DNA of 64,000 bases from Mobula hypostoma (taxonomy: Eukaryota): NCBI RefSeq assembly GCF_963921235.1, contig NC_086097.1:72480001-72544000 (forward strand). Reading direction: 5' to 3'. Below are positions 1-64,000 of this stretch, piece by piece. Below the pieces are notes generated by a model. It saw nothing but the letters and a program-made list of their open reading frames with translations. It had not been told where the DNA came from and did not search any database. How positions within the stretch are numbered: position 1 is the first letter of the stretch; every line of letters starts with the position of its first letter. The position numbers and the translations under genes are program-made.

Positions 1-329
1 AAAATGTGTAATATATGGAATATATGACTGAACATTTTATGTATCATGAATGGAACAGTTTGGATGGCTGATGAGACAAAATGCCAGTTTTCTCAGACCT
101 TTTGGTTTTCGAGCAGTTCCGTGGTAATGGCTTTTTCCCAAGGCATCATTACTGTGCATGTTGGTTACCATAGAAACTTCCTTTTGAACAGTTTGCTAGA
201 GCTGTATTCAATTATAATTGCTTTTTCACTTGAATTGTACTACAGTTCGCTTTTTTTTCCAAATTGTATTTGGACGGACAGAAGGAGTTCTTTTTAAGAT
301 TTTTATTAAATATTGGGAAAAGCACATCT

Positions 330-1730
330 GTATTTGTGTGTGTCAGAGTGAAAGCTGGATGCATTCAGGACCATCGGGGAGGCAGAAGAGCTCATAGATG
401 AGACTTTTACTGAGGTGGTCACACCCAGAGTGCGGGCTTAGAGAGTAGATGGGTGCCCACCAGGAGAAGTAAAGGGGGTAAACAGTCAGTGCAGGGCTCC
501 CCCGTGGCCGCCCCCCTCAGCAACAAGTATACCCCTTTGCATGCTGCTGGGTGTATGACATGTCAGGGCACAAAAGCAGTGCAGTGGCCAGCCCTGAGGC
601 TCAGCAGGGAGGGGTAAAGTCAGGCAGAGTGATAGTGATGGTAGTCCTGATAGTTAGGGAGATGGATGGTCAGTTCTGTAGCAACCAAAGAAAAGCCAGG
701 GTGATGTGTTGCCTCCCAGGTTCTACGGTCTAGGATGTTTCAGATCAGCTGCAGAAAATTCTCAAGAGGGAGGGTGAACAGCCAGAAGTTGTGGTGCATG
801 TAGGTACCGATGATACACGGGTAGAAAGAGGACAGAGATCCTGCGCAGTGAGTTTAGGGAACTAGGGAAGAGGCTGAAGTGCAGGAAATCGTAATCTCTG
901 GATTACTCCCAGTGCCATGTGCTTGTCAGGGTAGGAATAAGATGATAGTACAGATGAATGAGTGGTTGAGGAAGTGGTGCAGGGGGCAGGGTTTTAGGGT
1001 TTTGGATTTTTGGATCATTGGGATCTCTTCTGGGAAAGAATGACATACAAAAAAGGACAGGTTACACCTGAACCCGAGGGGGACCAATATCCTTGCAAGC
1101 AGGTTTGCAGCGATTTTGGGGGTGGTTTAAGCTAATTTGGCAGGGGGATGGGAACCAGAGTGATAGAGCTAAGAATGAGGCAGTTGGTATACAAGTCAAT
1201 GCAGTGTGTAGTGAGACGATGAAGAAGGTCAGGCAGATAATAGAGCATAATTGCTTTCTGTGGGATGAGTTCAGATGTAACCTGGGTGCAAAATCAAAAA
1301 AAAGTGATGAATACAGGACTGAAGATGCTATATTTGAATGCAGAAATATACAGAATAAGGTAGATGATCTTGTAGCGCAGTTAGTGATTTGGCAGGTACG
1401 ACATTGTGAGCATCATGGAGTCGTGGCTGACAGAGGGTCATAGTTGGGAGCTTAACATCCAAGGATGCACCTTGTATCAAAAGGACAGGCAGGAAGGCAG
1501 AGGTATGAGGGCGGCTTTGTTGGTAAAAAATGAAATCAAATCCTTAAAAAGAGGTGACAAAAGATCAGAAGATGTAGAAACATTGTGGTTAGAGTTAAAA
1601 AGCGCAAAGCTAAAAAGCCCTTGATGGGAGTTACATATAGGCCTCCAAAACAGTAGCCAGGATGGGGTGGGGGGTACAAATTACAATGAGAAATAGAAAA
1701 GGCATGTAATAAGAGAAATGATAGGTCAGC
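330..1730 (+). mobile_element. CR1 LINE 5' part: degraded ORF1 (SGNH esterase-like) plus start of ORF2 APE endonuclease
   Basis: Broken frames give IVREMDGQFC..MCCLPG..DVSDQLQKILKREGEQPEVVVHVGT (CR1 ORF1 esterase) and, from ~1320, LKMLYLNA..IQNKVDDLVAQL..ESWL..IQGCTLYQKDRQEGRG (APE). Many stops and frameshifts; ends approximate. Confidence 0.85.
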
Positions 1731-1739
1731 TGGGGCATT

Positions 1740-2005
1740 TAGAATCAAAGTCAAAACCTCAGAATAAAGAATTGGTGCTTTAAGACAGGAGATGTATCGA
1801 AATTTCTTTACTGAATGTGGGGAATTTTTAAAAATCTCAATATAAGAGAGCAGAGAACGCTAAGACATTAGGAATATCTAAGACAGTTTGACAGACTTTT
1901 ACATAAGCTAAGGCATATGGAATTAGTTCATACAAGTGGTACCAAGATAAAAGATCAATCATAAGAATGGTGGCACAGGTATGAATCAACTCCGAATACT
2001 GTTCT
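1740..2005 (+). mobile_element. Degraded CR1 3' end fragment
   Basis: Resembles the CR1 3' end at 11560-11857 (AAGACAGGAGATG..AATTTCTT..AATGTGGGGAATT). Confidence 0.5.
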
Positions 2006-3429
2006 TATCTCAATACTTTATCCAAAGTGTAGATAATTTTCAAAGAAAAATCCAGCTGCACACTTTTGAATTTAGTCCTGCAGTATTTTAATGTTTTGTC
2101 AGATGTCTTGGAACTAAAGATGCTGTGATCAGTCTCAGACTGCTGGCCTGTGAAAATTTGACATTTCATTAATTCTCTCATAAAATGTAAAATCACTAAC
2201 AATAATTATATATTAACTAGTATTTACTGTACCGTCCTGCATGAGAGCCATGCTCAACCACTGTATTCGTGGATGTTCAGGGTTGTTCAACAAAGTAAAG
2301 AATTAAGTTTAGATAACAAAATTAAGTATCAAGCATACACTTTCAAGCCCACTGATTGTGCTACTTAGAGGGGAACCTCGGTTAGTACTGTTTCTGCCCG
2401 CTTCCTGCTCATGTCCTTCCAGGTAGAACTGTCACGTCAATGAAAAGTATTTTTGACAAAGCATTAGCTGGTTACTGCAGTAGATTTTGTGAGGTGGAAC
2501 TGGGCAGGCAACTTTGCCTTGGAATGTATCGAATGCTGTTGGAAATGTACTTGTGCATGTGAAAGCAGAGTGTTGTATGACAAACCCAAATCATGCATTG
2601 CAGATGGCAACTTGAGCAGTAAAGTGGAGAGTTAATCAGGTAGCCAAACACTCACCTACTCTTGTTAACCACACTATTTATGACCTTGATCCAGTTAAAA
2701 TGCCGGTCAGTGGTGGCCCCAAGGCAATGGTTGTGGTGTTGCTGGTGGACATCAGGGGAGCTGATAAAATTCATCCTTGCTAGAGGTGATTATTCAATGG
2801 CATATGAGTGTTATGAAAGTTATTTGTCACTGATCTCCATTGAATTTTGTCTCGGTCTTGCTGCATGCTGATTTGGATGAACTGCTTCATTACCTAAAGA
2901 ACTGCAATTGGAATTAAACATTACTCAACCATCACCAAATATCTCCATTTCTGATTTTATGATGAAAGGGAGGTGAAACAGTTGCATTCAAATAAAAATG
3001 AGGGGACAAGTTCTGGGTATGTTTATTTTTCTACCTTCCATGGTTCAAGTAAGATTATTTTTAACCTTCCTCTATCCAAGATATTCTGAGCTGAGGTGAA
3101 CAATGGTGCTCCATTTCTGCTCCAGCTCAGACATCAGCTGGTGAAGACTGAACCCACAACTTTGCATCATTTGTCTTTCTGCTCAAGCCTTAAATCAAGT
3201 CTTTCTATATTTTCTCTCTTCTCTCTCCTTCTGCACCACCTCCTCCTCCTCCTAAACCAATCTTCAACAAAATGCTAAACATGTCGCTAATACCGGAACT
3301 GTCATTATAAATGGTTACTGTTAATCACCTATTTATTCCACTTCCAAAAAACTCACAGCTTCAAAAGTAAAATCCCATTTATTATCCGTAATTACAGGCC
3401 TATCATAAATGAAAGTCTACTGTACCCAA

Positions 3430-3775
3430 TGGGCAGTACAGTGATGCAGTTAGTAGAGTTGTTTCCTTGCAGCTTCGGATTAAAGCCAGATCATCAGTGC
3501 TCTCTGTGTGGAGTTTGCATGTACTTTCTGTGATCATGCGTGTTTCCTCTGGATCCTGCAGTTTCCCCTAACATCACAAAAGTGTGTGGGTTGGTTGGTG
3601 AATCAGCCACTGTGAGTTGTCTCTGTAGTATAACTGAGTGGTAAAATCAAAGAGCATTGATGAGAATGTTGAGAGGATATAATGGCATTAATGCAAGATT
3701 AGTTTACTTTGGAACTGATGATCAGTGGAACACTCACTGGGCTTGTTTCCATGCTGTATTGTTCTAGGACTTTGA
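3430..3775 (+). mobile_element. V-SINE (tRNA-derived)
   Basis: V-domain-like core TCTGTGTGGAGTTTGCATGTACTTTCTGTGATCATGCGTGTTTCCTCTGG at ~3503-3552 after a decayed tRNA-like head. Confidence 0.75.
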
Positions 3776-5174
3776 GTACAATTCAATAGTGTTTGTTTTT
3801 ATGCTTCTCAAATCCATGCCAACCCTCTTGGACTTCTTTGTTTGATTTCCACTGACTAGTATTATAAATAAGGTCTTTTGTTATGTTTCCCTTCTAGTGA
3901 CAGACCTACAATATTCACACCTCCACTCTATAAAACCCTCAGACCTAACTTGCAAACTGCCATCTCATCTTAAATTTAGTTACCTCTTCAAACACGTGAT
4001 GTTGAGTTTCTTGCAAACCAACTTTGATCATTTCTGGAGTTTCCACAATCAAGAGGCAGCCCTGATGTCATTAGAGAATCTGCCTTTGCCATAGATTATC
4101 ACCCTCTATCACCCATCAGTAATCTTTAACACAGTCAGCCATCATTCCTTCATGGTTATATATATGAACTCTTGCCTTCTTGGTTTATATATAAATGGAT
4201 TACACTTCAAGTATCTTCAGCAGTGGCTTCTACATTGACCCTTCAGTCATCCTCTAGGTAGGTGTCCTCTGTTCAGTTCTCTTTATTGATCAAAGATAAT
4301 GTGCCTCCAGGTGACAGAAATAGCCTCCATGTGAATGTGAGTTCCTTGCAGCTCCAGCTCTCTTTCAGCTCTTGAAAGATCTGGATCATGTCTTTCACCC
4401 TTCTCACTGTTTCTTCATTGTCAGATTTCTCCTCTGCCACCAGTGTATTATGAATCAGAATTTCTATTTTGTAAGGTAATGACTGTTTTCAGTGATATCG
4501 CAGATGTTATATTGTGATAACAGATTTCACGTCATCAACACAGTGTTGTCTCAGTATGAACCAGACTGCTAAGGGTCTCTTTGACCTATTACGTCACCTC
4601 CGAACATCTTCACTCTCAGCTCATTCACTGTTTAAGACTCCACTTTTGTCTTTATGACCTCTTTCCTTGCTATCCTAATTGGCCTCTGCTCCTCAGATCC
4701 AAGATCGTTTCATTTGCCTCCTCCTAACTGTATTGACAAGAAATTGGGTCTATTAGTGCAAACATTTTATGTGCAAATCATCTATATATACAGTTTTTTA
4801 AGTTAGGTCATCTACTCATCTTTTTTTGCCCAGGGTATATGAAGATCACCTTGCTCTGTGTTCTTTGAATGATCTCATGATTCCCAGATTATTTAGCTTA
4901 GTACAAGATACCATGATATCTGCCAGACAGTTTAGCCTGTACATCGCAATAATATGGGCCCATTCATGACAGAGGATGGAACTGCAGATTGCATTTTGTT
5001 CCTCTTCCGCACATTTTTCCCCAGCTCTATGGCAGCCTTTCCTCAGCTCTTTTGTAGCTACTGTGAAAGGAGGTTCCTTAGGGCGGACCAGCTTCCCAGA
5101 GTTCAGCATGATAATAAGAAGGTAGTTGAGAGCTCTTCAAGCAGCCACAATCAGGAGACCTGCAGAATGTCACA

Positions 5175-5510
5175 CCATAAGAAAGAGAGGCAGGAGTAAA
5201 CCGTCCAACATCCCAAGCCCCCTCTCCTTTTCATTAAGATAATTTACCTGATTACCAATATCCTGCACTAACCCATAATGCTTGATTGCCTTGTTCTTTA
5301 AAAATATGTTTGTTACTATCTTGAATGTAATAATTAAGTTTCCACAACCTGCTAAAGTTGTGAATTCCAAAGGTTTACTAGGCTCTTGGTGAAGAAAATT
5401 CTTGTTATCTCAGTCTTTGTTTAGTTTAGTTTTATTTTGCGACTGTGATCCATGTCAATGCAGTACCCTAGGGAAACATCAGCTCCACACCTGCCCTATC
5501 AAGCTGTACT
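5175..5510 (-). mobile_element. CR1 3' end fragment
   Basis: Reverse complement resembles the CR1 3' end at 11600-11857 (..GTGAATTCCAAAGGTTTACTAGGCTCTTGGTGAAGAAAATTCTT on +). Confidence 0.6.
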
Positions 5511-7457
5511 GGTAATTGGATACAACTCAAAGTTTGCCCAACTAGGTGTTAGCATGATATAGGTGACCTGTCTAGTGCACATAATAAGAACAAAATCTAT
5601 TTTCCGATGTCAGCCATCCATACTTTTTCCTGTATTTGGAATGTGCCATTTGCCATTGAGGTTTCATGCTTTCTATTTCCCTTCCTGAAATTCTTAATCC
5701 TCTGCAAACTTGGATCATGTTTAACCCTTGAACTTTTGGTCGTACTCCTCCCATCCCCCTGCCCACCTCCTCCACCATAACCCTTCTAACTTCCCATTGT
5801 TTATTTGATTACACTTTTGGAAAGTAGGATTTTTTTTCATTAAATGTGGAAGGCATTATTTAAATAGAAGTTGTTTTGTGCTGCATCAGGGCAATATTGA
5901 GCATCGTTTTTATTCACTAAGTCATCAGGAGAACTCATGAACAACTGCTAATCAATAAATCGAATTGCCAGTGCCTTACTCTAATTTTAAGAGTATTCAC
6001 GGGTTATAGATTACAAAGAACAAAGCTCAGAATAATCAATGTAATTATTTGCTTCACAGAACTGCTGCTGGCTCTGTAGTTTTGTTGCTAAATTACTGGC
6101 ATGCGATGCCGTTTGAAACTACTGCTCGAAGCTAGTTAATAACATTTGATGGAACTGTTGATCAAAATTTAACATCTCAAACTAATTTACAGTTAATGCA
6201 TCAGTAAGTCTCAGCTTTCTGTTGAGCTTAAAAATTGGTGCTTATTCCACCTAACCAACAACTTGCTCATTAAGATCTATTATTGGAGACACCTCATTTT
6301 TCTGCTTGATGTACCTAGAGGTTTTTAAGTGCATTGACAGGCTGGGCCTCTGTGTATGAAGCCTTCTGTGACATGAAAGAAGATGAAACATTCCCATATA
6401 TTTTCTATGTAAAACCTATTAATGAAACACTTCAATTTTCCAATTGCTCATATTTCATCTCTGTGGATTGGAATATCCAGTAAGCAGACTACAATTTTTC
6501 TTCAGGTAACCAAGGGGTTGCAATTTGATCTGAGAATCAGTAGAACTGTAGAAGACAGCAAGTTAAGTTTGAACATTAAACCTAAACCCAGGTTAGGGAG
6601 ATTACACATGTCTGCCTGTTACTGCTGTCAGTATGCAGTGACAGGTCAATAAATTGCTTCGTTTTACAGAATGGTATGTGGGTCCTCCTGCCAGTTTCCT
6701 GTCAACTGGCAAATACTGGTTGTCAATTCTTACAATATTGACCTAATTAATAGCAACAGCAAACCAGTTAATGAAGTATGAATATCTTTATTTATTATGG
6801 TATTTCATTCAAAAAATGCTTGGAGTCTGATACAGCTCCGCAAAAGATTTTTATGGTGACAAGCCATCATTCAACAGATTAGCTTCAGGCAAAAAAAGGG
6901 ATTCTTTTATGAAGAAAGTGTCTGGTGTTAGAATGTCCACTGAGACACCAGTTTAGGAAGGGAAAGGTATGTCTCAAATCAACATGGGATTATTGATATT
7001 GGCCAGCAGTGGAGCTAGGGGAATATGACAGTAGCTCATTGAATGTAAAGTTTAATGCACAAATATTCAGTGATAGTTATTGACAATTTTGTTCATACCA
7101 GAAGTAGTGACAAAATATTGAATTTTGCTGCAGTTTTAGTTTGTACCAGCCTGTGATCAAAAAGTGCTTTAAAATTCCTGTTGCTTTGCCAAGGAATGTT
7201 GTGTCCCTGTAAAGCAGCCTTCATGCCCACAGAACACACTTAAATGCATATTATCGACAAAATACTTTTGGAGTACTTTTCTGGTTTTCATATAGAAAAT
7301 ATGATGACCAAATTGCAGAAGCAACCTTCCAAAGTTGCATTGAAGTAAATGACTAGATCATTTTTGTTTGGGTGTTGGTTGAAGGAACACTGACATACCA
7401 GGGGCATGGTTGTCACAATACCATTGACATATTAGGAGCCTGGATGCCACACTCTTA

Positions 7458-7620
7458 CTGACACATCAGGGACCTTGTGCCTGTGCTCCTTCTGACACAG
7501 CAGAACCCTGATCCCTAAGCTCTTTTTCTACCCAAATAGGCCTAGATTCCTGTGCTTCCTCCGACACACCAGGGCCCCAGTTTCTGCTCTCCTCTGACTC
7601 ACCTAGATCCTAGTTCCAGT
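7458..7620. repeat. Degenerate minisatellite, ~34-bp unit x ~5
   Basis: Units start at ~7458, 7492, 7528, 7561 and 7594; consensus roughly CTGACACACCAGGGCCCTAGTTCCTGTGCTCCTT. Confidence 0.65.
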
Positions 7621-8914
7621 ATTTTCATTTCACTCACATGTCTCACTGAAAAAGTTATTTTCATAGTGTGTTTAAAAACAATTACATTTAAAAAGCATTG
7701 AAATGATTTAACTAACATCAGTAGTCTGGAAAATCTGTAAAATTTGCACCAGTGAAGTTCCAAGCATGCCAGATTGTTAGAGTTTCATTATTCATTTGGA
7801 TGTCAGGTTTCTGAGGTCTCTAGTCCCCAACAATAGTAATGGCATCAAACTTCCTGAACTGCGTTTCACATTGAAGAATTATCACCAGGAAGTATAATGC
7901 TCAAATTGTTAACCAACTTGTTAAACATTTTATAAGGATGAAATGAAGATTTAGGCATAGAAAGATTAATAAAAATTAATATAGAAGCTAAAATATCATA
8001 AACTTTTATTTTTTTGATGAAACCCATCTTGAGGAAATTGGATTCCAGACATAAAATGAGTTTTTAGGCCGAAGTGACTGCTAATGATTATTATGGTTTA
8101 GTACATCTCATACAGCAAGGCTGAACTTTTTCCAGGGTCTTTTATGAATGCAGCACATAAAATTTTAAAGTCACATTTATTTTAATGATGTTTAAAAATT
8201 GCATCTGTAAGGATTTCAGCAACTCGCTGCAGTGAAGGGGAAACTACTGCTGACACCGTCTTTAAGATTTTCATATTCAACTGCATTTGTTAAAATTTCA
8301 TTGCTGTCATTGTAACATTATCGTCAGCAAATGGTGATCGTTGCTGCCATTACATCATGCAGACCATCCATTATGGCAAAACTGACTAACAAAAGTGGAA
8401 AGAGAAACAGTTAACAGAGGAGATTTTAAGCAGCCAATTACAATGAAGAATTCTCATCAGGAAATAAAAAGCTCTAATTGCTAACCATTTTACAGGGACA
8501 AAATGAACAATTGGACATAGAATGGGCAAGAAAAATTAAGAAAGAGAATGAAGTGTCGTAATCTTTATACGTTTGTGTTTCTGCTGTCTAATAGTGCTTT
8601 GTGTTATCATCTGTTACCTTGTAGTAAATACATTTTATTGTACTAGGAAGTAATGCTCGTTTTAATTCAGTTAACAAAAACAGTGAAAGCTCAATACATA
8701 TATAGTTAGTAGTCTTTGAAAATGGTTATTTTGACCACAGTATGATGTTTTAACTATAGCTTATATTGCTATTCAAAAACATCTCCCATTTGTATAGGTC
8801 TGTCCTGACATAATTGGTACAATAATGCTCATTACAATTTTTGAGTGTGGAAAATAAAATTTCCTAGTATGAATTCCCAGCACCTTGAAATAAAATCTGA
8901 AAAAGTGCAAAGGA

Positions 8915-11857
8915 CACCAACATTAGGAAAGGAGGGAGTGGTTCAGCTGCAATGGACTCCACCTGAGTCATGCTGGGGCAAGGTCCTGCTGAATTACATA
9001 ACCAGGACAGTGGATAGACCTTCTGGCTCAGTAATTGGAGGAAGGAGGGTGGAGGGAGTAGTTTCAACAGCTTGGAAAAGTAAGAATAAAATAAGAAGGA
9101 AGGAGAGTGCAAGAGATTATGGAAGTCCCTTGAATAAAACAAAAGGCAAAACATTTAGAAAGGAATAAGAATTTAAGTTTCACTAACATGGAGGCAAAAT
9201 TGAGAAGGACTGAAGGCGTGATATTTGAATGCACACAGTATATAGATTAAGTTAGATGATCTTGTAGTACAGTTAGAAACTGACAGGTATGATAGTGTGG
9301 GCATCACTGCGTTACGGCTGAAAGAAGATCATAGTTAGGAGCATAATGTCCAAGGATATGCATCATATCAAAAGGACAGGCAGGTAAGCAGAGGGGTGGA
9401 ATGGCTTTGTTGTTAAAAAAATGAAATCAAATATTTAGAAAGTGGTGACGTAGGATTGGAACATGTAGAACTCTTGTGGGTAGACTTAAGAAACTGCAAG
9501 TGTATAAAGTTCCTGATGGGAGTTATATACAGACCTCCAAACAGTAACCAAGATGTGGGGTACAAATTCCAATGAGAGATGGAAAAGGCTTGTCAAAAGG
9601 ACTATGTTACAATAGACATGGGGGATTTTATCATAGCAGGTAGATTGGGAAAATCACGTTGACACTGGTTTCCAAGGAAGAGAATTTGTAGGATGCCTAC
9701 AAGATGGCACTTGAGAGAAGGTCATGGTTGAGCCCACTAGGGGAAAGGCCATTCTGGAATGGGTGTTGTGTAATAAACCAAATTTAATTAGGGGGTTAAT
9801 GTAAAAGAACCTTTAGGAGGCAGGGATCATATGATATTTACCCTGTAATTTGAGAGGGAGAAGATAACGTCAGATGTATCAGTATTACAGTGGAATAAAG
9901 GGAATTGCAGGGGCCTGAGAGAGGAGCTAACCAAAGTTGATTGGAAGGGGACACAGAAAGGATGATGGCAGAGTCGCAATGGCTGGAGATTCTGGGAGTA
10001 ATTTGGAAGGCGTGGGATCGGTTCATCCCAAAAAAGAAGCAGCATTTTAAAGGGAGAATGCATCAACTGTGGCTGACGAGGGAAGTCAAAGACAGCATAA
10101 AAGCAAAAGGGAGGACATATAATATAAAAAAAATGAGTGGGAAGCAAGAGGGTTGAGAAGCTTTTAAAAACCTACTGAAGGCAACTAATAAAGCGATTAT
10201 GAGGAAAAAAAGATGAAATATGAAAGTAAGTTAGCCAATAATATAAAAGAGGATACCAAAAGTTTGTTTTTCAGATATAAAGAGTAAAAGAGTGGCAAGA
10301 GTAGATATCAAACCGCTGAAAAATGATATTGGAGAGGTAGTAATGGGGGACAAAGAGAAAATGAGTAAGTATTTTGTGTCACTCTTCACTGTGGCAGACA
10401 CCAGAAATTAGAGTGCATCAGGGAGCAGAGGTGAGTGCAGTAGCTATTACTAACGAGAGGGTGCTTAGGAAGCTGAAAGATCTGAAGATAGATAAAATAC
10501 CTGAACCAGATGGATTGCATCCCAGGGATCTGAAATAACTAGCTGAAGAGATTGCCGAGGCTTTGGCAATGCTCTTTCAAGAATCACTAGATTCGGAATG
10601 GTTCCGGAGGTCCAGAACATTGCAATTGTCTCTCTACTCTTTGCAAAAGGAGGGAGGCAGAAGACAAAAATTTCCACTGGAATTTAGTTAGCCTGACTTC
10701 AGTGGTTGGCAAGATATTAGAGGCCATTATTAAGCATGACATTTTGGAGTATTCAATGGCACATAAAGTAGGCCAAAGTCAGCATGGTTTCTTTTTGGAG
10801 AAACCTTGCCTGACAGATCTGTTGCAATTCTTTGAGGAAGTAACAAGCAGGGCAGACAAAAGAGAGTCAGTGAATGTTGTTTACTGGGAGTTTCAAAAGG
10901 CCTTTACAAGTGACCACACATGAGGCTGCTAAACAAGATAAGGGCCCATAGTATTACAGCAAAGATACCAGCATGGACAAAAGATTGGCTGACTGGCAGA
11001 AGGCATAGAGAGGGAATAAAGGGTTCCTATTCTGGTTGTCTGCCAGTGACTAATGGTGTTTCACAAGGATTTGTGTTGGAACTGCTTCTATTCACATTAT
11101 ATGTTATTGATCTGGATGACAGAATTGATGGTTTTGTGGCCAAGATTGCGAACGATATCAAGATAAGTGGAAAAGGAGTCTGCGCTGAGGAAGCAGGGAG
11201 TCTGTAGAAGGACTTGGACAGATTATGAGAATGGGCAAAGAAGTGGTAGATGGAATACAGTGTAGGGATGTGTATGGTCATGCACTTTGATAGGCATTAT
11301 AAGGCATTGGTTAGAGCCCATATGGAGTATTGAGAGCAGTTTTGGCCTTCTTATCTAAGAAAGGGTGTGCTGGCATTGCAGACAGTCCAGAGGAGGTTCA
11401 TGAGACTGCTCCCAGGAGTGAAAGGGTTAACGTGTGAGGAGTAGCCAATACTAGCTGAAGTTTAGAAGAATGAGGAAAGCTCTCAGTGAAGCCTATCGAA
11501 TATTGAAAGGTCTGGATAGTGTGGATATGGAGAGGATGTTTCCAATAGTGGGAGAGTCTAGAGCCAAAAGGAATATCCTCAAATACAAGACATCTCTTTA
11601 GAACAAAGATGAGGAATTTCTTCAGCCAGAGAGTAGTTAATCTGTGGAATTCTTTGCTGCAAACGGCTGTGGAGGCCAAGCCATTGGGTATATTTAAAGC
11701 AGAGATTGATGGGTTCTTGATTAGTAAAGGTGTCAAAGGTTATGTTGAGAACGCAGGAGAATGGGGTTGAGAGGGTTAATAAATGAGCCATGATCAAATG
11801 ACGGAGAAGACTTGATGGTCCAAACAGGCAAATTCTGCTCTTGTGTCTTACAGTCTA
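8915..11857 (+). mobile_element. CR1 LINE: ORF1 C-terminus, nearly complete but pseudogenised ORF2 (APE + RT) and 3' UTR
   Basis: NGLHLSHAGAR (esterase end) at ~8960; APE from ~9205; RT motifs SQHGF..KPCLTDLLQFFEEVT, VVYWEFQKAF, VTNGVSQG, LFTLYVIDLDD..KIAND in ORF pieces 10702-11207; internal deletion near 11290; CR1 3' motif ATTCTGCTCTTGTGTCTTA at ~11832. Confidence 0.93.
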
Positions 11858-12422
11858 AAATTTGTTTACACACAATACTAAGTCATATCTATTATTTTGA
11901 TGTGTTTGGAGTCATATCAAATCGCTTAAGAAGAGCAAGTTATTATTAAAAGTTGTATCTAATTTTATTTTAAGAACTGCGGTTGAATTCAAAAGACAAG
12001 CAACTGATTTATGTCTGTTTCATAGTCTGGATTAAGTATTAACATATCAAACACATTAGAAGTTTAAGGGAACTCATTATTATTTGATCCCTGAATTTAT
12101 GACATTTTATTTTCAAAAATTGTTATCAGTTACAATTAATAATTTTGCTCTACTTTTTATACTAATATGCATTGGTCTTTAAAGGTTTAAATTGAACTAG
12201 AATATTAATAAGTGTAGGGTAACAGAGGGATCTTGTTGCTTGTCACAGATCTTCTGGTCAGTGAAGAAACCAACATAACTTTGGTAACGGTTTAATCGTA
12301 GTAATTCTGTCCAATGTCAAGGAGAGGTTAGAATTCCTTAAGTTGGGAATAGTCAATACCTAGGAGTTCTGTGGTAGATGTGTTGCTTTCCTCTTGCCTA
12401 AACCAGGATTTAATCCAGGTTA

Positions 12423-12626
12423 ACGCACACAAAATAATGGAGGAACTCAGCAGGTTAGACAGCATCCACGGAAAAGAGTAAACGGTCAAAGTTTTGGGCT
12501 GAGATCCTTCTTCAGGACTCTTCTGCCCTAAACAAGTGTCTCAGCTCAAACATTGACTGCTTTACTCTTTTCCATGTTGTGTATGCTGCTTCGGATTTCC
12601 AGTATTTGCATACTTTCTCATGTTTA
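12423..12626. mobile_element. Short Penelope-like inverted pLTR remnant with 12-bp TSD
   Basis: TAATCCAGGTTA at 12411-12422 and 12627-12638; two decayed pLTR ends in opposite orientation, homologous to the 26.1 kb and 39 kb elements. Confidence 0.8.
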
Positions 12627-14739
12627 TAATCCAGGTTAGGCTGCATGCAAAAATGCCTTGATTCTAAAAACCTGAAAATGAAACCTAACACAGTGCTATC
12701 ATCAGCAATCATCCCACTTGAGAAAGCTGATCCTAGGACACAGTCCTGAAGAATTTTTGTAGAAATAATTTGCCTAAAATAAATAAACTATCTGCTTTTG
12801 TATGATATATAACCTCAATCCGTGTAATTTCCTTTTGATTCTAATTTCCTCACTATAACCAAGGTTCCTTGATGCCAGATTTGATTGAATGCTATCCCAA
12901 TACTATGTGCAGAGACCGTCTTTTCTCATCTGCGGGATACTGCACATTTGTTCATGCTTGAAGTTAGGCTGTAATGAAGCTTGAATCAAGTGATCTTGAC
13001 AGAATTTAAGGAAGTATTAGTGTACAGGCTGTTGGTGATTAAGTACTATTTGATAGCAGTGTCATTGACACTTCGCATCCGTTTGATTGAGACTAGATGG
13101 ATTGGGTCATAATTGGCTCGATTGGATATCTTCTGGCTTTTTGTTGGCAGCCCAGTATATTTTTCACTTTCAGCAAAAATGATAGAAATTCAAAGGTAGA
13201 GTCATTGTTTTATTTTAAATCTAACCTTATACTTACACCACTGATTTTGAACCCAAGAATCACAACATTAATATAGCTTGGGGATTTATAGATTTATGAG
13301 TTTGCTGCCAGTAACTGTATAGACTGATTGAAAACATAATACTGTGCTGTCAGAACATTGTTTTCCTGTTGTTAGACTATAATTTATTATTTATTAATAA
13401 TAAACTATACTAATTATAATTATTAATAATGCATTTGATCCTGAGATCAGCTGCTGGCTAAATCCCATATCTGTTTCCACCCTGTTATATTATTTGGCTC
13501 TGACCTGCCTCTGTTAATCTCCAGAAATCCTCTTATTTGCTCCTGACCATCTTCCTCCTTCAATAAATTTACTTAATTAGCCCTGATGTATGCCAGTTTT
13601 ACCCAGTATCCCATACTTGCTGAATCTAGTTGGCAAGATATGTTGGCTCTCAATTAAACTGGCTCAATTTTGTAATTATAATTATTATTTTTAATTCTGC
13701 TATGGTGTTGTCCCAACACCAATTTCCACAAAGCCCACACCACTATCTGTTACAGCTTCACAAGCTTTCAAGGCAACCTGAATTTTTGCAGGTCTGGCAG
13801 ATCCCTAATTTTAATTAAAAATCAGAAGACGTACCTTCAGCTGTCAAGATTCAAAGCTCAGAAGCTTCTTTCATGTATCTCTTCACACTTACTTCCTTCT
13901 GAGCTTCAGCCATGCCTTAAAACCTACCAGCTTATTGGAACTAATATATCGTGGATCAAATCTTGATTGATAAGGAGTATCATGGGATGTTTTACTTGTG
14001 TTATAAGTGAATTGATATTGCTGTTGTGATTACAGTTTTGAAAATAATGTGAAGGGTTAAGAACATATTGGAATGATAATTATGACTTTTTTAAAAACTT
14101 GCTCTTTATCAATCATTACGTAATCTACAAGGAGAGCTAAAAGTGAAATATTAAATGAAGACACAATTCAGTGGTAAAAGAATTATGGGAAATTTTGTTT
14201 TAAGTTTTCGAATTGTACTTTGCAGATGACTACTGTGACTATGAAACAGTAATGTTTCTATCAGCTAAACCATGATCTCATCAAGCTCTATGCAAAAAAT
14301 CAACGAACTTTGAAATTTGTTGCATTACTCAGAATATTTTTTCCACATTTGATGATCTACTGTGGTTTAAAAATATATGCTCCTAACAGTTAGCCTGCTT
14401 CTATGTTTTAGGAACTTTATGCATCCCCATCATTAACTTTAATCTATTTTACACAAATAATTTAATTATGTGAGCGTAGCCCAACCCAACCCTTCCATTA
14501 TTTTAATCTTACTCAGTCAATTCTCCCTAAATTTTATGCTCTTGTGTTTTCAAGTAAAATACAAATCAGAGCCTTGTTGAAGGATTTAAACTGAATTCCA
14601 AATGAAAATTAACAGAAGTTATGTACTCTGCAATTCCTTACGTGATACATTAGATTTCCATCAATATTCTGTTTGATATTCAATAACAGGATGTGACACT
14701 TGTAAAGCCTAATTACCTCTGTGAAATTGGTGCAGTGGG

Positions 14740-15480
14740 CTGTTTTCTTGAGCCATTGTTGATGAAGAATTTTTTAAGGAGACGGTTAGTGAGTTCAAAG
14801 ATTTTGACCCAATGGCGATAAAGGAATGGCAAAATATTTCCATATCCACATTGTATGCAACTTAGAGGGTGGCTTAGGAATGGTGGTGTTCCCACATGGC
14901 TGTTGGTTCTTGTTCTTTGATACGCTAGCTTCAAAATAGCCTTGACATATAGCAGTGTTAGATTCTATAGATGGCACCCACTGTAGCTCTGCATCAATAG
15001 CACTGGCAAAAGTTAAGGAAGGTGGTTGGGATGCTAGTCCAGTGATCTATTTCATAACATTCAGCTAGTGCTGAATGTTATTGTAGCAGTATATATCCAA
15101 GTAAATGGAAGGGTTTCTGTTCCATGCTAGTGTATTGTGAATGGTGGAAAGCATTTCTGAAGTGGTAAATCAAGTACTGTAGGCTATGGTTAAATTCAGG
15201 GTTGCTGGGTGGCGTGAGGAGCCAGAAGGGTCTACTCTGTGCTGTATTTCTATATAAAAAAAATCCCTGCTTTTGACCCTGGCCCTGCAGCCATGTTATT
15301 TGCATGGCTAGCTCAGTTTAGTTTGGTCAAATTACTCTTAAAGATTCAATAGTGGTAATAGCGTTAGATGTCATTGGGAGGTGGGTAACCTCCCACCTGT
15401 TGAAAAATAACCAATGCCTAGCAGAAAGTGGCATGGATGTTACTTCCCTCTTTTCAGTGTCAATGGAACCTTATACCAAT
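14740..15480 (-). mobile_element. Old LINE 3' fragment (same family as 24850-25565 and ~2330-2980), with a SINE tail at ~15185-15260
   Basis: Reverse complement is similar to 25100-25560; heavily decayed with no clean ORF. Confidence 0.5.
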
Positions 15481-16339
15481 TTGCAGATGATTCAGAGGAC
15501 ACCTGTGACCAATAATTAAATTGATTTGCTATGCTTCATGTGTGCAAGTCCTAATAGAACAATTCTCTACATTGCATAATAGAAAATGGAATTTTAGCTG
15601 TGCTCAAACAGTTTGACCAGAGCTGTGTCCAGTTTTGGAACATAACTTGTATCTGTGATACTACCTTGTTATTACTTTTGTTGAATTGCTCAGAAAGCAG
15701 TAAAAAGGGAGCATCTTTTTACCACTTCTAGTTTAAGATATTTGTAAATGCAACAGTCTCATCTTTGCTACACTTTCACTGAGGATGAAGGTGCTTTTGA
15801 AAACTACTTGTCCTGTTGGCTGTTTAATTGCCCACCACTGTTCATGGTTGGATGTGGCAGGACAGCAGAACTTTGATCTTTAGTCTGATCCATTGGTTTT
15901 GGGATTGCCTGTTTACTGCATTACGCTTTTCACCATGACCACATAAAGTCAAACTCTGATAATCTGTTGTCAGAGTATTTGAATTTTCCTATAGATTAGC
16001 ACATGCCAGATGCTGTGCTCACTTCCATTTCACCTGTGCTCTGACTTCCATGCTCCTTTCGGACACACTAATGGCACAGTTCTCGTGTTCTCTTCCAATG
16101 TGTCACGTCCCTGGTGTCTGCTTGTTTCTGACTCATTGAAGCCCCCATTTTGCACACATTGAAATTTATTACATTCATTTTTCTAAGTTGTAACAACTGA
16201 AAAAGAGAATTTAAAATGTGCTTGAGTATCAGTAAGAGTAATATCCAATAGAAAATCTACCAGTCTTTCACCACTAATGTGCCAGGCATGCTGGAATAAT
16301 GGTATTCCATTCCATATAATGCACTGTTGTAGTTTTGAG

Positions 16340-16637
16340 TGGTTAGTCCACATGTTTAAATGACTTTAGTTTTATGAGGAGGTGGTAAAGATGATTAATA
16401 ATAGTGAATTTTTATCAGAATGAGCTCTGGTAAAGCTTTCAATGAGATTACTCATGGTAGGCTGATCCTGAAAATTAATCCACATAGGATCCACAAGGAG
16501 CTGGTAAATTGGATACAAAATTGTTGAGTTATAGAGGTCAGAGGATAGCGGTGGAGGGCTGTTTCTCTGACTGGAGGTCCATAACCAGTAAGGTTCTGCA
16601 GGAGGGATCAGTGTTGGGTTCTCTATTGTGTGTAATA
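16340..16637 (+). mobile_element. CR1 RT fragment, 5' side of the Tc1 insertion (continues 18243-18352 and ~19690-19980)
   Basis: Removing the Tc1 and one TA restores LLCVIYTNDLDEYVGGLISRL, matching the CR1 RT LLFVIYINDLD motif. Confidence 0.85.
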
Positions 16638-18242
16638 CAGTGGCATGCAAAAGTTTGGGCAAATTTCTGTTACTGTGAATAGCTAAGCGAGTAAAGATGA
16701 CCTAATTTCCAAAAGGCATAGAGTTAAAGACGACACATTTCTTTAATGTTTTAAGCAAGATTACTTTTTTTATTTCCATCTTTTACAGTTTCAAAATAAC
16801 AAAAAAGGAAAAGGGCCTGAAGCAAAAGTTTAGGCACCCTGCATGGTCAATACTTAGTAACACCCGCTTTGGCAAGTATCACAGCTTGTAATTGCTTTCT
16901 GTAGCCAGCTAAGTGTCTTTCAATTATTGTTTGAGGGATTTTTGCCCATTCTTCCTTGCAAAAGGCTTCTAGTTCTGTGATATTCTTGGGCCGTCTTTCA
17001 TGCACTGCTCTTTTGAGGTCTATCCACAGATTTTCGATGATGTTTAGAGCAGGGGATTGTGAGGGCCATGGCAAAACTTTCATTTTGCGCCTCTTCAGGT
17101 AGTCCATTATGGATCTTGAGGTGTGCTTAGGATCATTATCCTGTTCTAGAAGCTATCTTCTTTTCACCTTTAGCTTTTTTACAGATGGTGTGATGTTTGC
17201 TTCCAGAATTTGCTGGTATTTAATTGAATTCATTCTTCCCTCTACCACTGAAATGTTCCCCATGCCACTGGCTACAACACAAGCCCAAAGCATGATCGAT
17301 CCACCCCCGTGCTTAACAATTAGAGAGGTGTTCTTTTCATTAAATTCTGCACCCTTTTTTCTCCAAACATACCTTTGCTCATTGCGGCCAAAAAGTTCTA
17401 TTTTAACTTCATCAATCCACAGGACTTATTTCCAAAATGCATCAGGCTTGTTTAGATGTTCCTTTGCAAACTTCTGACACTGAATTTTGTGGTGAGGACG
17501 CAGGAAAGGTTTTCTTCTGATGACTCTTCCATGAAGGTCATATTTGTGCAGGTGTCGCTGCACAGTAGAACAGTGCACTACCACTCCAGAGTCTGTTAAG
17601 TCTTCCTGAAGGTCTTTTGCAGTCAAACGGGGGTTTTGACTTTCCTTTCTAGCAATCCTATGAGCAGTACTCTCGGAAAGTTTTCTTGGTCTTCCAGACC
17701 TCAACTTGACCTCCACCATTCCTGTGAACTGCCATTTCTTAATTACATAATCAACTGAGGAAACGGCTACCAGAAAATGCTTTGTTATCTTCTTATAGCC
17801 TTCATCCTACTTTGTAGGCATCATTTATTTTAATTTTCAAAGTACTAGGCAGCTGCTTAGAGGAGCCCATGGCTGCTGATTGTTGGGACAAGGTTTGAGG
17901 AGTCAGGGTATTTATAAAGCTTTGAAATTTGCATCACCTGGCCTTTCCCAACGATGACTGTGAACAAGCTATAGCACTAACAAGCTAATTAAGGTCTGAG
18001 ACCTTGGTAAAAGTTATCTGAGAGCTCAAATCTCTTGGGGTGCCCAAACTTTTGCATGATGCTCCTTTCCTTTTTTTCACTCTAAAATTGTACAAAACAA
18101 AAATAATCTTGCTTAAAATGTTGAAAAGAATGTTTCATCTTTAACTTTATGACTTTTGGAGATCAGTTCATCTTCTACTCACTTAACTATTCACAGTAAC
18201 AGGAATTTTGACCAGGGGTGCCCAAACTTTTGCATACCACTC
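16638..18242 (-). mobile_element. Full-length Tc1/mariner DNA transposon, IR/DR type (1605 bp)
   Basis: TA at 16636-16637 and 18243-18244; termini CAGTGGCATGCAAAAGTTTGGGCA / TGCCCAAACTTTTGCATACCACTC; ~200-bp imperfect inverted repeats with inner copies of the end motif at 16822-16839 and 18038-18055. Confidence 0.97.
16847..17870 (-). pseudogene. Tc1 DD34E transposase pseudogene (~340 aa)
   Basis: MGSSKQLP..GYKKI (HTH), RSGRPRK, VLWIDEVKIELFG, KHGGGSIMLW, QDNDPKH, then 34 residues from that D to the E of IENLW, WPSQSP. One +1 frameshift near 17805 and stops at ~17426 and ~17153. Confidence 0.95.
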
Positions 18243-18469
18243 TATATACAAATGATCTGGATGAATATGTAGGTGGTCTGATTAGTAGGTTGGAAAAAAC
18301 ATGAAAGCTTATCAAGTTGTGGACAGTGAGGAATGATAGAAAAGGGTACAGGCCATAGAACAATTCAACACAGTAACTGGTCCTTCAGCTGAACATGTCT
18401 GTGCTGACCATGTTGCCAATCTAAACTGAACCAATCTGCCTGCATATGGTCTACATAAATTGGTAAAAA

Positions 18470-19670
18470 TTAGTAAATTAGTTTATTATTGTCAGATGTA
18501 CTGAGGTAATAGTAAAAGGTTTGAGTTTTATACAGTTGATACAGATCAAATAATTGCAGTAGTGCATTGAGATAGTAAAAGGTTTAACAATAACAAATGG
18601 CAGAATAGTGTTATAGTTACAGAGAAAGTGCAGTGCAGATAGACAATAAAGTGCAAGGTCACGGTGAGGTAGCTTGAGGTCAAGAATCCATCTTTTCATA
18701 CTAAGAAATCATTCATTCATCTTATAACAGCAGGATAGAAGCTGTTCTTGAGCATTGTGATATGTGCTTTCAGGCTTTTGTATCTTCTGCATGATGGGGG
18801 AGAAGAGAGAAACCCTAACCTGTCTGAGTGGGATGTTAGCTACTTTACCAAGGAGCGAAAAGTGTAGAAGGGTCCATGGAGGGGAGGCTAGTTTTTGTCA
18901 TCTGCACAGCTGTGTCCACACGGCTCCCTGTAGATTCTTGTAGTCATGAGCAAAGCCATACAACGCATGATGCAAGTGGGCCAGGGTGCTTTTGATGATG
19001 AATCAATAAAATATAGTAAGAGTCAAAGGAGACATGACAAATTTCTTTAGTTTCCTCAGGAACTGAAGGCACTGTGCATCTTTCTTGGCTATGGCATCAG
19101 TGGGGTTGGACCAGCACAGGCAGTTAGTGATGTTCATTCTAAGGACTTGAGTTTCTCAACCCTCTCAATTTCAGTGCCGTCGAGCGTTGAGTAAAAAGGA
19201 GCCAGTACTCCACCCTCCACCCCTTCCTGAAATCAATGACTAGCTCTTTTTATTTTGCTAACATTGAGGGAAAGGCTGTTGTCATGACACCATGTCACTA
19301 GGCTGTCTATCTCTTTCCTGTACTCTGACTCCTCATGAGTTGAGATACAGCCCACTGCGGTGGTATCATCTGCAATGTTGTGGATGGAGTTAGAGTAGTT
19401 GTGAGTGTAGAGAGTAGCGAAGGGAGCTAAAGACACAGCCTTATAGGGCACCAGTGTTGAGGATAATCATGGTGTTGCTGTTGTTCTTACTGATTATGAT
19501 CTTTTAGTCAGAAAATCAGGGATCCAATTGCAAAGGAAGGTGTTGAGTCACACTTCTAGGAGTTTGGAGATTAGTTTGCCTGGAGTTTTAGATTTGAAGG
19601 CAGAGCAGTAGTCAATAAATAATAGTCTAACATTGATGTCTGTATTGTCCAGATGTTCCCGAGGGGTATA
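18470..19670 (-). mobile_element. Rex1/Babar-type LINE, RT C-terminal half and 3' UTR
   Basis: ADDTTAVGCISTHEESEYRKEIDSLVTWCHDNSLSLNVSKIK (ORF 19233-19451); sits inside the CR1 that resumes at ~19690. Confidence 0.85.
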
Positions 19671-21842
19671 TTTTCCTCAATATACATGAATCAGTTCATC
19701 TCTGAATGCAAATTAATTGCACATGGGCTATGGAGTTTAATCTGGACGTGTGGATTTGCATTTTGTGAAGTTAGATACAACAGGAAAATATAAGCAAATG
19801 GCAGGATCCTGTGTAGCAACACACAGGAAAATCTGCAGATGCTGGAAATCCTTAGTAGCAATGAAGTTTGAGCATTTCTAGACATACATGGCGATAGCTC
19901 CTCTGAAGATGTCAATGCAATTGTATAGAGTAGTAAAGAAAATGAACTGCATGCTTGCATGCCCTTCATTAGTCAGGGCCTGTTCCTGCTCTATTATTCT
20001 ATGTTCAATGCATCTGGTACTGTTCACTCACACTCCTGGTTATTGGATGTGGAATAATATGCTTCTGCCGATTACCCACAGCAACACATGGGTGCTTTGT
20101 TATGACTGGTAGATCTTTTTTGACTTTATTCCTTTCAGCATGCCAGTAGTTTCCCATTGTATGCTGGATAGGTCCTAGTGTTAAAGGAGAATTTTGTCTC
20201 TATAAAAATTATATGGTCATCACTCTTACCAATTATTTTACATCTAGATACACTTGCAACAACGAGATGGGTAAGGGTGCAATCCATAAGGTTTGTCCCA
20301 AAATAATATATTGACTTTTCACGTAATTTAATTTTTCTGTACTCTGAGAAATGTCTTGGACAAGTTCACAGAGCAGATGCTTCAATAATTAGTGAAGCAC
20401 ATTTAGGAGCTGTCAATTGAAATTATACAAATAGGTGTTACTATGCTTCAGAAATCTTTAAATAGTTACTTATTTCAATGTGTAGCAGATTGAGTTGCTT
20501 CACATGACATTGTGCATCCTGCTCCTGCTGAAAGCAGGCTGAGATGTTTCTATCTGCTCCTGTGTTCCATCATATCCATTGCTGATCCTATTGGCAGCTT
20601 GTCATCAGGTTAATCACTTGGATTTTTACTGGTTCCTAGTTTGATTCTGGTATTTTGCATACTTCATTTGTAGCTTTGGGACAAAAATGGGCTTTTAACC
20701 ACACTACTGAATGATGGTTTTTTTTTTACTTCCTCCTGTTAACTGAGTTTATTCTTGGAGATTATTGTTGTTACCTTCTAAGGAATTGATTAAGTTGGTC
20801 TTTGTATATTGGTAACTGAACACTAGATGGCCCCTGCGTGAGAGTTTGCACGGTGTAGCATTGTCCTCTATTGCTTTGTTATTTTTTTTAATGGATATGT
20901 TCAGAGGGCCTGGAATTATTTATAAAAAGCAATGTGGTTATCATCACATCAATACAAACATTTGTCCTGACAAGCTGCAGCTCTTTTTAACTTTGACTTG
21001 CTGCATAGCATGCAGACCAAATATTCATAGGTCAATCCAGACCTTTATCATTGCTCCCCCTGTTTTCTGTAAAATAAATTGTGTCTTAAGAAGTTTTTAA
21101 ATTACAAAGGAATGTCTTGTTAGTATTGGTCTAATAAAAAGTAATTTTATTGTTAGCTTCGCACAACCTTGCATATCGGCTGTTGAGGGTTCAGTTCAAA
21201 GGGCATGCAGTTCACATGAATGACTAGTTTTTACTGTGTCATTGCCTGTTGCCAACATAAATTTGGCTGCATGCACTAAGCAACACCATCTTAGTTTATG
21301 AGCTATAGAACGTGAGCTATCTAATTCCACTGGAATGCAAACATTTACCCAGGATAGGTCATATATCCAGATTGTGTTTGGAGGCATCAGGGTGATCCCT
21401 GTTTGATGTCAAAATCTAGGAGCTACAATTTATTCTGAGTTCAAAAGTCGCAGTAATAAACAAAAAACACTTGATCCAGACCTGATATAAGCATGTTGGA
21501 TTTTAAATGATTCCAAGAGTAATCAAACAGACCATCAAACATTGGAACAGCTGTGAAGAAGATTTCACATCTTGGCATTAGAAGGATGTTACTTGCCTTA
21601 ACTTGACTATCCATTTTCTGACTTACTTACAAAGTCCGTCATAAAAACCACTCCCCCCAAGCCCCAACCAGTACCTTACACAAACTGTATATGTGCTGTC
21701 TTTTCTACAGAACTATTAGATGCAGCAGGGAATATCTGTGTTGTATATGAAGTAATGCTGCTCAGCTAGTTCACTTATTTTTTACTTTGTAAGTCTTTCA
21801 TTGCCCTCCCTTAGTCCAAATACGTACCGGGTAGGTTAATTG

Positions 21843-22384
21843 CAGACATCCCACTTCTCCCGGAAGTTCTGGGAGTCTCCCGCATATTAATAGTGGCTCC
21901 CTGTTGCCCGCAAATTATGTACAATATCACGGAAATCAATTTTTTTGAGAGCGAGCGAGAGAAAGCAAGAGAGAGCGCGAGAATGACCATGAGAGAGAGC
22001 GAGAAAGCAAGCAAGCGAGAGAGAAAGCGCGAGCGAGAGCGCGCCATAGCAGAGTGTTCCAAAAAAAATATAAAGCATACACCACCCCAGACTACACTAA
22101 AGTGTACCCCTGCATAATAGGGGTCAAAATAATGACAGTGTTGCTCGCTGCACTGTTTGCAACAGTGACTTTTCTATTGCCCATCGTGGGTTAAGACTGT
22201 ACAAGACATGTTGAGGTGAGATTAACAGGTGTCATTCGTTCATTAGCGTAGCTAACGTTATTTAAACTAGCTGGCCAGCTGCTAAGGAGCTACTCTATTG
22301 CAGACATCCCACCTCTCCCGGAAGTCTCCCGCAAATTGATGGTGCTACCTCCCTGAAATAAGTTTTTGCAGGGTGGGATGTCTG
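21843..22384. mobile_element. Non-autonomous TIR element (MITE), 542 bp, 6-bp TSD, inserted in a V-SINE
   Basis: TIR CAGACATCCCAC / GTGGGATGTCTG; TAATTG at 21837-21842 and 22385-22390; flanks rejoin as the V-SINE stretch GTAGGTTAATTGGTAATTGTAAATTGTCCC; GA/GC-rich microsatellite at 21947-22041. Confidence 0.9.
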
Positions 22385-24365
22385 TAATTGGTAATTGTAA
22401 ATTGTCCCATGATTACATTAGGGTTAATCAGGTGGTGGGGTTGCTGTGGTGGTGTGTCTCGAAGGGCCTACTCCACACTGTATCGCTCAGTAAAAGGTGT
22501 CAACTACTGATCAGGATCATGATATTCAAATCTGATTTTGTATCATCGTCTCTATTAACAGTTTTAAATGTTGATACCAAATGGAACCCTTTTGCATAGT
22601 GTTCACTCAGTAAACACAAACTAAATGGAATGGTCCCTTACTTGTTGCATACAAAGACCCAAAGTTAACTGAAAGTGATGTGTGAATCCAATTTCTGATG
22701 CAAAAAACCTATGTAAAAAAAAATGGTAATTAAACAAATCCAGATTTATGTATTAAAAATAGTGTACACTGAGGTGGCCATGGCTGACATTCTAGTTTCA
22801 TCAAGTAACTTACTATAAAAGCCTTTGTGGTGCACAAAATGACAGTTTCAAATTGAAATGAAAAAAATGGTTGAGCTGGTAAGGTGTCAATGTGCTTTTG
22901 TCACATGTAAATTCATTGAAAACTGCTTTGGATTTTACATGACTATTTCATGGATTGGTGATTTTTGTTACTAGAATCAATTTCTTGGAAAATGTAGTGA
23001 GACCCAAGGCTGAACAGAGAATCATCGGTGTTGTAGTGTAGTTTTCTAGAACATATCATGTATCACTACATTTTCCGATAGCTTCATTAGTCAAGACTAC
23101 ACACTTGGTCTCAGTTCAGGAAAATCATTAGTCTGATTTATAGGGTGGAATCATTGAATTAACTCTCGGGGATAGGTCTTCTGCCATGATACTTCAATCA
23201 GCTGTCTGAAAGAGCTTTCAAGTAGTGTCAAGCTCCTCCTTTCCCTGCAGAATCTACTTTTTAAATTTAATTCCTAGAGGTAAATTACTCATGAACCTTC
23301 CCCCGATCACTAGTATAGACTGCTTCTAAATAATAACACTTTGTTTTTTTTAAACTATCTTCTTACCTACCTCTAATTTTAAGCTCTCTGATTACTCATC
23401 CATGATACTATTCTAGCAAATAATCTTTTATTAATTAGTTTATATAACTATTAAATCTGAGAAGTCTTTGGTACAACTACCAAACTTACTGTAAATTACA
23501 AATTAAGTGCAAAATCCAAGAACCAGAAGAAATATTTATTTTGCTCTATTCTTCAATAATAAATTGACTTTTACACCCTATATCCTGTAGTTCTTAAGTA
23601 TTTCTACATTACTTTAGAAAACTTTGACCTGCTATCAATATCTACCAGGTTTAGGCTACTTGGTAGGATCAGAGCAAGTAAAAAATTGTATGAATCCATT
23701 ATTGGATGACCTTGACCTTGGAGTTGTCTACCAAAGGATTATTGCCTCTCTTCTTCCAACGTGATTGATTTTGTTTTCACTTCATCTGAAACAGTTGGCC
23801 ATTCTTGATTACTTGAGATGAGTAGCATTAGATTTTTGATTTGGTGGATTTGGCCCATTCCCCGGGAACCCAGTTACTATTGCCAAATTTTGCATGATCT
23901 GGGATCTCAGGGAACTTACACGAATTCTCACGACTACTGGAATGTTCCTGTAATAAAACAGGCTGAAGATTGTGGGCATAACAGCTATTTATATCCTTAA
24001 TTACACCCATTGTTCCAAAGAAACAATTTGCAGACATTGCAGATTGGAATGTATTTTGTTCTAGCCTGTAAAAACATTTATAATGCACTGTCTGGTGAAT
24101 ATAAATTTGTAGAAAGCTTGCAAGAAATACTTCAATAAATAATTAGTCATGAACAATGTGTGTTATTTTTACTGCAAGTTGTAAAACTTTATTGATTACT
24201 AACAGCTAATTTCTGCTAGACAAAAGGTGGCTTAAAGCACTAATTAGTGAATATTATCATGAAAGATCAGTCCCAAGTCTGGTACATACTGTACCTTGTA
24301 TACACTGAATGATATGGTATCAATGTCCATTTGACAAGTTGGAAAACCCCTGGAATTGTCTGGAG

Positions 24366-24438
24366 CAAGGGTTCCCAACTGGTGTACACAGACCCGTTGC
24401 TTTAATAGTATTGGTCCATGACATTAAAAAAAGTTTAG
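24366..24438. mobile_element. Short hAT-Charlie-like MITE remnant
   Basis: Starts CAAGGGTTCCCAAC; flanked by 8-mers GTCTGGAG (24358-24365) and GTCTAGAG (24439-24446), matching the NTCTAGAN Charlie target; right TIR largely lost. Confidence 0.6.
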
Positions 24439-24557
24439 GTCTAGAGCAGAATAAGATTATGTGTGCCCATTCCTCGCCTCCCATTGATGATTTGCCATTT
24501 TTATTAAGATTACTGAGCCATGAAAGGAATTTGAGCTTCAACTAAACTGTCATAGTC

Positions 24558-24640
24558 GTCAGGAAGGTTGAGAGGTCTAAGGTGAAGCATTAAGGTAGAG
24601 GTCTCCATTGGAGGTGTGAGTTTGAATCACACTTCTGACT
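24558..24640 (+). pseudogene. tRNA-Leu (CAG-type) pseudogene
   Basis: 83 nt aligning without gaps to vertebrate tRNA-Leu(CAG) as I recall it (GTCAGGATGGCCGAGCGGTCTAAGG...GGAGGCGTGGGTTCGAATCCCACTCCTGACA), with about 20 substitutions; acceptor stem GTCAGGA/TTCTGAC retained; B box decayed. Confidence 0.8.
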
Positions 24641-24654
24641 TGGGTATTATGTTA

Positions 24655-24800
24655 ATGGTGGCATGGTAGTGTAATGATTAGCATAATGCTATTACAGTGC
24701 CAGTATCATGGGTCTGCTGTCTGTAAGGAGTTTGTACATTCTCCCCTTGATCTGCATTCCAAAGATGCACAGGTTATTAGGTTAATTGTTCACAGAGGTG
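24655..24800 (+). mobile_element. V-SINE fragment
   Basis: GGTGGCATGGTAGTGTAATG head and CTGTCTGTAAGGAGTTTGTACATTCTCCC V-domain. Confidence 0.7.
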
Positions 24801-24849
24801 AAAATGCGATAAGATATTTGAAGAGTCAGTTTATCTTTGTGTAAGATTC

Positions 24850-25565
24850 AAGCAGGTGGCAAGTAGCATGCAATCTGTGCATCTTGTAGGCAATGACCAT
24901 CTCAATAAGGTAGAATTGACTACCTACTCTTGCCATTCAATGGCATTGCCATTGGCAAATTCCCCTGGGAGGTGCTGGGAGGTGACTATTGATCAGAAAC
25001 TCAACTGGGCCAACCAAATGTATGCCAAGACTGCAACACTATGAGTCTGATTATCCTACAAGTGACACGACAGTGATGTTCCTTCATCTAAAAGGCATAA
25101 ACAAAAAGTGTAATGAAATAATTTAAACCTGTTGAGTGAGCAACACTAGGAAGCTTGGCAACATCTAGAATGTTGAAGCCTGCTTGATTGGCACCTGTTC
25201 CATCAACCTAACTGTTCACTGTCAGTAAGTTGTGGCTACAGTGTGGACCATCTAAAAAGTGCATGATAGTTACTTGACTGGGCAACTCAGAGCACCTTCC
25301 AAACCCATGACTTATGCCATTGAGTCAAAAAGGTGGAATCACTTGGGAATACTGCCACCTACAGGTTTTTGAACTGTCTGACATGGATGTACAGGTGATT
25401 ATTGCTGGATCTAAATCATCGATAACTCTTCCCAAAGTACTTTTCCCGCAGGACTGCAGTGGATCAGGAAGCCAGCTCACCATAAACTTCTCAATGTAGT
25501 TAGGGTTGGGTAAAAAGTACTGGCCTCGGCAATGACATGCACAGCCTGAAGAATAGTTGGGTAAA
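24850..25565 (+). mobile_element. Old LINE (probably CR1 group) 3' fragment
   Basis: Remnant VTIDQKLNWANQ (RT C-terminus); homologous to minus-strand fragments near 2330-2980 and 14740-15480. Confidence 0.55.
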
Positions 25566-26198
25566 TAAAAACTCATTGAAAGTGACTTTAAATTCATCTT
25601 TTTAATTTAAACCATGGGTGCGTGCCTCCCAAACTCTGAGATCAGGAGTATAACAGGGCATTTCTCAGCCACATCCAAACTTAAACTCATTGTAAAATTT
25701 GCAGCCTCAAGGCTTGACAAAAGGTCATCTTGCTCTGAGAGGCTTAAACATCAAATGACAAGAAAAATAAATGTAAATCTGGAAGTCAAATTCAAGATCT
25801 GCTGAGGGCAAGATCAGAGGAAATCAAGTCTGTTGACCAAGAAAATTACAAGAGGTCCAGAAAGCCATCTCACAAGCGGTGGCAATTCCAAACTAAATGT
25901 GATTCAGTGAGGGATGCTTAACAACTGTGGCTTAACACTAAGTGACATTAGTGACAATAGGGCTTCGAGAGATCAGAGATGGAGAGAGTCAGCAACTTTA
26001 AATTCCTTGCTGCAATTATTTCAGAGGACCTGTCCTGGGCCCTGCACATAAGTGCAATTATGAAGAGTTCACGGCAGTGCCTCTACTTCCTTTAAAAACG
26101 CAAGCAACAGGAATTCTGCAGATGCTGGAAATTCAAGCAACACACATAAAAGTTGCTGGTGAACGCAGCAGGCCAGGCAGCATCTCTAGGAAGAGGTG

Positions 26199-26240
26199 CA
26201 GTCGACGTTTCAGGCCGAGGCCCTTCGTCAGGAGTAACTG
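26199..26240 (-). ncRNA. Minimal type I hammerhead ribozyme motif (Penelope pLTR)
   Basis: Minus strand: CAGTTACTC-CTGACGA-AGGGCCTCGGCCT-GAAA-CG-TC-GACTG. Confidence 0.75.
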
Positions 26241-26924
26241 AGGGAAGAGTGAGTAAGGGATTTGAAAGTGGGAGGGGGAGGGGGAGATCCAAAATGATAG
26301 GAGAAGACAGGAGGGGGAGGGATGGAGCCAAGAGTTGGACAGGTGATAGGCAAAAGGGATACGAGAGGATGATGGGACAGGAGGTCCGGGAAGAAAGACG
26401 GCGGGGGGGAGGACCCAGAGGATGGGCAAGGGGTATATTCAGAGGGACAGAGGGAGAAAAAGGAGAGTGAAAGCATTTTAATTCAACATCCCATTCCCAT
26501 TCTGACATGTCTATCCACGGCCTCCTCTACTGTAAAGATGAAGCCACACTCAGGTTGGAGGAACAACACCTTATATTCCGTCTGGGTAGCCTCCAACCTG
26601 ATAGCATGAACATCGACTTCTCTAACTTCCGCTAATGCCCCACCTCCCCCTCGTACCCCATCTGTTACTTATTTTTATACACACATTCTTTCTCTCACTC
26701 TCCTTTTTCTCCCTCTGTCCCTCTGAATATACCCCTTGCCCATCCTCTGGGTTCCCCACCCCCCTTGTCTTTCTTCCCGGACCTCCTGTCCCATGATCCT
26801 CTCGTATCCCTTTTGCCTATCACCTGTCCAGCTCTTGGCTCCATCCCTCCCCCTCCTGTCTTCTCCTATCATTTTGGATCTCCCCCTCCCCTCCAACTTT
26901 AAAATCCCTTACTCACTCTTCCTT

Positions 26925-26966
26925 CAGTTACTCCTGACGAAGGGCCTCGGCCTGAAACGTCGACTG
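26925..26966 (+). ncRNA. Minimal type I hammerhead ribozyme motif (Penelope pLTR)
   Basis: CTGACGA 26934-26940, stem II 26941-26953, GAAA 26954-26957, GUC triplet ending at 26961, stem I partner GACTG. Confidence 0.75.
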
Positions 26967-28044
26967 CACCTCTTCCTAGAGATGCTGCCTGGCCTGCTGC
27001 GTTCACCAGCAACTTTTATGTGTGTTGCCTCTACTTCCTTAGGGGTTTCAGAAGATTCAGCATGATATCTATAACTTTGACTAACTTCCATAGACTGGCT
27101 GCATCATAGCCTGGTATTGAAACACCGATGCCCTTGAATGGAAAATCCTACAAAAAGTAGTGGATATGGCCCAGTCCATAATGGGCAAAACCCTCCCCAC
27201 AGTTCAGCACATCTGCACAGCGCATTGTAACAGGAAAGCAGCATCCGTCGTCAGCAATCCCCATCACCCAAGTCATGCTTTCTTCTTGCTGCTGCCATCA
27301 TAATGAAGGTACAAGAACCTCAGGACTCACACCACCAGGTCCAGGAACAGTTATTATCCCTCAACTATCAGGCTCTTGAACCAGAGGGGATAACATCAGT
27401 TGCTCCGTCACTAAACTTTTCCCACAATCTATGGACTCACTTTCGAGGACTCTTCATTTCATATCCATGATATTTATTGCTTATCTATTTATTATTATTA
27501 TTATTATTATTATTCCTTTTTGTTATATTTGCACAGATTGTTGTCTTTTGCACACTGTTTGTCCACCCTGTGGGAAAACCAATTTCCCCTGGGATCAATA
27601 AAGTATGACTATGACTATGTTGGTGTGGTCTTCCATTGATTCTATTACGGTTATTTGACTTATTGAGTATGCCCACAAGAAAATGAATCTCAGGGTTGCA
27701 TATGGTGACGCATATGTACTTCAGTAATAAACTTACTTTGAAGATCACAAATAAAATGTGATGGTTATTAACAAGGGTTGAGGGCCTGAACCTCTATTTC
27801 CTGAGGACCTGATAATTCTGAATATAAAACGATGATCATTGAGGAGTGGGAACTGTTTGCAAAAATGATGTCCAGCATTTGGATAGTCAGTGTTTTGAGT
27901 GAATGTGGTCAAAATAGCAAAGACAAATTATCTGGAGGAGGAAACAAATTCTCCAGCTTTACAATCATATGTTATCAATGCTCTTTTAATTTCTGGTTTC
28001 TTGTGTTTGTTTGAAAACTCCACCACTGGAAGCTACCAATAAAT

Positions 28045-28585
28045 CATAGAAACATAGAAATCTTGCAACACAATACTGCCCCTTCAGCCCACAATGCTGC
28101 TCTGAACATGTACTTTAGAAATTGCCTAGGGTTACCTATAGCCCTCTATTTTTCTAAGCTCCATGTACCTATCCAGGAGTCTCTTAAAATATCCTATCGT
28201 ATCTGCCTCCACCACCATTGCCGGCAGCCCATTCCATGCACACACCACTCTCTACGTAAAAAAAAAACAACTTATCCCTGACATCTCCTCTGTACCTACT
28301 TCCAAGCACCTTAAAACTATGCCCTCTCATGTTAGCTATTTTAGCCCTGGGAAAAAGCCTCTGACTATCCACACGATCAATGCCCCTCGTCATCTTATAC
28401 ACCTCTGTCATGTCACCTCTCATCCTCCGCTGCTCCAAAGAGAAAAGGCTAAGTTCACGCAACCTATTCTCATAAGGCATGCTTCCCAATCCAGGCAACA
28501 TCCTTGTAAATCTCCTCTGCACCCTTTCTATAGTTTCCACATGTTTCCTGTAGTGAGGTGACCAGAACTGAGTGTAGTACTCTAG
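28045..28585 (-). mobile_element. 5'-truncated CR1 3' end with (TTCTATGT)n-type tail
   Basis: ORF 28184-28540: IERVQRRFTRMLPGL..YENRLRELSLFSLEQRRMRGD..VYK; tail ATAGAAACATAGAAA on +. Confidence 0.93.
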
Positions 28586-31500
28586 GAATCATGTTCTGAA
28601 ATTTTTCCCAAAAGCTCCCTGCCTCTTCAAACACTCCTCAGAACCTACCTCCTTATACCAAACAACAGTAAATAGTTTTTTATGTAAATCAGTGCCAAAA
28701 TGAATTTGATAATAGTTCAGCAAAGTGACTTGAGACTATGCTAAATTTGGAGTCAAGTCACTGCATTTGAGAGTGCAATTGTGACTAATGTTAAAGTGCC
28801 TTAGTTTGGAAATGCTGTATTGCCAGATGTGCTACCTTCTGGATAAACCGTGGAAAGAAGTTTCTATTTAATCTCCGGGTCGCTTTAAAAGATCCTATTT
28901 CACTTATTATAGAAGCGAAGAACGATCCTTCTAACTAAATAATTATTTTCGTCTTTATAACCCGACTGTTATCTCCAAGGTGGCTGCTAAGTTTCTCAGT
29001 ATTACAGTTCTGAACTAGCTACTACTCATTACGTTAAATATTACAATATTGTGATGAAACAGATGTCTCAAATATTTTGTGATCAAGTATTACCAGAATT
29101 GATATTCTCAGTCAGAACTTACTGATCAATTTTATAATATCAGTCATCTGAAGGGCGAATGAATGTAAGGATATTCTTCAGATAAACAATCCTTTGCTTT
29201 CTGATGGATCTTTATATCAGTTATTAGTCCACAAAATAAGTATGAGTCCTTGGAGTCTAAAATGTACTAATAATATCAAGATATCACTCAAAGTCTCTTG
29301 GCAATGAATGTTACACTTCAAAATGGTATGCAAAATATTTGACATTTCACAAGATGTTTAAAAGCATTTAGCGTTAAACCATTTTTGTGCATGTTCCACT
29401 TAAGGAAAACCAAGGCAATAACTCTATTTACACTTCCAATGTGTGGGTAGTATTGTTCAAATAAAGTTAAATAGGATATTTTAGTTGGCCAACGATACTA
29501 CTGGAATTCAGACTGCTAACACAACATCTAAATAGCTACAAATTATTTTATTGGTCAATGCTCTTGTGTGTGACATGAAATAATTCAGTCAAAAACTTGA
29601 TTTATTAATTGTAACTTGATTCTTCCTGTACAGGTCTTGTAGAAAACAAATTACATTCCTTGCCTATGCTTAAAAATTGATCCTCTGCTGTATCTGCAAT
29701 GTCCTCAGTTCTCATGCAGCACCAGCCTTAAACAAAACCTATTCTGGAATTGCTGGTTTATCTTGGATTTTGAAATATAAAACAATTTCAAGATCGTGTG
29801 TTTAAAGTGTACTTTTTTGAAAGATTATTAAAAACAAAGGTAGGACCTAACTGTAATGTGCAAGAAGAGGTTAGAAATAAATGCTGGTTTATTTGTTCAT
29901 GCTAGTTATTAAAAATAAACTTAATGAATTTCAATTGAAAATCTCACATCCAGAAAATTCTTTCTATCTGCCTTTTCAAGTTGTTCCCATGAGTAAAATT
30001 TTCTACAAAAATTCCTGAAGAAAATTCCTTCTATCTTTATTTAGAAATAACCTATTGCACTTTTATGTTTCAAGCAGACTGGGAACCATTTTGGGCAGAA
30101 GCATGAGCAATGAGGAACTCTAAGAAGAAAAGCTTTTTTTTAAGTAAATCTGTATGGTATATTTTAACGCCTTTGCAGCCATCAGCAGTGAAATATTTCG
30201 AGATCACAGCTGATTAAATTCAAATATGAAACATTACTTAGTATGAAAGGAATAGGGCAATTGCAGATGACTTTACCAACCCGATAAGTGCTAAGATTTT
30301 TCTGAAGGTATTTTGTTACTGACATAACGTGAAGTTGTTTGCTCTGATCTCACCACATGGTCTGCAGCCAGCAAATGCATATCAGGAAGTTTTTGAGAAA
30401 ATCAGAAGCAAGAAGTAAAATGGAATCCCTAAACAAGCCACAGCATGGGTTTGTTTGTCTCTTTTTGTTGTCCTACTTCCAGTTGCCAGCTGGATTCCTC
30501 TTTTAAATTGGGCCTTGATGTTGAAATAAAAGAATATAAATCAATGTTTCTTTCTCACATACAATACAGACAAACAAGCAGATTGGGCCCAGTGTTTCTC
30601 ACAGATGTACTGAGAAGAGTCCTTACTTTGTATAATGTTTACAAAAGTTGTAATAGCATCTGTTCAGAATGCTCTCCTTCCTTTTGAAAGGATTACATTA
30701 AGCTATGTATTTGTCATATCTTCTGAGTCCAGCTACAAATATTATTTTCAATAATTAGCCTTTTGGCAGTGCAGTCTTGCTTGACAGTTTTTGGAATACA
30801 ACATTCCAGATGTAAATATTCATACTTAGAGATTACCTCTTGGATTACTTCCATAAAGAAAAGCTAAATGAGAGGGGAAAAAAGCTTCAAACAAATTGTA
30901 TTGTGTGGATATGCTATCACAGACGTGGTTAACAGGGCAATCAGTAAAACGTTCATACTTGATATTTATCTATGATTAAAAAATATAGGGTTGACAAATA
31001 TTTCCATATAATTCTTCAATTTTTAGATGAATGTCGATCAACACCCAAGGCTTAGTCCAAAGTAATAAAGAATGCAGAAACCATTCATTTGATTTCAAGA
31101 CTAAATTACTTTTTCAAGTTAACAAATTCCATGATAATAAGTTACTGCATACAATAATGTAGCATGTTTCTTTTTACCTTCTCATTTGCTTTACAGCTAA
31201 CCTTTAAACAGCAAGGTCAAAGAAAAAATTGTTGGGCTAAATTATCATGTAATCTGTTGTGTTGGTGGTCGTTAAGCTCTGGATGATGACCAGTGCTAGA
31301 GCAGGAGGATCATTCACAGAACAGAATAACAGAGAGGGCTTTTGTTTACTGAGACTTTGGGACTAATTCTAGGAAAAGGTGGGAAATATATGAACTGAAT
31401 AGATGGTATCCCAGCAGCACTGGAACAAGTAGCTTTGCAGGGTTTGGTACCACTGCTGAGATGGTTTAGAAGAAGTTCATAGGGGAGAAAAGCATGGTAG

Positions 31501-32952
31501 GATATGGTTGGAAGTCAATTAAAAAAAAAGCTGATGAAATAGCAGGAGTACTATGACAGTATTTTACATGAAGATGAAAAATAATGTGCCAGCAAAGGAT
31601 GTAAATAGGCTCTGAGCACAACTAACCAAAATGTGATTTTAAAATGGCTGGTAATGTTACTCAGTTATTCCTAAGTAAAGGGTTTTCACTCAGGAGGAAT
31701 TAGAAGTGCCTTCCAGTGGTCATGTGAATTTGTGTAAATTCCTTCCAGTCATAGGTCATGCAAAATTAGTAAATGGGTTTCCCCAGAACAGGTCAATTCC
31801 ATCAAATTACAGGTCCATGTAATGTCAATGAAATCAAGGTATTAAGACCAACTAACAATTCCAGCTGAAGTGAAAATGTCAACCAAGTATGAGGAGCAGA
31901 ACTGAGCTCTGAGTTGTTTTAATTTCGCCAGTGGACAGTTTCTTGGTCCCCATCATCCGGCAATGGGTTAGGATTTATTTTTTGTGAGTGCTAATTTTAT
32001 CTATTAGTCTACTGTCAACAAATATATATGAAGAAGTTTCTGAGAAGCTCAGAAGCAAGAGGCCAGTTACAGTGGACGCATTAATTTCCTTAACATTAAC
32101 GGGAACAGAAATAGTAGAAACTGCAGAGGAGTCTGGAATTATTTTATTGCATACAAGATAACATCTTAAATTAGTAAATAGCAAGTTTAACTAGTGAAGA
32201 GCCATTTCTTGAAGAGTGCTTTAATAGTGGTGGTGATCATAATTATTTTGGGTTGGCATAATTTTGGAAAGGGTCAAAGTAGATCAAGAGTAAAATTCTC
32301 AACTGAACTGTGTAGTTGAATTTATGCACAAAATGATACTAATCTGCACATAATCTTCACTTCATACTTTTGTTAACCCCTATTATTATCATCATTAGTA
32401 TCCTGATTGATCTCAATAGAGAGATAAGTAATTGTTTTTGCTCATTTACAATCTTACAGCATTGTTGATTCTGTTCAAAGCAACAATTTTACTGAAAATT
32501 TTGGAAGCATATATATTTGCACTAAGGGGCTTTGTTTTATATGGTATCTATAACTTAAATACAATATGTTTGCTATTGGGTCCATCAGCAGCCATCCAGA
32601 AGTTGATAGGAAATCAAAGACTCTAATAATTTATATCATATAGTAGATAACCTCTGTCAACAAATTAAAGACTAAAATTGGTGAATTTTGGGAAATAATT
32701 GAAAATGCGCAGAAGATTATGAAAGCGATTTTAAAAAATCTATATTGACAGAAAAAAGGAGGAAATATGCTAATTAGCTTTTTTTTATTAGTTATTTAAA
32801 TGTACAGCATGATAATAGGCCCTCTAGCCCAATGAGCCTGTGTCATGATTCAATTCTATCAATTGAGCTGGTCATCAGCTGTAACTTGTGTAGAATACAT
32901 ATAACTTGCCACTTATGAACCCATATCTGAGTCTCACACATTAGAGTCAGCT

Positions 32953-33156
32953 ATACTTACTTGGGTCCTTAGCGCCCAGTGGAGCATAGGCCATTGATGA
33001 CCTGCCGCCTTCATCGTCCTCTGAAGTCGATGGTGTGTTTGGGGTTCATCAATACTTCTGCCATCCACTGCATCTGCTGGACAGGAGATTGGCCTGTACA
33101 GCTTCACCAGAGCCCTGTAGGCTGGCCTTACCCATTTCCGTCTCTCATGACGGGAA
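32953..33156 (-). mobile_element. Short RTE-like fragment
   Basis: Minus strand ends ..RGR*RRQVINGLCS..GGCCTATGCTCCACTGGGCGCTAAGGACCCAAGTAAGT, typical of an RTE C-terminus and (AAGT)n tail. Confidence 0.55.
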
Positions 33157-34114
33157 CCTAGGATTGGATTTTGAGAGGCAGTGTGAGCTATCTCTATTAG
33201 GAATTCATAAGGTAAATTGACTCTTTAAATGTCTCATTGGATTTGTGTTTTGCATTGTTGATGCTTTAGGCTGTATTGTAGAAAAACTAATGACTTCATC
33301 TGAATTACTGCATGTTTTGCTACTTAGCTACAAAATCAAAGATCATTTATGAATGAGCTTTAGTCATAGACTGTAAAACTGGAACAGTTCTGACTGCACC
33401 GGCATTGCAATCAGACTTATACTCTTAACCAATGTAATTTGAAGACAGTGTGGACATTGCCATAGTGTATTATCCAGCAATGATATGAATGTTAGATTTT
33501 TACTGAACTGTGTCTCTGCAAGAAGTAATTCTATATGTTACATGATATCACTAACATCTCTATTACTTCCTTGAGATCCAATCATTATTGTTCATCAGCT
33601 GCAACCTTCTATCATTGCTCTGTCACAAAAGAGAAGCAATTATGTACTTGGAAAGTTTGATGTGGTTCAAGACTCTCTGTTAAGGCTTTCTGCCACTAAT
33701 GAACTTTGCTGACTTGGTTTTGGATTTCCAGAAGAGATTATTTTGTACACGTATGTGAGAAAATAAGTTGCCATCAAAAGACCAATAATGGGTTTAGTAA
33801 AATAAATCTCTCTCATTAAACATTCAAAATCTACCATTTTTATATAATATGTACATTTGTAAGAAGAGAAAATTAGCAATAAAATTATATATTATTTATG
33901 CTAGTTTTAGAATGCCTTGTGGGGAAATGGAAGGGAGAGGGAAACATAACAGAACTACAAGGCTTTGGGGAAGAAGAAACAGATAAATTAACTCAAGGCG
34001 GTATAGACAAAATGTTAAATATGTAATAATATATAAATATAGAATACCAGTAAATTTACTGTATTTTACTGATAAACAAGCATATTTTAATCAGGTGAGA
34101 TGACACCTGTGGAA

Positions 34115-34940
34115 AGATTCAAGATTCAAAGTATGTCTATTATCAAAGTATGTATGCAGCATACAACCCTGAGGTCTGTCTTCCCCACAGACAGCCACAA
34201 AACAAAGAAAGCCATTGAATCTATTCAAAGAATATGCATTAACACCACCCCCCCCATTTTAAAAAAGAACAAATTATGCAAATAACAACAAAAAAACAAG
34301 TGAAAAACAGGGAATATAAAACATAAAAGCGAAAGAGTACAGGCATATTCAGTTCAGCTCAGTGTTCATTATTTGCAGGCCACCCCAATTCAAAATAGCC
34401 CAAAATAGAAACCAAAGAAGGAACAACCAAGTACCAGAAACATGTCATAATAAGAACTACAGAGCCCAATCAACAAATCGTGTCGATGTAACCTTGTCCA
34501 AGACCCAGGGCTCCAACTCTATCCTCTGACAGCACCAAGGTAAAGAGAAACCAGTCAAATGCATGGACCCTTCTTCAGGAGCAACACGCGAGAGGAAGAG
34601 GCTAGCAGTCGCAAGTGAGAGGCTGGTAGACCGCGCTGAACACTTGCTTGCCTTCCGCTCATGCCCTGATGATTTAAATCTTCCTTGGTGCTTTAATCGG
34701 GGAGGTGGGCAAGAAATTGAGTCAATCGTTTGCTTGTACCCCGTCTTCAGGCTTCTTGGCCTCGAGGGCATACACTTTGCTTGAAATACCCTTGGAAACA
34801 GCCAAGCAACCAGAACACTCAATCAGTCCAAAACACACAGCACCAAAATGTTGACAACAGGCTCTAACAGTAGCAGGGCCACATCTGAAAGAAAAAGAAG
34901 TTGTAAGAGAAGTGAAAGACGTAGTTTCATGAACCATTTA
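34115..34940 (-). mobile_element. Non-coding retroposon with Rex/Babar-like 3' tail
   Basis: Tail AAGATTCAAGATTCAAAG followed by ATACAACCCTGAG, shared with the Rex-type 3' UTR at 27685-27740; GC-richer body with no recognisable ORF. Confidence 0.6.
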
Positions 34941-37900
34941 GAAGGCAGATAGAATTAAGGTTTCAGACCAATGAGCTTCAGTCAAAACTAGAAAGTGTAG
35001 AACCTGCAACTGTCTTTAAGGTATATCTAGAGATGAGACAAGACAGCAGGGTAGAATGTACAAAGGGATACGGTGACGGGAGGAAGGACTAAATGGTTGA
35101 TGGCACATGGACAGCATCCTGAAGCATTGGTTTATTTCTGCACTGGACAGAGGTCCACACTGACATCTTATACAAATGCTATAGACTTCGCTCTGACATC
35201 TTATACAAATGATGACACCTCTAGTTTCAACCACTGGAGGCAAGCTGATGGGGAAAGAAAAGTTTCAAGAAATTTTGTCTGAACAGTACCACATAGATCC
35301 AGCTAGGTTCAAAGGTGTTTTATTTTCCAGTCCTTCTCCGAATAATATGGACAAGATCATTGAAGAATAAACTGCTTTTAGCTTTGGAAGTTTGAGTAAC
35401 TCTAAATCCCAAGGTCCTAGCATTATAAGCTTTGATTTCCATGAATGTGGAAATTAAAGGTCTTCCTTAATTAAATTAACCTTTGGAAATTAGCTTACCT
35501 TGTTTGAGAATGACATTGTTACGTTGGATAATTTAGGAGCGGTAAAGTACAGCTGCTGTGACTATTACAGACAACATCTTCAGGGGATCCGCTAATTCAA
35601 AGTTGACCTTCCTCTAATAAAAACCAAGATGGCCTTTAAATATCAGAAGTGCTGTAATTTAACTTCAAAAAATAATTGGACCCACAGTGGCTGATTGGCA
35701 TTTCCATGTCGGCACCAGTTGATTTGTTTGCTGGGTAGGGAGCTTATGACGGTGTGAGTTTGGAGGAAAATTAGGAGACCTGACAGAAGATTGTTGCAAG
35801 TTCCAACAGAAAAAGATCATCAAATTCTAATTCAAAAAGAAATATTTTGAGGATGTATTGACAATACACCATCATATTGAAATGTCCTATTTAATGTTAT
35901 TTAGTGCTTCATGAATCATTGATTTAACGGTGTTCCTATGTTATCAATAAAGGTTTCCCTGTCATGTTACAAACAACAGATTTGACAAGTATTTGTGCAT
36001 TCTTAAATATGAATTTAGTTGCAAACATCTGCATTCTTGTAGTGTATCTTGTGGCTATTATAACAAACTAAAGGGCAATTAGATTGCCTTTCACCAAATG
36101 GAGTGTGAGAATATTGTTTAGGTAAGCATATAAACAAAAGCCCATCTCAAATAATCATGTTTTTAAATACAGCACAATGTTTGGCCAAAGGAAGATTAGT
36201 TGGATTCAAACCCCAGACAAATCTATCTACTCACATCTTAAATTCATTTTATGTATTAGTTTTGTTCATTAAAATTTTTGGGGTGATGGTGTATAAAAAG
36301 AAATCATGTTGCTTGGCAGCTGAGAACAATGATGTAAGAATTTTGTACTAGCTGTGAGCCTGTAGCTGATGTTCATAGCAACTGATGTCTTTCGTTTTCT
36401 GGAACTGCCTTGCCATGCTGTACCATCCGGATCCAAAAGGCAGTGCATGGAGTTTGCATCTCATATAATTTAATGTATTTACATGGGTATGGGTTTTGGT
36501 AATTGTTTAAACCATACAGACCATCAAATCGTGATGGCTGTCAATGCTGTCACTAATAAAAGTCAAATAAACAATTAACACATTATAAAATTTACTTCAA
36601 ACACTCTAAAACAGAGATACTTAAAAATATTAAAGCAACATCAGTTAACTTAAAAAGAAATAATTACTATTATACTCACCTTTCTCCCTCAGAACTATTA
36701 CTCTTCATTCAAAAAAATATGCTCACTCTTCTTCCATTTGCTCTGATCAGGCACAAGTTCAGCAGACAGATTCCACAAGATAATAACTGGGGTACTGCAG
36801 CTGTTTGTTCTCCATTGCTGAACTCCATGTGGAATCTAACACTGGAGAACAGATGGGAAATTGCCATCTGAGCTCAGCCACAATGTGTGGCAATCCTAAA
36901 CTGCCTGATGCTTAACTCAGGTAAATAATGACTATCCAACAAGGAATTTCCAGCACCTCACCTCAATGTTACAGTTGGTATACAATGCAATGAATTTAAA
37001 TGTTCATAAGAGAGTCATTCTCTCTCCTGCCACTTTGCAATGCAAGTCTGCAATCTTAAATGCTCCTAGGTAATGAAGTTATTTTTAAAAGTCAATTTCT
37101 GTTTACATGGCCGCCTTCTCTACATGTAGTGCTGAAGGTTTGTATTCTTTGATAAATTGATGTGCCTTTTGCAATTGTGGGAACCAAATAGGTTAGTACA
37201 CAAATTCAGATCAATAATAAACAAATGCTTCTGATCTTCATTAATATCTGTAACAATCCTTATTACAAAGTGATCTGAAAACAAGCTTCATCTTCAGCTT
37301 TATGAGAGTTTGCATCATATTCAGTATGGTGTTGCTGACCTTCAAGTTCAAAAGGTAGGCACAGGCTGTGAAATTTAGTTATCATATAAACTTCAACTAA
37401 CTTCCACCAGAAGCTGCCCCATTGAATTGGAATATGCTCAAAGGAGGATTTGAATCACTGTAGTTGTGAATCAGGATCGATACTGAAGCTTTTCAATAGG
37501 ATTACTCAAAATGAGTATGTGGTTAATTTAAGCAGTACAGCATGCTGAGCATTATAATGGAGTCATGGAGTGTGTTGACATTGCTCCATGCCTGAAATTC
37601 TCCAGAGGGAATGTTTCACATCAGTACTACTCCAAAGGCCATGGGAAGTACAGTATGGGAAAGCCTATACAAAAGATAATCTTGGCCCTTTTTGGAAATT
37701 GATACAAAATCTTGGGAGCCAATGTCTTGCCTTTTTTCTTGGTGAGGGATGGCATGTACAAAATAAGAGAAGATATTTAATTTTAAAAAAACAGTTTCTC
37801 AGTTTTTTGTGGTTTTGCTCAGCCATCACTAATTCACACATTTGAGTTACGGAAGTAATGTCAAAGATATACAAAATAGGCACTTCATTACTTGAAGCAC

Positions 37901-39273
37901 TAATACAACTCTTCATCTGAATCAATTGTAAAAGGCTGTGCTTTTCAATTGAAACACAAACACATAATTTTAACTGGATGCATGTTCTGTACTTTGCTGA
38001 GACATCTGGATCTACAGCCACTTCTCAAGATTTGCTTGATGAGCGACCTGAAACTTTTAACTTCCATTTCTGAAGGTAGCAGTTTTACTGAAAACACAGC
38101 TGCAATTATTCTGAACACTTTAAATCAGAATTACAACCATTCCAGCAAGAGCTCTGTGACACTTTTTTTTTAACCATGGTTAAATTTAGAGTTGTTGAAT
38201 GGACTCAGTGCTATTGATATCTCACTGGAGTAACTCTCAAAATACACTGTTTGCTTTGAGAGGCAATTGCACAGCAGAATTCTTCCTGATGGAAAACCAG
38301 TCTTGCTCCACTGGATTTATTTAGATGGGCCTCTGTCTTCTTCAAGTTTGTGTGAAGTCTTTAACTTTACAACCAGTTCCTTTAGAAAATTTGTTTGCAT
38401 TTTCATCCACAATCTCAGTAATTAACAGTCTCAACAGTTCCTCATTACGAAACATGTTCTGATGATGTACTTAATGGTCTGAATCTTACTGATTTTTCAA
38501 ATAGTTCCAGTGCTCATATGAGCTCATTCCTGAATTCTGTTTGCATACACTCCAATACCAAAGTTAGAAGAAATAAGCCAGAAGTTGCATCTGATTTTCC
38601 TGTCCATCACTAAACTTGGCATGAGTCTAGGAGAAGGGTCAAATGCACAAGGGTTGTCTGGTGTATGTAGTGCACTGTTGATTGTATTTTTCTAATTGTT
38701 TTAAAATTAAACATGATTTAAGTGTTATTTTAATTTCTGTAGCTTGTATTTTATTTTATTACAATAGGTTTCTACATACTTCTGATCAGAAACATTTAAA
38801 GATTATTAAAAGGCCCTGACTAATTGAGAGTTGTTGAAGGGTCATAGGCTTTGACGAGGGAAAGATATCATCAAGATCTGCTGTCTGAGGCCTAGTATCT
38901 GCTCAGAGTCCAACCAGTTCATAAGGTGGCCCAGGGAGCCAGTCTATTATAATCACAAAATAATCTGCAGTTGCTGTTGTCAAAGGAACACTCACAATGC
39001 GCTGGAGGAACTCAGCAGTCAGTCAGCATCAGTTGAAAAGATTAGTCGACGTTTCGGGCCAAAACCCTTTGTGAGGACTGAAGGAAGAACTTTGGGGAGG
39101 GTTTGAAGAATGCTGGTAGTTGAAAAAAACAGTAATTTTACAGACAAAGGGGTGGTGGAGGGGAAGCAGGGAGGTGATAGGCAGGAGAACAATGCGAATT
39201 TGTAGAAGGAGGTGGAACTATGAGGGAGGTGATGTGAAATTGGGATGGAGGAAGGGGGGGAGGAGGGAGGGAA

Positions 39274-39600
39274 TTACCGGAAGTTGGAGAATTTTATGTT
39301 CATACCAAGGGGCTGGAGACTACCTAGACGGTATATGAGGTGTTGCTCCTCCAACCTGAGTTTAGCCTCATCATGGCAGAGGAGGACGCCATGTATGGAC
39401 ATATCTGAATGGGAATGGGAAGCAGAGTTGAAGTGGGTGGCTACTGGGAGATCCTGTCTGTTTTGGCGGACGAAGTGGAGGTGCTCGACAAAGCGGTCCC
39501 CCAATCTGCGTCGGGTTTTGCCGATGTAGAGGAGGCCGCACCAGGAGCACTGGATACAATAGTTGACCCCAACAGATATGCAAGTGAAGTGTTGCCTCAC
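39274..39600 (-). pseudogene. GIY-YIG endonuclease domain of a Penelope-like element (5'-truncated, RT absent)
   Basis: FTCISVGVNYCIQCSWCGLLYIGKTRRRLGDRFVEHL..PVATHFN..LEEQHLIYRLGSLQPLGMN; domain is open across its length. Confidence 0.9.
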
Positions 39601-39785
39601 CTGGAAGGACTGTTTGGGGCCCTGAATGGTGGCAAGAGAGGAGGTGTAGGGACAGGTGTAGCACTTACACTTACAGGGATAAGTGCCGGGTGGGAGATCA
39701 GTGGGGATCTATCGTGGGAGTCTTTAAAATTGCTGTTTTTTTCAACTACCAGCATTCTTCAAACCCTTCCCAAAGTTCTTCCTTC

Positions 39786-39821
39786 AGTCCTGAAGAAGGG
39801 TTTCAGCCCGAAACGTTGACT
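39786..39821 (+). ncRNA. Minimal hammerhead ribozyme motif with GUU triplet
   Basis: AGTC-CTGAAGA-AGGGTTTCAGCCC-GAAA-CG-TT-GACT; the mirror copy at 39044-39079 (-) has a mutated core (CTCACAA). Confidence 0.6.
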
Positions 39822-40004
39822 AATCTTTTCAACTGATGTTGACTGACCTGCTGAGTTCCTCCAGCGCATTGTGAGTGAGCCAGTCTATTAGATGTCTTGC
39901 ACCCACGGTTTTCAGCAAATCCGAGTGCAACACAAGAAATAACATTAATAACGGATAGATTGAGCAGGGTATTGGCCATTGTCCTTTATCCCCGGTACTA
40001 TGTA

Positions 40005-40670
40005 AATTCAGATTCCAATACTACTTCAGAATCAGAGCTACTTTTACCATTACTCATGTATGACATGAAATTTGTGCTTTATAACCACAGTACAGTGCAA
40101 AGGCATAAAAATCTATAAATTACATAATTAAATAATAGTGCAAGAAGTGGAATAATAACATAATGTCCATGGGTTCATGGACCTTTTAGTAATCTGATAG
40201 CAGAGGGAAAGAAGCTAACTGCCTCCTGAGTGAGGCTCCGGTACCTCCTCCCTGAAGGTAATAACAACTTGAGGGCATGTCCCAGATGGTGAGGGCCGTA
40301 AATGATAGATGTTGCATTCTGAGGTACCACCACTTGAAGATATCCTCAGTGTGAGGGGGGTTGTATCCGTGATGGAACTGGGTGAGTCTACAACCTTATG
40401 CAGCCTCTTGCAATCCTGTGCATTGGAGTCTCCATACCAGCCTGTGATACAACCAGTCAGAATGCTCTCTGCCACAAATCTATTGAAATTTACAAGAATC
40501 TTTGATGACATACCAAATCTTTTCAACTCTTGATGAGGTAGAGTAGCTGGCCTGTCCTCTTCATGATTGCATCAATGTGCTGGGCCCAAGATTGATCCTG
40601 TGAGCTGGAACTTGCAGCTTACCTTTTCTACCACTGACCTGTCATTGAGGATTGATGTGTGTATTTCTGG
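40005..40670 (-). mobile_element. Rex1/Babar-type LINE 3' fragment
   Basis: KRFGMSSKILVNFNRFVAESILTGCITGWYG (ORF 40215-40526); (TTCTGA)n tail. Confidence 0.88.
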
Positions 40671-41794
40671 TGTAAAATGTTTCAATTTACACAGCTGTTG
40701 ATTTTGATATGCACAAAAGCCGAGGCATTCACTAAGAATTGTTATTGTTTGAAATTTTGACTAAATAATGGATGTGGTAGTGTTAAATGGATAGTTTGTA
40801 CGTATCTGCCTTCTCCCAAATTTTGCTTCAAGAATTCCGAAACTAATGATTCACAGTCAATCCTGAATTGAAATAATGAACAACCTCACCATTCAAAAAG
40901 TAACACGAGACATGTCTTCACCATCTCAAAATAAAACAACGGTTTATTATGAGGCAACTGGCACAAAGCTTTCATGAAACCTGAAGAAAATTATCTTCAT
41001 CATTCACTCTTAAATTAAAAACTACATTAATCTGTGGTTTTCTTGTGATGTTGTTTTCTTTTTTTAAGAATATAGACTCTTATAAAAGTCATGAATCTTC
41101 TTCTGAGCAAGAATTCTCCTTGTCAAAGAAGACATGAAGAGCATCCTGCTCCCTAGCCAGCCCCAATCCTGGTTTTGTTGCTGAGTAGGAAGCCCTTATT
41201 GAGGATGTCAGATGAATGAATCCCATGGAAATCAGATGCAAGTCAATCTTTTCAGCTCATTGTTTCTGTAACAATAATAAAACGTCACTAATATCTCTGT
41301 TGGCTGTTCAGTTTCTTTGTTCTATGAATATAAAAGAAAGATTCACACATGGTTGATTATGTGTATGCCTCACAGACAGTGTCATATTCCCCACCTTTCA
41401 ATCTTCTCTGCCCTCTTTACATCAACTAGTAACCTCTGACAAAGGAGGGTAAAAGAAAACCTGAAACCACTTTAGGAAATAAAATTATGGCAAATTTTAG
41501 TCCGTTCCCTGAAGGTAGTCAGTCAAGTTCTGGAGGACCATGATAATTGGAAATTGCAGTCATTAATTCTTTACATAGTTATCCTGGTCACTTTCTGGAA
41601 ATGCATTAATCTACCTTCAATCTTGATATTATTGGATATGAGAAAATAATTTTGGAAATTTCAGACCCTACCATACTCATATGGTGTTATATATTTCAGG
41701 AGCATTTGGAAACTCTGCAGATTCACTGAGTAATTTTGAAGTCCAGTGATCACTGTCACGTCAGTAAATCCAACAAATGGCATGTAAAGTTTTG

Positions 41795-42300
41795 GTTCAA
41801 GATTCAAGATTGTTGAATATCATTTCCTGTACACAAGTGCAGGGAACACAAAATGAAACACAAAAGAGAAAGAACACAATAATACTAAAAAAAAACACAA
41901 TAAATATAAATAAATAAAATAGCTTATATACATAGATTGATGGTATGCCCATAAAATGTCACATAAGGTGACTGACAGGAAATAATAAAGTAGTGGTGGA
42001 GCTAGTGGGTGCAGGTGTTTATCATCCTTACTGCTTGGGGAAAGTAACTGTTTTTGAGTCTGGTGGTCCTGGCGTGGATGCTATGTAGCCTCCTCCCTGT
42101 GGGAGTGGGACAAACAGTGTCTGGGATCCTTTATGATGTTACTGGCCCTTTTCCAGCAACTTTCTGTATATATGCCCTTGATGGTGGGTAGGCTGGTGCC
42201 AGAGGTGCTTTCGATAATTTTGACTAACCCATTTTAGAGCCTTCCTGTTTGCCGCAATACAGTTTCCGTACCAAGCAATAATGCAGCTTGTTAGGATCTG
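41795..42300 (-). mobile_element. Rex1/Babar-type LINE 3' fragment
   Basis: Tail TTCAAGATTCAAGATT; body similar to the neighbouring Rex fragments. Confidence 0.75.
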
Positions 42301-42339
42301 ATGCAAATATTGAATTCATTGAAACCATGTATCAAAAGG

Positions 42340-43245
42340 TAATCAGAATCAGGTTAAGTATCACTGACATATGTGAAATTTGTTGTTTTGCAGCAGCAGT
42401 ACTTTGCAATACATAATATAAATTACAATAGGAAATATATCTTTTAAAAATTAAACAAGTAGTGCAAAAATAGAGCAAAATAGAATATTGAGATTTTGTA
42501 CACGAGTTAATTGTCCATTCAGAAATCTGATGTTGGAAGGAAAGAAGCTGTTGGTAATGCATTGAGTATGTGTCTTCAGGCTCCTGAACCACGTCCTTGA
42601 TGGTAGCAATGAGAAGTGAGCATCTGTTGGGTAATGTGGGTCCTTAATAATGGGTATGCCTTTGTGAGGCATCCCCTTTTGCTGGGGAGGCTAGTTCCTG
42701 TGATGGAGCTGGCTGAGTTTACAGCTTCCGACAGCTTTTTCTGATCCTGTGCGGTTGCTCTTCCATACCAGATGGTAATGCAACCAGTTAGAATGCTCTC
42801 CATGGTACACCTGTAGAAATTTCTGAGAGTCTTTGGTGTCATACCGTGTCTCCTCAAACTCCTGAGGAGATATAGTTGCTGTTGTGTTTTCTTTGTAATT
42901 GTATCAATCATGTTGGGCCCAGTATTGATCTTCAGTGATGTTGACACCCAGGGACCTGAAACTGCTCACCCTTTCCAATGCTGATCCCTCAATGAGGACT
43001 GCTGTGTTTGCCCTCGACTTTCTCTTCTGGAAGTCCACAATCAATTCTTGGCCTTATTGATGTTGAGTGCATGGTTGTTTTTCAATACCACTCTACCAGC
43101 TGATCTATCTCATTCCTGTGAGTCTCCTTGTCACCATTTGAAATTCTGCTAACAATAGTTGTATCATCGGCAAATTTATAGATGGCATTTGAGATGTACC
43201 TAGACACACAGTCATGGGTGTAGAGAGGGTAGAGCAGTGAGCTTA
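42340..43245 (-). mobile_element. Rex1/Babar-type LINE 3' fragment including KFADD motif
   Basis: ITKKTQQQLYLLRSLRRHGMTPKTLRNFYRCTMESILTGCITIWYG (ORF 42576-42947); IYKFADDTTIV at ~43155-43185 (-). Confidence 0.9.
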
Positions 43246-43949
43246 CTTGAGGATAAAACTAGTTTGGCATGTTTCCTTGGAAATTCCTTTCTATCAGAGT
43301 CACTTTGCCTACAATAGCACATTACATCAGATGAACAATCTTTGAGATGCAGTAAATACTGTGGCTGTCTCATTATTGTACTCACTCACAAGTGCAATTA
43401 TTTAACTGGCAACTGGTGTGACTTGGAGTCTGTGCCATTTAAGGATCCTGGAAATGCAGAGCAGAGTGTGAGCTGACTAATGAGTATGTGATAATATCAA
43501 TGGGTCCAAACATTGTTTTTATTGAACATCTGCTGATAAAGTTGAAGCTGTTGATACTCTCTTTGCACTTATAGGTTTTTTAAAAAACAGCAGCCGCAAA
43601 CTGAATAATTTATACTGATCATTGAGTTCCCTTCACAAGTCCTGCAGAGTAAGAATTCCTTCCCAAGTATTTTAAATATGCAAACTTTAAACGCTATACT
43701 ATTGCAGTTCTGTAAGATCAAGTGAAATTCCTTTCCTTATCACTGCTTTAAGGTGTGCTGATTGTGCTGGGATTTTCCAATGCTATTTTCAAGTAATTAG
43801 CGGTTCTTTGCATGTAGCTAATTTTTATTATGAAGGATATAGGAAGGGAAAAGCGTGTCTGTAATGCATGAACTTTCTACTGCCATTTTGACTGAAATTT
43901 GTTGACGCCCTGCTTATAAAATGAGTTGTAAATATATTGATCACATGCT

Positions 43950-44265
43950 GATTTTTATTTATTATTTATTTATTTAGCGATACAACATGGAGTAGGCCCT
44001 TCTGGTGCTTCGAGCCACACCGCTGCAGCAACTCGTGACAACACTGATTAACTCTAACTATAAACTCGAATTTACAATAACCAATTAACCTACCCAGCAC
44101 ATCATTGGAGTGCGGGAGCAAACCAGAGCACCCAGGAAAAACTCACACATTCTGTGAGGAGAATTATAGAGATTACTCACAGAGAGCAGCAGAATTGAAC
44201 TCTGAATACCGATGCCCCAAACTGTAAACAGCATCGCAGTAACCTCTATGCTACCATGGCACCCA
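43950..44265 (-). mobile_element. V-SINE with (TAAA)n tail
   Basis: Minus strand: GGGTGCCATGGTAGCATAGAGG head, GAGTTCAATTC B box, V-domain, tail. Confidence 0.8.
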
Positions 44266-44311
44266 AACTTGGTAACTGAAGTTTGCTAACTTCAGGGGAG
44301 CTATAGTGCAT

Positions 44312-44598
44312 CTATTTATTTATTTATTTGTTTGTTTGTTTGTTTGTTTGTTGAGATACAGTGCAGAATAGGCTCTTCAAACCAGGCACGATATAGTCCT
44401 AGCCTAATCATGGGACAACTTATAATGACCAATTAACCTACCAGCCAGTACGTCTTTGGACTGTGGGAGGAAACTGGAGCACCCAGAGGAAACCACTCGT
44501 CACGGGGAGAACGCATAAACTCATTACAGGCTGTTGCAGGAATTGAACCTGGGTCACCTGTACTGTAAACTGCTGTGCTAACCACTATGTGACCGTGA
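44312..44598 (-). mobile_element. V-SINE with (TAAA)n(CAAA)n tail
   Basis: Minus strand: GGTTCAATTCC B box, GTTCTCCCCGTGACGAGTGGTTTCCTCTGGGTGCTCCAGTTTCCTCCCACAGTCCAAAGACGT. Confidence 0.88.
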
Positions 44599-46367
44599 CT
44601 ATGGGACTATGTTTAGTTCAGTGGTAATTTAAACTGTATTTATTGGGTGTTCATCAGACTGTCTCATTATCACTCTTGTGTGTATTGAGCCAAATATTGA
44701 GGCTGAAAGGACTGTCAATAAATATGAATTAAACATTTTTATAAAACTATTTTTGTATTTAAGCATTCATGAAAGTAAAAATCTGACAAGTTATTTAAAT
44801 GCCATATATTTTTTCAGAAACTTAGATTTCTCGTTCTGTTCAATGGCACTTTCTTTAAATGAGAATGTGATTTTATCTCCAGAAATTCAACCAAGTATAT
44901 GTACTATAAAAGGAACCTGCATTTAACATCTTAAAATATTTGGTTTAGTGATTTTTTTTGGTCAAAATCCAGAGAAGTTGCTGAAGGATTTTGTGTAATG
45001 ATTTGATGCAGTGACAGACAACTCTCTAGAGAAGTAGAATGGAATTTTATGGAGGGCTAAGCCACATACAGAAACTATAAAGAAAAACCGTGGTGTGTAA
45101 GAAGGAATGGAAAAAGAAATATTGAAATTGGATTATAGAATTATAATTACTTCCCTGATGTGTTACCAGTAAGAGAAAGGAAGGCACTTTCGTCTTAACT
45201 GCCTTTGGTGCATTGTGCTCATTGTAGCCTTTGTCTGTACGAGTATTTCTGATTTGCTCTTTTGTCTGCTATTTTAGATTGCTTTGCAATCTTTAACTTT
45301 CTCCAAATGTTTCTGTTTTTTTGACTGTTGTAAAATTTTGCTACCAATTTGCAGCTGTGGCCTTTGATGACTGCAAACCTCCTCTGAATGCATTTTCATA
45401 TATTATTTCTCCTGATGTGTGATATTGTAGATGCGGTTCTTTAGCTGATGCTTTAACATTGCAGCTGCTTATTGCAGTAATTGGTGTCCCATTGGTTACT
45501 GTAGCGTTCTGAGTAGGACATCTATTTAATATATCTTATAGAGTCATCGAGCAATGCACAATCGGTACATCCCCTTTAGCCTAAGTCCATGTCAACGGCA
45601 GAGCCTACCCAACTAGTCCAATTTCAGTTTAGATCTCTCCCCACTCACCCTAAATCTATGTCCCCTAGTTTTTTTTCAGTCTGCACTACCCTTTACTTTC
45701 TACCACATTATTTATCATCGTGTAAAAACAGATACATGATACTTTTTCAAGTCCTTGTATCTTATTGTATCTGTGAACTTACCCATTATAGTATTAGCAA
45801 AGAATAAATATTGCATATGTGATACATAGTAGTCAGTACAAACCATGGCCTGATGTGGCCAGTTTTAACATTTTCTTGTACTGTTCTCCACCATATTCCC
45901 TCCTCCTCTAATTCCTTCCAAGTGTTTTCTTCTTCAAAAGGACCTCCATTTTTTTGATAACTGCATTTTCAAAACCACATCTGCCTACCCTTTTCAAAAA
46001 CACAACTTGTCTTAGTACTCACTATATTCCTCTCTCGTCAAAGTTGATCTGGAAAAATCAGCTATTTTTCCAGGATTGTCCTGGAAAGACTTTATAGCTC
46101 ATGCTGTTATTTTTCCCTATAGCTTACCTTTCCCAAAGCTATACTATGCATGAATAAATTAATGCACATTTAACGATGGCCAGTATTTTGCTGTGTATTA
46201 CAAGTAAATAATTTGTCAAATACAATTCATGAAAGCTGATTTGCGGATGTTTCAACCAGGAGCACCTGCAAATTTAGCGTGGCATGCGTGACTGAAACCT
46301 GTTGTGATATTCTTCTAAAGACCTAAGTAACATCATTCATTGACAAATTTGAAAAAAAAGTTCATTT

Positions 46368-47080
46368 TAGAATCAGAATATACACTTTCTTATGATGTGA
46401 AATTTGTTGCAGCAGCAGTATAGTGCAAAGATACAACATTATTATAAATTGCAAACTAAATAGTGTAGAAAGAGAATAATGAGGTATAGTTTATGGGTTC
46501 ATGAACCATTCAGAAATCTGATGAGGAAGGAGAAGAAACTGTTCCTGAATCATTAAGTGTGGGTCTTCAGGTCCCTGTACCCCCCTCCCTCATGGTAGTA
46601 ATGAAGAAAGGGCATGACGCAGATGATATGTGCCCTTAACGATGGCTTTCTTGAGACAGTGCCTCTTGGGATATTCTCAGTAGTGGGAAGAGTTGTGCCC
46701 GTGATGGAGCTGGCTGAATTTACGACCTTCTACAGCCGCTTGCAATCCAACACACTGGATCCTTCATGCCCGGCTGTGATGCAACCAGTCAGAATGCTGT
46801 CCTCTGTATAAATTTGCAAGAGTCTTGGGTGACATAACAAATCTACTCAACTCCTGATGAAATAAAGCCGGTGGCACTCTTTCTTTGTTATCGCATTAAT
46901 GTGTTGGCCCAGAACAGATCTTCAGAGATGTTGGCTCCTAGGAACTTACTCAGGAAAATGCTTCGCCTTCCTGAAGTCCAGAATCAATTCCTTAAGCTTG
47001 CTGATGTTGACTGTAAGTGCACTGGTGTAACACCACTCAATCATCATTGATCTCTCTCTTGTATACCTTCTTAATGTTAT
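46368..47080 (-). mobile_element. Rex1/Babar-type LINE 3' fragment
   Basis: Collinear with 40005-40670 (CAACCAGTCAGAATGCT.., AGAATCAGA tail). Confidence 0.82.
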
Positions 47081-47262
47081 CAATTTCATGAGCTTTTTTA
47101 ATTTACCTGGTTAGATTAGGCAATTTCAGTCATTTAATGATTTAATTTGCATTATATTTTCAAGACAAAGAAGATTGACAAACCCATAAAATTAATTTCT
47201 TTGAAGACACATCCATGTTTCTTTACCAATATCTCAAGAGAAAGCAAACAGGAGCTATATCC

Positions 47263-47420
47263 CAAACAAGGGAGAATCTGCAGATGCTGAAAATCCAAGC
47301 AACTCACACAAAATGCTGGAGGAACTCAGCAGGCCAGGTAGCATCTATGGAAAAGAGTACAGTTGCCGTTTCAGGCCGAGGCCCTTTTGCAGGACTGGAG
47401 AAAAAAAAGATGAGGAGTAG
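47263..47420 (-). mobile_element. Solo Penelope-like pLTR end with dead hammerhead core
   Basis: AATCTGCAGATGCTGAAAATCCAAGCAACTCACACAAAATGCTGGAGGAACTCAGCAGGCCAGG..; on the minus strand the core reads CTGCAAA..GAAACGGC. Confidence 0.85.
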
Positions 47421-47884
47421 TCAAGATTTTTCAAGGATGATCAGCACTCCCTAATTTGTTAACTTTATGCAATATTTGTCTTCATAGTTGCTGTTAAAGA
47501 TTTCCAAAATGCATTTTGTAGTTTCATGAAGAACTATGTAATAACCTTTGGAACCTGTTCCACAGTTTTTACCAAATTAAACTTCATTACCTGTTTTCCT
47601 CAGTTTATTTGGTGTCTCATTGTTTTAATTGGTCTATCAGCTCAAACAGTCCACTTGCATGTCATTTTACTATCTTTAAAAACTTGGACTAAATATCCTC
47701 CACTTCCACGTGTGATCAGCAAACCTAATTCTAAAACTCAGTATATCTTATTACAAGTAAGCCATATCCCTGCTTTGCATCTTCCCTTGATTTTCAATAC
47801 TTTTCTTGAGGTAGGGGTCAAAATAGTCCACAGTACTCTGAACCAGATCACACCAACATTCTCCTACTTTTACACAAAGAGAAA

Positions 47885-48482
47885 ATAGAATCTAACATCA
47901 CTGTTAGGCGCTTTCTGATTAAGGCATCAAGCAAGGTTGTAGTCGACGAGTGTGAGAGCGGAGGGCAGGCAGGTGGTTGGCACTGCCTACCTGCTTTTGA
48001 CTGGTGTTCCTTTCCTTACTCGTGGTGTTGGAGGAAAGGCAGGAGTCTTAGGATCCACGCTGTAAAGATTGATCGGTGAAACTGTGGACTCGTTTTGGGG
48101 GATTCTGAGGTTCATGTCACATATATTCCTGGATTCAGGTCACTTTTTGTTTTACTGTTTTTGAGTGGTTTGATTGATGTGGATTGGGGTGCTTTGCTGA
48201 AGAATGTCTCTGCAACCTGCAGTAGGCTAGTGGCACGGTGCTGAACTGAACCAAGCTCAATACTACTGGACTCCAGGTTTGATATTTGATATTCTATGTG
48301 TTGTTCACTTGCTTTTTGCCGTTTGTGCACTTTGTTCTTTTCATGCATTGGGTGTTTGATGTTTTCTTGAACGGGTTCTGTGATGTTTCTTTGTTTCATG
48401 GCTGCCCGTGGGAGGATGAACCTCAGTGTTTTGTTCTGTCTACATACTTTGATAATAAATGTACTTTGAACCTTTGAATCTT
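47885..48482 (+). mobile_element. Non-coding retroposon with Rex/Babar-like 3' tail
   Basis: Ends ACATACTTTGATAATAAATGTACTTTGAACCTTTGAATC, as in the 27700-27745 tail; 5' boundary uncertain. Confidence 0.6.
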
Positions 48483-48584
48483 TGTCTGCATCGTCTTCAG
48501 CTCATTTGTACTGTGCCTGAATCTTTAAAGTATAGCCATTGATTTGATCACATGCCTTTCCAGTTTTATCACCTTATATCTGCT

Positions 48585-48922
48585 GAGGGATCTTTACATG
48601 CAAGTCCATGGGTCCTGATGTGCAAAGCAAGTAGACAGAGTGGTTAGGACGGCATGTTGCATACTTGCTTCCATCAGCTGGAGTAGTGAGTATTAGAAGT
48701 TGGCAAGTCACAGTGTAGTTGTGTAACACTTTTATTAAGCCGCACTTGGAATATTGTATTTCCAAATTTTTGGAGACTTTCTCCTGTTTGTGCTTGGAAT
48801 ATTGTATGCAGTTCTCGTCCCCTCAAATTAGATAGGATGTGGAGGTTTTGGAAAAGCTGCAGAAGAGGTTCACCAGGAAGTGTCCTAGATTGGAGTGTAT
48901 TGGCTGTAAGAAGAGATGGGAC
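48585..48922 (+). mobile_element. CR1 3' region, left part (resumes ~54822-55190)
   Basis: KPHLEYC..LEKLQKRFTR..CKKRW on the left; NKFGLFSMELQKL.. and CR1 3' UTR on the right. Confidence 0.8.
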
Positions 48923-49216
48923 TAAAAACAAACAGCTGGAGAAACTCAGCAACTTGGAGCAGCATCTGTGGGAATAAGAAATTTTCAAAATTTCAGGTTG
49001 AAGTGTTGCATCAGATTGAGAGTGGGTAAGAAAGATAGCTGGTATAAAGAGGAGGGGCGGGGCTGAGATAAGGGCTGGTCGGTGATAGACGGAACAAGGA
49101 AGGCATGGAATCATGAATAGAGTGAGCCAAGTGTGGATGGCTAGAAGTGGGAGATATAAACAGGTGGTTGATGGGGTGAGGCATACAAAGGAAAAAGAGA
49201 CAAATGGAACCAGGTG
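48923..49216 (-). mobile_element. Old Penelope-like pLTR, left part (resumes ~54577-54820)
   Basis: CAGCTGGAGAAACTCAGCAACTTGGAGCAGCATCTGTGGGA resembles the other pLTR ends; purine-rich body continues after the Nimb element. Confidence 0.65.
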
Positions 49217-49736
49217 GGCTGGGGGTTAGAAGTTGGTTGGCTGGGCGTGGCTCTGCAGGAACTGCTGGACCTTGATGCGTGAATGTGGTTTGGAACTTGT
49301 TGAGGGAAAGAGAGTGGGGAAGGAACGGGAATTGCTGGGAGGGGGTCATGTGGGTCCGGTAATGACAGACAAGGTGAGGGGGGGGTTGAGGGAAAGAAAG
49401 TGGAGAAGGAGCGGGATAGGGATTTGGGATCAGAGGTAGGCAGCTGGGGAGAGATGGATTATTATGAAAGGAGAAATAAAGGGAATTAGGAGATAGTGAG
49501 GGGATGGATGAATGAAAACCGAGACAAAGGGAATAAAAGAATAAGAAATGACAGTGGAGAGAGCTCTGAAAGTGAGGAAGATGAACAAGTTCGGTGAGAA
49601 GCTGTTGTCATAAGTAGGTTTAATGAGGAGGCTCAGGGACATATGAAGAAAATTAACCCATTTGTGCTAACAACAACTCTGGCAAAATAAGATATGGGAA
49701 ATAGTATTTGCAAAAGTCCTTAATGATGGCAACTTA

Positions 49737-50585
49737 TTGATAAGATGTGCAAATGAGGAACAACTTGAGAAAGCACTCAAGCTAAAAGAGACAGGAAAAT
49801 GCAAGATGGAATACACTGGGAGGGTGGGAGCACAAAATAGTGGTTGTAAAGGAGTGATCACAGGAGTACCAATGAGTATAAATATGGAGGAGTTAAAGAG
49901 GAATATCAAAGGAGGGAAAGTAATGAATGTTCAAAGACTGAAAACAACAAAGAAGGGAGTGAAAAAGGAAAGTGAAACAGTATCGATTGGATTTGAAGAA
50001 GAAAGAGTGCCAAGGAAGGTGTTCCTGGGTTTCATCAGTTACCCAGTAAGGGTGTATGTGCCAAAGCCATTGAGGTGCTATAATTGTCAAAGGTTTGGAC
50101 ACATAGCTAAAAACTGTAAAGGGCAGAGGAGATGTGCTAGATGTGGGGGTGATCATGAATATGGAAAGTGCGGAACAGGACTGCAACCAAAATGCTGCAA
50201 TTGTGGAGGAGCTCATAATGTGACATATAGTGGGTGTGAGGTTATGAGACGGGAGAATAAAATACAAGAAATAAGAGTGAAAAGAAAGATCACTTATGCA
50301 GAAGCTGTAAGAATGTCAAGAGAACAGAATAATGCTCCTAATGAACAGGGAGCAATAGGGAAACGAGAGATGCAACAAAGAACAAATGACAAGATTTATG
50401 AACACAAAAAAGCTCTAGTAACATTCATTGCAGGAGTGATTAATAGTACGGCTGAGGTAAAATCAAAAAGTGACAAAATTCAGCTGGTGGTAAAAGCAGC
50501 AGTAAACCATTTAGGGTTAGTAGGACTGACATGGGAGGAAGTGAGGGTGAACCTCACTAATCAGTCAAGCCAGGAAGTGTCATGA
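49737..50585 (+). pseudogene. ORF1 gag-like nucleic-acid-binding protein, open C-terminal 282 aa (N-terminus disrupted)
   Basis: Three zinc knuckles: CYNCQRFGHIAKNC, CARCGGDHEYGKC, CCNCGGAHNVTYSGC; ITYAEAVR motif. Confidence 0.92.
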
Positions 50586-50602
50586 GTTGGTTAATACTAA
50601 TT

Positions 50603-53600
50603 ATGGTGATTCTTTTACAATGGAATGCAAGGAGCTTACTGGCCAATGGCCAGGAATTCAAGCACTTTATTAAAGAAATGGTTGTAAAACCAGATGTAGA
50701 GTGTATTCAGGAATCTTGGTTGAAACTAACTTTAGACTTTGTGGAATATGGGTATACAATGATAAGGAAAGATAGAAATCTAGGGGGAGGAGGGGGTTGC
50801 GCTATGTTAATCAAGCAAGGTATACCATATAGGGTACTGGAAAAAGGAGATGATCAGGAATACATCGTGGTGGAAGTGTGGGAGAGAGGGGAGGGAGTGG
50901 TTATAATTAACTTCTACAATCCGTGTAAAAGGTTGGATTTGGACAGCCTATTAAGGATACAAGAACAAAACAGACATAAAGTAGTGTGGTGTGCAGATTT
51001 CAATGCTCATAGCACAATATGGGGGGATCAGATTACAGATCCAAATGGAAAGGTAATTGAAGATTTGATGGAAGAAAGGGATTTGGTGTGTATGAATGAT
51101 GGTAGCGGCACAAGGATAGGTATAACAACAGGAACTGAGTCAGTGTTAGATATTACGTTAGTGTCTAATACCTTGGCTGGCATTAGTAACTGGGGAGTTT
51201 GGACTGCTTCAACAGTAGGCAGTGATCACTACCCAGTTTTATGTTCAGTGGGTAAAAGAGTTGAAGTAAGACCAGGTGGCGGACCCCCAAAGTGGGTGTT
51301 TGGAAAAGCAGATTGGGGTAAGTTCCAGGAGCTGAGTGAAGAAGCATTGACAAAGATTGATATTTCTGGAAATGTAGATGATTTAAACAGTCAGGTGACT
51401 TCAGCAATTATTATGGCAACAGAAGGATCTATACCCAGGAGTAAAAATAGGATGAATAGGAAACTGGTACCATGGTGGACAGAGGAATGTTGTCAGGCTG
51501 TAAAAAACAGAAATAGAGCATTCAGGCTAGTTAAAAGAACCCATAATATGCAGCATTTGGTTCAATACAAGAAAGCACAGGCAGTGGTGAGAAGAACTAT
51601 ACGTCAAGCTAAAAGGGCAAGTTGGAGGAGTTTTTGCAACAAAATAGGAAGAACAACACCTGTGGGAGAGGTATGGGGAATGATTAAGAGGATGGGAGGA
51701 GATAGAAGGGAATGGGAATATCCAGTAATGTTATCTGAGGAGGAAACAGCAGTTTCCAGTAGGGATAAGGCTGAGATCACGGCCAAGTCATTTGTACAGA
51801 TACACAGTTCAGAAAATTTGTCTGAAGAAGGGAGAAGGAGAAGGGAAAGAAAAATGAGCCAACACCCAGGTGTGTTAAACAGGAGGGAAGGAACAGATGA
51901 TATAATTGATGATCCATTTACGTTAGCAGAAATGGTGAGAGCAATAAAGAGATCGAGACCAACCTCCCAAGGGAAAGATCTGATATGCTCTGTGATGCTA
52001 AAAAATCTAGGAGAAGGAGCACTGTCGAAGTTGCTGCATTTTTATAACAGAGTGTGGGAGGAGGGAAGATTACCAAGTGCATGGAAAGAAGCAGTAGTAA
52101 TTCCAATAAGGAAACCTGGCAAGGATCCGTCAAAACCCACTAGCTACAGACCAATTGCATTAACATCAAATATATGTAAGATAATGTAAAGGATGATAAC
52201 AGAAAGGTTATCGTATGAGCTTGAGAAGAGGGGAATGCTGGCAACTTATCAGAGTGGTTTTAGAAAGGGAAGGAATTCCATGGGCTCAGTGATAAGGTTA
52301 GAGACTGAAAGAAGGAAGGCCCAGGCAAATAAAGAATCGGTAGTTGCATTATTTTTTGACATTGAAAAAACCTATGATATGATGTGGAAGGAAGGATTAT
52401 TAATTAAACTGCACAAGATGGGGGTTGGTGGGAGAGTTTTTATTTGGATTAAAGATTTTTTGTTTGGTAGAAAAATTCAAGTTCGGATTGGGTCAGAATT
52501 ATCAAAACAGTACTTAGGGGAAATGGCCCACCTCAAGGTAGTGTGCTTAGCCCATTACTTTTCATCATTATGATTAATGATGTCTTCACAAAGGTACCAG
52601 TGGATATAGTTAGGTCACTGTTTGCGGATGATGGGGCCTTGTGGAAAAGAGGCAGGAACATGGAGCATATAATCAGGAAACTACAAGAAGCAATTGATAA
52701 AGTGGTGGAGTGGGGTTATGATTGGGGATATAGATTTTCAGTAGAAAAAACTCAAACTGTATTTTTTACCAGGAAAAGAATTGAGGTAGGGAAGAAGTTA
52801 AGGATGTATGGGATTGAATTAGAAAGGGTTGGATCATTTAAATTTCTGGGAGTTATATTTGATTAACGATTAACATGGGCAGACCATATCAGGAAAGTTG
52901 AGGAGAAATGTAAGAAAGTAATAAATGTGATGAGATGTTTGACTGGTAGGGAATGGGGAGCACATTGTTCAGCGTTGAAGAGAATTTATGTGGCCTTAGT
53001 GAGATCTGTGTTGGACTATGGAAACATAGCATATGGATCAGCAGCTTGGTCTCTTATAAGGAAACTGGATGTGATTCAGGCTCAGGCTTTGAGAGTGTGC
53101 AGTGGGGCTTTTAAAACGTCACCAGGATCAGCCCTACCGGTAGAAATGGGAATAATGCCTTTGGAACTAAGAAGGATGCAACTGATGGCAAACTACTGGG
53201 CTGACTTGCAGGGGCACAATGATTCTCATCCTGCTAAAGGAATGTTGCAGGAGTGCTGGGAAAATGGGAGGTTTCAGAGGGATACCTTTAGTCGGGTAGG
53301 GAATGATATCGCGAAAGAATGTTGAGTGTTTGATCTAAGGATAAGTCCTTCAGTAGTTTATCCGGTTGTAGCTCCATGGAAGCTTGTATGGCCTGACATA
53401 GACTGGCATTTGTTAGAGGTAAAAAGGAAAGGAAGATATAAAACTGATTTGGTAAATGCATTTAACTGTCACGTGAAGGAAAAATATAGTGATTATACTC
53501 ACATTTATACAGATGGTGCGAAGGAACCTGAAACAGGAGTGACAGGGTTTGGGGTGGTTATACCAGCAAAAGAAATTGGAATCAGCAGAAGAACATCTAA

Positions 53601-54357
53601 TGAGTTAGGGGTGTTTATAGTGGAGATGCTGGCAGTGTTGATTGTGTTGCAATGGGTGCAGAAAGCCAGACAAGTCAAAGCATTGATATGTTCAGATTCA
53701 TCCTCAGTTCTAGCAAGTTTAAGATCTTTTCACACAAACAGTCGGCAAGATGTACTTTATGAAGTCCTTCAGTTAGTTGCAAGAATTGCAAATCAGGGAG
53801 GTCAGATAAAATTTCTGTGGGTTCCAGCACATGTAGGGGTGAAGGGGAATGAGAGGGTGGATGAGTTGGCGAAGAGGGCGTTAAAGAAAGAAAACATAGA
53901 AATGCACATTAGTATCAGTAAAGCAGAGGCGAAGTGTGTAATCTGGGAAAAAAATTAACCAAATGTGGCAAGAAAGATGGGACAGGGAGGGGAAAGGGAG
54001 GCATTTATATCAAATACAAAAAAGTGTTGCAGGTACTAGGGTAGGTAGTGGAAACAGAAGAGAGGAAACTGTGTGGACTAGGTTAAGGCTGGGACACTGT
54101 GCATTAAACAAAACATTGAAAATGATAGGGAAACACCCGACAGAATTGTGTGAGGAATGTCAGGAAGAGGAGTGAGTAGAACATGTAGTTCTGAGTTGCA
54201 GGAAGTGTGGGATACAGAGAGAGATGATGAGTATTAAACTAAGGGAATTGGGGTGCAGGAATTCACATTAAAAGTGTTGCTGAGCATGGGTGAGAGAGCA
54301 CAGGTTAGGGTATTTTTAGCTTTCTTAAGGGGTACAGGGGTTTTTTATAGGATATGA
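50603..54357 (+). pseudogene. ORF2 polyprotein: APE endonuclease, reverse transcriptase, RNase H, C-terminal zinc finger
   Basis: LLQWNARSL, IQESWL, DFNAHS, SDHYP; YRPIALTS, QSGFRKG, FFDIEKTYD, LFADD; IYTDGAK, CSDS, WVPAHVGVKGNERVDELAK; CEEC..EHVVLSC. Stops at 52187, 52864, 53323 and 54173; frameshifts near 52520, 53950 and 54250. Confidence 0.96.
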
Positions 54358-54418
54358 CAGATAAACAGGAATAGGGTACTAGGATGGCCAAAGATGGGAG
54401 GATAAAGTATAGGTTAGG

Positions 54419-54455
54419 GCGTGTGTGTGTGTGTCTGTGTGTGTGTGTGTGTGTG
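54419..54455. repeat. (GT)n microsatellite in the Nimb 3' UTR
   Basis: About 17 GT units with one interruption. Confidence 0.95.
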
Positions 54456-55314
54456 AGAGATTGAGTGAAGTGGTTTAGAATGCAAGTCTATTGCACACTC
54501 CGGAGCAGAAGGTGGTGGTAATGCACCATTAAGCTAGGTGCCAACTGCCGTAAAACAAGACACAGAGAGACAGACAGGAACCAGGTGTGTGTGTGGGGAG
54601 GGGCGGGGGGAGGTGGAGACAGAAGTTGGAGGTTGACCAGTAGGGACACCAAGACTTAAATTGCTGGAATCTGCCATGTAAGTAGGTTGATAATGGGAGC
54701 CATTAAATGAGTAATGAAGAGTAAATGTAACCAGATGGAGTCCATTGGGTAAAGTATGTGGGTGGTAGGTGGATAGATTCAGGAGTGAAGGGGGATGAAA
54801 GAGGATGAAAATGGGAACGTTGAACAAATTTGGATTATTTTCGATGGAGCTTCAGAAGTTGTGAAAGCAGTAAATAAAAATATTATGGGCATTAATCGGG
54901 TAGATTGTCAAAGTCATTTTCCAGAGTTGAAATATCAAATACTGGTAATCATAGGTTAAAGGTGAGAGGGGTAAAGTTTAATTGAGATATCCAAGATAGT
55001 TTACACAAAGAAGTTGGTATCTTAAATGTGCTGCCAGAAAAGGTGGTAGAAGCTAATATGATAGTGAATTTTAAGAGATGTTTAGGTAAGCACATGAATG
55101 GTGAGATAACAGACCATGGGCAGACAGATGAGACCAGTTAAGACTGGCAGTCTAGTGTGTCGAAGGGTCTATTCCTGTGCTGTAGAGTTTTATGTTAAGA
55201 TTTATACAATTGTGTTTAGCTATGCAATTAACAAAGGATGTTTGAAAGTCTCCCGTCCTTATAATCCAGTTCAGAAGTACTTAGTTTCTGTTCTCTATAA
55301 ATGTGTGCATTTAT

Positions 55315-55531
55315 GAAGAAGAGGCAAGCCCTTAACTCCGAGTGGAGTCACTGCGACGCCGTCATGACGGCTTTCTTTTTTAGCAGGTTTTCTTATTTTT
55401 ACGAGGCTGAGTTGCTAGCTCGATGCTCAACCCAGCACGGATGGAAAGTGTGCAAGGGAGCCGGCTGGATTCGAACTCAGGAGCCTTCGCTCCGAAGTCC
55501 GGCGTTGATACCACTACGCCACCAGCCGGCG
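55315..55531 (-). mobile_element. Young tRNA-derived SINE with RTE-like body
   Basis: Minus strand: A box TGGCGTAGTGG, B box GAGTTCGAATCC, (CTT)n tail; imperfect TSD GTGTGCATTTAT (55303-55314) / GTATGCACTTAT (55532-55543); CpG-rich. Confidence 0.88.
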
Positions 55532-55599
55532 GTATGCACTTATAGTTCAATATTGTTTGCAATGTAGTGATCACTTTATCTGTCCATCTAACCATATGT

Positions 55600-56240
55600 T
55601 ACTTTAATTATCTATCCTTTTCCAACTCTAACCTCTATGTTGCTGGGCTCTTACACTGTTCCAATGAAGCTCAACATAAACCCAAGGAACAAACAGTATC
55701 TCATCTTCTAATTCATCATCACAGTTCTTAGGACTCAATAGTGAATTCAGATTGCCAGCATTTCCAGTTTTTTGTTGGAGCTGGCAGTTCCAATGTAAGG
55801 TCATCAACCAGTAATAATAACTGTCTTTGTTTCCGTTCAAATGCTGCCTGAATTGCTAAGTATTTCCAAAGCTGTTTTTTAATTTCAGATTTTCAGGATC
55901 CAAACTGTTTTATATCTCCCAATTCCTGCATTTTTTTTCTTGTATCTCTTACTCATCCATTTGCTTAAATTTAAATATCCACCCGAACTGTGATTAGCAA
56001 ATTTTCACAACCCTCTCACCTCTAACACTACCGTCAATTGTGTCAGCCTGGCACAGTCCCATTCTATCTTTTGTTCTCCCCACCCCTTCCCCTTCTCAGC
56101 ATCTTTAAAAGTATTTGTTTTTTTAACCTTTCCAACAGGTTGACAACCTGTCATTAAAACTGAGGTGTTAACTCTGTGTTCTCCCTCCTCAGGTGCTGCT
56201 TGGTCTGCTGAGTATTTCTTATATGTTCCTTTTTTTAATG
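55600..56240 (+). mobile_element. Highly decayed Penelope-like fragments (GIY-YIG end and pLTR tails)
   Basis: CACTGTTCCAATGAAGCTCAACATAAAC.. (HCSNEAQHK), and tails TGCTGCCTGAATTGCTAAGTATTTCC / TGCTGCTTGGTCTGCTGAGTATTTC; a similar piece lies at ~56600-56690. Confidence 0.55.
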
Positions 56241-59200
56241 ACTGTAGATTCTATGACTCTACCCTGTAAGGTGTACAATTTGTTGTTAACCAATCCAAGT
56301 CCTAAATACTTTTCTGTTGGGCTGACGATGCATTTTCCCAGATTTATATTTAGCTTATATTACATTTATTTCTGTAGAAATATGTTTCTGTGTGAGAAAG
56401 GCGTGAGCTGTTAGTTTAAAATCCATAAGCAGGAGTTATATTTTGTAATCAAGGAGATCCCTTGCTCCAAATAAATACAAGTTAGTAAGGCATTGATGAA
56501 CGTTTCTTTCGTATATGCTTTCACAAACATGACAATTTAACCTCGCCTTTCAGGCTATTAACATTCCTGGAATGTATCTGAATTTCCCAAACTGACAGTT
56601 GCTTCCTTAGACGTTCTTCCAATGAAGCCCAGCATGAATTTGAGGAACAGCATCTCATCTTCTAATACATTACAGCCTCCTAGACATTGTTCTCCTCCTC
56701 TGTCAGTCTGACTTTGTGCTGGAGATTCCGATGAAAATTCAGGATATGAAGCTCCCTGCACTCATTGTCAAAAGGCTGCCATAGTCCACGTGACACAATA
56801 TGCAGCATAAATCAATGATTTAGCTACTGCAGGGCAAATTCCTAATCACCTATCGCCCACATTCTTGAATTCTGTTTCTGCTAAGCCTTGGTGTTCCAGT
56901 GTGTAATAACATCAGGACCTTCAGGATACACGTGACTCACAGGAAAGCCAACGTACTGTGGTCTGGGTTTGACATCCTTAATTTGTTAATTACCTCACTG
57001 TGAATCTTAGAAACCATTTGCATGATCTCCATGCAGGGCAGTGATGGATTTCATATTTTTAAAAAGAAATTAAGTGCTAATTCTTGGTCCCTGATGTGGT
57101 AAATCATAGAAGTTAATTAAATATTTGTATCACAGCTGTCCCTTAAAGCTTCACAAGTTGTTTCAGTTCAGATCATTACAGATTCATGAGGTGCTAATTA
57201 ATTGATTTACAATATTTTACAGCAATACTTTTCTTGTTCCCACTTTGATTAGTAATTGCTCTACATTCTGGCTGTTGAAAATTGTAACTTAATTCCTGTT
57301 GTGTGTTTGTTAGAGATAAATTGATTAAAGTGTTACAGAAAAAGTTACGTTGATAATAATTTTGGCCATTTAAGTTGACTGACATTACAGCGAATCATTT
57401 AGTGCCAGTCAGATATTATTTGGTATGCCTTGTATTTGTCATGTTTTGCAGATCATCTCATCATTGTAAGACATTGAGATAAATTTTCATTGATGTCATC
57501 AATTGGTAAAACAGTAGAACGAATGACCCATTGTTTATAGATGCTGTCCAATTTTACTTTCATTGACTTCAGAGGAACAAAATTCAGGAGGATTTGCTAA
57601 ACCACTCTACCCCTTCAGCTTCCATGGAAGTGAAGTTGAAAATCTGCACCAATTGTCCCTTATATCCTTTGTTTTTTCCACAATGAAATGCAATATAAAT
57701 GAAGCTCAAAATAATTGAAAGCTGTCAGTGATAAATTACTGTGTAAGATACTGAATCATCTAACCTTTCATCTGAATAGAAAGCTTCAATATTATTAGTA
57801 AACTGCAGAAGGTAATGATAAGATAACGTGTGCCAGGAAAAAAATATTATTTCATTATGCAGCTTTATAGGTGATACTTGCCTTCTGAAACATGTTCATG
57901 AAATAACATGCTCATGTTTGCAATGCCAAGATTGTGCATGTGCTTGATTGTGACTTCACTGGGGCCCCTGTGTTAATTTTCCTTACTCGAAATTCTGTTT
58001 AAAGTATTTTATGTCCATAGCTGAATTAACATGCTAAAATATCTGCATCTGCAGGGTATAAAATGAAGTTAATTGCAGCATGTATTATTTCCTTAATTGC
58101 ACTTCGCTCAAATACTCTCTCACAGGTTTTCCTCCTTTTGCATCAAATTTCTATTTTGTCATCCAATTTGTTACTGTTGCCAGATTGACTCAGATCCCAA
58201 GCCTTTATGTGATGAAATGTCTGTGGTCAGGTAGCCTGTCTATTAGTCAGATGTTCAGAAATATCCATGGTAGCAAAGTGAATTCGGCAGGAAAAACAAA
58301 TTGGATAAAAAGGAAGAAATTTGCTATAAAAGGAAGAAAAACTGTGATAGAGTATTATGAGAAAAGTACAATTAAGGAAATGAAACATGTTATAATTAAC
58401 TTCCTTTGATAGCCCACAGCTGCTGATATTTCAGGAAGTCAAACAAATCTACTTATAATAAAAACTGTAGCTCTATCTTACTAACACTGTAAAGGCTCAG
58501 TTAATTTACTGTATTTGCTGGCTGTTTAGCCATTTATATCTTACCTATTTTAAATCAAACTTGTAGTTAGTAGAGATTGTTTTCAAATGCAATGTTCTAG
58601 TCTTGCAAAATTGTATGTGTGCATTCGCAATGACAATGAGTCATCAGATCATTTGAAATGACATAAGATTTAACTGTACAGCTTTTTTTAGTGGAAAAGA
58701 ACTTGAAGTAGAAAATATAAGGTGCTCTTTAATAAGTTGCACTTATGAAAATACATGGGATTATATTGCTTTTAAATCAGTTGATGACAAATTGTTGTTT
58801 CCAGTGGTATGTGGTGGCTCAACAGTTATGAAATTAGATGGATTTGCAATTGCAGCAAATTGAATTTTATACTGTATTCACAGTTTAATACAGTTTACAG
58901 AGGGTATGAGTACATGAGCTCCATGTATAAAATATTCTAGTGCAAAAGTTGTGAAAAAGTATTTCACAATTTGAAACAGGACACTTTTCAAAGACTATAA
59001 AACATTTTAGTAGAGCTGTGCATGAAAACTATGTATTGATATGGATAATATCTTCAAATGAATGCTTCTGTCTGTTCTTACTTTCTCTCCATACGTTTAC
59101 ATTGGCCCAGGTATATTGACCATGTGTCTGCCATCCACACTTGCAACCAGGGGTTACTACTTGCCCAAATTTATTTTAGCTGATGCCAGAGGGATGGTCT

Positions 59201-61041
59201 TATTTGTGCACACTGTCTCCATGACAACATCCTGAACATTGCAAAGGTCTAAGCAAAGCAGCAGAGTAACATGACTAGCTAAGAAGCTCCAGCTGTTTTG
59301 CAGGCTATTTACACTGTCAATTTTTTTTCACTTTTCCAGTGTGTCTAACATTTTGGAATACTGAAGATCGTTAATGCATTTTTAAAACGTAAACCAGTTA
59401 AAACACTTTCCAATAACAATAAAATGCCAAAAATTAAAAGGAGAAAACTATACTTTTCCTTTATTCCCACAGCCCAACAACCCCATTGAAGTCAATGGGC
59501 TGGTGCAGGATCTCAGCACAGATCATCGCTAACATTGTATTCCAGCAGTGCGGAAATGGTCAGGTAGTCTGCCTGTGACTTCCATGGTTGGATGGAAGTC
59601 TTTGGAGGCTTTTAACATTTATCATTAAAATTGTTTTTTTTCCTCTCGTGCTGGAATTGCTTCAATATTAAATTCATTTAGAATTGGTGAAGATGAGTAA
59701 TCCCAAAATAATTAAAATAATTGCCCTGACTGCAATTGTAGCGATGGTGAAATTGACCAGGTTTGCTGTGTAAAGCTGATCTCTTGGTGACTACACTGTA
59801 TGGTTCAATCCAATAATCCAGAACCTGCCCTCAGAAATACCCTGCTTCTCTGTGGGCTGCACTGTTGCAAACTTCATGGATGTAATCAACACTGAAGCAG
59901 TAGGTTACTGTGAACTGCAATATTTACGTGTTGCTATTCTTCAAATAAACATTGAACATCTTAATCCCTGTGAAATGGACGGTAATGCAATTTTGCATTA
60001 AAATAATACTAATTGGAACTTTCTGATGAATAAATTCTTTGTCCTTTAAAAATTAATTCCAGAAATATGGACTATCATTTGCTTCCTTCCATTTGAATAA
60101 TTTTTAAAATATGAATTCATCGTTTACACTTTTTGAAATTTCTGCAGTTCTAATTTTATGTACAGCAGGTAATCTGATTTTTTTGATACTTACTGCAAAA
60201 TGATTAAAATATGAATTTTATTCAGTGTTTTACATCTACATGGTTTTTCTGTTCCAGTCTGTCTAACTGCCCAGCCTCTTTGACCTCCACAATGTTACCA
60301 ATCTCCAGAGTAGAACCTAGCTTTCTTTAAGCTCAACACCAAGTGTTCTCCTGTTGCCTCTAATCACAAAAAAAAAATCCACAAATCTATGGAATTCCAA
60401 AGGAGAACCTGATTTTTGGATAATCTGCAAAGTTGTTGTAGGGTTGCTAATATGTAATTAAAGTTTTATTAGCAAAGGGTGGTGGATGAATTCTTTCAGC
60501 TTGAAATGCTGGCCGTAAAAAAAAGGATTAACATCTGTGATTTGAAAAGTAATATGTAATATGCTTTAGAACCAAATTTATAAAAACTGATGGAGAATTT
60601 TAGAATTCAGTAATATTAAAGAAATATATGGAATATAATGGGAGTAATAAAAAGAAAGAAATACACAATTTATCATGATTCAAAGACGTCTAGAAAATAT
60701 GTTCAAAAATTATATCATTTTAAAAAAGGAAAGGAAATGGATTCAACTGGAGAAATGTCCAATTTTCCAAATTGGGAACATGCAAATGGCAAAGGCAATT
60801 AAAAGTGTTTTTGTTCTCAGATGTCCTTCAAAGCAAATTCAGTTTGAGGCTAAGATTATTAGACTAATAGGTGAAGAAAATCTGTTTGGAATTTGACTGT
60901 TGACCGATCTTTCTTGTAGCCAGAAATTTGAAGATTATTCTGGAATCAACTATCCTTACGTTTGGTCTGGAGCTACTTAGCAGAAAATGATTGCTACCAA
61001 CCTCGCCCACAACTCTTTGACTCAGTACAATTGCCTATAAT

Positions 61042-61640
61042 TGTTCAAGTTCAAATTTAATTATCATTCAACCATACATGAATATAGCCAAACAAGACAA
61101 CATTCCTCCATGGCCAAGATACAAAACACCTTACCAACAGCACACAACACACTGCCAATAGCACATAGCACAATAGCAAATATGGATTCGATAGCAGAAA
61201 AACATACAGTAACAAAGAAAAAAATATATAGCCCAAATCCCTGAGTGGCATGGCCGGTAAGTTATCGGCGGTCGAGCTTGTTCTTCCACCAAGTGAACAC
61301 TGGGGGGCAGCACCGAGCGAACACTGGAGGCACAGCATCGATGGGAGGAACCAGTCCCTAACCCAGTACAGATTTCAGCAGGCAACACTACGGCATGACG
61401 GCCTGGTCCTCACCACAACTGAGGCAACACAGCTACCTCACTTATCAGTATCGCCAGTGAACCAGTGACTTATAGTCTTCTATTTTACCAGTGTGCAGCA
61501 GGGTCTCGTGATCACAATAATAACATCCAAGACAATCACTTGCACTGCCATGACATAACAATGGTACGTATCAAGTCAAGGCGACAACACAAAAACAGTT
61601 CACAATAAGTCCAGCTGCATCACTCACTGATATGGTAGAC
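61042..61640 (-). mobile_element. Non-coding retroposon with (CTTGAA)n-type tail
   Basis: GTTCAAGTTCAAATTTAATTATCATTCAACCATACA tail resembles Rex/L2-type 3' ends; GC/CpG-richer body. Confidence 0.55.
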
Positions 61641-62669
61641 CTGCAGTACTTAATGTTCTGAATATATGGCAATGTCTTGCAATTGTAAAAAAGACGTACA
61701 GAATGAATAATTATATCTTTGATTGGAGCTGGAGTAGCTGCTGCATCCAGCCACTCTGCCACTCTACCGGAAGATGTATTTTTGTATACCTTGTGATCTG
61801 TAGGAAACCTTGATATGCCCCAAAGTGTGCATTTTCTCACAGTACCTTTTATAATAACATTATTTCAGTTGAGATCCCTTGTTTAAGCAGACTTTTCTTC
61901 TTCAGGACAGTAATCTTAGAGAAGGAAAGGCACTCAGTTTTGACAATGTCTCTCATAGATTTGAGAATGTGTCAGAATGCTTTGAAGCAAAATAGGGAAA
62001 CATAGCAACTAATATGTGCATAGTAAGCTTCTACTAGCAACAAAATAGCAATTTGTTTCAGTGGTGCTTGCTGAGTAATAATTATTATCTGGAGTTGTGG
62101 AACTCCTGTGCTTCTTTGAAAATTAATATTTGATTCGTGAGAGCAAATGTCGCCACGGATTATAAAGGTTTTCCCAACCGCCAGCTGATACTTACTATCT
62201 GCACAACTGCACCAGAATGTGGCCACGTGCTGGTGTGGTTGTGCCAGATAGTAAGTATAAGTTTACAATGTTGGATATGATCCCATTACCTCCTGACTCA
62301 GTCATGAGTACGGCCTCATAATTGACACCTGGAGGTTCCATTCACCCTATCTGCTCATCCTCTCTGCCTTTCCTCTACCTGACTCCACTGCCTGGCAGTT
62401 CAAGATTTCTTTTGCCTTTTTTTCCTGCAATATTAATACAGATAATACTTGGCAATGCATTGGGTAACTATCTGGTTTTCTTTAACTTGAACAGATGTGA
62501 TTACCTTGCTCAATAAGATTGGCTGTGTGTTGTGGAACTGCTTGCAATTAATAGGTGTATTTTGTTTCTAAGTTATTATCATTATCAGTTTATAGGTTGA
62601 TGATCTTTTTATTGATCCAACTGGTATTCAATTTGTAAATGCTGTTATTGTCTTGCAAAGTACATGATT

Positions 62670-62897
62670 CATTTATTCACCACCCAGCAACCCCCAATTT
62701 AACCCTAGCCTAATAACGGGACAATTTACAATGACCAATTAACCTAACAACTGGTACATCTTTGGAGTGTAGGAAGAGACTGGAGTACCCCGAGGAAACC
62801 CACTCGGTCACAGGGAGAACATACAAACTCCTACAGACAGCGTAGGGAATTTGAACCCAGGTCGCTGGCATTGTAAAGCGTTGTGCTAACCACCTTC
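62670..62897 (-). mobile_element. V-SINE
   Basis: Collinear with 44400-44598 (ACAATGACCAATTAACCTA..GGAAACCCAC..GAATTTGAACCCAGGTCGCTGG). Confidence 0.88.
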
Positions 62898-63952
62898 TGT
62901 TCATTCTCTTACTTTGCATTTTGTTTTATATACGTCTGCCTGACAAGAATAAACATGGATGTTGATAACAACAGACTTTATTAATAGCTTTCACATCTTG
63001 ACTGAATTTCAGATAGTTTATTACAGATTTCAGAGTAACGACAAGTGCACAATTTATAAATACGCATCTTATGGTTGATCATAATTCACGTTACAAGTGA
63101 GTTTTTGATAACCTTATGGAAAAACTGTCCTTGCATCCAAATATTTGTAAAAGTCTATTCAAAAGCTTTTAATACAAATTAATTAATTTAGGTTTAATTA
63201 TTATGCATTTATACATGCTATCAAAAACTCTTAGATTGAATGAGATGATCTCTTCCCTCTAGAGATATGAAAAATTCCCTGCTAGCTGGCAGAAATGCAC
63301 AAAGGAGTTTATATTTTCTTTGAATTTGAAGTACCATTGCATTGCCATTATCTTTCACTAATAAGTAATGAGCTTCACATCAGTGTCGGCTCTGTGACTT
63401 CATCCTGATAAATTTTCTTCTGGTTGATAAGGTATGTTCCCAGATATGATCCAAGAGCTTGATTGGATTTCTTGAGTGAATCGCTTATCTTTTCAATGTT
63501 AGATTTTTTTTAATGTTTAGTGTTCTTCTGTTTTTTTTCCTTTTGAATGTAATATTATGCACTGAAGACTTGTGGTATGAGCAATATAAACAAACTCCAG
63601 AACATTTCAAAGGTAATGTAAGTGAGTGTGATTTACAAGAGTAAGTAACCATTTCATGAGACTAGTAATCACAGGATAGATTTTAAACTAGCATTACTGC
63701 AAATTGGAAAATTGCATTTTTCCCCTTTGCACCAGAGACTTTGGCAGTCATGGCACTTGATAACGTACTGAGCAAAGTAAGGAAATTACTTCAGAGGCAA
63801 TTTCTCACAACTCTCCTGTAAGAGCTGTTCAAGGACAGCTAATATAAGATATTCCAAGCTTATTAAATGTAGCTTTGACTTGCTTGATAAAAGAAGAATG
63901 ATAAAATCGTATTTGCAATCAACCATATAACAATAATGTCTACTGACATAGC

Positions 63953-64000
63953 TTAGAAACATAGAACATAGAAAACCTACAGCACAATACAGGCTCTTTG
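63953..64000 (-). mobile_element. CR1 3' tail, cut by the window edge
   Basis: TAGAAACATAGAACATAGAAAACCTACAGCACAATACAGGC matches 28045-28082. Confidence 0.85.

Follow-up and report, generated by a model that had tools for sequence, protein, structure and literature searches.

The window analyzed here, a 64,000-nt stretch of DNA, contains at 26093-27028 what is very probably a truncated EN+ Penelope-like element (PLE) insertion, in which two copies stand back to back between target-site duplications (TSDs), likely placed there in one event and likely since subject to neutral decay, with both of its hammerhead motifs predicted to be inactive. The insertion lies between two matching copies of CTCTACTTCCTT, at 26081-26092 (+) and 27029-27040 (+); the TSD is 12 bp long, or 15 bp from 26078 if the TGC common to the element end is counted. 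The initial annotation had drawn the insertion as 26093-27040; the start stands, but the element stops at 27028 and the rest is the right TSD.

The two copies are 5'-truncated and meet head to head. The left copy (26093-26470, −) has a shorter 5' end than the right copy but 44 extra bases at its 3' end. This tail (26093-26136, −), delimited by arm alignment, is missing from the right copy (26474-27028, +), which begins within the endonuclease frame, 53 codons short of the stop. Arm alignment likewise defined the left arm (26137-26470, −), an inverted 5'-truncated pLTR/3'-UTR copy, and the right arm (26695-27028, +), the 3'-UTR/pLTR of the sense copy with its tail-less end. Each arm is 334 bp long. 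They are 96.2% identical over 338 columns by BLAST and differ by 6 substitutions and 4 small indels in a global alignment; all 12 differing columns lie outside a 105-bp identical arm end. At the head-to-head junction, 3 nt (26471-26473) fit neither side in register and are either untemplated or a 4-nt slip. Contigs have loose ends behind 26470 and before 26474, and neither microhomology nor a palindrome was seen where the truncated 5' ends meet. No tandem array was seen at the locus. Inverted 334-bp pLTR arms, a left-only 44-nt tail and a 12-15-bp TSD together make up the layout of an EN+ PLE insertion.

The target was a decayed LINE-like repeat. Its left part (25971-26092, +) resembles 40535-40603 at 74% and has repeat-level depth and contig loose ends at 25971; its right part (27029-27201, +) resembles 40350-40458 at 70%. 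The left flank reads ...KSSRQCLYFL and the right flank LYFLRGFRRF..., and the LINE frame is continuous across the insertion. The TSD encodes LYFL. These four duplicated codons have a single counterpart, LYLL, in a sibling LINE fragment at 42579-42965, which reads ...QQQLYLLRSLRRH... and matches PF09004, in our reading a LINE-associated piece. The repeat with the PF09004 piece occurs in at least four decayed copies in the window (40059-40603, 42468-42965, 46391-46945 and 25971-27201), and the 26-kb PLE sits inside the last of these.

We then turned to the coding remnant in the right copy. It comprises the C-terminal 53 codons and stop of a GIY-YIG endonuclease (HFNSTSHS...DFSNFR*; 26474-26635, +), 5'-truncated and including the final H region (HFN) of the endonuclease CCHH motif, and is followed by the start of the 3' untranslated part, found in the right copy only (26636-26694, +). 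The remnant matches 9 proteins among 17 candidates. The best is P0001, labelled Mobula hypostoma, at 94% identity, and seven further matches are labelled Hypanus or Hemitrygon; a ray is therefore the likely host. Similarity to P0001 runs on through the 3' sequence of the locus (tblastn 26474-26767, 93% over 98 aa). The remnant alone has no Pfam match and is 83% identical to the 39-kb copy described below. P0001 contains YIDD, a C-x4-C-x2-C linker and a CxxC-containing GIY-YIG motif, YCVRCSRCGLLYIG; its match to PF01541 (E 4.6e-4) is below the curated cut-off, as are PF01541 matches in four of the six relatives scanned. In all five long relatives fetched, a YIDD-like RT motif is followed by a C-x3/4-C-x2-C linker and then by a GIY-YIG motif with two cysteines, although Pfam gave no RT match in the scanned relatives despite the YIDD upstream of the endonuclease. 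The 39-kb sibling has the whole GIY-YIG motif and the zinc linker; the 26-kb locus starts downstream of the linker, which is missing there, and truncation has removed the RT. The remnant, P0001 and the 39-kb sibling together thus display the C-terminal GIY-YIG endonuclease with CCHH motif that characterizes EN+ PLEs. A Penelope-like origin, as first proposed, is borne out by the TSD, the tail and the endonuclease remnant.

A CX2-5CxxC linker between RT and EN marks Neptune and Nematis as opposed to Penelope/Poseidon (PMC8557442). By this definition, the element is an EN+ PLE of Neptune or Nematis type, its clade being assigned by the linker motif in its relatives. Neptune is favored over Nematis because the vertebrates covered by a preprint (bioRxiv 10.64898/2026.07.22.740005) had Neptune and Poseidon and, among those covered, no Nematis. 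The family is very abundant, with a summed contig depth of 0.6-15 million on the element (a depth, not a copy number), compared with 13.9 for the unique flank in run X1. Three of the proteins (P0003, P0004 and P0008) carry a PLE endonuclease end inside annotated ray host-gene isoforms, of a kinase-domain gene, ATP synthase subunit C3 and VKORC1L1, which reflects either exonization or annotation error.

A profile search for the 3' module found six strong copies and one weak copy in the window, the strong ones forming four loci. Three of these four (12411-12638, 26081-27040 and 38936-39890) are inverted pairs with a one-sided tail and a 12-15-bp TSD, and the tail of the 26-kb element has homologs at 38950-38988, 47.3 kb and 12.6 kb. 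The insertion at 38936-39890, the second inverted one, belongs to another subfamily; its arms (38989-39145 and 39720-39877) are 93% identical, its tail is on the left and its TSD is GAGCCAGTCTATTA. It contains a 144-aa open frame with the zinc linker and a whole GIY-YIG domain, 81% to P0001. In its right motif, core and stem I are intact but the site is GUU; the core of its left motif is broken. The third inverted insertion (12411-12638) is older and very short, with TSD TAATCCAGGTTA and the tail on the right copy; both of its copies begin roughly where the hammerhead does, at its upstream edge, and both cores are decayed. At 47274-47419 (−) lies a solo 3' PLE fragment with tail. It begins some 25 nt upstream of a hammerhead core, itself broken, and has C-G and G.U stem II letters in common with the 26-kb copies; no TSD was found. 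Smaller traces are a very short tail-only match at 19823-19849 and a weak, decayed 3' module at 48928-49005 (E 4e-5). The window also holds a broken non-LTR retrotransposon of the RNase H-bearing LINE kind (49671-53958), with zinc knuckle, AP endonuclease, RT and RNase H pieces, and a Tc1/mariner-type remnant (16631-18250), in which a transposase HTH (17429-17806) lies between inverted repeats 16631-16839 and 18038-18250 (76%).

Each arm of the 26-kb insertion bears a minimal type I hammerhead motif, at 26199-26240 (−) in the left arm and at 26925-26966 (+, core 26934-26961) in the right. The two are identical over 42 nt: CTGACGA and an unpaired A are followed by a stem II of 4 bp that is capped by a CUCG loop, then by GAAA-CG-TC and GACTG. 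In hammerhead residue numbering, C17 is 26961 (+) and 26204 (−), and cleavage would be predicted 3' of each. A full minimal-hammerhead descriptor matched three times in the 64-kb window (26934 +, 26231 − and 39790 +), compared with a mean of 0.01 and a maximum of 1 in 100 dinucleotide shuffles, and a family pattern matched four times in the window versus never in 100 shuffles. Both arms show the core features CUGANGA, GAAA, a palindromic 15.2-16.2 and a UH cleavage site. Stem II forms in folding with its 4 bp and the unpaired A is present, its closing pair being G.U (26942/26953 in the right arm) instead of G10.1-C11.1. Stem I, in which 4-5 bp are expected beside the core, has two pairs and then a central C x C mismatch (26931 x 26964 in the right arm; 26234 in the left); the full stem is present with the family letter and in the 39.8-kb sibling. 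Three of seven aligned hammerhead-homologous sites keep the full core.

The initial annotation had reported these two oppositely oriented motifs, and its letters, coordinates and predicted cut 3' of 26961 agree with the analysis. Its observation that both arms read TTACTC also holds, with AGTC in four of the five other aligned hammerhead-homologous sites, as does its statement that a self-complementary ACGT replaces stem III, which fits the descriptor in PMC4209133. The description of the cores as intact is true of the catalytic core but not of the G.U pair at 10.1/11.1 or of the C x C mismatch in stem I. An Rfam scan of the whole window gave no match at E<=1, so the hammerhead call rests on the descriptor and the literature rather than on a curated model. 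A pattern scan of metagenome contigs also gave no match. Among six distinct window copies, few and decayed, 85% of cells were paired compared with 15-48% when the alignment was slid; these same copies show no two-sided changes and two pairs with one-sided changes, no excess over shuffles.

To place the stem I defect within the family, contigs of four runs (X1, X5, X9 and X13) were aligned to 25000-26691 at 85% likeness. The defect is a single substitution at 26234, with no indel there among the differences listed (40 of 124; some differences in X1 and X5 are uncounted). A 4-nt insertion, suggested by alignments to the 39- and 47-kb subfamilies, was rejected on these same contigs. The pairing letter at 26234 accounts for 97.1, 98.6, 99.7 and 99.6% of depth in X1, X5, X9 and X13, respectively. 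Position 26220 also has a minority letter (97.3-99.7% of depth differ), which converts a stem II U.G to C-G. Both minority letters are common to the right arm, at 26931 (=26234) and 26945 (=26220). Among the differences listed, the left arm alone has minority letters at 26242, 26335, 26371 and 26402, the first of which directly adjoins the motif.

Folding models, which omit tertiary contacts and protein assistance, put the stem I pair probabilities at 0-0.06 for the motif as it stands; the family letter raises them to 0.57-1.0, and the 39.8-kb sibling has 0.85-0.93. With the antisense arm omitted, the inner pairs of stem I reached at most 0.008 in all seven transcript starts tested, and the probability of an active-like fold was 5e-6. 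The core palindrome as a duplex contributes only -3.1 kcal/mol. In the isolated 42-mer, stem II formed at 0.99-1.0, and the MFE fold was in a non-catalytic register and not unusually stable (z -1.6). Both motifs are accordingly modeled as inactive: neither is predicted to cleave, because each RNA would contain one sense motif without stem III, stem I is broken, and read-through RNA would zip into a 334-bp duplex. Three observations count against this reading or against decay. Both arms keep a perfect catalytic core despite about 10 differences elsewhere; a U.G of the family's stem II has become a C-G pair here; and one PLE hammerhead cleaves only with protein (PMC11167929), which bears on any verdict from protein-free folding.

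How could such a structure form? From PLE biology (PMC11167929) we infer that an element-encoded RT-endonuclease, supplied in trans, would have nicked both strands of the decayed LINE about 12 bp apart, and that a cDNA would have been primed from each nick. One cDNA would start at the tail end and halt after about 380 nt, the other would start 44 nt further in and halt after 555 nt, and the truncated ends would then be joined head to head. The second hammerhead would thus be a passenger of the duplicated 3' end. Of 15 contig joints listed (of 286), seven connect an arm with the endonuclease part on a single strand, the pattern that further junctions of the head-to-head kind would leave; at 85% likeness and with every side shorter than 30 nt, they are a weak indication. 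Between the arms there are 6 substitutions in 334 bp (1.8%), and between the flanks of organisms A and B 10 in 854; because the two divergences are similar, the insertion appears young and there is a hint that it may predate the A/B split. One contig from organism B (X5 record 18) spans 110 nt of flank and 28 nt of the element, under the 31-nt bridging rule, hinting that A and B may share the insertion.

The two shared rare letters suggest that an already damaged template was probably copied twice, and we lean slightly toward a single template for both cDNAs, with the stem I change already in it. The claim of a single template for the two arms, made earlier from stem I alone, therefore gains from the two letters but is weakened by their position: both pairs (26220/26945 and 26234/26931) lie inside the 105-bp identical end, where conversion would look alike. 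Evenly balanced, in our estimate, is the broader proposition that ribozyme-dead Penelope RNAs are mobilized in vivo, both arms having come from one stem I-broken RNA, with paired-arm insertions in rays offering a natural record able to settle double priming and the need for the hammerhead.

The strongest competitor, tentative but a good deal more than a formality, is that an insertion of the same type had intact motifs when it arrived, and that the changes in stems I and II came about afterwards in one arm, from which gene conversion or hairpin repair carried them to the other. With every differing column outside the identical end, a terminal run of 105 bp has a chance of 0.02-0.07 for 7-10 events, which speaks for such homogenization, but an equally long run anywhere has a chance of 0.24-0.53. 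The left-arm-only changes at 26242, 26335, 26371 and 26402 would have escaped it, one of them right beside the motif, and conversion is not general, since the motifs of the 39-kb pair differ at several sites.

Unlikely, by comparison, is an origin of the inverted arm by self-priming or template switching on nascent cDNA or antisense RNA (snap-back) instead of from two target nicks. Such an origin would also account for the shared rare letters, and PMC3846280 takes palindromes at head-to-head junctions as a sign of self-priming, but the junction here has neither palindrome nor microhomology. Moreover, the inverted copy cannot be a DNA copy of the other arm as it stands, because only the inverted copy has the 44-nt tail. 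Copying of one damaged template from two nicks remains the reading we prefer.

The initial annotation had further suggested that fold-back could switch cleavage off. Fold-back itself is complete in silico: in the folding models, the read-through RNA of each strand collapses into a single long duplex (MFE -764 and -784 kcal/mol), and in that of the + strand every one of the 42 sense-motif bases pairs with the other arm at a probability of 1.0. That the locus is a working antisense switch, in which a one-arm RNA cleaves and read-through fold-back turns cleavage off, is nevertheless very improbable. The perfect cores, the strong stem II of the isolated 42-mer and the complete fold-back would all suit a switch, but no on-state is predicted even with the antisense arm omitted, given the near-absent inner pairs of stem I, the negligible active-like fold and the weak palindrome duplex, and the switch is therefore unsupported. 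Each transcript would have one sense motif, and in PMC4209133 minimal motifs did not cleave singly and cleaved little as dimers. In the head-to-head arrangement, transcription from either side would reach the antisense arm first, so the block by fold-back would be constant and would not switch. The inverted layout, present three times in the window, is the standard product of Penelope integration, and recurs at 12.4 and 39 kb with broken cores. As to transcription of the locus, run X13 may be RNA; its flank cover is one 176-nt contig at depth 2.7 and was given no weight either way. There was no Pfam match in 150 of 164 ORFs of 62-99 aa (the 14 inside PLEs were left out), and among 26 longer frames, of 45 ORFs of at least 100 aa, Pfam matches were to transposon-type families only; this counts against a switch, although an intron would still be compatible. 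A literature search of partial coverage, with supplements outside its scope, found nothing on fold-back control. If loci of such layout are read through, the resulting long double-stranded RNA could feed editing or small-RNA silencing.

That the inverted repeat is an assembly artifact has a negligible probability: inverted structures trouble short-read assemblies (PMC8557442) and no contig from the four runs bridges the whole stretch, but the arms differ at 12 columns with family-minority letters in one of them, the TSD flanks the element inside a collinear LINE fragment, and the endonuclease piece between the arms is unique.

Taken together, the single locus matters little, and the usable point is methodological: should rare letters that break the ribozyme often prove common to both arms of inverted insertions, this would speak, from in vivo events, for a single template and a dispensable ribozyme. 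The in vivo role of PLE hammerheads is termed unclear in PMC8557442. Minimal motifs need a dimer (PMC4209133) and, in one tested vertebrate case, the element's protein (PMC11167929). In that case, PAc/Poseidon of Anolis carolinensis, hammerhead mutants still insert in vitro, so cleavage is dispensable there; the lizard protein nicks and extends both strands, and RT begins at two sites bounding the tail. Like the 26-kb element, PAc is a vertebrate PLE with a hammerhead upstream of the tail. Its tail is bounded by the two RT start sites, whereas here the start sites are deduced from the copy ends. It also differs in being a Penelope/Poseidon element without the zinc linker, whereas relatives of the 26-kb element have the CX2-5CxxC linker.

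The motifs themselves resemble the metazoan PLE minimal hammerheads of PMC4209133 in their CUGANGA/GAAA core, the unpaired base before stem II, the palindromic 15.2-16.2, the lack of stem III and a family stem I of 4-5 bp. That study reported in 2014 pairs of minimal hammerheads on opposite strands, separated by about 100-700 bp, a range that includes the 684 bp between the two motifs here. They differ in that stem II has 4 bp versus 7-8 in Schistosoma, that stem I of this copy is mismatched and that G10.1-C11.1, highly conserved according to the same study, is G.U in the 26-kb copies. Its main text does not name sharks or rays. A literature search for PLE hammerheads in these animals, of partial coverage and with supplements, which may list such families, outside its scope, found none, and the retrozyme preprint (bioRxiv 10.64898/2026.07.22.740005) covered one chondrichthyan. 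The non-LTR retrozymes of animals in that preprint share with our locus a type I hammerhead in PLE-derived non-autonomous sequence. They consist of tandem units joined head to tail and have two or more motifs on the same strand, whereas the 26-kb locus is inverted, has one motif per strand and retains an endonuclease remnant; it lacks the two or more consecutive tandem units with complete motifs that define a retrozyme.

The closest counterparts are the inverted-pLTR insertions of EN+ PLEs (PMC8557442), including Pen2/Pen2a_Av (PMC3846280), in which an inverted, adjacent, 5'-truncated copy, a one-sided 30-40-bp tail and 8-10-bp TSDs have been described. Head-to-head truncated copies, flanking inverted repeats, a tail at one end and a short TSD are common to these and to the 26-kb locus. 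Here, the tail is longer (44 nt versus 30-40) and so is the TSD (12-15 bp versus 8-10 in Adineta), the junction has no palindrome, no RT remains and the host is likely a ray. The three inverted pairs in the window and these published precedents make the layout an ordinary one. Both the layout and the pair of opposite-strand hammerheads have already been published, and the 26-kb locus is a further copy, with two more within 14 kb.
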